A DNA stretch of 64,000 nt, taken from contig NW_013657612.1 in the NCBI RefSeq assembly GCF_000142905.1, forward strand, positions 76,328 through 140,327, in the 5' to 3' direction. A model generated the notes under the pieces. It made no database searches. It was given only the letters and a program-made list of their open reading frames with translations, and was not told the origin of the DNA. A program made the translations under genes and the position numbers. Shown piece by piece: positions 1-64,000 of this stretch. The stretch comes from Thecamonas trahens ATCC 50062 (Eukaryota; Protista; Apusomonadida). Position 1 is the first letter of the stretch. Each line of letters begins with the position of its first letter.

Positions 1-5
1 AGCGG

Positions 6-923
6 ATGCTGCAACATGATATGGGCAGCATGCGCGCGGAGCACGGGAGGGCCAAGGCGGATCTGCGGCGGCAGGTGGTACAGCTGCAGGCTGCTGTAGA
101 CGACGGGGCACGTCGGGAGGCTGAGGCCGAGGCGCTCGCGCGGGCGGCAGAAGAGCGGGCTTCGCAGGCAGAGTTTAGCTTGATGCGGGTTCAGGCTGAG
201 CTGGAAGTCGACCGTGGCCAGGCGGAGCGTCTACTTGCGGAGCGCAAGGCTGACCGGCAGCTGCTCGACGTGGTGTCGCGGGAGCGTGAGGTGGCACAAC
301 GTCAGGAAAAGGCGGCGCGGGTCGAAGCTACCAATGCAAAGGCCGCGGCCGAGGCGGCTGAGGCCAAGGCTTCGTCGCTGGCTGTCGAGTTGGCGGTGAC
401 AACGAGCGCGCTGGAATCGCTCGCGGCGCAGCACAATGCCGAGGCCGAGCAGCTGCGCGCCGCCGTGGCAGCAGCGGAGGAGGAGGCGGAGCTCCAGCGT
501 GTGGCGGCGACCAAATACCAGAAGCTGCTTCTGGCGTCTGACAACTCACGGGCCGCGCTCAAGCTTGCGCGCGAGAGCGACGCGGCGGCGGCGGCGGCGG
601 AGCGCGAGTGGAGCGAGGGCGCGATGGCGCGGGCGACGCGCGGGCAGTCGGAGCTGCTGCAGCTCGACTATCTGACCGGGGAGCTGTCGGCGACGCAGAA
701 GCGAACGAGCGAACTCGAGGGCCAGCTGATGGCAGCAGCACAGGAGCTACTGGCAGCCCGAGATGAGATCGACCGGCTGCGACCAGAGACGCGGTCGGTC
801 GGGGTGCAGGTGGCGCTGGCTGCGCGGCGGTCGAAGCGGTCAGCAAGCGTGGTCTCAGAGACATGGTCCGAGACGTCGAGCCCCGGGCGACCGCAGGTGT
901 TCTGGTGGCAGGGTAAAGTGTAG
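6..923 (+). CDS. Coiled-coil protein, probably the 3' part of a gene that begins before the window
   Basis: 305-aa Ala/Glu/Arg-rich heptad-like ORF. The frame is open to the window edge. Confidence 0.6.
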   Translation: MLQHDMGSMRAEHGRAKADLRRQVVQLQAAVDDGARREAEAEALARAAEERASQAEFSLMRVQAELEVDRGQAERLLAERKADRQLLDVVSREREVAQRQEKAARVEATNAKAAAEAAEAKASSLAVELAVTTSALESLAAQHNAEAEQLRAAVAAAEEEAELQRVAATKYQKLLLASDNSRAALKLARESDAAAAAAEREWSEGAMARATRGQSELLQLDYLTGELSATQKRTSELEGQLMAAAQELLAARDEIDRLRPETRSVGVQVALAARRSKRSASVVSETWSETSSPGRPQVFWWQGKV

Positions 924-950
924 CAGTCGCATCAGCGTTGCGCGAGTTGA

Positions 951-2120
951 CTATGCATGGCGTGAGCGGAGAAGCTCGGCAAGGGCCGGATGGCCCATTT
1001 CGGCAGCAACGTCAGACGGGACATTGCCCTGATCGTCGGGCCCGGCGACGGCTTTGTGACCATAGGAGTCGAGGAGAAAGAGGCAGGCGGCGGTGTTGCC
1101 GCGCTGGGCAGCCTTGTGCATCGGAGTTCGACCGGTCTTCTGGCGGGCAGTCATAAGGGTGGCGGCGGCGTGCGGCGAGCCGGCAGCGTCGATGACCCAC
1201 TGGAGGCAAGCAAGAGCTAGGTCGCCATCGTCAGAGTCGTTGTCCGCGGGCGCGGCCGAGGCGCCCGGCGGGGTGGCGCGGACCGACTTGGCGGTGCACA
1301 TAGAGGCCCAGTGTGCAGCAGCGCAGCCCCAGTCATTGATGCGGGCAAGATCGGCGCCGGCGTCAAGCAGAGCCTGGGCGGCGTCAAAGTGTGCGCCGTA
1401 GAGCGCGAGATGCAGGGGGGTGGTGCCGTCGCCAGTGGGCACATCGACCAGCAGACCGCTAAAGCGATCGGCGAGCAGATAAGAGACGACTGCCGTCTGG
1501 CCGTTCCGCGCAGCCCAGTGCAGGACAGTTCGGCCGCCGCGGGTCCCGCCTGTGTCGCGGGCAGCCAAGGCGGAGGTATCGATGGCGCCTGGCCCGCGAT
1601 TGATGAGCTCGTCGAGGACATCGACATGGCCGTTGCCCGCGGCCCACTCTGCGGCCGTAGATCCGTGTTTGTCAAGACCCTGAGTGGTCCAGTCCCAGCC
1701 TTGAGCAATAAGTGTGCGGACAGCCGACAGATCGCCAGCAGCTGCGGCGAGGAGACCGGGATGTAGACCGCGATGAGGATCAAAGACGAGGCCATTCCGA
1801 TCGATACCGGCATGGATCTTCTCCTTCTCGGCCTCGATGAGAGCGGCATCAACCCCACTCTGTCCGTCGACAGTAGATGATGCCCAGTGACCTTGTCCCG
1901 GGCGGTGGAAGGTCTCCAGGTGGGCCCGGAGCCCCCTTCCACGGGCAAATCGCTTCCGCCACATGGGCCGAGGGCCCGGGACGACGATGAGCTTGCGGGC
2001 GGCCTGGTTAGCAGCAAAGCGGCGGTCTCGCTCGGCCACACACACAGGACACTTGACCCATCCGTCGTCGACCCCGCGGCCGGTCGTAGTTGCTCCGTCG
2101 ATGATGCCGGCGAGGGCCAT
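951..2120 (-). CDS. Ankyrin-repeat protein with an N-terminal putative Zn-binding motif
   Basis: Ankyrin motifs GSTAAEWAAGNGH, GRTVLHWAARNGQ, GTTPLHLALYGAH and GRTPMHKAAQRGN. N-terminal CPVC...LRAHLETFH. Confidence 0.85.
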   Translation of the reverse strand: MALAGIIDGATTTGRGVDDGWVKCPVCVAERDRRFAANQAARKLIVVPGPRPMWRKRFARGRGLRAHLETFHRPGQGHWASSTVDGQSGVDAALIEAEKEKIHAGIDRNGLVFDPHRGLHPGLLAAAAGDLSAVRTLIAQGWDWTTQGLDKHGSTAAEWAAGNGHVDVLDELINRGPGAIDTSALAARDTGGTRGGRTVLHWAARNGQTAVVSYLLADRFSGLLVDVPTGDGTTPLHLALYGAHFDAAQALLDAGADLARINDWGCAAAHWASMCTAKSVRATPPGASAAPADNDSDDGDLALACLQWVIDAAGSPHAAATLMTARQKTGRTPMHKAAQRGNTAACLFLLDSYGHKAVAGPDDQGNVPSDVAAEMGHPALAELLRSRHA

Positions 2121-2221
2121 GTGGTGGGTTAGGGGAGGGGGGGGGTGCTCGGGCGAGACGAGTGTGGGATCGGACTGAGTGGAGTGGCGGGAGGAGGGGG
2201 GGGGGGGGGGGGAGGGGGATG

Positions 2222-5200
2222 TTACTGGTCGGGGCCCATCATGCTGTCGACGTTCTGGGTTGTCGGCATCGATGAGTTGACAGAGTCGAGGACGGGGATG
2301 TTCGAGTCCGAGGTGATACTCTCGAGGGGAATTCCGTCGTTGATGACGAGCTGGGCCTCGCTGCCGTGAGCGAGATGTTGAACGTCGTCGATGGCAAACG
2401 AGCCGTGCGGGCCGGCAGCAGCAATGAACACGTCGTCGACATCGTCACTGGAAAAAGCCTTGCCGGCAAAGGCGCGATCGACGGCCGCCTCATCGCGGGC
2501 GCGGATGCGCCAGACTTCATAGGCGACGCCGAGGATGACAACAGCGAGGAGGGCAAGGAGGCTGGTGATGACCACAGCGTCGCGGAGGTGGTGCGAAGAA
2601 GTGATCGTCCCACCCCACAAAAGTACAAACGAGCAGAGGACAGTGATGGCGTCAAGGATGTTGTGGTAGTCCTCAATGTAAGGCCGATGCCGCAAGGCGA
2701 GTGAGACAACGGCATGGCAGGCGAGGAAGAGCGCGACTAGCGTGGCCTTGACCGTCGCCGATCGAAAGGCACAGACCGCAACCACGACAAAGAGCTTGCG
2801 CCCCAGAATCACCAGCTCATAGCCGTAAAGATGCGGCTTGTAGCGTGCCACGAGAAAGGCGTACCGCGAGACAAAGCTGAACATGTCGAGGCGGCGATGC
2901 TGGCGGCGGAGGAAGACTGCAAGGACGGTCGGGATTGAGAGCCCGTAGCCCGCAGCCACAGTCAAGATCATGGGTAGGAGACCGTACCAGGCGCCTGTGT
3001 AGCATCGTCGCTCGGGGTTGGTTGTCATGACCACAATCCCTCCGCCGACGTCCGTGCAGTCAACGTAGCGCAGGGCGGCGTACATCAGCGGGAGGTAGAG
3101 GAGAAGGATGGTCTGCAAGTAGCCGCGGCCGGCGGCAGCCAGAACTCGCGGATTCGGCGTGATAGGCGAGCTCTTGGCCTCGGCGATGTTGACGGCGATG
3201 TTGACGGCGGCGGTGACGACGGCAAAAGGGAGCAGAAACAGGACGGGTAGCGCCATAGTCATGCCCCATTTGAACATCCACACATCGCCGACGTCGAGGC
3301 CGCACTCGGGCGACGCAAGATCAAGGTTGAGATTGACGAGCGAGACGGCGTCAAAGACGGCTTCGGCAATCGGGTGCCACTCGAGGCGGATAGTGCCGTA
3401 GAGCGCGACCGATTGCAGCGTGTTGAGGGCGATGACAAAAGAAGCATAGCCGTAGACCTTGGTGTTGCGAGTGTTGATCCATACAACGCCGGTCACGTAG
3501 ACAAGGACCAGGACAACAAGCACGACGACGATGACCGCGTTCGATCCCTTGCACTTGCGGCACGAGTCGCTCAGCCGATAGTAGCCCGACGCGCACTGCG
3601 CGCAGAGTCGACCGGTGTATCCGGAGGAGCACCTCCCGTCGCCAGCGCAAGCCGCCTGCTGCGGGCATGCCACAAAGGCCGAGCCATCGTCGGTGGTCTC
3701 ATAGCCCGGAGCCGCGCGCGGCGGGGTGTTGCCTCCAGCACACACAGCGCCGATCGGGCACGGCACACACGGCTTGCCGCGGGTCCGTGGGCCATATCCA
3801 AACCAGAACGTCGGCAGACAAGTGCAGTTCAAGAACGACGGCGAGGCCTCGGGCGATGCAGTGAACTCGGGACAGGCGGTGCAAGTCGGCGAGTTGATTT
3901 CGTCCGAGTACGAGCCGGCACCGCAGGTGGTGCATCGCACGCCATCGAGGACGCGCGATCCAGGCGCGCACGTCGCGGCGGCGGAGAGCACAAACGGCGA
4001 GCCGAGAATGTCGTCGCCGGCGATCTCTACCACAAGAGTGTACGTGCCTCCATCGTCAACGACGAGCTCGAAGGCAAGCGTGTCTGCGGCGACGTAGACC
4101 GGTTCGATCAGGCGACTCACCCCTCCGGACTTGATGGTGACCGAGACATGGTCTGCGGGCGGCTGCTGCGCCAGAGCATTACCATAGGCGTCAGCAAGAT
4201 GGACGGTGTACCAGACCGACTTGCCTGTCTCCTGATCAAGGGTGCCCGACGGCGGCAGGTCGACGAGGTACGAGCCAGTGGGCGAGGCAGGTCCCGGGCG
4301 GGTGGTGACGGTTAGTGACGTGAGCCCATTGGTGATAGGAAGGTTGTTGATGGCAAAGTGGTACACAAAGGTGCCAATGGTGGTTGGGGCACGGGCAACC
4401 GCGGTGTACTCACCAGTTGTCGGCATGGTGATCGAGGTGAGGACCGAGTTTGACGAGCCGAGTGCGCCGGCGAACAGCAGATCGGTGCCGGTCGATGTTG
4501 GGATGTTGTTCACGTCGCGGAGAGAGTAGTAGATATTGTAGTCGGCACCAGCATCCAGAGTGAGCGGTGGGCTCGTGTCGAGGGTGACAAAAGAGAGCGC
4601 GATGTCGAGCGAGGAGCAAAAGGGGGCAAACGAGCCGGACCAGGCGGATCCGGCGCTGCAAGTCCGCGAGACGTCGCCAACGACAGAGAATCCGGCGTTA
4701 CAGCTGTAGGCACAGGTCTCACCATAGGCAGCCGGGTGCGAGGTGTTGGATGCACCGGAGCAGACGACGTTGCCGTTGACAGGCACGCTGAGCGGAGCGC
4801 ACTCGACGTATTCGCAGATGGTGATGTTGCCGGACCAGCTGCCGCCGATGCAGGTACGGATCGCCGGGCCAGATACAAGACTGATGCCCGGATCACAGGC
4901 TATGGTCGCCACCGAGCCAGTGTAGCCAAAGTTGGAGTAGGTGATAGTTCCGCCAACGAGCGGTGGGATGAGCGGGCAGGCGTATGGCGGCGGCGGCGAT
5001 GGCGGCGGCGGCGACGGCGGCGGGGACGGTGGTGGCGGCGGTGGCGGTGGGACGCATGTGATTGTGCTCGGGTCTGACGACCAGGTCCGGTCGGGCCGAC
5101 ATGCTACATATGGCGATCCGCGGGTGCCTGAAAGGTAAGCCGGGGGGTGGCATGCGAGGGCGAGGGTGTCCCCGATGGCGGCGGTCGTGGCGTTGACCAG

Positions 5201-5899
5201 GGGATCAAAGGCGACGGTGCCGCCCGCGAGCGCCGGGAACGGGTCACAGTACTGGATGATGCCGATAGAGAGGGCTGGCGTACCGCCTCCCGCCTCAGTT
5301 CCGACATCGAGGTGAGCAAGCTGAGGGTAGCAGTTGTTACAGGAAAGGCGGACGAGGAGAAAGTCGGTAAAATCCGGATCGGAGATGACAGCGTGGACGA
5401 GGGCAGCAAACTGAGCATCGCCTGCACCGATGACAAAGGGCTCGGCCGAGGTGAGCGGCTTGGTGTACGCCTCGCCCTGCGATGTGGCCACAATTCCATT
5501 ATAGTTTGTGAACGGCGGCGTTGTGAGCAGGTTGCGGACGCCATCGAGATTGAAGAAGGCCATACTGTAGTAGTCGGAGGGTAAAAAGCCCCACAGGACG
5601 TTGTCGAAGCGAACAAAAGTCGTGTCGGGATCGATTCTCCAGATGCCTGAGAGGTCGAGGAGCAGCGGAGAGAAGCGAAAGGCGAGATGGCCAAAGAAAA
5701 TTGTCGGGCGATCACTATCTTCTAGTGGAAAAGTAGCAAAGGGATGTGTGTCCATCTGGACTAGCATGTCCGAGGTCTTGTTGGCGTGACCAACGACGAC
5801 TGCCGGCGAAGAAGATGCCGTGACGCACGCGGCGACCATGACAAAGACGAATACATGGCTCACCAGAACGAGTGTAGCACTTGAGGAGACAGAGAACAT
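2222..5899 (-). CDS. Large cell-surface multi-pass membrane protein: signal peptide, sushi/CCP domains, Pro-rich stalk, filamin/Ig-like repeats, GCC2/GCC3 (ephrin-receptor-like) Cys-rich repeats, multi-TM C-terminus
   Basis: Sushi patterns (C...C...RTC...WSG..P.C), poly-Pro, GDDILGSPF filamin-like motif, CTTCGAGSYS...CTACP, many hydrophobic helices. First ATG is at 5899; the ORF-track start 5926 is TTG. Confidence 0.8.
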   Translation of the reverse strand: MFSVSSSATLVLVSHVFVFVMVAACVTASSSPAVVVGHANKTSDMLVQMDTHPFATFPLEDSDRPTIFFGHLAFRFSPLLLDLSGIWRIDPDTTFVRFDNVLWGFLPSDYYSMAFFNLDGVRNLLTTPPFTNYNGIVATSQGEAYTKPLTSAEPFVIGAGDAQFAALVHAVISDPDFTDFLLVRLSCNNCYPQLAHLDVGTEAGGGTPALSIGIIQYCDPFPALAGGTVAFDPLVNATTAAIGDTLALACHPPAYLSGTRGSPYVACRPDRTWSSDPSTITCVPPPPPPPPSPPPSPPPPSPPPPYACPLIPPLVGGTITYSNFGYTGSVATIACDPGISLVSGPAIRTCIGGSWSGNITICEYVECAPLSVPVNGNVVCSGASNTSHPAAYGETCAYSCNAGFSVVGDVSRTCSAGSAWSGSFAPFCSSLDIALSFVTLDTSPPLTLDAGADYNIYYSLRDVNNIPTSTGTDLLFAGALGSSNSVLTSITMPTTGEYTAVARAPTTIGTFVYHFAINNLPITNGLTSLTVTTRPGPASPTGSYLVDLPPSGTLDQETGKSVWYTVHLADAYGNALAQQPPADHVSVTIKSGGVSRLIEPVYVAADTLAFELVVDDGGTYTLVVEIAGDDILGSPFVLSAAATCAPGSRVLDGVRCTTCGAGSYSDEINSPTCTACPEFTASPEASPSFLNCTCLPTFWFGYGPRTRGKPCVPCPIGAVCAGGNTPPRAAPGYETTDDGSAFVACPQQAACAGDGRCSSGYTGRLCAQCASGYYRLSDSCRKCKGSNAVIVVVLVVLVLVYVTGVVWINTRNTKVYGYASFVIALNTLQSVALYGTIRLEWHPIAEAVFDAVSLVNLNLDLASPECGLDVGDVWMFKWGMTMALPVLFLLPFAVVTAAVNIAVNIAEAKSSPITPNPRVLAAAGRGYLQTILLLYLPLMYAALRYVDCTDVGGGIVVMTTNPERRCYTGAWYGLLPMILTVAAGYGLSIPTVLAVFLRRQHRRLDMFSFVSRYAFLVARYKPHLYGYELVILGRKLFVVVAVCAFRSATVKATLVALFLACHAVVSLALRHRPYIEDYHNILDAITVLCSFVLLWGGTITSSHHLRDAVVITSLLALLAVVILGVAYEVWRIRARDEAAVDRAFAGKAFSSDDVDDVFIAAAGPHGSFAIDDVQHLAHGSEAQLVINDGIPLESITSDSNIPVLDSVNSSMPTTQNVDSMMGPDQ

Positions 5900-6085
5900 G
5901 ACACAGTGTGGAAGAATGTGATACAATAGACGGCTTTGGTGTTCAAGAGAAATGGGGAACTTGACTGTTTTGCTCTGTGGCAGTAGGGGGGGGTGGGGGG
6001 GTTCGGAAAAATATGGGGCGCGCAGGGGGAAGGGTAGGGGGGGAGGGTGGGGAAGTGGGGGGGGGGGATAGTCGAGGCGATGGCT

Positions 6086-7529
6086 CTACTTGTACGACTG
6101 GCCTACGGATGTGAGGACGAGGACGTTGACGGTGACAGAGACGATGCCGCCGATGGCACCGCCGATGATGAGGGCCCAGGCGCCGTAGTAGTAGGCCGGC
6201 GATGGGCTCATCAGGTGGTAGAGGCGGACGTAGAAGAGGCCTGGGAGGATGTAGACGATAGCGACGCCAAAGACGGAGCCTGAGAAGCCAAAGACGGTGG
6301 CGACGTTGTCGGTGGCAATGGCGATGCCGTTGGTGATGAGGACGATGGCGACGGTGAGGGCCTTGAAGCGCCAGTACGGCGGGTCGTCAGCAGCGGCGGC
6401 AACAGGGGAGGCGCTGCGGAAGAGGAACGAGTCGAGGTTCTCGCGGAGAGCAAAGAGGACGAGCGGGTAGGAAAGGATGAGGGCGAGGCCAAGAGTGAGG
6501 CGGGCGATGAGGACGGGGACCCAATCCGGCGAAAAGTTGTTGAGGACATCGCCCTGGGTGTGCTCGCCAAACTGAAAGTAGCCGATGAGGGCGTAGGCAA
6601 GATACATGATGAGGGCGACGAGGCACGAGGTGTTGGTGACGACGTGGATGCGAGTCGAGGACCGCTGAGCAAGCTCGCGGTAGAACGAGAGCGCGTTGTA
6701 GTGGGCAGTGTAGGCGACGACAAGAAGGGGAAGGCGAGAGTGAGGCCGGGCTTGAAGCGGACAAGCTTGACGGATGGCTCAATGCCAGTGTCCGCCAGGT
6801 GATCCGCGAGGACACCGAGGGTGTAGACGACGCAGACAAGGGCGAGCAGCGAGGAGTACTGGAGGGCGTCGAGGCGCTGCGGGAGGGAGAGTGGGAGCAT
6901 AAAGACGACGGCGACGGCAGCGATGATAAAGTCGCGGTTGACCCAGAGTGAGGAGGAGGAGAGCCAGTGGGCAAAGACGCGCGGGATAAAGTCGCCGATA
7001 AGAACGCCGCGGCCGATGCAAGTGCCAGCGGTGTAGCAGATGAGGATGAGCTCGCAAATCTTTGCCATGCGCATGCCGTAGGCGCGGACGGCGATGTCGC
7101 GGTAGGAGAAGAGGCCTGTTGCATCGTGGAGGCGGATGAGAAGCGAGAAGGAGAACATGGAGGCGATGCAGGTGACAATGAGCATGACGCAGCCGATGAT
7201 GGTTCCGGCCGAGCGGAGAGCATACGGCAGGGTGATGACGCCTGCGCCCACGATGGTGTTGGAGAGGTTGAAGATCGACGACGGAATCGAGGCTGTGCCG
7301 TAGCTCTTGAGTGGCGAGGTGATGAGTGCGGTGTCTTCGGATGCATGGGCTGTATTGACCGTACTGTGGACAGAGAGGAGAGGTGGTGGTGAGTGGGATG
7401 GGTAGGGATGAGGTAGGCAAGGGATGAGGTGGACAGGCAGGCAATGGTGAGGCAGGCAACCAGCCAGCGTGAGGCATGTAGGACGAGCTAGCACACGTAC
7501 GTATTCAAGGTGGGGCCAGGACGGGACAT
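6086..7529 (-). CDS. Amino-acid transporter (Aa_trans / SLC38-like). Exon 1 is 7529-7501, intron 7500-7364, with an apparent 1-nt frameshift near 6727
   Basis: SIFNLSNTIVGAGVITLPYA and GYFQFGEHTQGDVLNNF motifs. The GTACGT...CACAG intron restores phase (AC|T). Adding one C in TTCCCCTTCTTGTC joins the two ORFs (FPLLVVAYTAHYN). Confidence 0.85.
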
Positions 7530-7636
7530 GGCTACAACCACTCTGTTCCCGTCGACAACAAGGTGGGTGGTGGTAGTCCTGGTGGGGAGGAGTGGTGGCC
7601 GAGGTTGAGACCAGGGCATGTGTGTGTGTGGTGGGG

Positions 7637-7736
7637 NNNNNNNNNNNNNNNNNNNNNNNNNNNNNNNNNNNNNNNNNNNNNNNNNNNNNNNNNNNNNNNN
7701 NNNNNNNNNNNNNNNNNNNNNNNNNNNNNNNNNNNN
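7637..7736. other. Assembly gap (100 N)
   Basis: Run of N flanked by poly-G. Confidence 1.
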
Positions 7737-7768
7737 GGGAGGGGGGGGGGGAGTCCTCTCAAGCCGGG

Positions 7769-7806
7769 GGCTCGCACGGGCGGCTCGCACGGGCGGCTCG
7801 CATGGC
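7769..7806. repeat. Short tandem repeat, 13-mer GGCTCGCACGGGC, about 3 copies
   Basis: Two perfect copies plus a degenerate third, read directly. Confidence 0.8.
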
Positions 7807-7862
7807 GGGACACGACAGATGGGTACGGTACGACGGTTTCGGCTCATCGCAGCCTACAATGT

Positions 7863-10683
7863 TTACCACTGCACTCCTGCCAGAGTCATCGACACAGGAA
7901 GAGGCGGCGGCGGCGGGAGCGACTCGGACGCGGTTGACGACGAGTCGGAGGAGGTCGTCGGCGATGAGACCGTCGAGTTGGACGCGAGCCGGGAAGTGGC
8001 AGGGGAGGTTGGCGAGATTGGCGAGGTCGGCGAGCCTTCGCCGGTCAGCTCGCGAATGCGCAGTTCGGCAGGAATTGCAAGCGTGAGCTGCGGGAAGCCC
8101 CCAGCCGTCGGCGATGCTGAGAACGAGCTCGCCACAGACGGCGACCGCGGACTGGCAGTCATCGCTGTCGCCGACGGCGGAAGCGCACACTGGATGGCTT
8201 CCATCGTGTCGAGAAAGGCGAGTCCAGAGCCCTCAAAGTACGTCTCCATGTCATCGATCATCGGTTGCCGCACAGGCTCCGCGGGTGTCGCGCTCACGCC
8301 AGCCGCCACGGTCGCCTCCTCAACTCCAGACGACGACTCGATGGCGTCAATGTCCACCACAGAAAAGTCCACATCCGACGACTTGCGCACAGCACTTGGC
8401 GTCGCCATCCACAGTGCCGGCCGCTTCTTCCGCTGGGTGGCACGCCGGATCTCGTACCCGATGCCGCCCACGACGACAGCAACCAAGGACAGCAGCGCCG
8501 CAATGATGCACGCGTCGCGGAAGCCCGACGGCTTGCCGCTCGCGGCTGACCACACCACCACAACCGCGCAGCCGCTGCCGGCGGCCGCCATCGCGTTGTG
8601 GCGCGGCCGGACGTACGGCCGGTGACGCCGGACAGCGTCGTGGATGGAGAGCATGACAAGCACAAGCCCCACCACAAACGCCTTGGTCTGCGCCGACCGC
8701 ACCACACACACACCCAGCACCACAGCAAGCTGCTTGCCGAGTATCACGCCGTCATACCAAGGGATACCCGCCTTGAACTTGGCGGTGAGAAAGGCCAGCC
8801 GCCGGCGGCGGAGCGCAACCAGGACCGTCGCTAGCCCCGCGGGAACGCCGGCGCTGTACACCACGGCCGCCACCATCACCAGCGGCAGCATCTGATACCA
8901 CTCGTCGGTGTAGCATCGCTGCTGCGGGTTGGTCGTCATCACCGCCACCCGCTGCTGACATAGGTGCAGTCGACATACTGCAGCGCGCCGTAGACGAGCG
9001 GCAGATACAAAGTATCAGCGTCTGGGCATACCCGCGCGCCGCGCCGCGCATCACCCGCGAAGTCACCCCGCCGCGCGCAGTCTTGGCTGCTCCGCGCCGC
9101 TGCACTCTGGTCACTACCGCTGTCGCGACCAAGTACGGCAGCACAAACAAGAGCGGCAGCGCCATCGTCATACCAAACTTGAACATCCACGCATCATGCG
9201 CGCCGAGCCCGCATCCGGGTGCCGCGAGATCAAGGTTGACATTGGCCAGCGAGACCGCGTCCAACACGGCCCGCGCTACAGGGTGCCACTCCAGCTGGAG
9301 CGTGCCGATGAGGCCTACCACCTGTGCTGTGTTGATCGCGATGCCCGCTGCTGCAGTCATCGCGTGCGCGTCGCGGGAGTTGAGCCACACGCTGCCTACC
9401 GCATAACCAAAAACCGCCAGCACCATGCTGGTCGCCACCAACCCACTCGCCGCGCTGCACGACCGGCATACTCCACCGATGAGGTAATATCCGCTCGCAC
9501 ACGCGCCACACAGTGGCCCAGTGTACCCCCGTCTACACCCGTTGCCTTCAGAACATGCGCCTGCGAGCGGGCATGCCACAAATGACAACGGCGCATCGCC
9601 ACTGGGGGCAAAGCCAGGTGCGGCGACCGGGGCAGCGTCTCCGCCGGTGCACTCTGCGCCGAGTGGACACGCCATGCAGCGCAACTCGAGCAGGTCTTCG
9701 GTTCGCGCTGCCCAGTAGCCCCGCAAGCAAGAGCAGTTGGTGATGCTTGCCGACCGGGCCGGCGAGGTCGAGAAGTTCGGGCAAGCGGTGCAGCGAGCGG
9801 CACCATTGCTCGCCGAGTAAGTCCCGGCATCACACGGCGAGCACTCTGCTGCGCCCTGCATCGCAACCTCGCCATCGGCACAGACTGGCGCCGGGACACA
9901 CTGGACCGCCGGCGGCATCACATTCCACGCACCGTCGATACATGTCACTGTCGCGGGACCGACAAGCACCGTCCCGTCCTCGCATCGAACCGCAAGCGCG
10001 TCGCCAGCCGGCGCGCTGGTGGTGCCGGTGACCGGCGAGCGTGCAATGCTACCGCGCGGCAGAGCCGGATACTCTGGACACACGTGGTAGTAGCCGACCT
10101 CAAAGGTGACGGGCGCGGTGGCCAATTGATGGCTGCGATTGGTGTCGGGAGCTAGAAGCTCGAGCCGCACGACGAGCCAGCCGCCAAACTGCGGCGCGTC
10201 GACCGCGGCCTGGACGAGCTTGTCGATATCGACCACAAACGGGTTCATGTTTGTGGTGGCTGGCCAGCTGACCATCGGGCCTATCCGCGGCACCGCGTCA
10301 AGGCCACCAGTTGCGGTCCATGGCGCTGTGTTGAGTGGCCCGCCGACGCCGAGATGATCGTAGGCGTACGCCCGAACCGTCCACAGTGCCGATGACGACG
10401 ACTCGCCATCCACCAGTTGCGGTAGTGTGATCCGAGTTGACATCGAGTCCACTTGCAGCCTGCCGAGTGCCGGGAGCGCCAAGCTGCGCAGATCGAGTCG
10501 AAGCGCCACAAGCTCGTCAGCCATGGCCACATAGCCTGTCACCGCCGTCGAGTTCCCGTTCATTGAACTCATCTTTCGGGCGTCGACCTCGAGATTGAGC
10601 GAGCCCGAGACCGAGAGCAGAACGGCAGCATGACTGGTAGTTATGAGCAGTGCCAACGCCAGCGCCATGAGTTTCAGAGCCAT
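7863..10683 (-). CDS. Paralog of the 2222-5899 receptor (signal peptide, one sushi, Cys-rich repeats, multi-TM; no filamin repeats). Two apparent 1-nt frameshifts at about 9010 and 8948; gene or recent pseudogene
   Basis: Shared motifs LEWHPVARAVLDAVSLANVNLDLAAPGCGL, WMFKFGMTMALP, YLPLVYGALQYVDCT and VMTTNPQQRCYT are spread over three frames. Signal-peptide ATG at 10683. Confidence 0.75.
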
Positions 10684-11088
10684 GCTGGCCTTGCGTGGCG
10701 AGCCAGACCGAGAGGTGAGGTTGCGGAGAGCGAGTTGAGGAACAACTCGGAAATTTTTTGTCATTCTTCCGCCGCACGCGTCGGTCTCTGCTGGCCGGTA
10801 ACGAGTTGCGAGCGATGACGGAGAGCGAGATGAGGACAAGCTGATGTATGAGAGTGGCTCGAGAACTCCCGTAGCACCAGTCGTTGCGTGAGGCACAGAC
10901 TTTGTGGCTTGTGCGAGGTGATCCGGGTTAAACTCCGGGTTGAATGCAGGGAGGAGGTCGAGGCCAAACGGTCGGCACGTGCGTGGAGTGGAATGGTATG
11001 TGGCTCAACCCCCGCACTTGGCACTAAGCCTTGTTGCTGGGGCCGCAAACTTGGCGAGTGTGCTTGGGAAAACAAGGATTTACCCCGA

Positions 11089-11892
11089 CTACGCGTCCCA
11101 AGTGACCTGGATCGATGACGGCGAGAGGATATGGGCCTGGGAGGAGCAGACCGGGTCCTCCTGCTTGGCCTGCCAAGTGGGCGTGACGCGGTTGTTGGCG
11201 ACCTCGACCTCGATGTTGGTCCAGGTCACCTTGCCGTCGGCCGGGAGACCCGAGCACGACGACTGGTGCTCGACGACAAAGTAGCTGAGCGGGTACTTGA
11301 CGCCCTGCGCCGGGACCTTGGTCGTCACCGACTGGCCCTTGGCCTCGCAGGCGATGTACATCTCATACTCATCGGTCGACGGCAGGTAGGTGATCGAGGC
11401 GTAGATGGCATCGCCAGGCACAACCTTGAACGCCTGCGACTGGTGCCAGCCGGCATGCGGGCCGCTCCACACAAACCATCCGTTGAAGCACGTGTAATGC
11501 AGATCACCGTCGCCAAAGGCCAGAATCGGCTGCACAAGGTACGTGTTGTCCGCGTTCTCCACGCTGATCCAGAACCCTGGCGCGCGCGACGCAAACTTGT
11601 CACTCGGGTACGCGGGCACCGTCCAGTTGGCCGCAAGGAAGGTAATCGAATCTGTCCCGTACACGCCACCACACACACACGCCCCTCAGTGCAGCTGTAA
11701 GTAGCGCCCCCCCCTCCCCCCCCATCCCTCTCCGATCAGGATCAGGTGCCACCGCCGATCACCATTACCCGAAAAAGGCCACTTACCGTCAGCGCTGTAC
11801 TCTGCGTACGAGAGCCACGACGAGGCCGGGTCCTGGGCAGCAGTCGCAACCGCAAGGGCGACAAGCACCACACACACAAGCACTGTGTTCAT
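11089..11892 (-). CDS. Secreted glutamic peptidase family G1 (eqolisin)-like protein. Exon 1 is 11892-11787, intron 11786-11652
   Basis: Signal peptide MNTVLVCVVLVALAVATAA. The GTAAGT...GACAG intron gives G|AT (Asp) in phase. WTVP, LVQP, PGDAIYASI and VVEH are spaced like the G1 Gln/Glu dyad. Confidence 0.6.
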
Positions 11893-11968
11893 ATCAAGGC
11901 AAGCCGTGACAAGTGTACCCTCCCCTCCCCTTCCCCTTCCCCCCCCCCCTCGTTCACCACCTCCACCA

Positions 11969-12022
11969 TGATCGATCACCACCCCCCTGATCGATCACCG
12001 CAACCTTACTGCTGATCGATCA
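11969..12022. promoter_or_regulatory. Three copies of the palindrome TGATCGATCA(CC) in a divergent intergenic region
   Basis: Copies at 11969-11978, 11988-11997 and 12013-12022, between ATGs at 11892 (-) and 12050 (+). Regulatory role is inferred. Confidence 0.45.
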
Positions 12023-12049
12023 CCACCCCACCCACCCCCTCCTTGCCCC

Positions 12050-13270
12050 ATGGCCTCCACCAACCTCCCCGACTTCCACTCTCCGCAATGGCAGTGGTGG
12101 TCAAGCTACCGGGCCATGTTTGGTGGAGAGGCTTGGCGGGTCCTGTCTGCAGCGCGGGCAGAGCCTGTGGTACCACTGGCTACCCACGTCGGCATGAAGC
12201 TCAAGCTGGCCTCGCTCACCTCGCCGCTTGTCGGCGGACCTTTGGCGGTCCATGTCACCCACTGTGTGGTGCCGTCTGCCGGCGGAATGGCGTCATGGAT
12301 GCGAGCACATGCTGAGCGACTTGCTCTCTCTCGAGCATCGGCCAAAGACGGCGAGTGCAACCGCCCGCACTCGCTCCTCGCCCTTTGCGGCATGCTCGCA
12401 GACTCGGCCACATCAGTTCGTCTCGTCATGGATCCGCTCGACTCGCGTGCTGTACTCCGCATTGTCGCTGTCGAGCCCAATGTGGATGCCCCCAGCTGGG
12501 CTCGCTGGATCCAGGTCGGCGTCCACCCGGGCGAAGCCAAGGTCGGCTACGAAATGCGCACGCCGCAGTTTGACGCCGGCTCCACCCTCGACCTGGTCTC
12601 GGATCGCGACGCGGTGACCTCGTGGATAGCTGCGCAGCGATCAGTATGCCAGGTGACTTCCGCCATTCGCTCTGCGCTGGGATTTCTCGTCCCGTCGCTT
12701 GCGCCAAAGACGTCGGCGTTAGACGAGCTGGCCTCGTTCGCTGCCCGCGACGCCGACGGAGACCAGCTGCACATCCGGGTCGGCGCGCAGGGCAAGGTCT
12801 CACTCTCGCCATCATGGGCGTCATCTTTTGCCACCTCGCATCTGGCAACCGTCACCGCTGACGTCGCTGCCGCCGTTGTCCGGGGCGACGGCTCTTTCGA
12901 GGCCGGTCTCGCATCCGAGTCGGCCTTCACCGCCGCCCGCGCCTACCTCTACCTCTGCACCACCCTCCCCGACACGCGCAGGCTCGAGCTCGTCGCCGAC
13001 GCCGAGCTTGCTCGCATTGACCCAGTCCGCGACGCCCAGAGCTCGCTCGCCCTTGCCGCCCGCGCCGCGGCCCGCCTCGAGATCCTCTCCGGCGTCCATC
13101 TCTCCCTCGCTGGCCACTCATCCGGCACTGTCGCTGCATCGCTCTCGTGGCACGCGCCGCTCACAACCGGACCTATCTCATCCCTCTCACTCACCCTCGG
13201 CGTCATGACTTCCATCGTCTCTGCCGCTGACAATCTCGTCAGTTGGGGCGGTCTCACCCTCGAGGCTTAG
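12050..13270 (+). CDS. Hypothetical protein (406 aa)
   Basis: Long ATG-initiated ORF with codon style like its neighbours. No family recognised. Confidence 0.6.
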   Translation: MASTNLPDFHSPQWQWWSSYRAMFGGEAWRVLSAARAEPVVPLATHVGMKLKLASLTSPLVGGPLAVHVTHCVVPSAGGMASWMRAHAERLALSRASAKDGECNRPHSLLALCGMLADSATSVRLVMDPLDSRAVLRIVAVEPNVDAPSWARWIQVGVHPGEAKVGYEMRTPQFDAGSTLDLVSDRDAVTSWIAAQRSVCQVTSAIRSALGFLVPSLAPKTSALDELASFAARDADGDQLHIRVGAQGKVSLSPSWASSFATSHLATVTADVAAAVVRGDGSFEAGLASESAFTAARAYLYLCTTLPDTRRLELVADAELARIDPVRDAQSSLALAARAAARLEILSGVHLSLAGHSSGTVAASLSWHAPLTTGPISSLSLTLGVMTSIVSAADNLVSWGGLTLEA

Positions 13271-13385
13271 CCCGGCCGAGTCCTGCGCGAGCCAACAACA
13301 AAATGGCCAACCACCGACCACCGCCCCCCCCCCAGCTACCCACACACAACACACACACATTGCACCACTTCACGTCGCTGCATCC

Positions 13386-16300
13386 ATGGCCAGCTCCACG
13401 CCTGCCTTCCACCGGGTAGCAGCGGAGCACCTCTCGGCGAGTCTGCAACGGCTTGCATCTGGCCCACCTCGTGCGGTGCTCTCTCGGCTCCTCCGGCTCT
13501 CGCCGCTGCCAGCCGAGGGCAAGCTCCTCTCGCCACGGAGCGCATGGTGCTTGGTGGCTGTGGGCAACGTAGCTGCTTCATCTTCGCCGCAAAATGCGTC
13601 TTTGCTTCTTCCTCATGTCACGCAACATCTTCATGCCCTTCATGCCTTTCTCAAGGCAGACTCGCTCAAGCCGTCGATGTCATCGCTTGTCGCTTTCTCG
13701 CCCTCATCGCCCTCATCGCCCTCGACCACGCCTCGCCTCGCTCATCGTCTGCATCCATCAACATCGTTTGAGAGTGAGGCTCAGAGCGGGTTCGGGAGCA
13801 ACGCCAACGGCCACGGCTCGCATCAGCTCCCGCTCTTGCTGCGGGCAAAGGGCCGGGCGACCAACTCGACGGCGGCAGAGGAGTTTTTTGCAGAGCTCAC
13901 CACTGCGCTCCTCGCCGCCGTCGCCGTCCACGATGTGGAGCACAAGGCGGTGTTTGGTCCACTGGTGGCGCTCGTTGAGGCCTTTGACGTCTCCCGCCCA
14001 CTTCACGCCCGGATGCTTGCAGCTATGCTCGCCGCCATGGCCTCGGCGCCGTCCCACGCCTGCACCGTCTGCCTCGTCCCGCTCTCGACGGAGCTCCTTT
14101 CGTTTGTAGCGAACCTCTTCTGTTCGCTGGGCGACAGCCTCCCGCTTCCGGTCCTCGGCTCGCTCCGTTCATCCCTCCTCCAGCTGGCCAACACCCTCAT
14201 CCTGACCTCGCCGAACCTGCAGAGTACGCCCGAGACGGCGGCGCTGTACTCGGCGGCGCTGGCAATGGTGGGCTCGGCCAAGAGTTCCCGGGTCGCCCAT
14301 CCGGCTGCGGTCACGCTCCTTGCCACCATTGGTTGCGCCCAGCCGGCCAAGACCCGTGCCGTTTTTGACACCCTCGTTGACGTCCTTGACGAGCCGGTTG
14401 AGCCGAGTGCGCTCTCGATGGCACAGACACTGGCGGTCCTTGACGCCGTGCTGGCCGGACTCGCACGCCTCACCGCTGTCTCGCGCACCCTCCGCCGCGG
14501 CTTTGTCGCCCAGCTCCAGGACGTCCTCTTCTCGCGCTGGTTCATGGCTGCGCTCTCGTTCTCGACTCCGCACAAGGGCGACGAGGCGTTGCGCAAGCGG
14601 GTTACTGCTGCGCTTGCCAATGGCCTCCTCGACACCCACGGTGCGCTGCCCGACTCGGCAGTCGCGCTCCTCTCAGCGTTTGTCCTCGAGCTCGCGTCGC
14701 GCGTGACCGAACTCATGGCAGCGGCGACGGCGCCGCGACCCACAGGCACGCCTGCCTCGGACACCTCGCTCTCGACCTCGCTTGGCACGTTCTTCATCGC
14801 CCTCCTCGGCGACGTCGCAGTCCGGTTTGGTGTGCCGTCGGTCTCCAAGGTTGTTCTCAACCACTATGTGTCCTCGCTTGACACGGCGGACGACGACTCG
14901 ACCTTTGCCGGGCCGATTGTGGCGGCGCTCACCACTATGGCACTCGCAGCCGCCCGCGCCGACTCGTCGTCGTCGGTCCTCACCGAAATTCTCTCCCTCT
15001 TCTCGCGACTTGCACAGCGCGCAGCGCCTCGGCTTGCGCGCGCCTTTCCGTCGGCACTCTACTTGCATGTCATGGACGCTTTTGTCGCGCTCGGCAACGG
15101 CCTCGATTCGGCGTACATGCGCGCCGACCTCGGTGCCCGCCTCGTCCAGATCTTTGTTCTCCTCGCCCGCCAGTCGCTCTCGGGCCTCACGGCCACCGAC
15201 TCGGCGTCGGTGCCTAACAACCTGACCCAGTCGCAGCTCCGCGCCGCGGCTGCTCCGCTCACTCACCTCCTTCCACCGATTGTGGCGCTTCTCTCGTCAA
15301 CAACCCCGGACGACATCCTCTTCCCGCGCATCACCACCGCCAAGATCTACCACTCGCTCTGGGCGTACTGCGTCCTGTTCCAGATGCCCGAGGAGGGCGT
15401 GTGGCCGGCACCGGTCTTCGAGTCAGTCGTCAAGCTTGCCAGCCGTATGCCTGTGCTCATCGCTCCGGCGCTCACCCACTCGTTCTCCGAGTTTGTGGCC
15501 GAGCTCAACGACGCCATCCTCCCGTTTCTCCCGCGTGATGCGCCGACGACCCTCACCATGGCGCTCGCTGCCGCCCTCCCGTCGGTGGCGCGGACCACAC
15601 TCACCGCGCTCGGCACTGTCCGGGCCTTTTACCTGTACGCGGTGTACAAACTCGAGTCGCTCCGCTCGGCCTCGCTCTTCATCATGCCGTCGTTTGTCTA
15701 CCTCGAGGACTCGGAGCTCGCCACGTCTGGCCCGCTCCACGACGCACTCAAGGCCCTCCCGCATGTACTGCTCGCCGACTTTTTGGCGGTGCTTGCGCTG
15801 CCGCCGGCGGTGCACAGCTCGCTGATGGCCCAGCCCAAGTGCCCAGCTCCGGCGTCGGGCCTGTGCGGATGCAAGGCAAGGATTGAGGAGGAGCATGCGA
15901 TTTTTTTGGCTGCGTTCATGGCGCACCAGTACAAGGACATCCGCCACGTTGCTGCCGACATTCTCCTTGCCCTTGTCCGTGGCTCGACTGCGCTGCTCAC
16001 CTCAGTCCGCGCTCTCCGGTTCCTCATGGACTTGCTCGAGGTACTCGCAGCCTCGGTCAACGTGGGCGTCTCGCCTGCGTCGGAGATCCCGGTCACACTC
16101 CGGCCCGAGGAGCTTGCTCTCCGCCTCCCCAACCTCGACCACTCGGTCACACTCCCGCTCGACCTTGCCGCCCGCGCCGCTGTTCTCGGCAACGTTGCCT
16201 CGGTTGCCTCGGCCTGGCTCTCTGCCGGCATGCAAGCTGCACCGGCGCAGGTTCAGGCAGTCATCTCGGGCATGCTCCGTGACTTTAACCGACTTGCTGG

Positions 16301-19300
16301 CCCGGCGCTCCCTCACCTCGACGGCCTCATTTTGCGGGTAGGCTCGCTCACGGACCCAGTGCTCGACTCGTTGGTGACGCCCAAGGCCAGCGCCGAGCAC
16401 GCACGCCTCGCTGCAACCTCGCATCGGCAGCAGACAACATTTGGTTCACAGCTTGTGCGCGAGTCGTACCACACCGGGCTGGTTGTCGGCATGGTGTCGT
16501 CTGGCGTTGATGTCGTGAGCCATTTGCTGGCAGCAGTCGACGCCGCGCTCGCTGTCCCTGGACCGGTCCCGGGGCGGCCGGCCTGGTCCCACGACATTGC
16601 CTCGCTCACCTACACGCTTGCAGCGTATGTGGTGCGAGCATGCAGCTCGGGTGAGCCGGTTTCATCGTCGGTCCTCGACGCGCTCACTCTGCTTCCGGTC
16701 AAGGCCTTTACGCGGGCCTCGCTAGAGGTTGGCGTCTCGGCGTGGGCGTGGGTAGTCGGGTCAGAGCCAGCACTGGACGCGCTCCTCCTTGCGCGCCTGG
16801 TCGAGCTGTGGGACTGGAGCCAGACGAGCCGTCTTGGCCTCTTTGCACCCGATCCCGAGGCTGCTGATTCAGTCGCCGATGCCGGCCCGCACAAGACCTG
16901 GCTCGTCTACCTCCACGAGCGGCTGACGGGCTCAGTAGCGTCTGCGGCTGCCGTGGCGGCGCTCCTGCACACGCTTGTCACTCACGCACTCCACGACCCG
17001 CTCGGTCTCTCGGTTCACCCGTCGGCGCTCCCAGCGCGGCTCGCGCTCTTGGACCTCGGGCTCAAGCTCGCGTCCGGTGCGGCGATTCGCCGGCCGGCAG
17101 CTGGCGCGCCGTCGCTGGCGCTCACCGGCGCGTCGGGCTCGGGTGAGCTGAGCGCGGGCTCTGGCGAATGCGAGTCGCAGGCGTCGGGCCCTGCCGCAGC
17201 TGGACAAGTTGGCGAAGTCGGCGAGTGGAGCGGTGCGGGTGTGGCGATGTCGTCGCTCGGCGAGACCGGGTACGTCGAGTCGCCGCGGCCGGGGCCGACG
17301 CTCGATGTTCTTGGCTCGCTTATTCTCCGCGACGTGGTGTACAACGGGCTTCTCACCTGGTTTGTCTCGCACTCGGCCTGGTTCCGCGGCGATGATGAGG
17401 GCAACCACGAGGCGCTCGCGCAGCTCATCGAATTTGCGCGCGCGCTGCAGTCCGACGGTGACGTGCTCACCCAGCTGGTGAGTGCTCTGGAGGAGATGCA
17501 GGGCGGCGAGGATGCAACGACGAGCGCAAGCGTGGTTAGCGAGTTTGACGCCGCAGACGCTGCGCCGCTTGTCGACTGCCTCCCGCTGCTGTACTCGCTG
17601 CAGGACCGGCGGCACCTTGCGCTTGTGCTACTCGCGTCGGAAATTGAGCGGTTGGCGACGTGGACCAACCCGCTGCACATGCCTGGGCGTGCGGTTGCGG
17701 GCGCAAACGAGTTCCCCATCCCATCGCCGGCGGACGCACCCAAACTGTGGAAGGAGCTGGTGGAGGTGGCGTGGACGACGCTGCCGCGGCTGGCTGTCCA
17801 GTTGACAAAGCGGTTCCCGGCTGCGCTCATCCGGCGGCAGGTGGAGGCGCTGGTGCGGGCCAATGCTGCTGCGCTCATCGATGTGCCCGAGGCCATTCCG
17901 CTGTTGGTGACCGAGGCGAGCGTGCGAGCGAACGCGCCGGCGCTCCGGCTCCTTGTCTCGTGGGCGCCGTGCGAGGCGGCGACGGCGGTGGCGCTTCTCT
18001 CGTGGAAGTCTGTACCGCCGCACAACCTCGTGGTTCAGTACGCGCTGCGTGTTCTCCGCGGCCTGCCTGTGCGCGACGTCATCTTCTTCATCCCGCAGCT
18101 TGTACAGGCACTCCGCGCTGATCCGCACGGGTACATTGCGCAGTTTCTGGCGGCGTCTGCGGCCAAGTCGTCGATTGTGGCACACCAGCTGCTGTGGAAC
18201 ATGAAGACGTATCAGGAGAAGAACGACGATGGCGAGTTCCTTGACGGCCTCCTCGGCCCGCTCTGCACCCGCCTGGAGGAGACCATCCTGGGCAACTTTA
18301 CGGCGGAGCAGGAGCAGTTCTACCATGACGAGTGGTCGTTCTTTGAGGCGGTGACCCAGATCTCGGGCGTCCTTGTCCCGCTCAAGTCGAAGCCCGAAGA
18401 GCAGCGGCAGAAGCTTTACGACGAGCTGGACAAGATTGTGGTGGGCGAGGGCCAGAAGCTGTACCTTCCATCGGACGTGACACAGCTGGTTCGCGGCGTC
18501 AAGTACCGGTCGGGAGTGTGCCTCAAGTCTGCGGAGAAGGTGCCGATTCTCATCACGTTTGCGGTGGAGGAGTCGGACGAGCTCTTCAACGAGGGCCACG
18601 AGTCCGAGTCCGAGTCGGACGATGACGACGTCGGCGACGTTGGTGGGCAGGGGTGGGGCGAGAGCTCGTCTCAGGCCTCTGCGAGCGATCGCGGTGAGAG
18701 TCTGGCGCTGAGCGGGGCAGGTGGTACGGCGGGAGGCGCACCGTCGCTCCGCTGGCAGGGCTGCATCTTCAAAGTCGGTGACGATGTGCGGCAGGACATG
18801 CTCGCGCTTCAAGTCATCAAGCTCTTTGACGCGCAGTTTAAGCGGATTGGGCTCCCGGTCTACCTCTACCCGTACAACGTGGTGGCGACCGGGCCCGGAT
18901 CTGGCGTCATCGAGGTGGTGGCCAACGCCAAGTCGCGCGACGAGCTCGGGCGAGCCAACGACATGCCGCTCAAGGAGTACTTTATCTCACGGTACGGGCC
19001 GGAGGACTCTGCCGACTTTGCGGCGGCGCGACACGAGTTTATCGCGTCGACGGCCGGGTACTCGGTGGCGTGCTACCTGCTCCGGCTTGTTGATCGCCAC
19101 TCGGGCAACATCATGCTCCTGGGCTCGGGTCAGATGGTTCACATCGACTTTGGCTTTATTGGTGGGCTCTCGTCACCCGGCGGCGATCTCGGCTTTGAGC
19201 GCGCGCCGTTCAAGATGACCAACGAGATGGCGGAGCTGATGGGCGGGAAGAACTCTGAGCACTTTGCACTCTTCCGCGAGCTGGTTGTCAAGGCATACCT

Positions 19301-19538
19301 GGCGGTGCGCCCGTTGGCGCCGACGGTGGTGGCGCTCTTTGAGCTCCTCTCCGAGACTGGGCTCCTCTGCTTCAAGCCGGGCCTCCTCCCTCTCCTCCTC
19401 GACCGGTTCAAGCCGCATCTGAGCGAGGCGCAGGCCGCGGCGTATGCGTCCAAGCTGGTGGACGACTCGTTCGACATCACCACGTATCTCTACGACAAGC
19501 TGCAGAACATCCAGAACGGGATTGCGTTCTACAAGTAA
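13386..19538 (+). CDS. PI4KA: Phosphatidylinositol 4-kinase type III alpha (STT4-like)
   Basis: 2050 aa. PIK helical domain (VQYALRVL, FFIPQLVQALR, AHQLLWNMK) and kinase motifs IFKVGDDVRQDMLALQ, DRHSGNIM, HIDFGF, FERAPFK. Confidence 0.95.
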   Translation: MASSTPAFHRVAAEHLSASLQRLASGPPRAVLSRLLRLSPLPAEGKLLSPRSAWCLVAVGNVAASSSPQNASLLLPHVTQHLHALHAFLKADSLKPSMSSLVAFSPSSPSSPSTTPRLAHRLHPSTSFESEAQSGFGSNANGHGSHQLPLLLRAKGRATNSTAAEEFFAELTTALLAAVAVHDVEHKAVFGPLVALVEAFDVSRPLHARMLAAMLAAMASAPSHACTVCLVPLSTELLSFVANLFCSLGDSLPLPVLGSLRSSLLQLANTLILTSPNLQSTPETAALYSAALAMVGSAKSSRVAHPAAVTLLATIGCAQPAKTRAVFDTLVDVLDEPVEPSALSMAQTLAVLDAVLAGLARLTAVSRTLRRGFVAQLQDVLFSRWFMAALSFSTPHKGDEALRKRVTAALANGLLDTHGALPDSAVALLSAFVLELASRVTELMAAATAPRPTGTPASDTSLSTSLGTFFIALLGDVAVRFGVPSVSKVVLNHYVSSLDTADDDSTFAGPIVAALTTMALAAARADSSSSVLTEILSLFSRLAQRAAPRLARAFPSALYLHVMDAFVALGNGLDSAYMRADLGARLVQIFVLLARQSLSGLTATDSASVPNNLTQSQLRAAAAPLTHLLPPIVALLSSTTPDDILFPRITTAKIYHSLWAYCVLFQMPEEGVWPAPVFESVVKLASRMPVLIAPALTHSFSEFVAELNDAILPFLPRDAPTTLTMALAAALPSVARTTLTALGTVRAFYLYAVYKLESLRSASLFIMPSFVYLEDSELATSGPLHDALKALPHVLLADFLAVLALPPAVHSSLMAQPKCPAPASGLCGCKARIEEEHAIFLAAFMAHQYKDIRHVAADILLALVRGSTALLTSVRALRFLMDLLEVLAASVNVGVSPASEIPVTLRPEELALRLPNLDHSVTLPLDLAARAAVLGNVASVASAWLSAGMQAAPAQVQAVISGMLRDFNRLAGPALPHLDGLILRVGSLTDPVLDSLVTPKASAEHARLAATSHRQQTTFGSQLVRESYHTGLVVGMVSSGVDVVSHLLAAVDAALAVPGPVPGRPAWSHDIASLTYTLAAYVVRACSSGEPVSSSVLDALTLLPVKAFTRASLEVGVSAWAWVVGSEPALDALLLARLVELWDWSQTSRLGLFAPDPEAADSVADAGPHKTWLVYLHERLTGSVASAAAVAALLHTLVTHALHDPLGLSVHPSALPARLALLDLGLKLASGAAIRRPAAGAPSLALTGASGSGELSAGSGECESQASGPAAAGQVGEVGEWSGAGVAMSSLGETGYVESPRPGPTLDVLGSLILRDVVYNGLLTWFVSHSAWFRGDDEGNHEALAQLIEFARALQSDGDVLTQLVSALEEMQGGEDATTSASVVSEFDAADAAPLVDCLPLLYSLQDRRHLALVLLASEIERLATWTNPLHMPGRAVAGANEFPIPSPADAPKLWKELVEVAWTTLPRLAVQLTKRFPAALIRRQVEALVRANAAALIDVPEAIPLLVTEASVRANAPALRLLVSWAPCEAATAVALLSWKSVPPHNLVVQYALRVLRGLPVRDVIFFIPQLVQALRADPHGYIAQFLAASAAKSSIVAHQLLWNMKTYQEKNDDGEFLDGLLGPLCTRLEETILGNFTAEQEQFYHDEWSFFEAVTQISGVLVPLKSKPEEQRQKLYDELDKIVVGEGQKLYLPSDVTQLVRGVKYRSGVCLKSAEKVPILITFAVEESDELFNEGHESESESDDDDVGDVGGQGWGESSSQASASDRGESLALSGAGGTAGGAPSLRWQGCIFKVGDDVRQDMLALQVIKLFDAQFKRIGLPVYLYPYNVVATGPGSGVIEVVANAKSRDELGRANDMPLKEYFISRYGPEDSADFAAARHEFIASTAGYSVACYLLRLVDRHSGNIMLLGSGQMVHIDFGFIGGLSSPGGDLGFERAPFKMTNEMAELMGGKNSEHFALFRELVVKAYLAVRPLAPTVVALFELLSETGLLCFKPGLLPLLLDRFKPHLSEAQAAAYASKLVDDSFDITTYLYDKLQNIQNGIAFYK

Positions 19539-19563
19539 AACGAGCGGCGTTTACCCGGTGGCA

Positions 19564-21483
19564 TCAAAACCACTTGGTGAGATCAAAGGCGGCGTAGGTG
19601 TTGCAGCAGGCAGCACGCCAGGTGGCGCCGTTGCCGTTGCCCCAAGCCACGTACGAGGTGAGCGAGGCAAGGTCGTTGGTGGCCGAGACGATGTTGGAGC
19701 CGGTCGGGGTCGGCTGCGGCATGGGCGGGCAGTGATACGGGTCGCCGGCAGGCTCCTGCTTGGACTTTGCGGCGACGATGGCGGTGATGTTGAGAGCCTG
19801 GTCCATGCCAACGAGGACGCCATCCTCGGCGTAGTTGACAAAGCCGTCGCGAATGAGCAGGTAGCGGAGCTCCGAGTTGGACATGCGCGACTGCGACCAC
19901 GAGTAGTACTTGCGGGTCTCGGGCGCGTATGCGGCGTTGGTCCGGTAAACAGCGTCGGTCATGGGAAAGCCGTACTGAACGGTCTTGCCCTCGTACTCGA
20001 TGGTGGCGGCGGCCTCGACAGGCGAGTCGGCATGGAAGATGTACGAGTCGATGTCGTTGGTCTCGATGACCACGCCGGCGCGATCGGGCTGCGACATGAT
20101 GCCAAAGTTGAAGCCGACGGTGTTGTGCTCGTCGTTCCAAAGTGTGAGCGCCGAGTCAAGATGCTTCGACTTTTCCATGATGTAGCGGAGGCGGAGGACC
20201 CAGGCCATGCCCTTGAACGAGATGGCCTCGCCCTCCTCGAGGTTGGCCTCGTGGACCGAGATGCCTTCGGCCGAGACACCGGCGAGGGCACCGTAGAAGC
20301 CGATAAAGCCAAAGGTGGCATGGGCCACACCGCCGTCGTTGGGCTTGAACACCGTGACGACCTTACCGGTGTTGGCGCCGGTCGACGATGCCCAGTCGAG
20401 GTTGCGGGCCGAGAACACGTTCCCGCCCTGAGTCCGGTTGCCCCAGATGCCAAACATGGAGCAGCCGAACGACTTGTAGTTGGCGTCAACAAGGGCTTGG
20501 AGGCCAGCGGCAATGCGGCGGGCACGGGCGGGATCCATGCCGTCGGCGATGAGGATGACGTCGAGCATGGTCATGACGTCCATGGTGCGGGCAGCAGCCA
20601 GGTCGGAGCCGAAAATCTCCTTCTCCAGCACATACCGGAGATCAGTGATGGTGCCAGGAAAGTTGGCCAGGGTGATGATGGTCTTGACGTCACGGAGTGC
20701 GCTGGGGTTGGCAGCGCCGATGCCGGCCAGTTCCTGGGCGTAGATGTCGGGCGTGGCCTTGCCGAGGAAGGCATCGTACTGCCAGACGCAGAACTCGCGG
20801 ACAGCCGCCTGGACCACGGCGTTCTTGGAGACCAGATTGTGGAGGAAGAGCGAGGCCAGGTCAAGCACTTTCTGGCCCACGAGGGCGCCGTAGTCGTAGC
20901 TGCGAGGAGGAGGGGGGGGGGGGTCCCCTTTTTTTTTTTTTTTTGCTTTCTTTTTTTGGTTGGGTGGTGGCNNNNNNNNNNNNNNNNNNNNNNNNNNNNN
21001 NNNNNNNNNNNNNNNNNNNNNNNNNNNNNNNNNNNNNNNNNNNNNNNNNNNNNNNNNNNNNNNNNNNNNNNAAAAAGGTCGTGAGCAGGTGATCGTGGTC
21101 GTGGTCGTGGTCGTGATCGTGGTCGTGATCGTGATCGTGATCGGGGGTGGGAGGGGCAGGGGTGGGGGGGGGGGCAAGGGGGGAAGAGAGCGGGAGGGGG
21201 GAGGGGGGGGGGGGGATGCGGTGTAGGGTGTGCGGTGTGCAGGCATGTAGACGTACCCCATCTGGTAGTGGGAGCCCTCGAGGACGAGGAGGTAGACTGG
21301 CGAGTCGTAGCCAAAGTTCTCGGCCACGCCTTGCGGAGCGGTGACGGTGTAGAGGCGCGAGGCATTGTGGCTGGCCTGGAGGGCGTAGCCTTCGGGGATG
21401 GCGGTAGAGTAGCCAACCCAAGAGCCGGTGGCAGCCACCACAAGGGCGAGCATAACCAGAGCAGAAACAGCGGAAGAGGTCAT
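19564..21483 (-). CDS. Secreted/lysosomal Ntn-hydrolase (peptidase C45/AAT, acid ceramidase-like). Intron 21256-20900 spans a gap
   Basis: Signal peptide, GSHYQMG|YDYG, nucleophile context FG-CSMF...FSARNLDW. The GTACGT...CGCAG intron gives GG|C in phase. Confidence 0.8.
   Translation of the reverse strand: MTSSAVSALVMLALVVAATGSWVGYSTAIPEGYALQASHNASRLYTVTAPQGVAENFGYDSPVYLLVLEGSHYQMGYVYMPAHRTPYTASPPPPPPSRSLPPLPPPPPLPLPPPITITITTTITTTTTTTITCSRPFXXXXXXXXXXXXXXXXXXXXXXXXXXXXXXXXXXPPPNQKKKAKKKKKGDPPPPPPRSYDYGALVGQKVLDLASLFLHNLVSKNAVVQAAVREFCVWQYDAFLGKATPDIYAQELAGIGAANPSALRDVKTIITLANFPGTITDLRYVLEKEIFGSDLAAARTMDVMTMLDVILIADGMDPARARRIAAGLQALVDANYKSFGCSMFGIWGNRTQGGNVFSARNLDWASSTGANTGKVVTVFKPNDGGVAHATFGFIGFYGALAGVSAEGISVHEANLEEGEAISFKGMAWVLRLRYIMEKSKHLDSALTLWNDEHNTVGFNFGIMSQPDRAGVVIETNDIDSYIFHADSPVEAAATIEYEGKTVQYGFPMTDAVYRTNAAYAPETRKYYSWSQSRMSNSELRYLLIRDGFVNYAEDGVLVGMDQALNITAIVAAKSKQEPAGDPYHCPPMPQPTPTGSNIVSATNDLASLTSYVAWGNGNGATWRAACCNTYAAFDLTKWF
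20972..21071. other. Assembly gap (100 N)
   Basis: Run of N inside an intron. Confidence 1.
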
Positions 21484-21542
21484 GGTGAGGAGGAGTGTAG
21501 CGATGGGGGGGGGTGCGGAAGGGGACGGCGAGGTGGTCGCGT

Positions 21543-21552
21543 GTCACGTGCG
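21543..21552. promoter_or_regulatory. CLEAR-like E-box GTCACGTGCG upstream of the Ntn-hydrolase
   Basis: 60 bp upstream of ATG 21483. A second box (AGCACGTGAC) lies at 21681-21690. Confidence 0.35.
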
Positions 21553-21676
21553 CTTTCGAACGACGTTGGTGTTGGCGGTGAGTCGGCGAGTTGGCGAGTT
21601 GGGCATGTTGGGCGGACAAGTCGTCTACCGGGTGGCGGCGGGAACAGCTGTCTCGACCACAGGCGAGTGACGGGAC

Positions 21677-21895
21677 ATGCAGCACGTGACGGCTGAGCGA
21701 GGAACGTTGCTTGTGTGTGCCGACTCTGCGGTAAAGCAGTTTGTACTCTCGCTTGACGTGGGTGAGGCTGAGGACTCATGGGTTCTCGCTGATCTGGACG
21801 ACGTCCATCTGGTGGTCGACTCGTCCGAGGTCAAGCGCATCCGCAACAAGCTCCGTGACCTCCTTGACGAGAACCATGTCAAGTTCATTCAATAG
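21677..21895 (+). CDS. GTF2H5: TFIIH subunit TTD-A / Tfb5
   Basis: 72 aa. GTLLVCADSAVKQFVLSLD...VLADLDDVHLVV...LLDEN matches the Tfb5 pattern (GVLIECDPAMKQFLLYLD...IIQDIDDTHVFV...LMDQN). Confidence 0.85.
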   Translation: MQHVTAERGTLLVCADSAVKQFVLSLDVGEAEDSWVLADLDDVHLVVDSSEVKRIRNKLRDLLDENHVKFIQ

Positions 21896-22022
21896 TTGTT
21901 GTGGGCGGTGGAACTGGTCCTGACTAGAGCGCCAGGGCTTGGTGGCGCCGATGAGTGACTGATCTCGGTGTGCGGCCGGCTGCCCCTTCCCTCGCTTCCC
22001 TCTCACTGGCTTGGTTCACTCC

Positions 22023-22988
22023 TCAGCGCTTCCGCAGCTTGCGCTTGCCTTGATTGAGCTCGGATTCGCTGGGAGCGGGCTTGCGCTTGCGCTTGCCAGT
22101 GGTCTTTCCGCTGGTCTTGGTGGCAGCGGCCGCCTTGGCCGCCTTTCGCTCGGCAGCCTTGCGCTGCGCGGCAGTCGGCGGTGCCTTGGTCCGAGTAAAG
22201 ACCAGAGTGTGGGCATGGCCCTTGGATGCGACATTGGACTTTGCAGCCGAATAGGTGTAGCCGTCGAGGGCAAAGGCCTTCAGATCGTCCATTGTGGCGG
22301 CGGCCGACTGGACGACGTGGCGGACAAAGGCACCACGACCGGCCTTGGAATAGACGCCTGACGACCGCCCCGCGGTCTCAAACTTGACGTTGACCACGAC
22401 AATGCGCTTGTCGTCGGCGGCCTGGGCAATCTCCGCCGCGACAGCCTTGTAGTACTCATCCGAGGCGACGTTGACGACGATGGGCGGTTCGTCACCGGTA
22501 GCCTCGGCATCGGAGACCACGGCCTTGCCCAGGTCGTCGCCCCAGAACTCATACAGCGAGTCGACGCCGACCTCAAGCTTGCCCTTGAGCCGGGTGCCCA
22601 TGCAAAGTCTGTAAAAGCCGATCTCGTCCGAGGGCGTGACCAGGCCGTAGAGGCCCGAGATGATGCGCAGCTTGGCATCCAAAGCCTCCATGTCGAGCTC
22701 GCTGGCCTTGAGTGCCACATACGCCGTCCCCGCATATGCCAGCGCAGCTTCCCGCACTGCGGCCTTGCCTGCGGCCAGAGCAAGATGACCATCCCGTGCA
22801 CCGCTTGCCAGAGCCGCCGACACGCCCAGCAGCTTCCCTGTCGCCGCCACCGATAGCTCGCCCAGCGCCGCCACCAGCTGGGCCGTCTTTTGTCCGAACC
22901 GGAGGCTCGCCACGTCCACGGCGGTGACCTTTGTCTCTGCAGGATACGACATGCTCTTGGCTGGCGAGAGCAGGCAAAGAACGCCCAT
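22023..22988 (-). CDS. yaaA: Peroxide-stress protein YaaA (UPF0246/DUF328) with a basic C-terminal tail
   Basis: LLSPAKSM, LRIISGLYGLV, YRLCMGTRL, SLYEFWG, VNVASDEYYKAV, YSKAGRG motifs. Start taken at ATG 22988. Confidence 0.9.
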   Translation of the reverse strand: MGVLCLLSPAKSMSYPAETKVTAVDVASLRFGQKTAQLVAALGELSVAATGKLLGVSAALASGARDGHLALAAGKAAVREAALAYAGTAYVALKASELDMEALDAKLRIISGLYGLVTPSDEIGFYRLCMGTRLKGKLEVGVDSLYEFWGDDLGKAVVSDAEATGDEPPIVVNVASDEYYKAVAAEIAQAADDKRIVVVNVKFETAGRSSGVYSKAGRGAFVRHVVQSAAATMDDLKAFALDGYTYSAAKSNVASKGHAHTLVFTRTKAPPTAAQRKAAERKAAKAAAATKTSGKTTGKRKRKPAPSESELNQGKRKLRKR

Positions 22989-23046
22989 GGATGGCTGGTG
23001 CTTGTGCTGGTGCGGCGTTGTGTGTGCGGTGAGGTTGTGGCGAAAG

Positions 23047-23076
23047 CGATCACGATCGCGATCGCGATCGTGATCG
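23047..23076. repeat. Perfect 30-bp palindrome CGATCACGATCGCGATCGCGATCGTGATCG in a divergent intergenic region
   Basis: The sequence equals its own reverse complement. It is followed by GGTGGTGATCGATCG at about 23086-23100. Confidence 0.85.
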
Positions 23077-23148
23077 TGATCGAGTGGTGGTGATCGATCG
23101 CGGCTGTCTTCCCGACGGACCAACGCTCGTGGTACTCCACTCTCCCCC

Positions 23149-26100
23149 ATGTCGTACGACGACGAGTCTGAGGACTACTACTACGACGGCGAGGGCGGGT
23201 ACGACGACGGGGACAACTCGTCGTACCATGGCGAGTCTGTCGACGGAGGCGACGGCACTGATGCCGAGGCAGCAGCCCGCGGGCCGGACATGGCCTTCCT
23301 CCCAGCCGTTGATCGGCCCGCCGCAAAGGTAGGTACTCCTCGAGCCACCCACGCTTGCGACATAGCGCTCACGCCAGCCATTCTCTCCACCCACGTAGCA
23401 TAGCTACCATAGTACCTCCTTGCGCAACGTGGTGCGCTTGGGTGACTTTAAGCGTCCGTCCGCAGCGGTGGTGCAGGAGAAAGCCGCCAAACGGCGGGTT
23501 TCACCCGTTTGCCGTTTGGCGGCAATTTTTGGCGAGGCAGCGAGCGGGCGGCTGTTGGGTGAGGCGAGACGCATACTCACGACCAGACGGCACGGGCGGC
23601 GCAGATCATTGTCGAGGTCGGGCTCAAGGAGGCTCTAGAAGAGGGCACGCTGCAAGAGTTCCACGAGGTCGTGGCCATGGTCCACGACACCGAGGGCAGG
23701 CGGATGGCGGTGGTGGACACGACGACGCTCAGCGAGCTGGACGGTGCTGTGGCGCATCCCAAGCACTTTGAGTCGCCGGAGGAGGCCGACGAGCTGACGT
23801 GGGAGGGCGTGCGGATCGATCTGGCGGCGCTCGACTCGGAGATTGAGGCGCTGTCGGTCATGCTGTACTCGTCGGCGCCGCTCGACGATGAGGCCGGCTC
23901 GGAGCTGCCCAACATGCCGCAAACGCTGTACTGCAAGGTGCTGGACAACAGCGATGTGTCTGTGGCGTACGAGGCCAAGCCGGTGCTTGCAGCCTTTGAG
24001 GCGCCGCTGGAGGTTGGCCCGCGCGGCTCGGTCGTCCTCACCCTCAACCGGGTCAACTGGGCCAAGATTGTGGAGGAGCGCGAGGCGGCGGCCGAGGCCG
24101 AGGCCGAGGCTGCCAGCGAGGGCGAGGGCGGCGCCGGTGCCGGTGCGCCAACACTGGCGGTGACTGGCGATGACGACGAGTCGCCGAAGCGGATGACGGT
24201 AGCGGCGTCGACGCTGGGCATTGCGGCTGCGCAGCCGCTGGGCTCTGGTGACTCGGCGCGGCACTCGTCCACGCCGCAAATCGGCGGGGCGACGCCCGGC
24301 GGAGCCGTCGACGACATGTCGTCGTCTGAAGCGGCGGCGGCGGCGGCGGCGGCGGTGGCCGAGTTTGCCGGCGTCCCGGTGGAAGAATCGTGGCAGGTCA
24401 AGTTTCTGGCGCGTGTGGCGGAGCAAGACGACGTCGAGTACCAGGAGCTGCTTGCGCTGGCGGAGGAGCTGATGGTGGCGCGGCAGAAGAAGGCGCCAGT
24501 GCGCTCGGTGGCACTCAAGGCGGCGCACCCGGTGGCGCTCCCGCGGAACCCAGAGACGTTTGCGGTCGAGATTGCTTGGGCGATGAAGAACCCCGAGGCG
24601 TACCCGCTGTTTGGCGGTGGCGGCGACGACGGTGACGAGGGCGGTGACGGTGACGAGGCCGGCGACGGCGACGACGGTGACGGCGATGGATACGACGACT
24701 CTGGGTACGACGAGAAGAAGCGCGGCGGCGGCGACGGGTACGATGGTTACGACGGGTACGACGACGGCGACGGGTACGACGACGACGACGAGGCGGCGGT
24801 GGCCGAGGCCGAGGCGCGGCGCAAGGCCAAGATTGTCCAGGCCGCCGAGGCTGTACTTGCCAAGGAGGTGCAGGTGGTGGCGGTGACGACCGACGCACGC
24901 GGCAAGCCGCTCGAGCTTATTCCAACGACAGTGGGTCGCTCGTCCGACGGCGGGGTGCAGCACAAGCCGTCGCGGCGGAACGCGGCAGGCGACTTTGTGT
25001 CGACGCTCACGTTTGATCCGTCGCGGATGGCACCCGAGGTGGCGGGTGTGACGTTTATGGTTGTCGACGTCAAGAGCCACCTCGGCGAGCTTGCGGCGTC
25101 GCGTATCCGGCTCCTCAACACGACTGGCGTGGACGTGGACGAGGCGCTGGCGCAGCCGGAGGAAGCCGGCGGCGACGGCGATGGCGGCGACGAGTTTTCC
25201 GACGACGGGACGGCGGACATGGACTCGAAGGACTCATCGGGCTCGTCGCCCAACTCCCGCGGGTCGCGTGCGTCGCGGGCATCGCGGCAGTCGTCACGGC
25301 AGTCGCGGCGGTCATCGCGTACGCGCGGGTCGAGCGGCGACGGTGGGAGCAAGAAGAAGATGTCGTCGCGGTCGATGTCGGAAAAGATGGGTCCTGCGAC
25401 ACGGACACCGTCGGCTAACTCGCTCCTCTCGACGGCGCGAAGCAAGATCGCGTCGTCGGTGGCGGTGCTGAAGCGGCCGGACGAGGCATTCTACCAGGCC
25501 GCGGCAGAGGCGGCGAGCCCCGAGGCTACGCTCCCTGTGGAGCCCGAGCTCGGGCCGGAACTTGCGTCGTTTGTGGTGACCGAGGTGACCGGGTCGGAGG
25601 CGCCGGTAGTGGGCGTTGCGCGGCCGTCGACGCCGCCGCTCGGCGACCCTGAGCCTGCGGGAGGTGCGGCGGCGAGTGCGGAAGAGCTTTTGCCGTCGGC
25701 GCAGGTGGTGTGCCGGGTGCAGCGGGCCGGCCGTGGCGAGAGGCGGGGCATGGACGACGGGTCGGTCTCTGACGGCGGCGGGTATGACGACGACGAGGAC
25801 GGTGGGCGGATGGGCGGCGGCGGGTGGGAGATTCTCCCGCTCGGCTCGCTGCTGCCGGGCGCCGGGCTGGAGGCGCTGGAAGCAGCACTGGAGCGATCGA
25901 TCCACGAGATCATTCCGCGGTTCACGGTCGACCTTGTGCCGAACGTGACGCAGCGGCTGAAGGACTACAAGGAGGGGTGGGACTACACCAACGTGGTGTT
26001 TGGCTTTGGGTGGGATGGTGAGGGCATGGACGCTTACGACGAGTTCCCACTTCACGTCGGGTGCATGCTTCTCGATGAGCGCGGGACGGAGCTGGCAACG

Positions 26101-27375
26101 ATTGGGCTGGCGCGGCCGTCGTCGGTCGACGGCTCGGTTATGCATCTTGTGAGCGCAGAGCTCCGCGAACAGGAGGCGAAGCTCAAGCGCGAGGCCGACG
26201 CTGCAGCGTCTGCGGCGGCGGCGGCGGCGGCGCGGGCGGCTGGCGAGGACGTCGACGAGTACGACGACGAGTACGACGATGCGCGCGGAACCGAGTCGAA
26301 CACGGCGTACTCGACCGGCTCGCCAAGGTCAGACGGCGGCGACGGCGGTGACGTCGCGGGCGGCGAGGTCGACCTCGACGTGGAGAAGATTGCGGTGGAC
26401 CTGACAAAGATCTCGGACAAGGTTGCGGCATTTGTGCTTGTCCTCGGCATGCACGTGGAAGAGGAGCTGACACCCGAGCTCGACGTGTACATGCGTGTGC
26501 TTGACCAGACCAAGGTTGCAGAGAGCGGCGAGGCAGTGCAGCTCGGATCCGGCTTTGAGGCCATGCGGTACTCACTCCTCTGCGAGGAGGGCCACACGTC
26601 ACTGGTGGTGGCGCTTGTGACGCGGTCGAAGGAGACCGGCAAGTGGCAGATCCAGCCGGTGGAGCAGTACTACGAGGGCATCGACTTTGCGGACGTGCTT
26701 GTGGACATCGAGAACGCGTACCGCGAGACGGTTCCGGATCCGGTGGTGCAGCTGCCGGCGAGTGTGGCGAGCCGAGTGCCGCGGCAGGTGCTGGATCTGT
26801 CTGGCTACGCCGGCACGTCGCTGGAGCGGACGCTCGCGCTGATCAAGCCGCGGGCGACGGCCGCCGGGCACAGCGGGGCCATCCGCGAGTTTGTGGCGCT
26901 CCACGGCTTTGCGGTGGTCCGGCAAGTGCGGACGCAGCTGACGCGACCGCAGGCGGCACAGTTCTACGCCGTCCACAAGGGCAAGCCGTTCTACTCGCGT
27001 CTGATTGGCTTTATGTCGTCGGGCCCGATCGAGGTGCTGGTGCTCGCGCGGCGCGGCGCGGTCGGGGCGTGGCGGACGTGCGTGCCGGCGCTCCGGGCCA
27101 AGTTTGGCACCGACGCCACGCGCAACGCGGTCCACGGCTCGGACTCGCCTGCCAACGCCGCCAAGGAGATCAAGTTCTTCTTCCCGGACATGGTGTCGGC
27201 CATTCCGGCCTCGGTCGACGCCGTGCAGTTCCTCAACGCCAAGGTCAACCCGGTCCTGCTCAAGGGCCTCACGGCGCTGGCCAAGGCCAAGCCGGCCGAG
27301 CCGCTCGAGTGGCTTGCCGCCTGGCTCCTCGACAACAACCCGAACAAGCCCAAGTGCGTTGTTGATCTGGCGTGA
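23149..27375 (+). CDS. Multi-domain protein: three TerD-like domains, NME5/RSP23-type nucleoside diphosphate kinase, Dpy-30 motif. Exon 1 is 23149-23328, intron 23329-23604
   Basis: NDK: ERTLALIKP, FYAVHKGKPFY, FMSSGP, RNAVHGSDS. Dpy-30: VNPVLLKGLTALAKAKPAEPLEWLAAWLLDNNPNKP. TerD-like: VFGFGWD...CMLLDERG...SVDGSVMH...EKIAVDLTKI...YMRVLD...KWQIQPV. Intron GTAGGT...TACTCAC...GCAG, phase 0. Confidence 0.8.
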
Positions 27376-27411
27376 GCATGTAAACGCGTCTCAGTTGCGA
27401 GCCGCAGACGA

Positions 27412-28311
27412 CTACTGCTGGGCGCAGTCGGGGACCTCGTCGTCGCCGTCGTCGCCGCCCATTTGCTCCAAGAACGAGAGCGCAATCTCGGCCGCCATGT
27501 CTTTGCGTTCGTTGTCCGGCAGGCCCGCCATCTCCTGGCGCATGGTCGCGAACCGCTGCAGCGCTGCCTCGACTGAATCGGCCTGGGCCTCATACGCCGC
27601 AAACTCGGCATCGTCAGTCTGTTCCGCCTCGGCGTCGGCGGCCTGGCTGACCGGCTTCTCGCCGGCGAGATCAAAGGCAGAGAAGAGGGTGGCGGTGAGC
27701 GCGTCGATGGCGGCGCGCTCGGGATGGACCGACAAGGGCTCGGTATCAGCGTCGGGAGTGCTCGGCAACTTGGGCGCTTGCCTGCTACTGGCCTCGCTCA
27801 TGACCATCGACGGCCACATGTGCGTCTGCAGCGCTTCTGCAACGCGATCGATGCCGCGAGCGCCGCCCTGAGCCAGCGCGCGAGCGCCGTGCTCATCAAG
27901 GCGGATAAACTCGATGAGAGCGCCAGCAGCTAGCTCTTGCAGATAGTCGACGACGCTGTCATCGACTCCGTGGGCAGCATGGCCGAGAAGGAGAAGAACG
28001 CCGAGATCGGGTCGCGCATGGAGCGCTGATGCAAGATCAGGGAGCGCATCGGTCTGAGGCACACGGTGGCCGAGTGGAGCGAGGAAGACAGCAGCGCCGG
28101 CCGCCGCAGGCACGGCAGCATCATCACTGAGTGCGGAGCCATCGATGATGTCGATGACCAGGTCGGCCGAGTAGTACTTGTTGGAGAAGGACCATGTGCG
28201 AGAGGATGCGGCAGAAGGAGAAGGGAGCGGAGCGAGTGTGTCTGCAGCAGCAGCAGCGGCTTCTGTGTCACCGTCGACTGCAATCCATGCAATGTCGCAT
28301 GGTGTCGTCAT
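27412..28311 (-). CDS. AAGAB: Alpha- and gamma-adaptin-binding protein p34
   Basis: WSFSNKYYSADL, GIDRVAEALQTHMWPSMVM and C-terminal LPDNERKDMAAEIALSF match the AAGAB pattern. Confidence 0.8.
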   Translation of the reverse strand: MTTPCDIAWIAVDGDTEAAAAAADTLAPLPSPSAASSRTWSFSNKYYSADLVIDIIDGSALSDDAAVPAAAGAAVFLAPLGHRVPQTDALPDLASALHARPDLGVLLLLGHAAHGVDDSVVDYLQELAAGALIEFIRLDEHGARALAQGGARGIDRVAEALQTHMWPSMVMSEASSRQAPKLPSTPDADTEPLSVHPERAAIDALTATLFSAFDLAGEKPVSQAADAEAEQTDDAEFAAYEAQADSVEAALQRFATMRQEMAGLPDNERKDMAAEIALSFLEQMGGDDGDDEVPDCAQQ

Positions 28312-28536
28312 GGGCAAGAGGGGGGGGGGGAGGGGAGGGGGTGAGTGGGGTGCAAGTGTGCCAGGGATACGATTGTTTGTTGTTACGGTAATCGTAGAGT
28401 GTTGGCAACAATTATTTGATATGGATGACAACCATTCGTTTGGTGGTTGTTTGTTCGTTTCCTCCCTTCAAGGAGCAGCCAAACAGACAGCTGTACCGAG
28501 CCGAGGCCACCCACGCACACCCGCACACACCCAAAC

Positions 28537-28539
<3 letters not shown>

Positions 28540-28568
<29 letters not shown>

Positions 28569-28598
28569 CACCACCACCACCACCACCACTACTACTAC
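28540..28598. repeat. (CA)n, (CAC)n and (CTA)n microsatellites
   Basis: Read directly in the divergent intergenic region. Confidence 0.85.
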
Positions 28599-28638
28599 CT
28601 CTACCGCCATCCACCATACGCACACACATCCAACACAC

Positions 28639-30006
28639 ATGACTCAATCCTCAGCTTCATCATCTTTGGACAACCCAGAGTCATGCTCGGCAACGTCCAG
28701 CTTCCCGGACGTTGCCGCCGCTGCCTCGGCCACTACCGCTGCCACTACCGCTGCCGCGGACGCGGACGCTAACGCTGCCGCCCCCGGTCCCGACCCTGAC
28801 CCTGGCCCCGACCATGACCCCGGCCCCGGCCCCGCCGCGCCCCGTCCTGCAAGCCGCAGCCGCAGCCAACCGATGCATGATGGTGGTGATGGTGGTGATG
28901 AGGTGAGCCGACCTGCTGCGGCAACAGCTTCTTTGCAGAGACTCTCACACTCGCGGGAGCTCGCCTTTTCACGCGGTGCACTCGGCAGCGACATGAAGGT
29001 CGACAGCGTGTCGATGAGGCATGGCTCGCCGTCTAGACGTGGCTCGGCCCAACTATCCAATAGCCTCGCCTCTTCCGGGCAGCACCGCTCGCCGCGACTG
29101 GATGCGCCAAGCAACACACCGATGCCATCGAATCCAGATCTGCCGCAAGAAGCGGCGGCGGCGGCGGCGGCGGCCGAAGCAGCGGCAGTCGAGGCGGCAA
29201 GGGTCGGTGATGGTGATGGTGATGGGATAGCGGTTGGAGGTGAGACCGGGGCGGATGGGCCGCGATCCAGGCGGTCGCGGGGAAATAGTCCGCCGCAGGC
29301 ACGGGTGGGCGTCTCGCGGGCGCCACCGGGTGTGCTGATGCCCGGCGGAAAGACTCGTAGTGGTGCGGCGCGGACCGGCGGTGTGCCGGACGTGCTCACG
29401 CCGCAAACTCGGAGCGATGTGCCGACGACCGCCATCTCGGGTGGTGCTGCGCCCACTGAGGACGCGCATCGCCGGCGGATCGAGTCGACGCCGCAGGGTG
29501 ACGCTCGGTCGTCGGCGCATGCCTCGCGGTGGCGGACATCTGGCCGCGAGCGCGTCGAGCTGACCGGGCGCGCCACTCTTGTGCTTGCCGTCCCCTTCAT
29601 CTGCTACCTTGGATGGCTAGTCCCCATCTTTGTCATCGGCTTCTCGTCGGTGGAGAACACGTGCGACCGGCCGCTCGTCGGCTTTGTCTTTGGCTTTATC
29701 CTCATTATGGGTGCGTTCATGGTCTTCTACGTCGGCGTCATCGCCTACGCTTGGCGGCACGTCAACCCCAACTCGCGCACCACCCGTGTTCTCGACCGGG
29801 CGTGGGAGTTTCTGGAGAAGACCATCATTGTTGTCACCATTGCCTACTGCTCGCTCGGTGCCTACTGGATCGACACCACTCGCAACTGCAAGCGTCTCTT
29901 GCCCAACGTCTACTGGCTCGCACTCTCCATCGTCGTCACATTTCTCTTTATTCCGCTCTCCTACATCGCTGCTCGCATCTGCTACCGAGTCACCTCGCGG
30001 ATCTAA
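28639..30006 (+). CDS. Membrane protein with a disordered N-terminus and about 4 C-terminal TM helices
   Basis: Hydrophobic segments with loop cysteines (TCDRPL, NCKRLLP). ATG at 28639. Confidence 0.7.
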   Translation: MTQSSASSSLDNPESCSATSSFPDVAAAASATTAATTAAADADANAAAPGPDPDPGPDHDPGPGPAAPRPASRSRSQPMHDGGDGGDEVSRPAAATASLQRLSHSRELAFSRGALGSDMKVDSVSMRHGSPSRRGSAQLSNSLASSGQHRSPRLDAPSNTPMPSNPDLPQEAAAAAAAAEAAAVEAARVGDGDGDGIAVGGETGADGPRSRRSRGNSPPQARVGVSRAPPGVLMPGGKTRSGAARTGGVPDVLTPQTRSDVPTTAISGGAAPTEDAHRRRIESTPQGDARSSAHASRWRTSGRERVELTGRATLVLAVPFICYLGWLVPIFVIGFSSVENTCDRPLVGFVFGFILIMGAFMVFYVGVIAYAWRHVNPNSRTTRVLDRAWEFLEKTIIVVTIAYCSLGAYWIDTTRNCKRLLPNVYWLALSIVVTFLFIPLSYIAARICYRVTSRI

Positions 30007-30196
30007 CATGCGCACAGCACTGTCCGGCTCATCATCGCTTTGCCCTGCCCCCGCCACATGTATATATACGCCAGCAACTGGGGCTATATGTATCCGTTGC
30101 TCACCGAGCTTAAAACACCCTCCCGCATGTAAAAGTCTAGCCATTTGATCGGCTGCCGGCCGTCCATCGGCCGGTAGCCATGCGGCGGCGCGCCCG

Positions 30197-30373
30197 CACT
30201 CTCGGTTGCCGGCCGGGCGACCACTCCGCTGGCTCGACAGCCTGTGATATCCTCGCATTTACTGTGCTGACCATCTTTGCCGACACATCGTGCTGATTGG
30301 CACGGCGATCCGCGTGTACGTGAGCGCCGTTCGATGGCTCGCGCACACACGATATCAAGGGAAGAATCAAGCG
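30197..30373 (+). repeat. Dispersed 177-bp element, copy A
   Basis: Ungapped match to the reverse complement of 43547-43723, about 23 mismatches by hand count (about 87% identity). Confidence 0.85.
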
Positions 30374-30580
30374 CCCAGACGGCGGGCGTCGTCTTCGTCG
30401 TTGCGCATTGTTATCAAAAGAGCGGGCGGATGGGCTCCCGCTCCGTCGGAGCCGGCCGTGTCGACGCCATCGGAGCTCTTTGCAAAGTATGGTGTCAGCC
30501 GCTTCGCTTCGCCGTGCCCGCCGAGAGAGCCAGCGACTCGCAGCATTGGCGGCAACACTTTACGACCTTTTTTGGGACGG

Positions 30581-31546
30581 ATGTCATCGCTTGCGGGCCT
30601 TCCCACGGCGACGCAGCACATGCTCTCTGCGGCCGGCATTACAACGAGACATGAGCTCCTCAGTCGAGCACTTGCCCGAACACTCCCTGGCCACGCAGGT
30701 GATGTTGTGGCCGAACTTGTGGCCTCGTCCGCCCCCTTCCCCACCACCGGCGATGATGACCTCTTCACACCGACTCGCCCTCTCCTCCCCACCCGCATTC
30801 CCTCTCTCGATGCCGCGCTCGGTGGTGGCTGGTTCCCCGGTGACGTCACAGAACTTGTGGGCCCACCAGCCTCGGGCAAGTCACAGTTTATTGTCTCGGC
30901 TGCTCTTGACTCGGTCTTTGTCGTCAACGGCTCGGAAGGTCCTGCCGATGCCCTTGCCGGCGCGTCGGATGCGGCGCCGGCGTGGATTCTCGACTCGTCG
31001 GCCTCGTTCTCGGTTGATCGGCTGGTGGAGATGGTGCATGCTCGGCTGGCGTCGGCACCGGCAGAGGTGCAGGAGGCGGCGGCGGCAGAGTTGGAGACAG
31101 CGCTCGCCCATCGTCTTCGGATTGTAGCTGTTCATTCGGTGGCAGACGTCCTCGACGCGCTCGATGCTGTCGAGGCGCAGCTGGAGAATGCTGCGGCGAT
31201 AGCGCCGCGGCTGGTGGCGGTCGACTCGATTGCTGACATCCTCTCGCCCATCGTCGGTTCGGGCCGCCGCGCACTCGCCGATGTCGCCACTGTCGGCGCG
31301 CGGCTCCGCGACATTGCGGCTGCGGGCGTCATCGTTCTCGTGACCAATCGGGTCACCGCCTCGGGCACGACTCCGGCGCTGGGCCGGGCGTGGCGGTTTG
31401 TGCCAGACGTCCGGCTCATGCTCGAGCCGCACCTGGAGCACCAGGCGACCCACGTGCGCGTCGTTGCCTGCCCGCGGCTCGCGCTCTCGGACAGCCCGCT
31501 GACGTTCGCCATTACTGCCGAGGGCATTGTGGGCGTCGCGCCGTGA
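30581..31546 (+). CDS. RAD51D: RAD51 paralog D
   Basis: SLDAALGGG...VTELVGPPASGKSQ (Walker A), LVAVDSI (Walker B), LVTN, and PALGRAWRFVPDVRL typical of RAD51D. Confidence 0.85.
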   Translation: MSSLAGLPTATQHMLSAAGITTRHELLSRALARTLPGHAGDVVAELVASSAPFPTTGDDDLFTPTRPLLPTRIPSLDAALGGGWFPGDVTELVGPPASGKSQFIVSAALDSVFVVNGSEGPADALAGASDAAPAWILDSSASFSVDRLVEMVHARLASAPAEVQEAAAAELETALAHRLRIVAVHSVADVLDALDAVEAQLENAAAIAPRLVAVDSIADILSPIVGSGRRALADVATVGARLRDIAAAGVIVLVTNRVTASGTTPALGRAWRFVPDVRLMLEPHLEHQATHVRVVACPRLALSDSPLTFAITAEGIVGVAP

Positions 31547-31552
31547 AAGTGT

Positions 31553-33689
31553 TTACGCTTTGGACCGCCGCTTTCCTAGCCGGCGCAGCCGGCGCCGCTT
31601 CTCGGCCGCGCTCATCAGCGCTGTGCTCTTCCGCCGCGGGCGCTGCCGCTTCCACGGCTTGGCCTCGGCCTCGGCCTCGACCTTGGCCGCATGCTGCTTC
31701 TGGAACTCGGACATGTTGGTCCGGTTGGAGGCGACAAAGGCGGCGCCCCACGCCGCCTGCGGCTCGGCCTCGCTGACGTCGTCGCCCGGGCCGAGCAGCG
31801 CAAACATCCGCGACGCCACCGACGGGCCGCGGATCTGGCTCTCCGGGAGCGGCACATGGATGGGCTCGCCGTTGGCGGACTGGGCCGGCGCCGGCTGCTG
31901 CGCGTTGCCGGCACGGCGGCGCGCCGACACGTCCGCCGGCGCCGTCGATGTTGCAGGCGCCGGCTCGGTAGCGCTCGGAGCCTCGCCGATGCCGAGCGCG
32001 GCAAACGACCACGAGCCGGCCTCGGTGGTGAGCGTGGAATCGAGCACAAGCGCACCGGTGGCCTTGCGCTCGCGCTCGACAATCTTGTCATTAAACAGAT
32101 CGGCGGTGGCCACAAAGGCTTTGCGCTCGCTAGCCTTGCGGTCGATTTTGGGCGCGGCTCGGAGCGGGAGTGCCGAGCTTTTGACAGAGAGCGCGGTTGC
32201 GTCGACGCCACCGAGGTTCTTCCGCAGCCGGGCCTTTTGCTTCTTGGCGTTGATCTCGGCCTTGGCCAGTGCGCGGGCCTCTGCCATCTTCTCCTTCTCG
32301 CTCTTGCCGGCGCGTGGCGGCGGGGCGGGCCCGCTCACAATCTCCATGTGCGCGTCCTCGGCCCGGGTCGGGTCGTATCGGACTGTCGGCTGCCACTCGC
32401 GGCGGTGGCCACGCTTCGGCTGCGCGGCGAGGACTGCGGCGACGCTTGTCGCTCCTCCGGCTGACGCGCGGACCTTGGTCGCCGACTTGCTCACCAGCTG
32501 CGCCCTGCCGCCGTCCGACTCCGAGTCGGACTCGTCCATCGGCACGGCGCCCTCGGCCTCCTCGCCGAGCACTGCCGCCAAGGCCGATCGCATCGCCGAC
32601 CGCTCGGCCTTGGTCACTTCGACAGCGTCGGCCACAGCTTCCGAGTCAGAGTCGGAGTCGGAGCCCGAGCCCGAGTCAGAGTCGGAGCCCGAGTCCGCAT
32701 CGGCGCCCTTGCCGGCCTCGCGGAACTTGCCGAGATGCTTGTCGACAAAGTCGGAGCGGAAGGCCTGGGTGAGCTTGAATCGCTCGTCGCCCTTCATCAT
32801 CTGTTGCATCTGGAGCAGCTCGTGACCGGCCTTGCCCTCGAAAAGCGGGTTGATGAACGACTCGGGTTCGGTCTCGGCCTTGCCATTGCCCTTACTCTCG
32901 CTGCCTGCCGCTGCCGCTGCCCGACGCGCCCGGATCTGGTCCATCAAGCTCAAACTGCCGCCCTCGGCCGCATGCTCCGCAGTGGGCTGGGCGCGAGCAA
33001 AGGTGAATCCGGGCCGGTGGCCGTCCGAGCCCGAGCCCGAGCCGTCGCCGGCCGCCGCCGCAAAGCCGCCCGCGCCCGAGTCTGAGCCTGAGCTCGAGCC
33101 CGAGCCGAGCCACGCCGATGTCTTGATCGTCTTGGCCTCGGGCAGGTAGTGCTTCTCGGGTTCGGCCTTGGCCGGCTCAGCCTTGGTCGGCTCAGCCTTG
33201 GCCGACGCAGCCTTTGCCTTGGCTGACCACCGTGGGCCATCGTCTGAGTCGGATGCCGAGTCGGAGAAGAGCACCCGCGACGAGGTGGCGACCGAGACCG
33301 AAATATGCGGCACCGAGCCTGCCGTCTCCTTCAACCGCTTCCGCAGGCGATCGACGCCGGCCTTGCGCTGCTCCTCGCACTGGGCACGGATTGCCGCCGC
33401 CGTGTCGGGCGACTTGGACGTCTTGCGCCGCTTCCGCGGCCGCGTGTTCGACGACGAGGTCGTGCTTGAGCTGGAGGTCGTTGACGATGATCCGGAGCTA
33501 GTGCCGGTGCCGGAGCTGGTGCCGGAGCCAGAGCTAGTGCCCGAGCCGGTGCTGGTGCCCGAGCCAGAGTCAGAGTCAGAGCCAGAGCTAGTGTTGGAGC
33601 CCGATCCCGATCCCGATCCCGAGCCAGAACCAGAGCCAGAGCCAGAGCCAGAGCCCGAGCCAGAGCCCGAGCCCGAGCCCGAGCCCGAG

Positions 33690-33726
<37 letters not shown>

Positions 33727-36036
33727 CCGAGCTCTTGGCGATACCAGCTTCCATCGGCTCAGGCTCGACGGCCGCCGCCAGTTTCGGCTCTGAAACCGCG
33801 TTCGGGACCGGGATCGGCAGCGGCGCAGAGGTGCTTGGCCTACGGTGCGGCGACTCGGGGACGGACGTCTCCGACTCTGCAAACGACTCCATGGCCGAGT
33901 CGAAGCGGGACCAGTCGTTGCGCGGAATCGAGAGCGATGCGAGGAGCGGTGACGGCGAGCGCGAGCTCGTCTCGCGCTCGCCGACAGCGGCTGCAGCGGT
34001 GACGACTGGTGCCAGCAGCGAGACCTCGGACCCGGCGTCCGACTCCGAGTCAGAAATCGCCAGGCCGCCGGCGTCCGGTGGCGGCACAAACAGTGGTGAA
34101 AAGGCTGGGGACTCGGCCGAGCCCGGGAGCGACGATGCCCCGACAGCGTTGCCAAGATCTGTTCCCAGCGCAGGCTCGTCGGCCGAGTCCGAGATAGCAA
34201 GCTCCGAGTCTGGGACGTTGGCCAGGGCGCCGAGGTCCAGGTCGGCCTCCGAGTCGGACCGGCTCGACAAGGTGCATGTTGACGGTCCAACCATCTCGCC
34301 CTCGGACGGAGCGATGGAGCTGGGGTCTGATCCGGCTTTGGAGCTTGTCTCCGAGCTTGTTCCCGACTCAGACTCCGAGGGGAGGTTGAGCTGTCTGAAG
34401 CTGGCGCGGCTACGGGCGCGGCCGGCACAATCTCAAAAGAGCACGAGCCGTCCGACTCGGACATCGCCCCGGGCGCTGCCACCGGCGCGGGCGGCACGAC
34501 CTCAAACGAGCACGAGCCGTCCGACTCGGACATCGCCCCGGGCGCTGCCATCGGCGCGGGCGCTGCGAACGTCTCGGGCGCGTCCAAGGCGGCTGACTGT
34601 GTTCCTGACCCCGAGCCCGATCCAGAGCCGGAGCCCGATCCCGAGCCAGACCCCGAGCCAGAGCCAGACCCCGAGCCAGATTTGAGTTTGAGCTCGAACC
34701 AGAGCTCGAGCCAGACTCGGCCGAGTTCGAGTCCGAGATAGCCAGCTGGTTAAGCCTCCGCTCCTTGGCGGCGGCTTTGGCAGCCTTGCGCTCGGCGCGG
34801 CGGGCCTCGCGGTTGGCCTCGCGCCGCTTGATGCGGTTGGCCGAGGCACGGATGGCGGCAAAGGCAAGCGGGTCAAGCGTCGGCGGCGCAACGTCGGGCT
34901 TGGAGAGTGGGACCCGGTTGAGGACGGCGTCTTCGTCAATAAGGGCGGCCGACGGCGGTGCCGGCGAGTCGGCGTCGTCAAAGCGGCGGGCGCGGAGTCG
35001 GATGTTCTTGGAGCAGAGGAACATGGTGTCCTTGCCATCGCGGGTGGGATGCCGGAGAATCGGAACCGGGAGGCGCGAGAGCGCCTTATCGAGAAGCCGC
35101 CCTTTCTCCCAGCCCTTGCGCTTGATCCGCTTCGACTTCTCGGCCCACTCCAGCAGGGCGTCGCGGGTGATAAAATACGGCGAAGTTCCGGCCAGCTTGA
35201 GCTTCCTCGCCTTTGACTTGAGAATCTTCTTCTGCGTACGCGACATCTTCTTCTTCTCCTTCTTGACCTTTTTGAAGACCACGTCATCGCCTCCCATGTA
35301 CGGCATAGCCACCTTGTTCGTCGCGAGCACTTGATCACGCTTGCGCTTGGCGACTTCTGCCACGGCCTCTGCCTCTTCCACCACCTTCATCTTGCTCTCC
35401 CCATCACCAGAATCGCCACTGTTTCCACCATCAATACCATCACCTTGCATCATCATGGCCCTGGCCTCCTCCACCGCAGCCTCTGCCACCTCGGCCGCTG
35501 CTTTGACCTCGTTCTCGGTCGCCTGCCACTCTTCCCGCAGTCCGTGCAGATAATGCGGGAGTGCCTGCTCCACACGCAAAGTCTGTCCGCGCCACTTGGT
35601 ACCCGAGTACACACTCAGGCCTACGTCCACAATGGTGAGTCAGAGTCGGTGCCAGTGATGCGAGATGATGGCATGGGCGGACGGGGGTCGTTGTCGCGAG
35701 GATGGCCATCCATCCATCGATGTCAAGGCGACATGCCAGATGGGTGGGTGTGGTGATGGGGATAGCGGGAGCTCCAGAGGAGGCAATAAAACAGAGGGAA
35801 ATTGAGGGGAAAACTATGGGGATTACGAGCAGTGTTGGTTACGTACACCGAAGCATGGATTTGTACTCGCAGTCTAGGCTGATGTAGGTAAAGATGTCTG
35901 GAGAGGCTCCCACGGCCGACTCACGGACACGGGAGTCCAGCGCCACTACCTTGCCAAAGGGCGTGAAGCGGTTCCGGAGGTCAGAGGTTGTTGTCGACTC
36001 GGGATATCCCGTGACAAAGAGACGATACACCGGCAT
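31553..36036 (-). CDS. NOL8: Nucleolar protein 8 (RRM protein). Exon 1 is 36036-35847, intron 35846-35621, apparent 1-nt frameshifts at about 34681 and 34380
   Basis: RRM RLFVTG...[12 protein letters not shown] spliced to [20 protein letters not shown] (T|GC). C-terminal DERFKL and RYDPT motifs. Three consecutive frames each offset by one base. Confidence 0.75.
33596..33731 (-). repeat. Coding (Gly-Ser)n hexamer repeat inside NOL8
   Basis: Tandem GAGCCA/GAGCCC units on the + strand. Confidence 0.85.
34410..34566 (-). repeat. Coding 69-bp tandem duplication ([15 protein letters not shown]) inside NOL8
   Basis: CTCAAA..GAGCACGAGCCGTCCGACTCGG recurs at 34432 and 34501. Confidence 0.8.
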
Positions 36037-36758
36037 GGCCCCGTTCCACGTGCGAGAGACGGGTGGCGATGTGTGCTGCCGGTAGGAGGCGAGCGAGGGT
36101 GGAGGCCGGCGGTGATGGGAAGGGGCCAGAGTCCGGGTTGCGGGTGACTACAATTCACGGCGAAGGTGGGATCTGAGAAGAATTTTTTTGGCAGGTTGAT
36201 GTCTATGCCGAGACACTCTGCTGCTCGTTCTTATGAGAGTATCGAGGTGCTGTGGGCATAGGATAGCGGTAGAGGTATGTGATTGTTCGAGCAATGAGTG
36301 TGGGGGAGAAGAGCGGTAAGAATGGGGGGAGAGCGGGGAGGGGAGGGTGATGACATTTATGTGGTACATTTTTATTCTGCTCGTGCTCTGTTCTATGAAG
36401 CGGTTCGCGGGTGATTCCACCTTCGTTAGCCGTCAGCCGCGCCACCCACCACCACCACGGCCCAGACAGCACGGCAAGCAAGAGTTGCCACACTCGACGC
36501 TATTTAGCTCCGGGAAGAGCACAGGAGGCAAGAGACTCGGTTGTCAAACACCATACACAACACCGGTGTCCATCCCAGGTGCAAGGAACAGGTGAACCGT
36601 TCTTGGCTTGCTCCGCTCGCGCCTCGGACTCTTGTCGTCTTTGCGTCGTCTTGCTTGCGGTTGTTTGCATTGCTGAGTGGAGCGAGGCAATATTCGATTG
36701 GTCGGGGTCAGGCGTTTATTGGCGACTTTTGTTGTGACAGTTAAGCAAGCGCCGGGAG

Positions 36759-39500
36759 ATGAGCAGACTTGCGATGGTTGGCGGCAAGAATATGCTGCGG
36801 TTGGCGAGCCGAGTGGCGCTGCTGGCGGCGGTGGTGTGTTTGGTGGTGGAGAGATGTGCGGCGGTGTGTGGTGACGGCATCCTCGAGCCGCTCGAGGTGT
36901 GTGACGACGGGAACCGGGTCGGCTACGACGGCTGCTCCTCGGTCTGCCTCAATGTCGACTACGGGTACGAGTGCGCGACGCCCGGGGCAGCGTGCACACG
37001 GCTGTTTACTTGCGGCGACGGCGTGGTGGAATCGCCGCATGAGACGTGTGATGATGGGAACAAAGTGTCGGGCGACGGATGTGGGCGCGACTGCCTCGTC
37101 GAGGGAGGGTACAGCTGCACCGGAGGGCCGTCGGTCTGCAGCGCGAATTCAGTGTGCGGCGATGGATTCGTGGACGCCAGCGAGGCGTGCGATACCGGAA
37201 GCGCGCCGGCGGACGGGTGTGAGTCATGTACGACTGTGAGCGCAGGTTATTTTTGCCCGCTCGGTGGCTCACCGTGCTACCTCCGCAACTGCACCAAGCC
37301 TGCGGGGTCGTATCCTCCGCCAGGTGAGGATGTTGTAGCCGGCGAGCACCATCCCGACTGCATGGGCGTTTGCGGTGGTTTTGCGTTTGTGGACGAGTGC
37401 GGGGTGTGTGCCGGCGGAACGTCGGGAGTCCTGCCCAACTCGGCCAAGGACCACTGCGGCGTGTGCTTTGGCAAGAACATCGACAAGGACTCGTGCAACG
37501 TGTGCTTTGGCACCGACTTTGGAGTCGACGCGTGTGGAGTGTGTTTTGGCAACAACGCGACGTGCCGCGGGTGCGACGGAGTGCTCAACTCGGGCAAGCG
37601 CGACGATGCGTGCGGCATCTGCGACGGTGACGGCTCGTCCTGCATGGGCTGCGATGGCATTCCGGTCTCGCTCGGCGGGAGCATCTACGACGAGTGCGGC
37701 GTGTGCGGCGGGAACAACACTGCGCCGTGCATTGTCGGGTGCGACGGCGTTGTGGGCTCGGGCCTGGTGTACGACTGCGCCGGGGTGTGCAACGGGACCA
37801 AGGTACGCGACGTGTGCGGGGTGTGTCTCGAGCCAGACTCGCCGCTCTTTGACTGGCACAAGACAGCCAGCTCGTGCAACAACTGCTTTGGTGGCCACGG
37901 GACGTCACTTCCGTATGTCTCGCCAGACTCGTGTGGTATCAATTGTCCGCTTAACGACTGTACTGGACACGCGCTCGACGCGTGCGGCGTGTACAGCGGG
38001 AGTGGCGACACGTGCGACTCGACGTGCGGGACGATTGTGCCGATGACAGATCCGACAGCCAAGGTTGTGGACAACTGTGGGACGTGCGGCGGGGGCGACT
38101 TTAGCGGATGCCTGGTCGACACCGACTGCACGAACCGGGTCAATGCCGCGGATCCGCTGCGATACGACTGCCGCGGAATGTGCAACACGACCGGGACGGT
38201 GTATGCTCCGGACTTGTGCGGGGCGTGCTCGCCAGTTGCGCTCGCGCTGCAGCACTCTGTCATCACGCTCTGTGGTTGCTTCCAGGGCAAGGACTCGCTC
38301 GACGAGTGCAACACGTGCAAGGGCCAGTCGAACGCGCTCGACGAGTGCATGGTGTGCTCGGGCGGGAACACGAACAAGGACATGTGCGGGGTGTGCTTTG
38401 GCTACGGACAGCTACGCGACTCGTGCGGAACGTGTAACGGGACGAACAACTGCGTGGGGTGTGACTACATTCCGTACTCGAACCGGACTGTGGTGTGCGA
38501 CGAGTGCGGCGGCGACGGGTCAGCGTGTGCGGCCGGAGCACAAGCCGAGTCTGAGCGGTTTACCGCGCTGATGCTCATGGGCGGCGGCTCGCTGTTCCTC
38601 CTCTGCTGCGTCGGCATCATCGGCGTGATTGTCTACCGGCGGCGGCAGCGGTCGTTTGTGAGCAAGTACGAGAAGCGGCGGGCGGCAGAGCTGGGCAACC
38701 ACCCGACGGGTGAAGTCACGATTGTGTTTACCGACATCGAGGGCTCGACCTCGCTCTGGGAGAACTTCCCGACCATCATGCCCAAAACGATCGAGACGCA
38801 CCACTCGATCTGTCGGCGGGCGATCCTAGAGAATAACGGGTACGAGGTCAAGACTGAGGGTGACGCGTTTATGATTGCCTTCCACCAGCCGATCGACGCC
38901 ATCTCGTTCTGTGGCAAGATGCAGCTGATGCTGATGAAGCAAAAGTGGCCGGCGCAGATCATGAACCACCCGTATTGCAAGGTGGAGAAGGACTCGTCTG
39001 GAAAGGTGGTCTTCAAGGGCCTCCGGGTCCGTATGGGCGTCCACACCGGGTACCCCTCGTGCCGCAAGGACGACAACACCGGAATCATGGACTACTTTGG
39101 CTCCATGGTCAACCGGGCGGCGCGTGTGGAGCATGCGGCATCGGGCGGGCAAATCCTGGCGTCGGCACGGTGCTACGAAGCGTGCCGGGTTGTGGTCGAG
39201 GCGCCCAAGTCGCCGTACATTGCTGTCTCGCTCGGCGAGAAGCACTTTAAGGGCATCAAGGGCCGCATGGCCATTTACCAGATCATGCCGCGGCAGCTCG
39301 CCTCACGGCCGTTCAAGGCCGTCACCTCGTATGTCGAAAAGGCTGCGCCGTCGGCCGACCAGCCGTCGGCTACCCTCAATGGCTCGACCTCGGTCCTCGC
39401 TCCAGACGCGCTCTCGACCTCGTCGTCCGAGGACGACGAGTTTGACGCCTTCCGCGCGGGCACGCAGCGCGCCGGCGCCGCTTTTCAGGCCGGTTGGTGA
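36759..39500 (+). CDS. Single-pass receptor-type adenylyl cyclase with a Cys-rich ectodomain
   Basis: Signal peptide, CGDG...E.CDDGN..GDGCS (myxococcal Cys-rich) repeats, many DxCGVCxG repeats, one TM helix, class III cyclase motifs TIVFTDIEGST, YEVKTEGDAFM, MDYFGSMVNRAARV. The Lys/Asp pair implies ATP specificity. Confidence 0.9.
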   Translation: MSRLAMVGGKNMLRLASRVALLAAVVCLVVERCAAVCGDGILEPLEVCDDGNRVGYDGCSSVCLNVDYGYECATPGAACTRLFTCGDGVVESPHETCDDGNKVSGDGCGRDCLVEGGYSCTGGPSVCSANSVCGDGFVDASEACDTGSAPADGCESCTTVSAGYFCPLGGSPCYLRNCTKPAGSYPPPGEDVVAGEHHPDCMGVCGGFAFVDECGVCAGGTSGVLPNSAKDHCGVCFGKNIDKDSCNVCFGTDFGVDACGVCFGNNATCRGCDGVLNSGKRDDACGICDGDGSSCMGCDGIPVSLGGSIYDECGVCGGNNTAPCIVGCDGVVGSGLVYDCAGVCNGTKVRDVCGVCLEPDSPLFDWHKTASSCNNCFGGHGTSLPYVSPDSCGINCPLNDCTGHALDACGVYSGSGDTCDSTCGTIVPMTDPTAKVVDNCGTCGGGDFSGCLVDTDCTNRVNAADPLRYDCRGMCNTTGTVYAPDLCGACSPVALALQHSVITLCGCFQGKDSLDECNTCKGQSNALDECMVCSGGNTNKDMCGVCFGYGQLRDSCGTCNGTNNCVGCDYIPYSNRTVVCDECGGDGSACAAGAQAESERFTALMLMGGGSLFLLCCVGIIGVIVYRRRQRSFVSKYEKRRAAELGNHPTGEVTIVFTDIEGSTSLWENFPTIMPKTIETHHSICRRAILENNGYEVKTEGDAFMIAFHQPIDAISFCGKMQLMLMKQKWPAQIMNHPYCKVEKDSSGKVVFKGLRVRMGVHTGYPSCRKDDNTGIMDYFGSMVNRAARVEHAASGGQILASARCYEACRVVVEAPKSPYIAVSLGEKHFKGIKGRMAIYQIMPRQLASRPFKAVTSYVEKAAPSADQPSATLNGSTSVLAPDALSTSSSEDDEFDAFRAGTQRAGAAFQAGW

Positions 39501-40085
39501 GTTGGGAGATAGACGACGTACATAGATCACAGTTCCTCTTTGTCTGTGTGGCCAACCGGGTCATGTGCGGGTGGGTGTGGGTGTGGGCGAAGGCTAGCCC
39601 GCCCACCTCGCGCGCTGTGCTTGAGCTTGCGCACAACAGACTCGGAAGCTTCACGATACCGCGACGGATCACTCCAGGACTGCCATTGTTGTTCGCAGAT
39701 GCCCCCCCCCCCACACCCCCCCCCCCGCAGGGGGGAAAAGGTGTTGCCACGTTTCAGGCCCGGGGGTGGAGGGCCAAGGAGCCTCGCGGCTTAACGGGCG
39801 GGGGGCTTGAAAGGCGCCGGCGGGCCGGGATGAAGGGGGAGAGAGTCGGCTTTGGAGTAAGCTAGCCCCGGGCGCGGTGGACCCGCCGCAAATGGTCACA
39901 AAAAACAAATCCCCCTAGCATTTGATGGCTAACTCAACTAAATCGCTAGTGCTAGATCGCATAAAAAAAGAGCCCACCCCCCCCCCATTTGTTTTGTTTT
40001 TTTTGGCCCTCCCACCACGTTACAAGACGAAGCGCGCACCAACGAAGAGAAACTCTCCCCCATCATAGACGCAGAGGGGCCGTCG

Positions 40086-40185
40086 NNNNNNNNNNNNNNN
40101 NNNNNNNNNNNNNNNNNNNNNNNNNNNNNNNNNNNNNNNNNNNNNNNNNNNNNNNNNNNNNNNNNNNNNNNNNNNNNNNNNNNNN
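40086..40185. other. Assembly gap (100 N)
   Basis: Run of N. Confidence 1.
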
Positions 40186-40678
40186 ACTGCCCTGTTGTTT
40201 CGTCAGACGACTGCCCCCCCCTCCCCCCCCCCCCCCACCCCAGGGAGAAGCATTTGAAACTGTTTCAGCATCATCTGGAGCAAACGTGAACTCCACCTCC
40301 TTTGCGACAGGTGGCTCTTCAGAGCGCGCACGCTCGCCGCTATGGAGTGTCACGGCGATTGCACTCGCAATACGGCCCCCGCACGTCGCGGCGTGTCCGC
40401 GCGATCAAGGTCTCCAAAGTCATGTCGCCGCACATTGTCATGACATTGATCTTGCAAGTCACTCGGCCTACGAACGCGCAAGAAGCGTAGCCACAACGCC
40501 GGGGCTCGAGTCGGCGACAAGTCTCACATGCGGGTAATTCACAGCCCCGCAAAAGAATGGAAACACTCTGCACGCTTCCGCGGCAAAAGGGCACGGCACC
40601 CAACCCCCGCAGCCGGAGAGGACGTATCATATCTCGTCTGTTCGAACTCGAGGCAAGGACGTGCAACAGGGCAGAAGC

Positions 40679-41146
40679 ATGACGACAACAATGGTGGTAG
40701 TCGTGCTGGCCATGGCAGTGGTGGCGGCGGTAGCGGCGAGCGAGACAGCGGTGGCGGAGAGCGAGACGACGGGACATGCCGTGTGCAGCTGGATGGACAT
40801 GGACATCAAGACAGAGTACCTGGCCAGCTCGCTGTGGTGCTGCCAGATCCCGCGGCCGGCGACACTGCAGACGACGATGGATGTGTTTCCGCACGGGGAG
40901 AGCGTCGCCGTGGCGTATCTGACCTACGCGCAGGCATTCGCATGCCAGGAGGAGAACCCGGTGGACATCCCGGACGTGGAGTTGGTCTACAACTCGACGG
41001 TCATGGAGAGTGGCCATCACTACGTGTACGAGACCGGGATCACCGGCATCAACTCGCCGTGGTCTGCCCTCCTCGGATTCCATTGCATGGACAAGGCCGG
41101 CTGCCAGTTTATCGTCCCGAACATCACCGTCGCCATTGCCTACTGA
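40679..41146 (+). CDS. Small secreted Cys-containing protein of unknown function
   Basis: Signal peptide MTTTMVVVVLAMAVVAAVAA, 155 aa, GC3-rich codons. Confidence 0.65.
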   Translation: MTTTMVVVVLAMAVVAAVAASETAVAESETTGHAVCSWMDMDIKTEYLASSLWCCQIPRPATLQTTMDVFPHGESVAVAYLTYAQAFACQEENPVDIPDVELVYNSTVMESGHHYVYETGITGINSPWSALLGFHCMDKAGCQFIVPNITVAIAY

Positions 41147-41318
41147 CGGCACACCACGCGCAGCTGTAGCCATCCTCCCAACCCGCTCCTGGTTGTCGAC
41201 TGGCCATGCGATGTCTGTAAAAACGAGCGAGAGATTGTGGCCCAAAGTCGCGCGGCAGAGTGGAGCACGGTGGAGCAGAGGGTGGAGCAGAGAGGCGAGG
41301 GGGAGGGGAAGGGTAGCT

Positions 41319-41768
41319 TCAATGGCAGGCCTTACCGTACTTCTTGAGGCGGTGGTAGTTGTATGGGAGCGGGACGACAAAGCCGGCGACCATGGCGGCG
41401 GCGGCGGCGGCAAGGCCCTCGGGCGTGGTGAGGCTCGGCGCGCCGCCGGTGAGCCACCAATCGACAGCGTTCTCGGCCGACTCCATGGCGAGCATGGAGC
41501 CCATGGACATGCCGGCGGCGGTGGATGCGGCGGTGGACCAGGTGGGGAAGCCTTCCTTCCACTTGAGCACGGCGGTCTCAAGGGCCAAGGACGTTCCGAT
41601 GCCCGACGCCATGGCAATGCCCATCATCATGGCCGGTGACATGGTCGGCGCGGTGGCCGAGAGGTACGTCAGCGCGCCGAGATCGCCCACGGTGCAGCCG
41701 ACCAAGCATCGCGTCGTGTTGGCTGCCGCCCGCTTCCACGTATGGCTGCATCGCCAAAAGCCTGTCAT
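41319..41768 (-). CDS. DUF4396-like Met-rich membrane protein
   Basis: NTTRCLVGCTVGD, GMSMGSMLAMESAEN, AGFVVPLPYNY..L..GKACH. Confidence 0.7.
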   Translation of the reverse strand: MTGFWRCSHTWKRAAANTTRCLVGCTVGDLGALTYLSATAPTMSPAMMMGIAMASGIGTSLALETAVLKWKEGFPTWSTAASTAAGMSMGSMLAMESAENAVDWWLTGGAPSLTTPEGLAAAAAAMVAGFVVPLPYNYHRLKKYGKACH

Positions 41769-41870
41769 CGGTATCGCGTTTGTTCGGATCGTGCTGCAAA
41801 GTGTGTGCGCGTGGGCGTCAAGTGTTGCCGCTTGGGATGGTGGAGCGGGAGTGGAGCGGTGCGGAAGCGC

Positions 41871-43307
41871 TTACGCGGCAAAGATCTTGGCGGCAAAGGC
41901 CATGGCGGCGTTGCGGGCGGCGACCATCTGCGGCGGATCCTGGGCCGTAGGCGGCATCATGGGCGCGCAGTGGCCGGCGTCGTCGTAGAGGACAAACTGG
42001 TTGGCGCCGACGTTGGTGGCGTTGTAGACGGAGAGGTCGTGCCACGGATCGACGAGCGAGTTGATGAAGAGCACGTTTGTCGAGTCGGGCGTGTTGCCGC
42101 CAAAGAACGCGTTGGTGGCGTCGGTGTCGGCAAGGCCGGGCTTGCCAAAGATGGCGCCGTTGACGGTGTTGGCGAAAAAGTCCATGTCGACGGCGTCCGA
42201 GACGACGACCGAGCGCGGCGAGTTGAGCGGCTTGTAGAAGCCAAACTCCGAGTACTTTTGCCAGAACCACATGCGGCCGCCGATGGCCGACGTGTCGATG
42301 CGGGTCGACGCCTCCTGCTTCATAAAGTCGAGGTCGTTGCACTCCGAGTGCGAGCCGCCAAACTGGTAGTACAGGTCAAGGAAGGCAGCAAACGGATCGG
42401 CGGCGGCCGTCAGCTGGGCACACGCCGGCTTCAGCGGGAGCGCCGGCGGGTTGTCGTACTGCACAATCTCCTCGATCCAGTCGACGACTGCACCAAACAT
42501 GAACAGGGCCTTGGAGGTGTTGGTGGCGTCAAGTGAGCCGCAGATGTTAAACTGCGAAGCGAGCTTGTCGCGGCCGGCGGCCGAGGCAAACATGGTGTCG
42601 ATGGTGGAGACGACGTCGGCAATCTTGGCCGCGCACGCCTCGCCGACCGACTCGCGGGTTGTCTCGTCGTAGGCGGAAAAGTCGTTTGCGGCGAGGACGG
42701 GCGCCGAGAAGGCGAGCGAGCCGTTGGCAACCTGCGGGTACTTGCTGCGGAACCAGGACGAGAGGGCGCCCGAGTACGAGCCGCCGACCACCAGAGTCGG
42801 CCCGGTAATCTTGTACGCTGTGCGGAAGTGATCGATGGCGGCGGCAGTGTCCGCCAGCGCCTGCTGCGAGGTGAGCCACTGGAGGTTGTCCACCGAGAGA
42901 TCAGCCGTGACCACCGACTCGCCGTAGTAGCGGTGCTCGAGCGAGAGCACAGCGCCGCCATGGGCGACCGCCACCTCGTACGAGATGCCGCCTGCGGCAA
43001 AGAAGCCCGATGCGGGGCCCTCGCCGTTGATGTTGACCACAAGAGGGCCTCCCTCCACGTAGTGGGCGTCGTTGAACCACGTCCGCTGCTTCCAGCTCGC
43101 GCCTCCGCCCGACGCCGAAAAGTGGTCCCGCGGCTGGTCCAGCCAGGTCACCGGCGGAATGGCGTCGCTCGCCACAGCAGCCTCGAGCATGGGCTGGGGG
43201 ATACGGACGTAGCCCGCCACGCCTGCCACAAGCACGGCCGCCATGATCAACAACGTGCCGGCCTTGTGCATCTGCCGCTGCTGCTTGCTCCGTCTCATCG
43301 TCGTCAT
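41871..43307 (-). CDS. Serine peptidase family S28 (PRSS16/PRCP/DPP7-like), secreted or lysosomal
   Basis: LDQPRDHF, LEHRYYGES, LTSQQALAD, GGSYSG nucleophile, DPWH, GHC. The signal peptide suggests a start at 43271. Confidence 0.92.
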   Translation of the reverse strand: MTTMRRSKQQRQMHKAGTLLIMAAVLVAGVAGYVRIPQPMLEAAVASDAIPPVTWLDQPRDHFSASGGGASWKQRTWFNDAHYVEGGPLVVNINGEGPASGFFAAGGISYEVAVAHGGAVLSLEHRYYGESVVTADLSVDNLQWLTSQQALADTAAAIDHFRTAYKITGPTLVVGGSYSGALSSWFRSKYPQVANGSLAFSAPVLAANDFSAYDETTRESVGEACAAKIADVVSTIDTMFASAAGRDKLASQFNICGSLDATNTSKALFMFGAVVDWIEEIVQYDNPPALPLKPACAQLTAAADPFAAFLDLYYQFGGSHSECNDLDFMKQEASTRIDTSAIGGRMWFWQKYSEFGFYKPLNSPRSVVVSDAVDMDFFANTVNGAIFGKPGLADTDATNAFFGGNTPDSTNVLFINSLVDPWHDLSVYNATNVGANQFVLYDDAGHCAPMMPPTAQDPPQMVAARNAAMAFAAKIFAA

Positions 43308-43314
43308 TGTCTTG

Positions 43315-43324
43315 GTCACGTGAC
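43315..43324. promoter_or_regulatory. Perfect CLEAR-consensus palindrome GTCACGTGAC
   Basis: Directly upstream of the S28 peptidase start. Function is inferred. Confidence 0.45.
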
Positions 43325-43348
43325 TTTGCCAATAGAGTCGGGTGACTG

Positions 43349-43390
43349 ACTGGCTGGCTGGTTGGCTGGCTGGTTGGCTGGCTGGCTGGC
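43349..43390. repeat. (GGCT)n microsatellite
   Basis: Read directly. Confidence 0.85.
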
Positions 43391-43546
43391 TTGTGCTGGT
43401 TTGTGCGAGAGGGCGGGTGCTGGTGGTGTGCGGGGAATACTGGACAGATTTGGCTATCGGATTGGTCCATGTCCTCGATCAGCCAAGGAGGAAACTATGG
43501 GTGACCAGATGGGCGGGCCTGTTGTGGTCAACGGTGGTCGAGATAC

Positions 43547-43723
43547 CGCCCAATTCTTGCCTTGATATCGTGTGTACGCGAGCCATCGAACGGCGCTCAC
43601 GTACACGCGGTTCGCCGTGCCAATCGGTACGATGTGCTGGCAAAGATGGTCAGCACAGTAAATGCAAAGAAATCTCAAGTTGTCGCGCCAGCGGAGCGAC
43701 CGCTCGGCCGACAACCGGGAGTG
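43547..43723 (-). repeat. Dispersed 177-bp element, copy B (inverted relative to copy A)
   Basis: Reverse complement aligns without gaps to 30197-30373. Confidence 0.85.
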
Positions 43724-43972
43724 TTACTGTCCGAGATGATCATCGTGGAGCTCAGAGCGGTCAGGTCTGGCGTGGCGGAAAAAGCAAGAAGAATCGAAGA
43801 TCAGCCAAAAAACCGCCCGCCTGGGGTGCACGACGTGATCGGCAACGCAATGTGGTGCTGCTGTGAGGAACAATCGGAAAACATGTGTGACATGTGTGAG
43901 TGTGTTTGTGTGTTGTGAGTGATGGTGACTGTGGCTGAGTTGATGGCGGCGATTTGGCTGTTTCGTTTCTTT

Positions 43973-46509
43973 TCAACGCGACTGCGGCGACGACGACCGC
44001 GATCGCGGGCCGGCGCCGGTCCGTCCGGGCGGCGAAACGGCGCGGACACGCTTCTGCACGTCCGAGGAGACGTACTTGGAGCGGAGCTGGGAGAACTTGG
44101 CCTCCGATGCGGCGCGGTACTCGGCGATGGGGTTCGAAGCTGAGGCAATGGTCGATGCGCCCGGCGCGGCAAACGCGGGGCGGCCGGTACTCATGGCGAG
44201 CGGCGAGATTGAGGCTGACGCTGGCGAGATGAGCTGCGTCGAGGCTTGTGGTGAGAGCGCGCGCGGTGAGGTCGACGCCGGGCCGCCGACCGGCGAGAGG
44301 GACCTGGGCTGGTGCTTGACGACAAAGCCAGTGCCGACAACCGGGCCTGGTGCGGGCGCCAGCTGCGGCGAGAGCGCCGACGGCGACGACGCCCGCGGCG
44401 AGATCCGCGGCGATGTCCGCGCCTTGGCCATCGCCGCGTACTTGCGCCGCAGTTCGTCGGCACGCTCGGCCGCGCTCTTGAACGTCGGTGAGGTGACGGC
44501 AAAGCTCGAGTACGCCAGCGAGGTCTTGGTGGCAAACGCCGACGGGATGGTCGACGTCGACGCAAACTTGAGGCTCGGCACCGAGGCGCGAGCGCCGGCA
44601 CCGGTGGCGGCTTGGGCGGCAGGCGCGGCGTCGGATTTGGCGTCGGCCTCGGCTTCGACCACAATCGCAGCGTCGAGGAGCATGTCCAGCCCGATGGCGC
44701 GCTCAAATGTGTAGACTGGCTCGTAGGCGGCGTCGTCGATGGTGAGCGCGGCGAGGGCGGCAGCCAGCTCGTTGTCGACCGAGGCGGCAGGCGCAGGCAG
44801 CGCGGCAGCAGGCACAGTCAGTGTCGGGACTGTCGGCAGTCGCCAGTCGACTGGTGACAGACCAAAGCCGACCAGAGCAGCGTTGGCGGCCGAGAAACAG
44901 CGCGAGCCAAAGAAACCGCGCGAGGCCGAGAGCGGCGACGGGTGCGGCGTGGCGATGACTGCATGGCGGGCGGTGTCGACCTTGCGGAGCGCCTTTTGCG
45001 CAAATGAGCCCCATGCAAGAAAAACGGCGTGCGGGAGGCGGGCAGCGACGGCGGCGATAGCGGCATGGGTCAGGGCCTCCCACCCGCGGCCTTTGTGCGA
45101 GTTTGCCTTGTGCGCCTCGACGGTGAGGACGGCATTGAGAAGGAGGACGCCGTTGGCGGCCCACGAGGCCAGGAACCCGTGGTCTGGGCAACAAAGCCGT
45201 CAATGTCGTCGGCCAGCTCGCGGTAAATGTTGGCTAGCGACGGCGGGACATTGATGCCCGGCTTGACCGAGAACGACATGCCGTGCGCCTGCCCGTCGTC
45301 GTGGTACGGGTCTTGCCCGAGGATGACGACCCGAACCGCATGCAGCGGCGTGGCGTAAAAGGCCGAGAAGACCTCCTCGCGCGGCGGAAAGACCTGCTTG
45401 CCGGCAGAGACCTCGCTGGCAAGAAAGCTTTCGAGCTCGCGGATGGTCCCGGACTGCAGGACCTCGCGTAGCGCCTCGGCCCACGACGACTCCATCGGCG
45501 GAATGAAGGAGAGGCGGAGCGGCTGGCCAGGCGGGGGCGGCGAGCCGCTAACCGCACCCGGCGCATCCGAGAGCGACGTCCGGGTCTGGACCGCCGGCGC
45601 CCACCAGACCTTGCGGCCCTTGCCGTCCTTGTAGAACTCGCCCTTGTTGTAGATTTGGAGCCAGGCCTCAAACCGGGCTTTGTCCTCATCGCTGCCGTAT
45701 TTGTCGAGTGGCGGGATAGAGTCAAGGACCTCGGCGACTATGGCCCGGAGCTCGCGGCCGAGCACAGCTAGCGCGCCCGTGCCGCTAAGCGCGTCGACCA
45801 GCGGGATGTGCGGATCGAGCTGCAGCCGGTACATCAGCTCGGCGCGGAGGTAGTTGCCCACGCCGTTAAAGTACTTTTGATCGAGCAGGGCGTCCGCGAG
45901 CGGCTTGGCAAACACTGCCGGGCGCTTGGTCTTGGCTAGTGCTGCCGCCACGTGCGCCTCCCACGCCTCGGCCTCGCCGTACGGACACGGCGAGCGGCCG
46001 CTCGACCAGCCATCTTCCACGATGCGGCCCATGTTGAGGGTATCGACGTAGTAGACCGACGCGGACTCGCCCAGAATCATGAGCCGGGTTCCCTGTGGAG
46101 CGCCAGCCTCGCCACCGCCACCGCCATCATGCGCACCAAGCCCTGCACCAGCTCGATCAGCTGGACCATGGCGGACGACGAGCCACTTGCCGACCAGCCC
46201 ATGATTGCAGCGCCAGATAACTGGAGCTTGGTCCTGGCGAGCAACAGGAGGAGCCAGAGCAAAGCTACCCAGAGCACAGGCCGAGGCATGGCTGCTGCTG
46301 CCGGTGGCTGTCGACGCGGCGGTCGCTGGGCGCAGCTCAAGTCGCAGCTCTTTTCCACGGGCACGGGCTGAGAGCGAAAAGGCGGTGAATGGAAGGTTGG
46401 CCGGAGGCACCTTGCCACCGGCTACAGAGACCACACGGGTAAACCGTGTTGTTGCCGGGAGGGCAGAGATGTTCCGTGCATACCGCGCGATCTCAGGCAG
46501 CTCGGGCAT
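43973..46509 (-). CDS. Fusion of a NEIL1-type Fpg/Nei DNA glycosylase and a family-1 uracil-DNA glycosylase (UNG), plus a Ser/Pro/Ala-rich tail. Apparent 1-nt frameshift at about 45187
   Basis: NEIL1: MPELPE, ARGKEL, LLDQKYFNGVGNYLRAE, FEAWLQIY...DGKGRKVWW. UNG in the same ORF: VILGQDPYH, AHGMSFS, PPSLANIY. After adding one C (GCC CCA GAC): HGFLASWAANGVLLLNAVLTV, SHKGRGWE, WGSFA, HPSPLSA, open to the stop at 43973. Confidence 0.88.
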
Positions 46510-46592
46510 GGTCCTGGTCTGCCTGGAGTGCGGTGTGTGCGTGCGTGTGTGTTTGTGTGTAAGAGGCGGGCGGAGTGAGGGGAGAGTTGGGT

Positions 46593-49500
46593 TTACATGG
46601 TCTCTGTCTCGGAGGGCTCGGCGGGTTCGGGGGAGGGCTCGGCGGGCTCGCGGGTAGGTTCCGGATCGGCGATGGGGGCGGTGTCCGTGGCGACGCCAAC
46701 CTTGACCTCAGGCTCGGCGGGCTCGGGGGTAGGTTCCGGATCGGTGATGGGGGCGGTGTCCGTGGCGACGCTAACCTCGACCTCAGGCTCGGCGGGCTCG
46801 GGGGTAGGTTCAGGATCGGCGATGGGGGCGGTGTCTGTGGCGACGCTAACCTCGCCCTCAGGCTCAGCGTCAACCTCAGGCTCAGGCTCTGGCTCAGGCT
46901 CAGCCCCGACCGGCTCGGGGGCGGCGGGAAGCGGCCGCCGGACGATGGCTGAGCGGTGCTCGACATGGATCCATGTGGCAAAGGTCGGCTCGAGGCGGGC
47001 GGTCCGGTCGCCGAGCTGGACAGCGAGGCTGTGCGAGGCGACGTTGTACGAGCCGGGCGAGGAAAAGGCGACGTGGAGGGCGACGGTGGCTGTGGCCCGC
47101 GGCGCGAGATTGATGGCCTTGTTGTGCGCGGCGCCGAGCCACATCCACGGCACCGTGGTGTGGGCCGGGACGAACCGCGCGCTGGCAGGCGTCGCCAGCG
47201 AGAGGTTGGTGATTGTGAGCGTGAGGTCGACCAGGGCGAGCGGCGAGGCGCCAAAGTCGTGGTAGACCCGCTGCTCCGGGCCGAGAAGAACGTGCCGGAC
47301 GATGACGGCCGGGTCGACTGCGCGCGACTCGTCGACCTCGGCGACGTGCTCGCTCGGCGCCGCACCGCTGGCAGCAGGAGTACCTGGGACCCGCGGCAGC
47401 GGGTGCCCAAGCGAGAGCACCGACGCCGGCGGCAGGATCGCCAGGCCATGGATGGTTGGCGGCGGGTTCGGCGCCGCCACGTTCCACGCCACCAGCGCGT
47501 GGACCGAGAGAGGCGCAAAGTGGGTGCTCGCCACATTGCGCGCATGCGAGAGGAAGCCCATAGCTGCAGGCGAGGCCGAGAGCAGACTGCTGGTGTCCGC
47601 GTCCGGCTGCGCCAGCGCCAGTGCCGTGGGCACCGGCACCGCGTCGGCCGCGTCGGGCGCGACCGTCACGTGGTAGTGGAGTGTCACCGAGCCGCGCGAC
47701 GGGACGACCGGCGCCGCCTCGTCGGCGTCGGCACCGCTTGCGCGGGTGAAGCGCATGCCGGCGGCGACAAAGGTGACGTCGGTGACCACAACCGGCGAGC
47801 GGAGCAGGTTGTCGACCGACAGCGCATACAGCAGCGCGGTGGGTGATGCCGGCGAGTCAAGCACATGCCCGCGGCAGCGGAGCGATGGCACCACGTTGGT
47901 AGTAAAGTACAGCCGAGCAAAGCGGTAGAGGCCAGACTCGGTCGCTTCGTCATTTGCCGGTCCGGTGTAGTAGAACAGGACATGGACGTCGCGCGTCCCG
48001 AGATGGCCCGAGAACTTGAGACGGAGCGTGAGCTCGCGCGACTCACCGGGCGCGAGCTCCAAGCCTGCTCCGCTGCCGTCCCCACCACACCCGTCAAAGT
48101 ACATCAGCGAGCCGTCAAAGGCGTCGGTGTGCAAGACGCCCAGCCCCGAGTCCGGCTCAAAGACGGCTGCGCCCGGCACCGAGCACTTTGCGCGCATGTA
48201 ACTGAGCGGGCGCTGCCCGGTGTTGGTCAACCGCAGCGGAATGGTGACAACAGCATGATTGGGGACCGTGGGCGGAGCGACCGGCGCAGTCACACCGTCG
48301 GGCGCAGTGACCGCCAGGCACGGCAGCGGCGGGACGACGTCGAGGGCGAGCCGCGCGTCGGGCGCATAACTGACCGAAGTCCGGTCGGCGACGGTCTTGA
48401 ACAGGCGCGGGCCGCGGCCAGAGAAGGCGACCCGGCCCTCGATGGCCGAGTTGAGCGAGAACCGCAGGCCGGTGAGCGCAAGGTTGCCGACCGAGTTGGG
48501 CACCAGGCTCAGCGTGAGCTTGCGTCGCTCGTTGGCCCCGAGCGTGAGCTCGACCGACGTGGCGGTGTAGGCCTCGGCCGGCGTCGCCGTCAGCCGCAGG
48601 CTCGAGAGCACCAGCTGGACCGCCAGCGGATTGACCAGCTCGAGCTCGACCGCGATGGTCTCGCCGATGACGTGGATGTTGTCGTGGTGCGGGACGGACC
48701 AGGCGTTGTTGCGCGGCGCACCACGGACGGTGCCGGCGCGGAGGAGCTCGTCCTCAAACGAGCGCCACCACGCGTTAGGCGAGGCAAAGTCGTGCGGGGT
48801 GTGAAGAGCGGCAAATGCGTACGCGAGCGCGGCCGGTGGCGGGCGCGAGTACGGCGAGAGCACCCGGAGCGAGGCCTCGTCGAGCCGCGGCAACGGGAGG
48901 TCACGGGCCTCGGGCGCGGCGTCGCCCAGCGCCGAGTTAGCGCCCTGCACCACTCGGATGTAGTTGTTGAGGTAGGTGGCCTGCACGGTCGGCGACTGGA
49001 CCGACGAGGCGAGCATGGGGCCCATGGCATCAACAGAGCCGTCGCGGTCGCCGAGCTTGAACGTCAGCCGGGCCACGTTGTACCGCAGCGTGTCGTGCGA
49101 GCGAAGCCAGCCGGCGGCGGCGGCGCTCTCGATGCGGAGGAGGGTGGTGTAGAGGCGGAGCGCGTGTGAGGCCTGCCCGGCGTCGGCAAAGCGGTTGGCG
49201 GCCATCATGGCGTACATGACAAACTTGCGGAGCTTGGTGGTGGGAAAGACGGCGAGGAAGCAGTGCGCGACTTGCTCGAGCGAGAGCGCAACAAACAGCG
49301 GGTTATTCTGCGACGCCGTCATCTGCATGACGCAGTGGGCTGCCGGAATAAAGGCCCGCCGCTCGCGCCAGAGCTTGTAGTGCAAGTAGAGCGCGCGTTT
49401 GGCGTTGGCGTAGTACCCGGTCTTGTGGTAGATAACAACTGCCGAACCGATCGAGCTGTTGACGTCCTTGTGCGAGGCGTCGTAGAAGAGAGTGGCAAGG

Positions 49501-50836
49501 CCGAGGGCCTCCTGGGCGCCGGCGTAGTACCGCCACGCCGACTCCTTGCGGTACTCGTCGAGCGCGAGCGAGTAGACCGACGCCGCCAGCGGATAGTCTT
49601 GCAGGAGAAAGGCGAGGTCGGCGAGGACTCGGAGCTGCGCGCCCGGCGACTTGTAGTGAAAGATGAACGGCGGGCCTGCGGCGGCGTTGGGCAGCGGGCC
49701 GTCCTTCTCGGGCGACTTGGATGACTTGAACCACTTGGACCACTTGAAGCCCTTACGCGAGACGGCAACCCGTTCGTGGAGCGCGTGGACCTTGCGTCGC
49801 ATAAGCGGCACCAGAAAGTTGACCGCAAAGTTGGTGACAAACTGCGCGAGCGCGTCGATGTCGGCCGGCCCGAGCAGCGCACCGGGTGCAGGTGCGTCGG
49901 CCGGAAAAGCAAAGGTCGATGGGCGGCCGGATGCCCAAAACCGGGGCGGGAGGGCCGGGCCGGCGTCGCCGCCGGTCGACACTCTCACCAGCGCAAAATT
50001 CGACTGCGAGTAGAGCGAGGCCATGCGGGCGTGAACAGTCGCCGGCGTAGTCTCAGGGTTGCCCGAGCATGGCGCCTCCCACTCTTCTTCGTGCAGAATG
50101 AGGCGAAAGGCGGTGAGGTTCGGGTCCATGGCCCCGTTCTCAAACATGGTCGGCGGGACCGACGACGAGTAGAGGCCGGCGAGCGCCTCGATCGGGGTCG
50201 GGTTCCGGGTTGTCGAGACCAGCAGCAACGCCACCGGATGGTCAAACGACTCGTGCTCCGAGCCACGGAGCGCGTCGGCCAGCGTCTGGTGGTACGCATC
50301 GTACCACGGAGTCGGCGAGACGCCTGTCGCGCCCGCCCGGAACTCGCACCGGCGCCCGACGACCCCGCCGCCGACGACAACGGCGCGCTACCGGCTGTTG
50401 CCGACCCGGACGTGCCGGCAGTCATGTATGGGCTCGGAGGCGGGCGCTGGCGAGCAGAAGCGTAGTAGTTGAGGTACGAGGCGACCGAGTCTGGGGTGGA
50501 GAGCTCGGGCGGCGGAGGAACATCGTCGGGCAGGTCAGGCTTGTGCTTGGAGTCGACGCGAGCAGCAAGAAGGTCAGCAAGGGCTTCTGTGGGAAGGGTC
50601 TGCATCCACTCGAGCGGACGAAAGGCAATGCGGAAGTTGTGCATGTCATACGTCTGGCCATTGAGGTTGCCCGTGGTGACGGGACCGGTCAGCGAGGGCA
50701 GGCATGCGCCAAAGGGGGCAAAGAGGTCAGCAAGAGCCAGCGAGGAGGCAGAGGCCAGTGCTTGGGCGTCAAGGGTGGAGAGGACAAGGACCGTAGGCTG
50801 AAAGGTGTTAGTGACCAAGCTGTGGTACGGGTTCAT
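46593..50836 (-). CDS. TRAPPC8: TRAPP III complex subunit Trs85/TRAPPC8. Apparent 1-nt frameshift at about 50338
   Basis: LADLFAPFG, TPWYDAY...SEHESFDHPVALLLVS, QLRVLADLAFLLQDY, WRYYAGAQE, RKFVMYAMMAANRF, VELVNPLAVQL. Confidence 0.88.
46610..46865 (-). repeat. Coding 75-bp tandem repeat, about 3 copies (EPEVxVSVATDTAPIxDPEPTPEPA), at the TRAPPC8 C-terminus
   Basis: Visible in both the translation and the DNA. Confidence 0.85.
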
Positions 50837-50916
50837 TTCCCCGCTCGCCAGGCCGCAGTGGCTGGGGAGGAGTGTGCTGGGTGGGACGAGGTGGGGGTGG
50901 GTGGGTGGGGGGGGGG

Positions 50917-51016
50917 NNNNNNNNNNNNNNNNNNNNNNNNNNNNNNNNNNNNNNNNNNNNNNNNNNNNNNNNNNNNNNNNNNNNNNNNNNNNNNNNNNNN
51001 NNNNNNNNNNNNNNNN
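50917..51016. other. Assembly gap (100 N)
   Basis: Run of N after poly-G. Confidence 1.
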
Positions 51017-51024
51017 AGTGGTAG

Positions 51025-51088
<64 letters not shown>

Positions 51089-51135
51089 CGTGTGTGTATG
51101 TGTGGGTGTATGTGTGTGCTTGTGCGTGTATGTGT
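51025..51135. repeat. (TA)n and (TG)n microsatellite
   Basis: Read directly. Confidence 0.9.
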
Positions 51136-51191
51136 GGGGGGGTGGCGGCAGTGAGCAGACTCGACTCTGTTGACCAACACCGACACCGACC

Positions 51192-52149
51192 ATGATGAGG
51201 GTGGCAGTAGTGGCTCTTGTCGTGGCTGCAGTGTGCATCAGCAGCTGCCATGGCATGTACTTTGTGCTTGGCAACACTGAAAAGTGCTTCCAGGAGGAGG
51301 TACGTGGACGGGGGGGAGGGGGAGGGGGAGGGGGAGGGGGGGCTCTGGGGGCGGGGAGGGTGTGAGGGGAGGGAGGGGAAGGGGTGTGGAGAGTATTGGC
51401 GAGGCAGGAAGCGGCAGTATGAGCAGAGGGTGTACTCATGGAATGCATGGTATGTGTATGTATGTGTGTATGTATGTGTGTATGTTTATACGTGTGGCTG
51501 TGGCTGTGGCTGTGGCTGTGGCTGTGGCTGGCTGGCGGCGGAGGAGGCGTAGGTGGAGAAGGACACGCTTGTGGTGGGACACTACAATGTGCGCAACCTG
51601 GATGATGCGCGGGCAAACTACGATGACGTGGCCAAGTATGGCCGCCAGCCGCCGCCGGGAGTGACAGGCATGGAGCTCGCCATCACTGTTTCTGTTCGCG
51701 ATCCCTCGGGTCGCATTCTGTTTGCGCAAAAGGGCGACGAGTCGCATCGGTTTGCCTTTACCTCGCACGCCGATGGCGTCCACACAATATGCGTCCGCCC
51801 CACGACGACCGGCTCGTGGTTCTCAGGTGCCCGCAAGGTCCTTGTCGACTTTTCGCTTGATGTCGGCGAGATGGCCATGGACTTTAAGGAGATTGCGCGC
51901 GCCGAGCACTTTTCCGAGCTCGAGGGCTCGGTCTACAAGCTCCGTGCCATGATGCGCGACATTGCCGACTCGCAGGCGTATTTTCGCAAGCGCGAGCAGC
52001 GGTTCCGTGAGACGACAGCGTCGACCCACTCGCAGTCGCTCTTCTGGTCTGTTGTCCAGATCCTTGTCATGTTTGCCTCGACCTGCACGCAGATGTACTT
52101 TTTCAAGACCTCGTTTGCCTCGTCACGCCGGTTCTTCCTTGGCTGGTGA
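51192..52149 (+). CDS. p24/emp24/gp25L (TMED, GOLD domain) cargo receptor, alpha-subfamily-like. Exon 1 is 51192-51299, intron 51300-51552
   Basis: Signal peptide plus MYFVL..TEKCFQEE|VEKDTLVVGHY, RFAFTSHADGVHTIC, QAYFRKREQRFRETTAST, TM helix. GTACGT...GTAG intron, phase 0. Confidence 0.88.
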
Positions 52150-52198
52150 GATGCAATAAAACCGTGCAGCAAACGAGAGCAGGGCAGAGAAGAGTGCA

Positions 52199-53959
52199 TC
52201 ACGGGCGCCGGCGCCGGAGCTCGCCAGCGTGCTGCTGCTCCCGGATCTGGCGCGAGAGCACGTCGCGCTGCGGCACCACGGCTTCCAGTGGCTCCTCTGA
52301 GCGGTCGGTCTCGGTGGGGACAGGCGAGCCGAGACCAGCGCCAGCCATGCTGGTCGCTGCCGAGCCGGTCACTGTGTCATCGTCGTCCGACTCGTATTCG
52401 TCATCGTCGTCGCCGCCGTCTGGCCGGTGGAGCTCGTTGACGCCCGCCACCACCTCGGCGGCGGCGTGGAGCCGCGACCGAATCTCGACGTACTCGCTCA
52501 TGTTCTGCTCCAGCGCAGCAACAAGGACGAGATAGTTCTCAAGCGTCGAGATTGGGAGCGACCGCAGCGAGTCCGGCGTCTCGAGCGGCATCTGTGCCCG
52601 CCATGTGGAGATGGGGACGTCGGGCGTGGGCACTAGCGGCAGCAGCGGCATGTTCTTCTCGCGCTTGCCGGAGCTCGGCCTGGCGGTGCTGCCGGCGGCA
52701 GCGGCGGCAGCGCCGGCCGCCCCGCCCATGATCGCGGCCGTCGCCGGCGTGATGAGGCTCCGTCGCTGCGCCCGCTTTGTCCGCTTCAGCTCGTTGTACG
52801 AGACAGAGAGGTTGGTGACGACGACGCCGACAAAGACGTTGGAGAGGACAAACGCACCGAGGATGATAAACGAGGCAAAGTAGAGGGCAGCAGGCACAAA
52901 CATGCCCTTGTCCTCCAAATCAGAGAACATGCTCACCCATCCGTCCTGGGTCACAATGATGAAGAGCGAGAACAGCGCCTGATCGAGTGAGCCAAAGTGC
53001 TGCGGGGTGGCGTCGCCAAAGACCGTCACGCCCACAACGGCGAAGATAAAGGCCACAATCATGAGCAGGAGCAAGATGTTGAGCATGTCCGGGAGCGACT
53101 GCAGGATGGTCTGCACAATGATCTGCAGGCCCTGCAGCGCCGAAATCGACCGCAGCGACCGGAACGCCCGCACCACGCGGAGGATCCGGAGCACGCGCCC
53201 GGACGAGAGGAACGAGAGCGACGGGCCAAGAAGCGAGGCCGCGACAATGATGAGGTCAAAGATGTTCCAGCCCTGAAGCCAGAACCGCATGAACCCGTAG
53301 TACCACTTGAGCCCGATCTCCACCACAAAGATGATGAGAAAGACCGTGTCGAACGCCGAGAGCAAGCCGTCCATCCGTGACTGGATGGCGCGGTCGGTTT
53401 GCACGCCAATGAGAATGGAATTGAGGACAATGATAAACAGAATGCCGAGCCGGAAGGCCACCGACTCGACGAGCACGCCCACCAGGTCCTGCGAGACATA
53501 CGAGTCCCAGGCCTCGGACGGATCAACGTCGACGACGTCGGCAAAGTTGATCTCGGGCTTACCCCCGTCGTCGCCGACCTGCGCCAGCCCGGGCCCGTCC
53601 ATCCGCCCGCCACCCGCGCCGCCACGGACGCTCTCCTCAGCCTTGAGCTCGTCGAGCGTGATGCCTGCGCCAAAGACCCGTCGCGGCTCGCTCGGCGCCG
53701 ACGGCAGCTCCTCGTCGGCCGCCGCCAGCACGCCTGGAATCTCAAACTCGGACGCAGTCAGCTCGACGTCTGTCGGATACGTCTGTCGCCGCCCGCGTTC
53801 GCCCATCTTCTCCTTCCCGCCACCGCGCCCGCCGCCTGCCGCCGCGCTCCCGGCCTCGCCGCGGAAGGTCGGCAAGGCGCCGACCGACTCGGCCATGACC
53901 GACCGCGTCAAGCCCAGCCTCGACCCGTTTCCAGCAGCCTCGCTCCTGCTGCTGCTCAT
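52199..53959 (-). CDS. CATSPER4: CatSper-type cation channel alpha subunit, CATSPER4-like
   Basis: Single 6-TM domain, WNIFD, S4 RVLRILRVVRAFRSLRSI, pore LFIIVTQDGW, C-terminal LENYLVLVAALEQNMSEYVEIR resembling CATSPER4. Confidence 0.8.
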   Translation of the reverse strand: MSSSRSEAAGNGSRLGLTRSVMAESVGALPTFRGEAGSAAAGGGRGGGKEKMGERGRRQTYPTDVELTASEFEIPGVLAAADEELPSAPSEPRRVFGAGITLDELKAEESVRGGAGGGRMDGPGLAQVGDDGGKPEINFADVVDVDPSEAWDSYVSQDLVGVLVESVAFRLGILFIIVLNSILIGVQTDRAIQSRMDGLLSAFDTVFLIIFVVEIGLKWYYGFMRFWLQGWNIFDLIIVAASLLGPSLSFLSSGRVLRILRVVRAFRSLRSISALQGLQIIVQTILQSLPDMLNILLLLMIVAFIFAVVGVTVFGDATPQHFGSLDQALFSLFIIVTQDGWVSMFSDLEDKGMFVPAALYFASFIILGAFVLSNVFVGVVVTNLSVSYNELKRTKRAQRRSLITPATAAIMGGAAGAAAAAAGSTARPSSGKREKNMPLLPLVPTPDVPISTWRAQMPLETPDSLRSLPISTLENYLVLVAALEQNMSEYVEIRSRLHAAAEVVAGVNELHRPDGGDDDDEYESDDDDTVTGSAATSMAGAGLGSPVPTETDRSEEPLEAVVPQRDVLSRQIREQQHAGELRRRRP

Positions 53960-54268
53960 ACTCGTTCAGTTCGAGGGGAGGGCGTCAGAGAGCGGTGTGT
54001 CTGTTGCTTGCGGGAGGTGGGGTGGGGTGGGGTGGGTGTCGGGGCTGGGGCTGGGGGGTGGGGGGTGCTATGCCCGGCAGTTCGACCTGGCGTGGCCTTG
54101 ATAAAGGCAAACTTGGCCTTGATGAGGGTGATGCAGGTCTCCTTGCCGAGAGTCAGCCTCCGCAACGCATCCATTGTCGCTCCATGACCACAGCTGGGTA
54201 CACGATCTCGGCTTCTATCTCTCTCCTAGCAGCGAGTGCGACACTGCTCTCTCTCCCGCTCCCCCATC

Positions 54269-54399
54269 ATGACCACGTTTCTGGCCGAGGCGAATGCCGG
54301 GCGATGGGAAGAGCTTTCCCCAGGACTTGATCCACGCATGTACGCTCCCGTCCTCCCCTCCTCTAACCGCGTCAGTCCCGTGTCGATGCTTGTTTGTGC

Positions 54400-54439
<40 letters not shown>

Positions 54440-56411
54440 GTTTGTGTGAGTACCGGTGGATGGAGGACGTAGTGGGCGTGGGTGGCGCATTGGTGTGGGG
54501 TGGACCAAGGATGATCCTGGCCGCATTCAATCCATCCCTCCACCTCCACCCTCTCCATACACTCACGGTCTCCCCCCCTCCTCCATTCACCCTCCATTCA
54601 CCCTCCGCAGTATGGAGACGCTTCGAACTGAGATCAAGTTCCCGACAATGACGCCTGTGCAGGCGGCGACTATTCCACTGCTGCTGTCCAACAAGGATGT
54701 GGTGGTTCAGGCACAGACTGGCTCGGGCAAGACGCTGGCCTTTGTGCTCCCTGCGCTGACGCTGCTGGCGAGGGAAGCGAGCTCGCTGCTCGATCATCAT
54801 GTGGGAGTGGTTATTCTGGCACCAACGCGCGAGCTGGCCAAGCAGATCCACAGGGTGGCCGTGCCGTTTGTCGCCGCACTGGAGATGAAGATGGACCTAC
54901 TCTGCGGCGGGACGCCTGTGGCCAATGATCTGACTCGACTCGAGGCCGAGGGGGCCAATGTCATTGTTGCCACGCCCGGGCGGATGCTCGATGTGATGGA
55001 GCAGGGCGGCGGCGGGCTGTCGTTCCGCGGCCTGGAGGTCCTCGTTCTCGACGAGGCCGACATGCTGCTGGACCTGGGCTTTGAGGCGACGCTGGTGGCC
55101 ATCATCGGCAAGCTGCCGCGCCAGCGGCGGACAGGCCTCTTCTCGGCGACGCAGACGTCGGCGCTCAAGGATCTGACCGCGGCCGGGCTTCGTAATCCGG
55201 TGGCGGTCAATGTGGCGGTGAGGTCCAGGGCCAGTGCGTCGGGCGAGAGCTCGCAGTCGACGCCGACCACGCTCTCGAACATGTTTGCGGTTGTGCCGGA
55301 CTCGTACTCCAAAACTGCGCTGCTGCTTGCGCTGCTGCAGCGGCTGGCAGCAGAGACGGAGGAGCACCACAAGATCATTGTCTACTTTCTCACCTGCGCC
55401 CAGGTCGAGTACTTCTCAGAGGTGCTTGTCGCTGCCGCGCCAGCGCTGTACAGCCGTTCTGCTTCCGGCAGCCTCCCGCTCTTTGCGCTTTCGGGCAAGC
55501 TGGTCCAGAAGCGGCGGTCGGCAACGATGCAGGCGTTCCGCAAGGCTGACGCCGGTGTTTTGTTTGCGACCGACATTGCTGCACGCGGACTCGACATTCC
55601 GGACGTCTCGTGGATTGTGCAGTACGATCCGCCCAAGGACGCCGACGTCTTTGTCCACCGGGTGGGGCGGACAGCGCGGCTTGGGCGCTCTGGCTCGGCG
55701 CTGCTGCTACTGCGCGAGGCCGAGCGTGGATACGCCGAGTTTGTGCAAATGCGCGGCTCACCGCTTGTCGAGTTTGCGACTGCACGGCCTGAGCTGGCGG
55801 CGAATGTGGCCAGCGATGTGCAGGAGGCGAATCCGCCGGCATGGAAGGTGCTGCAGGAGGCCGGACGTGCCGATAGGGCGGTGTACGAGGCGTCGCGCAA
55901 GGCTTATGTTTCATTTGTGCGCGGGTACAACGCGCACGTGTTCAACTTCTATTTTGACGCCAAAAAGCTCGACATGCTCCAGCTTGCGGCGTCGATGGGC
56001 CTTGTCCATCTGCCGTCAATGCCCGAACTCCGCTCGCTGGAAACGCGCAACTTTACGCTTCCCTGCGGATACAGCCCGATCGGCGACATTGCCCCCGAAG
56101 ACGTGGCGTACGCGAATCGCAAGCGGGAGGTGGCGCGGCTTGCTCGGCGTGAGAAGGAACAGGCCAAGCTGGAGGCACGGAAGGCCAAGCGGAAGGCGGC
56201 ACGAGCACGGCGGGTGGCCAATGTGCCCTGGTCCAAAAACAAGGCCAAGAAGGAGGCCAAGGCGACACGCAAGCGCAAGCGGCACGGCGAGTCGACGGAC
56301 AAGGCGGCGGTGGACTGGACCTCGCTTAACGAGCAAGCCCGGCTGCTGAAGCGGTTCAAGGCCGGCGACATTGACCGGGTGGCGTTTGAGGCGGCGATGG
56401 CCAAGTTTTAG
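54269..56411 (+). CDS. DDX55: DEAD-box RNA helicase DDX55/Spb4. Exon 1 is 54269-54339, intron 54340-54610
   Basis: MTPVQAATIPL, AQTGSGKT, PTRELA, LDEAD, LPRQRRTGLFSATQT, QYDPP, HRVGRTAR, LPSMPEL. Intron GTACGC...TACTCAC...CGCAG gives AT|T in phase. Confidence 0.92.
54394..54447. repeat. (TG)n microsatellite in the DDX55 intron
   Basis: Read directly. Confidence 0.85.
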
Positions 56412-56432
56412 TGCGGGGTGGGCGTGGGCGTG

Positions 56433-57611
56433 CTACGCCGCGCTCTCGCCCGCGGTGGCGATGTCGGCCAGCGCGCGGTGCTTGACGTACTGGCCGGCCG
56501 AGGCGGCCCACTCGGGCGGCAGCTGGGCGCCGGCTTCGGCGGCGGCGGCCCAGGCGACCATAAACGGCAGCATGGCGTCACTGAACTCGGACGAGGCCTC
56601 GCGAGGGAGGAGAGACGGCAGATTGTCGATGGTGACAATGTCAACACCGCGAGCCTCGCTCCCAACGTGGGTCATGGGTGCGTCAAAGGTGGTGTTGACG
56701 TTGGCAAACGGAATCGGGTTGTGCGGGTTCGTTGTGTCGCACGACACGTCGCACACCACCGAGAGGCGCGGGGCGGCTGCAGACTCGATCATGTCGAGGG
56801 TGACAAACGGCGGGATGGGCTTGGAAAGGTAGATGCAGTTGACAAAGACGTCGACATCGACGATGGCGTCAAACGGGCCGCCGCCGGCCGTCTCGGCCAT
56901 GTCCCACTTGAGGAGGTCGTCGCCGGTGATGCCAGCGGCCTCGCAGAGCGCCACGGCGCCTGAGCCGGCGCGGCCGAGTGCGCCCATGACCATGATCTTG
57001 GGCGGCGCAGCACCAGCAGCAATGGCATCCGCCACGGCAGCCGCCACGGCAGCAACCAGTGCGTCCTTGGATGAGTACGCCTCCTGCGGACCGAGGACAG
57101 CGCCGGTCGCCTTGGCGGCCCAGCCGAGGATGGCGAGGCCGGCACCAGCAAAGCCAGCCATAAAGCCAAAGGCAGCGACGCGGCGGCCAGAGTCAGGATG
57201 AACAACATACTCCAGATCAAGGAGGCGAGCGCGTGCGCCAGGCTCGGGCGCGGAAGCCAGGAGCTTATCGGTCTCGGCGTGCAGCGGGCCGAAGCGGGTG
57301 AGAAAGTCAGCCCAGCCGGCCTGGCCCTTGTAGGCGTGGCCAAACATGACATGGGTGTGGCGCAGGTCCGAGCCATCCTCCGGAAGCTCCTTGAGAGCAC
57401 ACACCACAGCAGTATCGTCAGCATCAACCCATGTGCCTGCAGGCACCAGCTGAGCACCGACAGCCGCATACTCGTCATCGGCAAAGGCACGGGTCGTCGA
57501 CGACTCGACGGTCACCGACACGCCCGCAGCCACAAGGCTCGCAGCCGTCTCGGGCGTGAGGAAAGCACGGCGTTCACCATCCTTGATCTCGTCGCGGAGC
57601 CAGACGTGCAT
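56433..57611 (-). CDS. LYS1: Saccharopine dehydrogenase (NAD+, L-lysine-forming)
   Basis: WLRDE.K..ERR, LKELP, FGHAYKGQAGW, LLDLEY, RRVAAFGFMAG, GALGRAGSGA, FVNCIYL, DVSCDTTNPHNP, IDNLPSLLPREAS. Confidence 0.93.
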   Translation of the reverse strand: MHVWLRDEIKDGERRAFLTPETAASLVAAGVSVTVESSTTRAFADDEYAAVGAQLVPAGTWVDADDTAVVCALKELPEDGSDLRHTHVMFGHAYKGQAGWADFLTRFGPLHAETDKLLASAPEPGARARLLDLEYVVHPDSGRRVAAFGFMAGFAGAGLAILGWAAKATGAVLGPQEAYSSKDALVAAVAAAVADAIAAGAAPPKIMVMGALGRAGSGAVALCEAAGITGDDLLKWDMAETAGGGPFDAIVDVDVFVNCIYLSKPIPPFVTLDMIESAAAPRLSVVCDVSCDTTNPHNPIPFANVNTTFDAPMTHVGSEARGVDIVTIDNLPSLLPREASSEFSDAMLPFMVAWAAAAEAGAQLPPEWAASAGQYVKHRALADIATAGESAA

Positions 57612-57728
57612 GGTTGCAGCGAGTTGTTTGTGAGGGGAAGTGGGAAGTGGGGGGAGGGTGTGGAGAAGGCAGAGGTGACTTGGTTTTGGTGCGTGCGGGT
57701 CGTTCGTCGAAGGGCTCCGTTTGGTGGC

Positions 57729-58763
57729 TCAGGATGACGGCCAAACCTCGATCTGGGACGGCGCATACTCTGCCGCGTTGTCGTGGGCAGTAATGAACGA
57801 GTGGGCGGCGGCAAGGTCGGCGATCTGGCACGGTGCGGCTTCGATGGCGGTCATGAGCCGTTGCCAGGCGGTGGCAGGTAGCAGCCGCAACCACTCGAGG
57901 CGGGCTGGGACGATGACGATCACGGCAAAGTTGTGAAAGGGCAGTAGCGAAGCTGAACAGGTACGTGCCGTGTCGAGCGCGGCCTCGAGGCGAGTGACTG
58001 CCGCCGGGGTGCTGATGACAACGGCTTGGTCAGTAGCTTGAGGTGGAGGAGCGGAGCCGATCGAGACGAGGCGGCGGCCTCCGTCGACAGCTTCGATCTG
58101 CGCAGCTAGATCAGCTAGCGCCTCGGGCTCCCCGGCAGTCTCAGCAATGATGATGGGCGTGTGCATGTGGTCGGGGTGCACAAAGAGTCCGAGGCCGTCG
58201 TGATCGTGAACGGCATCGGGCAGGTCGTCTGCGGCCGAGTACGCGGTGTTGAAGGCTGAGAACGACGAAGCACTAGCACGACTTGCCTTCCGCCAGAGCG
58301 CATTGCGGAGGGCAGCGAGTATGTCAGCGGTGGCAGGATCTCCTGAGCTTGCGCAAGCTGTTCCGATGAGCATGTCGCCGCGGACGCGGACCTGGTCGCG
58401 GGTGGCGGCAAAGTACCAGGCCAGCTCGGCGGCGGCCGGTGAGCCACCCGGCGCGTCGAGAGCCTTCTCCGATCGCGCGTCGGTAGTGAAGCAGAGCGCG
58501 TCAGCAAAGTTATCAGCGGCATCGGCGCCGAGGATGTCCCTTGCCGAACCGCGGAACGACATGGTGCGGACCCGCGGCTCGCCGGATGGCGATACTGTAG
58601 CGAGCGGGACGAAGCGGGCCATCGGCCCGACGACTGGCATCAGTAGCAGTGGTGAGTAAGCGGAAGGGGAGAGGAAGATCGTGCTCCGGTTCGCTGTGTG
58701 GGAAAGGCGAGTCGTACCGCGCATGTTGGCCGCAAAGATCCGCGCGAGCGTCGCTGGGTTCAT
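57729..58763 (-). CDS. Pyridoxamine 5'-phosphate oxidase-like FMN-binding protein
   Basis: LATVSPSGEPRVRTMSFRG, FTTDARSEK, AELAWYF..TRDQVRVRG, and C-terminal NFAVIVIVP..LEWLRL. Confidence 0.75.
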   Translation of the reverse strand: MNPATLARIFAANMRGTTRLSHTANRSTIFLSPSAYSPLLLMPVVGPMARFVPLATVSPSGEPRVRTMSFRGSARDILGADAADNFADALCFTTDARSEKALDAPGGSPAAAELAWYFAATRDQVRVRGDMLIGTACASSGDPATADILAALRNALWRKASRASASSFSAFNTAYSAADDLPDAVHDHDGLGLFVHPDHMHTPIIIAETAGEPEALADLAAQIEAVDGGRRLVSIGSAPPPQATDQAVVISTPAAVTRLEAALDTARTCSASLLPFHNFAVIVIVPARLEWLRLLPATAWQRLMTAIEAAPCQIADLAAAHSFITAHDNAAEYAPSQIEVWPSS

Positions 58764-58940
58764 TGCCTTGTGGACAGAGAGCAGTGGAGGCAGGTGTGTG
58801 CAGGCGGGCTAGTTGGGCTGGAAATGGAAGGGTATGTCAGCCACAGGCTGGCAGGGGAGTCAGTGGAGTAGAGGAGGGAGAGTGATGATAGCAGTCGGCG
58901 GTGAGGGGAGGGGGGGGGGGGGGCAGATGGTGTCTACGGG

Positions 58941-59785
58941 TTAACCCTTAGCGGTGCGGTCGTTCGGACGCGTTGTCGCGCGTCTCAAAGTGAACAACTC
59001 GATGATGCCCGACTTCCAGGTCACCGACCGACGCTGCGCGACGCCTGCTTGGCCTGCGGCTTGAGATGAGAGGCGTGCCCGCACGTGACGGCGGTGACGG
59101 ACGCATGGAAGCATGGGCGAGGGGCACGAGGTGCCGTACGGTGCCGATCCGGAGGAACGGTGGGCGCGGACGGTGCGGAGCTTGTTGTTGACGACCCGGA
59201 CGACCGGGAAGGAGAGCATGACAGAGTTGACCACAGCGGCCGGGCGGGAGAGTGCGAGGACGTCTTGCGAAGGACGAGCTTTCCGGTCGGCGTGGCTGCG
59301 CAAGTGGTGGCACGCCATCTTGTACTGGATGCTGGATGTCGCGCTCATCAACGCGTACGCGCTCTACGCTGACGCGAGCTCACGCCCTGCCATGACTCGC
59401 GTGGCTTTTCTCTACGACATCATCGACGCCCTCGCTCCAGCACCGACGGCGCCAGCTCCGCGCTGTCGCGCAAGCGGAAGCGTCCCTCTGCAGCGGCTGC
59501 TCATCATCACCACCTTCCACAACAAGCCGCTCTGCGATGCGACTGCCTCGCCTGCCGGAAGCTTCACGGTAAGCGATCGCGGCCGCGGAGTTTTGCGCCG
59601 CGTGCGGCGTCCATCTCTGCATCGCCGACTGTTCTCTGTTGCAGCCCACCAGTGGCCACAACAGCCATTAACACATTGTACTACTCTTTTACCGCGATTG
59701 ATGGACGTTGCGACGTCTGTGGAGCGTCGCGGAGCGCGGCTTGTGCGATGAACAAATTTGTCCATTCCGTACCGTAAAGGGTTAA
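58941..59785 (+). mobile_element. Decayed, non-autonomous piggyBac transposon (element 58945-59781, TTAA target-site duplications)
   Basis: TTAA at 58941-58944 and 59782-59785. Terminal inverted repeats CCCTTAGCGGTGCGG and CCCTTTACGGTACGG match at 12/15. Transposase remnant RKWWHAILYWMLDVALINAYALY, plus a frameshifted Cys-rich tail (DCLACRK...FCAACGVHLCIADC). Confidence 0.88.
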
Positions 59786-60529
59786 GCGCGCGAACGAGCG
59801 TAGTAGCCTGCACGATGGAGACAGCAGTGGGTAGAGATTGATGAGTAGAGATAGAGTGTGTGTAGAGGGAAGGAGGGGGGAGAGAGGGAGAGAGAGAGAA
59901 AGAGAGAGAGAGAGAGATCGCGGCAGACGTACCCAGGCCGGCGCAGATGGCGAGGAAGCCGAAGATCTAAAGATACAGAGAGAGAGAGCGGAAGATTTGA
60001 CATCGCAGGACACATCCGAGTGAGTAGGGGTAGGAATTGCGCGGTAGAGGGTGATGGATATGCGCGCGCGTGTGTGTGTGTGTGTGCGTGCGCAGCAGGA
60101 GGATGCGGTGTGTGGGCCAGCGGTCGCACGTGACGAAAAATCGAAGTGCGGCGGCCGGAAGCAGGGAGTGAACGGCGCGTGTATGTGTGGGGAGGGTGTG
60201 GATGGGAGAGGGTGTGGAGGAGATTGGATGGTGTTGCAGTGGCTATGGGGGTGGCATGGGGTGTACGGAGGGGCTTGTCCGGTTGTCGGGGAAGTGCACA
60301 GGGTGGAGCATGGTGGTGGTGGCGGGACGGCAGGGATGGGCAGGTGACAAGAGTCACACGGGCGAAGGGTACAGGCAAGGGGAGAAGGCAGGCAGGGACA
60401 GCAGGAAAAGAAGCGATGACATACCAGGCCAAGGATGAGGCAGATGGTGTCACCGGCGTCCCAGGCGTCAGCAGGCTGTGCGAAGGCAAGGACAACCGCA
60501 ACGAGCAGCGCAAAGTAGACAAAGTTCAT
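59782..60529 (-). CDS. SMIM30: SMIM30-like small integral membrane protein, 54 aa, three exons: 60529-60425, 59966-59933, 59807-59782
   Basis: Spliced product MNFVYFALLVAVVLAFAQPADAWDAGDTICLILGLIFGFLAICAGLGYYARSRA resembles SMIM30 (..EAGDAIALLLG...ICACLGVYAR). Both introns are GT..AG and in phase. Confidence 0.78.
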
Positions 60530-60712
60530 CGTTGGCAAACGACAAGTGTGGCTTGATAAGATTGTCAGCAGCTGGGGCGGGGCAAGGGGGAGGCGGCTTG
60601 TCAGGTGGGCGGTGGCGATGGGGACTGGGATGGGCGGACACGAGGGTTATGGGGAGTATACTTGACTCGGTGGTCCGGGCAAGTGACTTGTGCGTGGAAC
60701 CAGGTGGGAAGT

Positions 60713-61669
60713 ATGGCTGCAGAAGAGTTTTCGCTGCCGTATGTGGACACTGAGCTGGAGGCCGGGGCGGGGGTGGTGGATGCCGAGCTGGCAGCCGAGT
60801 ATGCGGCGGTGCCGTATGATGCACAGGCGTACGCGGCAGCACTGCCTCCACTGCCAGCATGCATGGAGAACGGCGGCGGAGGTGCGGTGGCGCTTGAGCC
60901 GCGGCTGGACTTGTCGCGGTACTCGGTGCCGGAGCCGGCGACGGCCGAGGAGGTCGGGCCGGCCGTGGGAAACGCGGCGGCGGTGCTGGAGATTGCCGGG
61001 GCGCGGCTGATGAACGCCGAGCTGGGCAAAGAGCACGCGGTGGGCGAGTGGAAGGCGGCGGTGGAGCAGAAAGAGGCGTTGATTGATGCCATGACGGCGG
61101 CACTGAAGCGAGTGGAGGAGGAGGACGAGAAGGTGAACCGGGCGCGGGCCGAGGCGCAGCTGGCCAAGGCCGGCAAGATCCGCGGGCTGGAGAGCGAGTA
61201 TCAACAGCTGGTGATGAAGAACGCCGCCATTGCTGAAGCCGTGGACAACCTTCGCGAGCGAATGGTGGGTGTGGCGCCCAAGTTCAAGACACTGTATGTG
61301 TTCGAGTCGCCGGTGGCCACTCTGGTGGAGATCAAGCGGACGGACGCACCAGCACATGTCACCGACAAGGGCCTCATCTACCATTGGGTGGTCATCGGTG
61401 GAGCGCAGGCCGGCGAGGCTGGACCCGGGCCGGTCTCCGCGCCGCAGCAGGTAGTCAAGATGACGTTCGAGGCCATGCCGTCGGCGACGTCGCGAACGTT
61501 TGGCGAAGCGTTTCTGGAAATGGCCAGCGACTTTAGCAGCGCACACCTGCGTTTCCGGGTCGCCGGCGCCCAGACGATCGACCTTGTCGCGCGGCAGGGG
61601 CTCGACGATCTGTCGTCGATGATTGTGGCTGCGTGGCTCTCGCAAATGCCCTGGCCGGCAAGCGAGTGA
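60713..61669 (+). CDS. BCAS2: Pre-mRNA splicing factor SPF27/BCAS2 with an extra C-terminal domain
   Basis: SLPYVD, RLDLSRYSVPEP, AVGNA...RLMNAEL...W, VNRAR...Q...LESEYQQLVMKN. About 135 further residues follow. Confidence 0.8.
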   Translation: MAAEEFSLPYVDTELEAGAGVVDAELAAEYAAVPYDAQAYAAALPPLPACMENGGGGAVALEPRLDLSRYSVPEPATAEEVGPAVGNAAAVLEIAGARLMNAELGKEHAVGEWKAAVEQKEALIDAMTAALKRVEEEDEKVNRARAEAQLAKAGKIRGLESEYQQLVMKNAAIAEAVDNLRERMVGVAPKFKTLYVFESPVATLVEIKRTDAPAHVTDKGLIYHWVVIGGAQAGEAGPGPVSAPQQVVKMTFEAMPSATSRTFGEAFLEMASDFSSAHLRFRVAGAQTIDLVARQGLDDLSSMIVAAWLSQMPWPASE

Positions 61670-61699
61670 GAGCACCGTAAAGGGTTGACACAGGCAGAG

Positions 61700-63796
61700 A
61701 GGAAAGCATCCTCGCCCTCTCTGCCTTCCCATAATCCGCCTCCCACGCCTTGAGCAGAGCAGTGGTCGGTTGTCGTCGGTGCACAAGGCCGAGCCAACTA
61801 CTTCCACCAGCTCAAATGATGGCTCTGATCCCGTGCCGATAACGCGCGGCGGCACATTCGTCACCGTCGTCGTCGGCTGACCGAGCAATGGCTGGCCGTC
61901 ACTCGACGACTCGCACCAAGCCTCGGCCTCGGCCACAGCAGCAGCGCCAGCCCGCCGCGGGGGGTCAGCAGCATCGAGGGGCCAACAACTTGGGCCTCAG
62001 GTGGCAGAACTCGGATTCTGGAATACTGCAGCTGTGGATTGGAGACTGTACAAGGGGGTAGTGTGTGTATATAGTAGAGTGGTAGTGAAATAAGATTGGC
62101 CATATCTTGCAATGAGGTTGGTGGGGTCGTGTGCGGGGTCGGGCGGTCGAGGGCTTGCTCAACCGCCTAGGCAAAACAAGCCGACGCGGAAATGAGCCGA
62201 GGTCGATGGGTATCGATGACAGCGATATTGGTACTGGTGATAGTGTGAGATGTATGATGACCTTGGGTGTGGTCGCGGGTTGTGTAGCTGGTAGTGGGAA
62301 TGAGCTAGGTGGTGATGAAGGTGGGCCTGATCGGGCGAGCGGGCGGCGGCTGGCGGCTGATGGTCGGCGAGGCGGGGGCGGCAAAGGGGGCTGGGTCGAG
62401 GCTGGGTGGATCGAGATTGCTGTTGGTTGGTGGATAAGCAGTATGGCATATGATGGTTGAGGGTTGTGGGTGTCAAGGTCGGGGGAGAGGATGGGGGTGA
62501 GGTAGAGCGAGGAGAGGAGGAGGAGGAGGAGGAAGAGGAAGCGGGGTGCGCGATGGGATGGTGGTAAGGATGCCCAAGGCATGTGGGTGGGCTTGTGGCT
62601 GGAATGATTGTTATATTGGTGGAGTAGGAGGTGAGGGTCGTGGTTTGTGGTGACGGGTGGTAATGAGTATGGTAGGGGGGGATGAGGGGGGTCGTGACGT
62701 GGGTGACGGGACGGGCGAAGGGGTGGTGGGTATGGCGATTGGGCTTGAGCATTAATGAAGGTGATTATGATACGGCTGATGGGTGTGTGTGGGGTGTGGG
62801 CGATAGGGGCGGCGGGTACTTGGCCGGCAGAGGGAAGGCGGCGGACGTTAATTGAGTTGAACGTTGAATTAATTGAAGAAAAGCCGGAACCAGCATCAAA
62901 CGAGGCAATGACGTCCACAACAACAGCCAGAGGTCAAACATGACATTCACAGCACACACATGAGAAAGTCAAGAGGGACTGAGTAAAGCTGTCAGGCAAT
63001 AGGATGGACTCGGGTGACGTTGAGGTCGTTGAGGCAGGGCGCGGTTGATCGATCAGATCTGCAGATCAACCATGACCACGACACAACAAGGTCAACACAA
63101 AATACATTGCATGCACAACTATCGATCATGCCCAACTACACCAAAGTTGAGAATCGATAGTGTAGTGAGCAAGGCCCGATGGTGGATGTGGAAGTCAAAA
63201 TCGAAGAAAACAGGAGAATCAAGAACAATTGAAGCACGACGAATAATGATACAAAGCAACAACACGAGCGAAAGGAATGATGAATGGTGATGCATGTCAA
63301 TTGTGGTCAAGCATCGAAAGCAACAGCGACCAAAGCAGAACATGAAAGCAAACAATAGCAACAACAAAGCATGTGGAAACATGAACGGCAAAGAACAAGG
63401 AACATGGATAGCCACCAACAAGAGAAACAGAAAGAATGGAATGATCAAAAAACAATAATCAATGACAATCAATTGAACATCAAACCAATCGAACGAGTGA
63501 CAAGTGGCGAATCATGTAATTGTTGAATAACATTCATGTCACACACCAACCCGCACATGCGCCTCGGCCGAACGAGTGACACGGGCAAGTGTCAATGGGG
63601 GGATCGAGATTGTAAATCACCATCAAAGACTCAATTGACGCCCGTGCACAGCCATGCGCATAGTGGGGTGGTGGATGAGTATGGTGAGGTGGGTGCGAAT
63701 GTGGATATGGGTCATGGATGGGATGCGAAGGGGTGGCAAGAGGGCAGTGAGTGGCAAGTGGAGTGAGTGGTGATCGGTGGGGAGAAATGGAGTGGG
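61700..63796. other. Subtelomeric, apparently non-coding region
   Basis: GC3-style coding pattern is lost. A G/purine-rich stretch is followed by an A-rich, lower-GC block at about 63050-63540. Confidence 0.6.
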
Positions 63797-63845
63797 GCTA
63801 GGGTTGATGAGGCATCAGCTAGGGTTGACGAGGCATCAGCTAGAG
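63797..63845 (+). repeat. Telomere-adjacent 21-bp repeat GCTAGGGTTGAYGAGGCATCA, 2 copies plus a partial third
   Basis: Copies at 63797-63817 and 63818-63838, then GCTAGAG. Confidence 0.8.
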
Positions 63846-64000
63846 TTAGGGTTAGGGTTAGGGTTAGGGTTAGGGTTAGGGTTAGGGTTAGGGTTAGGGT
63901 TAGGGTTAGGGTTAGGGTTAGGGTTAGGGTTAGGGTTAGGGTTAGGGTTAGGGTTAGGGTTAGGGTTAGGGTTAGGTTCCATTTAGGGTTAGGGTTAGGG
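63846..64000 (+). repeat. Telomeric repeat (TTAGGG)n
   Basis: 21 perfect units, one interruption TTAGG-TTCCAT at 63972-63982, then 3 units to the window end. The G-rich strand runs toward the end. Confidence 0.97.

What the first reader, a model, noticed from the sequence alone, without database searches (positions are those of the whole stretch)
43973..46509. Two base-excision glycosylases in one polypeptide: NEIL1-UNG fusion
Seen: one ORF runs without a stop from a NEIL1-type Fpg/Nei domain into a family-1 UNG, through a short Pro/Gly linker. The NEIL1 part keeps Pro2/Glu3 (MPELPE), Lys in RGKEL, H2TH GVGNYLRAE and a zincless-finger-like GRKVWW. The UNG part has GQDPYH and PPS. The junction needs no correction; one missing C at about 45187 completes UNG (LLLN, HPSPLS) and adds a tail of about 290 low-complexity residues. 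Established: UNG is monofunctional and leaves an AP site, whereas NEIL1 is a bifunctional beta,delta-lyase acting on oxidised bases and AP sites. They are normally separate genes. Inference: the fusion could pass UNG-made AP sites to the NEIL1 lyase, giving APE1-independent repair of deaminated or oxidised cytosine, which would be useful in a high-GC genome. I do not recall this architecture being described.
Basis: partly seen in the sequence, partly recalled or inferred. Interest (0 to 1): 0.85.

Follow-up and report, generated by a model that had tools for sequence, protein, structure and literature searches.

The report
Natural NEIL1-UNG two-glycosylase fusion protein
The protist Thecamonas trahens has one gene that joins a NEIL1-type DNA glycosylase/AP lyase to a uracil-DNA glycosylase, a natural version of the laboratory "USER" enzyme mix that also occurs in amoebae and, built from other parts, in diatoms and bacteria, and that I could not find described in the literature.

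Summary
Window 46509..43973 (- strand) is one gene of Thecamonas trahens. It encodes an N-terminal NEIL1-type Fpg/Nei domain (best solved match human NEIL1, E 5.5e-20), a linker of about 32 residues, a complete family-1 UNG and an Ala/Ser/Pro-rich tail of about 289 residues.

All four sequencing runs laid on the region carry one extra base after 45185, which gives an 845-aa ORF without stops. The public 816-aa model hides the error with a false 86-nt intron (45176..45091) that deletes the UNG core.

The same architecture occurs in Amoebozoa (Pelomyxa, Mastigella, Amoeba, Rhizamoeba, Pyxidicula) and in metagenomes. A diatom joins a mimivirus-Nei1-like domain to UNG, and bacteria join Nth to UNG. 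The fusion therefore probably arose more than once.

Both catalytic motif sets are intact. The genome also keeps a stand-alone UNG, a stand-alone NEIL1-like gene, three APE/Xth genes and a PNKP-type phosphatase, so the fusion is an extra paralogue.

The most likely function is uracil excision coupled to beta,delta-elimination. That is inferred, not shown. Seven literature searches and one review found no description. This scan has not noted it before on other DNA.

The parts
43973..46509 (-). Whole coding sequence of the NEIL1-like/UNG fusion gene. It is 845 codons plus stop once the one base missing from the assembly after 45185 is counted.
   Evidence: The public protein P0001 (Thecamonas trahens 'uracil-DNA glycosylase', 816 aa) is 100% identical outside a false intron.
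45589..46509 (-). NEIL1-type Fpg/Nei glycosylase/AP-lyase domain (residues 1 to about 307), with two low-complexity inserts (res 69-86, 121-132).
   Evidence: Best PDB sequence match is human NEIL1, E 5.5e-20. AF2 model has pLDDT 88.2, pTM 0.85. The invariant family residues are present.
46492..46509 (-). MPELPE: initiator Met, catalytic Pro2 and Glu3, plus Glu6. This is the first start codon of the ORF.
   Evidence: P2, E3 and E6 are nearly invariant in 60 NEIL1-like sequences.
46345..46359 (-). RGKEL, with Lys53 equivalent to human NEIL1 Lys54.
   Evidence: Aligned ARGKELRL to ARGKELRL with human NEIL1. G52 and K53 are invariant.
45838..45867 (-). H2TH motif NGVGNYLRAE.
   Evidence: Pfam PF06831 E 5e-5, 23.6 bits, below the 34.7-bit cut-off. 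Aligned to NEIL1 NGIGNYLRAE.
45601..45624 (-). Zincless-finger strand GKGRKVWW, with Arg299 equivalent to human NEIL1 Arg277.
   Evidence: Aligned to HGRTIWF of NEIL1. There is no Cys or His in res 270-320. Beta strands lie at 291-294 and 300-303 in the model.
45493..45588 (-). Short Pro/Gly/Ser linker (about 32 residues) between the two catalytic domains.
   Evidence: Contigs of three runs span it (X1 44907-45728, X3 43976-45970, X8 45425-46127).
44843..45492 (-). Family-1 uracil-DNA glycosylase domain (corrected residues 340-556): GQDPYH 45301-45318, GVLLLN 45134-45151, HPSPLS 44927-44944.
   Evidence: NCBIfam ung equivalog halves score 126.8 and 145.1 bits. Pfam UDG E 5e-10 on the C-terminal half. 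Motif positions.
45185..45188 (-). Site of the assembly error. The homopolymer CCC on the coding strand should be CCCC; one base is missing between 45185 and 45186.
   Evidence: All 4 runs show the inserted base at 100% of depth. 7 of 9 SNPs of environmental strains are synonymous in the corrected frame, 4 of them downstream of the shift.
45091..45176 (-). False 86-nt GT..AG 'intron' of the public gene model. It really codes for FLASWAANGVLLLNAVLTVEAHKANSHKG.
   Evidence: reconstructs the model. No joint appears in any run, and an RNA-library contig (about 45118 to 45268) reads through the donor site.
43976..44842 (-). Low-complexity C-terminal tail of 289 residues. Two short islands are shared with the marine-metagenome homologue P0002: one around ...YTFERAIGLDMLL (seen by eye) and YRAASEAKFSQLRSKY.
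   Evidence: (E 0.002 for the second island). No Pfam family matched.

Best explanation
This is a real, intact, single gene of Thecamonas trahens. Its 845-aa product carries two DNA glycosylases of unrelated folds. A NEIL1-type Fpg/Nei enzyme sits at the extreme N-terminus, where its catalytic Pro2 needs a free amino group. A family-1 UNG follows about 32 residues later, and then a disordered tail. Most likely mechanism (inferred): the UNG domain flips out and removes uracil, and possibly 5-hydroxyuracil, leaving an AP site. The tethered Nei domain then forms a Schiff base through Pro2 and cuts the strand by beta,delta-elimination. That leaves a one-nucleotide gap with 3'- and 5'-phosphates, which a PNKP-type phosphatase, a polymerase and a ligase complete. 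This would be the NEIL/PNKP branch of base excision repair that does not need APE1, and a natural equivalent of the UDG + endonuclease VIII 'USER' mix. The Nei domain probably keeps its own activity on oxidised bases. The tail probably recruits partners, as the NEIL1 tail does. Shown: the gene structure, the assembly error, the domain identities, the intact catalytic motifs and the recurrence of the architecture. Inferred: both activities, their coupling and the role of the tail.
For: The ORF is continuous once the missing base is added, and all 4 runs carry that base. Contigs from independent samples span the linker. SNPs are mostly synonymous in the corrected frame. The Nei domain matches human NEIL1 at E 5.5e-20, with K54 and R277 equivalents aligned. 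P2, E3, E6, K53, N219, R222, E224 and R299 are present. The model is confident. All five UNG motifs are present. The same Nei-then-UNG order is found in 34 of 296 fetched proteins: Pelomyxa, Mastigella, Amoeba proteus, Rhizamoeba and Pyxidicula (transcriptome-derived single ORFs), plus a Tara Oceans contig with one uninterrupted 832-aa ORF. UNG is also fused to other AP-lyase glycosylases. A diatom (Corethron) has a mimivirus-Nei1-like domain plus UNG. Many bacterial proteins have Nth plus UNG. The UNG domains fall in three separate clades. The fused Nei clade lacks the Arg118 and Phe120 equivalents. NEIL2 also lacks an Arg118 equivalent and favours AP sites (PMC10711445). A PNKP-type 3'-phosphatase is encoded in the genome.
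Against: No enzymology or proteomics exists. RNA support in Thecamonas itself is only low-depth contigs from an environmental metatranscriptome, which could contain DNA. The genome keeps a stand-alone UNG, a stand-alone NEIL1-like gene and three APE/Xth genes, so no pathway gap demands the coupling. Linker length is not conserved: about 32 aa here and about 300 aa in amoebae, which argues against a fixed two-headed geometry. The changed void-filling residues could equally mean altered or reduced Nei activity.
Confidence: 0.6

Rival explanations
1. Both domains are active but work independently. The fusion only co-localises or co-regulates two glycosylases that handle damaged cytosine and uracil, for instance by bringing both to replication forks or chromatin through the shared tail. 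There is no AP-site hand-off.
For: Linker length varies ten-fold between lineages. UNG is also fused to photolyase in Deinococcus, which has no lyase logic. The tail has conserved short islands that look like partner-binding motifs. The stand-alone UNG carries a separate PIP-like N-terminus.
Against: UNG's partners in three separate fusions (NEIL1-like, mimivirus-Nei1-like, Nth) are all bifunctional glycosylase/AP lyases. That is more than co-localisation alone predicts.
Confidence: 0.25
2. One of the two domains is a non-catalytic module. Either the Nei domain acts only as an AP-site or DNA-binding clamp, or UNG acts only as a uracil reader.
For: The Arg118 and Phe120 equivalents of NEIL1 are replaced across the fused clade. 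The same genome has a UNG-like domain with the catalytic Asp changed to Asn, fused to a kinase. So pseudo-glycosylase modules do occur here.
Against: In this protein every catalytic residue tested is retained: Pro2, Glu3, Lys53 and Arg299 in Nei; the Asp of GQDPYH, the Asn of LLLN and the His and Leu of HPSPLS in UNG. SNPs indicate purifying selection in both halves.
Confidence: 0.1
3. Artefact or dead gene: a mis-join of two genes, a frameshifted pseudogene, or two proteins made from one locus.
For: The assembly as deposited has a frameshift, and the public model needs an intron to bridge it.
Against: Four runs from at least three independent samples carry the corrected base and span the junctions. 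No splice joints were seen. Homologues have the same architecture. SNPs are synonymous-biased.
Confidence: 0.03

Closest known systems
Human NEIL1 (endonuclease VIII-like 1; PDB 1TDH, 5ITQ, 6LWM)
   Same: Catalytic Pro2/Glu3 at the N-terminus, Lys54 equivalent, H2TH motif, zincless finger with the conserved Arg, and a long disordered C-terminal region. It is the best solved-structure match. The nearest unfused relatives are animal 'endonuclease 8-like 1' proteins.
   Different: About 30% identity. Two low-complexity inserts. Among the void-filling residues, Arg118 is replaced by Leu and Phe120 by Met (Met81 to Leu is an ordinary variant) (PMC10164570, PMC10711445). A whole UNG domain follows the core.
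Family-1 uracil-DNA glycosylase (human UNG2, E. coli Ung)
   Same: All five signature motifs, and end-to-end coverage of the ung equivalog profiles.
   Different: It lies inside a larger protein, with no PCNA/RPA-binding N-terminus. The genome's separate UNG has a PIP-like MQSITSFF start. In the tree this UNG domain groups with bacterial-type UNGs (99/95 support), but a single origin with the amoebozoan fused UNGs is not rejected (AU p 0.124).
USER enzyme (commercial mix of UDG and endonuclease VIII; PMC1874603)
   Same: The same two activities in the same order of action: uracil removal, then beta,delta-elimination that leaves a one-nucleotide gap.
   Different: USER is a man-made mixture of two separate E. 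coli proteins. Here the two are one natural polypeptide, and its activity is untested.
Bacterial Nth-UNG fusions ('uracil-DNA glycosylase/endonuclease III', e.g. P0021, P0058 from a Polyangiaceae MAG)
   Same: UNG at the C-terminus of a bifunctional oxidised-pyrimidine glycosylase/AP lyase. Their UNG domains are the nearest relatives of the Thecamonas UNG domain.
   Different: The partner has an HhH-GPD fold (beta-lyase), not the H2TH fold (beta,delta-lyase). They are bacterial. I found no description of them either.
NEIL1/NEIL2-PNKP, APE1-independent base excision repair (my own knowledge of the mammalian pathway)
   Same: The predicted 3'-phosphate product would need a PNKP-type phosphatase, and the genome encodes one.
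   Different: In mammals the initiating lesion is an oxidised base handled by NEIL alone. Here uracil would enter the same branch through the tethered UNG.

Membership tests
Fpg/Nei (H2TH) superfamily, NEIL1 subfamily | Catalytic Pro directly after the initiator Met, followed by Glu | tested here: met
   The ORF starts MPELPE at its first start codon. P2 and E3 are nearly invariant in a 60-sequence alignment.
Fpg/Nei (H2TH) superfamily, NEIL1 subfamily | Conserved Lys of the beta-sandwich domain (hNEIL1 Lys54) | tested here: met
   ARGKELRL is aligned identically to human NEIL1. K53 is invariant.
Fpg/Nei (H2TH) superfamily, NEIL1 subfamily | H2TH DNA-binding motif | tested here: met
   NGVGNYLRAE aligns to NEIL1 NGIGNYLRAE. 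The Pfam PF06831 hit is only 23.6 bits, below the 34.7 cut-off.
Fpg/Nei (H2TH) superfamily, NEIL1 subfamily | Zincless finger (no Cys4) contributing the conserved Arg (hNEIL1 Arg277) | tested here: met
   GRKVWW aligns to GRTIWF. There is no Cys or His in res 270-320. A two-strand hairpin is predicted. Clade relatives hit PF09292.
Fpg/Nei (H2TH) superfamily, NEIL1 subfamily | Void-filling residues Met81, Arg118 and Phe120 | tested here: not met
   The sequence reads HGLVGKW and VDTLNMG. Arg118 is replaced by Leu and Phe120 by Met. Met81 is replaced by Leu, which is within the usual Leu/Met range. The whole fused clade shares this pattern (residue roles from PMC10164570, PMC10711445).
Fpg/Nei (H2TH) superfamily, NEIL1 subfamily | Fold match to solved NEIL1 structures | not testable with these tools
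Fpg/Nei (H2TH) superfamily, NEIL1 subfamily | Glycosylase and beta,delta-lyase activity | not testable with these tools
   Needs enzymology.
Family-1 uracil-DNA glycosylase (UNG) | Water-activating loop GQDPYH with catalytic Asp | tested here: met
   Residues 398-403.
Family-1 uracil-DNA glycosylase (UNG) | Uracil-specificity strand LLLN (Asn) and Leu-intercalation loop HPSPLS (His, Leu) | tested here: met
   GVLLLN at 454-459 and HPSPLS at 523-528, in the frame restored by the base seen in all four runs.
Family-1 uracil-DNA glycosylase (UNG) | End-to-end match to curated ung equivalog models | tested here: inconclusive
The two halves cover profile positions 7-112 and 108-226 of NF003589, at 126.8 and 145.1 bits. 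Each is below the 223-bit cut-off alone, and the rough sum is above it.

The most novel reading that the evidence does not exclude
Tethering UNG to an AP-lyase glycosylase evolved repeatedly: NEIL1-like in Amoebozoa and apusomonads, mimivirus-Nei1-like in diatoms, Nth in bacteria. Together these would define a natural 'USER-type' short-circuit of base excision repair, in which uracil is turned directly into a phosphate-ended gap without free AP sites and without APE1. In this reading the fused Nei clade, having lost the orphan-base-reading Arg and the Phe wedge, has specialised as the lyase arm of that machine.
Probability: 0.35. Interest if true: 0.75.

Novelty: new variant of a known kind. 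Interest (0 to 1): 0.6.

Why it matters
How a monofunctional glycosylase hands its toxic AP-site product to the next enzyme is a long-standing question in base excision repair. A natural polypeptide that joins UNG to a beta,delta-lyase, recurring in several lineages with different lyase partners, is a ready-made test case for product hand-off. It also gives a possible single-chain 'USER' reagent. It shows that APE1-independent processing of uracil may be a selected pathway in some eukaryotes and bacteria. On the practical side, the public Thecamonas gene model is wrong, because it deletes the UNG core, and the assembly has a homopolymer error at this site.

Tried and rejected
- **Nei tree:** IQ-TREE on 128 Nei rows did not finish. 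FastTree was used instead, so the Nei tree is weakly supported.
- **Origin of the UNG domain:** the idea that the Thecamonas UNG domain has a separate bacterial-type origin has good branch support (99/95). The AU test did not reject one clade with the amoebozoan fused UNGs (p 0.124), so I keep it as a suggestion only.
- **Giant-virus and phage contigs:** Nei and UNG are common there, but no fused ORF was found among the best 80 loci.
- **Literature:** seven searches and a dedicated review of glycosylase domains (PMC9266487) mention no such fusion. The library is not exhaustive.
- **Earlier scan notes:** nothing on this gene.
- **Mis-assembly and pseudogene readings:** rejected on the read evidence.
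- **Corrected translation:** the 845-aa reading was built only inside scripts. It was never sent to a search tool; the pieces were searched apart.
Full report
**What is in the sequence.**
On the minus strand, an ORF of 479 codons (46509..45070) begins MPELPE. It contains RGKEL, NGVGNYLRAE and GKGRKVWW. After a Pro/Gly/Ser stretch it runs straight into GQDPYH and VPPSL. NCBIfam ung equivalog models match profile positions 7-112 in this frame. They match positions 108-226 in the neighbouring frame (window:43976-45199:-), which then continues for about 285 low-complexity residues to a stop at 43973. So the UNG domain is complete but split by a one-base shift. The shift lies at a CCC run on the coding strand (45186-45188), where one more C would read APDHGFLASWAANGVLLLN.

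**The shift is an assembly error.**
I laid four runs on window:43600-46900. They were the 2010 DNA of the same organism (probably the assembly's own source), a 2020 run of the same organism, a 2025 estuary metagenome and a subsurface metatranscriptome.
- All four show one extra G (+ strand) behind 45185, at 100% of their depth.
- No joints appear anywhere in the stretch.
- With that base the ORF is 845 codons without a stop.
- Nine single-base differences separate the environmental strains from the window. Seven are synonymous third-position changes in the corrected frame, and four of those lie downstream of the shift.
- Contigs from three runs bridge the linker: X1 44907-45728, X3 43976-45970 and X8 45425-46127. 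A mis-join is therefore excluded.

**The public gene model is wrong.**
The window is Thecamonas trahens ATCC 50062. The public protein 'uracil-DNA glycosylase' (P0001, 816 aa) is identical except that it skips 86 nt (45176..45091, GT..AG). That 'intron' removes 29 residues that include the LLLN strand, and it changes APDHG to AQTTG. A contig from the RNA library reads through the supposed donor site unspliced. An earlier scan note (s1-749216, not tested here) says that this genome's real introns use GTACGT donors; this one starts GTTCCT. The intron is a gene-caller's bridge over the assembly error.

**Domain identities.**
- *Nei domain.* Residues 1-320 match human NEIL1 best among solved structures (E 5.5e-20). 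ARGKELRL aligns to the Lys54 segment and GRKVWW to the Arg277 zincless-finger strand. Mimivirus Nei1 and bacterial Fpg are far weaker matches. In an alignment of 60 NEIL1-like proteins the invariant or near-invariant P2, E3, E6, K53, R172, N219, R222, E224 and R299 are all present.
- *Predicted structure.* An AlphaFold model is confident (pLDDT 88.2, pTM 0.85), apart from two low-complexity inserts at 69-86 and 121-132. It shows a two-strand hairpin at the zincless finger, and that region has no Cys or His. A structure-database comparison could not be run.
- *UNG domain.* It has all five family-1 motifs: GQDPYH, the Pro-rich loop, LLLN, the Gly-Ser loop and HPSPLS.

**A distinct Nei subfamily.**
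The fused proteins and a few unfused relatives share HGLVGxW and D-T-[M/Q/L]-[K/N]-M-G. Other NEIL1-like proteins have GMSGxF and D-x-R-R-F-G at these positions. They correspond to the void-filling residues Met81, Arg118 and Phe120 of human NEIL1 (PMC10164570). Arg118 holds the orphan base, and NEIL2, which lacks an equivalent, favours AP sites (PMC10711445). The loss of the Arg and the Phe wedge in the fused clade fits a domain that mainly handles AP sites whatever base lies opposite. That reading is inference.

**Distribution.**
- Sequence searches found the same Nei-then-UNG order in 34 of 296 fetched proteins.
- Named sources are Pelomyxa schiedti, Mastigella eilhardi, Amoeba proteus, Rhizamoeba saxonica and Pyxidicula operculata. 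All are Amoebozoa, and most come from transcriptome assemblies, meaning single transcripts. The diatom Corethron pennatum is a further source.
- The closest relative is P0002, with 50% identity in Nei and 61% in UNG and the same short linker and long tail. It is one uninterrupted 832-codon ORF on a Tara Oceans contig.
- Amoebozoan versions have a linker of about 300 residues and end with UNG. The apusomonad type has a linker of about 32-35 residues and a tail of about 300 residues.
- The diatom's Nei part matches mimivirus Nei1 (E 1e-18), not NEIL1.
- Many bacterial proteins join Nth (HhH-GPD) to a C-terminal UNG, and Deinococcus joins photolyase to UNG.

**Trees.**
In a mixture-model tree of UNG domains the amoebozoan fused UNGs form one clade (94/92). 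The diatom ones form another (97/96). Thecamonas plus P0002 sit inside a bacterial-type clade with the Nth-fused UNGs (99/95). None of 200 bootstrap trees unites all the Nei-fused UNGs. However, an AU test does not reject uniting the amoebozoan and apusomonad UNGs (p 0.124). In a FastTree of Nei domains the ten NEIL1-like fused rows fall into one 20-row group (support 90), and the diatom type lies elsewhere. My reading is at least two independent fusions of UNG to a Nei-family enzyme, possibly three, plus the bacterial Nth case.

**Genomic context of the pathway.**
The same genome has:
- a stand-alone canonical UNG (284 bits to TIGR00628) with a PIP-like MQSITSFF start;
- a stand-alone NEIL1-like gene;
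- three Xth/APE-type genes;
- a PNKP-type 3'-phosphatase.

The fusion is therefore an additional paralogue, not a replacement. APE1-independent repair is possible but not forced.

**Mechanism.**
The Nei family needs its Pro2 amino group free, which explains why Nei is always the N-terminal partner. The likely sequence of events is as follows. UNG removes uracil. The tethered Nei domain attacks the AP site through Pro2 and performs beta,delta-elimination. PNKP, a polymerase and a ligase then finish the repair. This is what the laboratory USER mix does (PMC1874603). The repeated choice of AP-lyase glycosylases as UNG's partner is the main argument for functional coupling. The variable linker length and the presence of all the stand-alone enzymes argue that coupling works by proximity rather than by a rigid two-headed structure.

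**Novelty and limits.**
Seven full-text searches and a review devoted to extra domains in glycosylases (PMC9266487) mention no such fusion. Databases label these proteins simply 'uracil-DNA glycosylase'. Both domains are well known, so I class this as a new variant of a known kind. Nothing here shows enzyme activity. RNA evidence in Thecamonas itself is thin.

The read-through translation was used only in scripts, and only the separate pieces were searched.

Noticed in passing
L006:1135-3495 (+) = G000:C24, about 160.4-162.7 kb: A 786-aa ORF joins a divergent UNG-like domain (TIGR00628 E 4e-13) to a C-terminal protein kinase (Pfam Pkinase E 5e-44). The UNG-like part reads GQNPYP, so the catalytic Asp is Asn, and also WLNTSLT and HVPS. 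It may be a pseudo-glycosylase uracil or DNA sensor fused to a kinase.
   Followed up: partly
L001:1183-2541 (-) = G000:C40: Stand-alone canonical UNG of 452 aa. Its long N-terminal extension begins with a PIP-box-like MQSITSFF, as in human UNG2.
   Followed up: partly
L007:1165-2346 (-) = G000:C28: Stand-alone NEIL1-like gene (MPEHAEIY..., SRGKELLL, NGIGNYLRAE, ARTVWF; Pfam PF01149, PF06831 and PF09292). It keeps the usual D-M-R-R-L motif and groups nearer to animal NEIL1 than the fused copy does.
   Followed up: partly
P0021, P0058, P0006 (bacterial); P0067, P0070 (Deinococcus): Bacterial proteins fuse endonuclease III (HhH-GPD, N-terminal) to UNG (C-terminal), and Deinococcus proteins fuse photolyase to UNG. 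At least 21 Nth-UNG clusters were among the best 120 hits. I found no paper on the Nth-UNG fusion.
   Followed up: partly
P0003 residues 381-441: The linker of about 350 residues in one amoebozoan-type fusion has a borderline WGR-domain hit (E 3e-4, 21.2 bits against a 22-bit cut-off). WGR is the DNA-break-sensing module of PARP. Amoebozoan linkers also share a repeated helical motif (...F..Y.VD.D..EL.DSF.R).
   Followed up: no
window 43600-43725: Read depth is 5 to 20 times higher than in the gene in three DNA runs, with many loose ends. This looks like a short dispersed repeat just downstream of the gene.
   Followed up: no
window 46510-46595: Only 84 nt separate the stop of the upstream 1213-codon ORF (46593..50234, same strand) from this gene's ATG. 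The spacer is a CA-rich simple repeat (46528-46565) that the read tool skipped.
   Followed up: no
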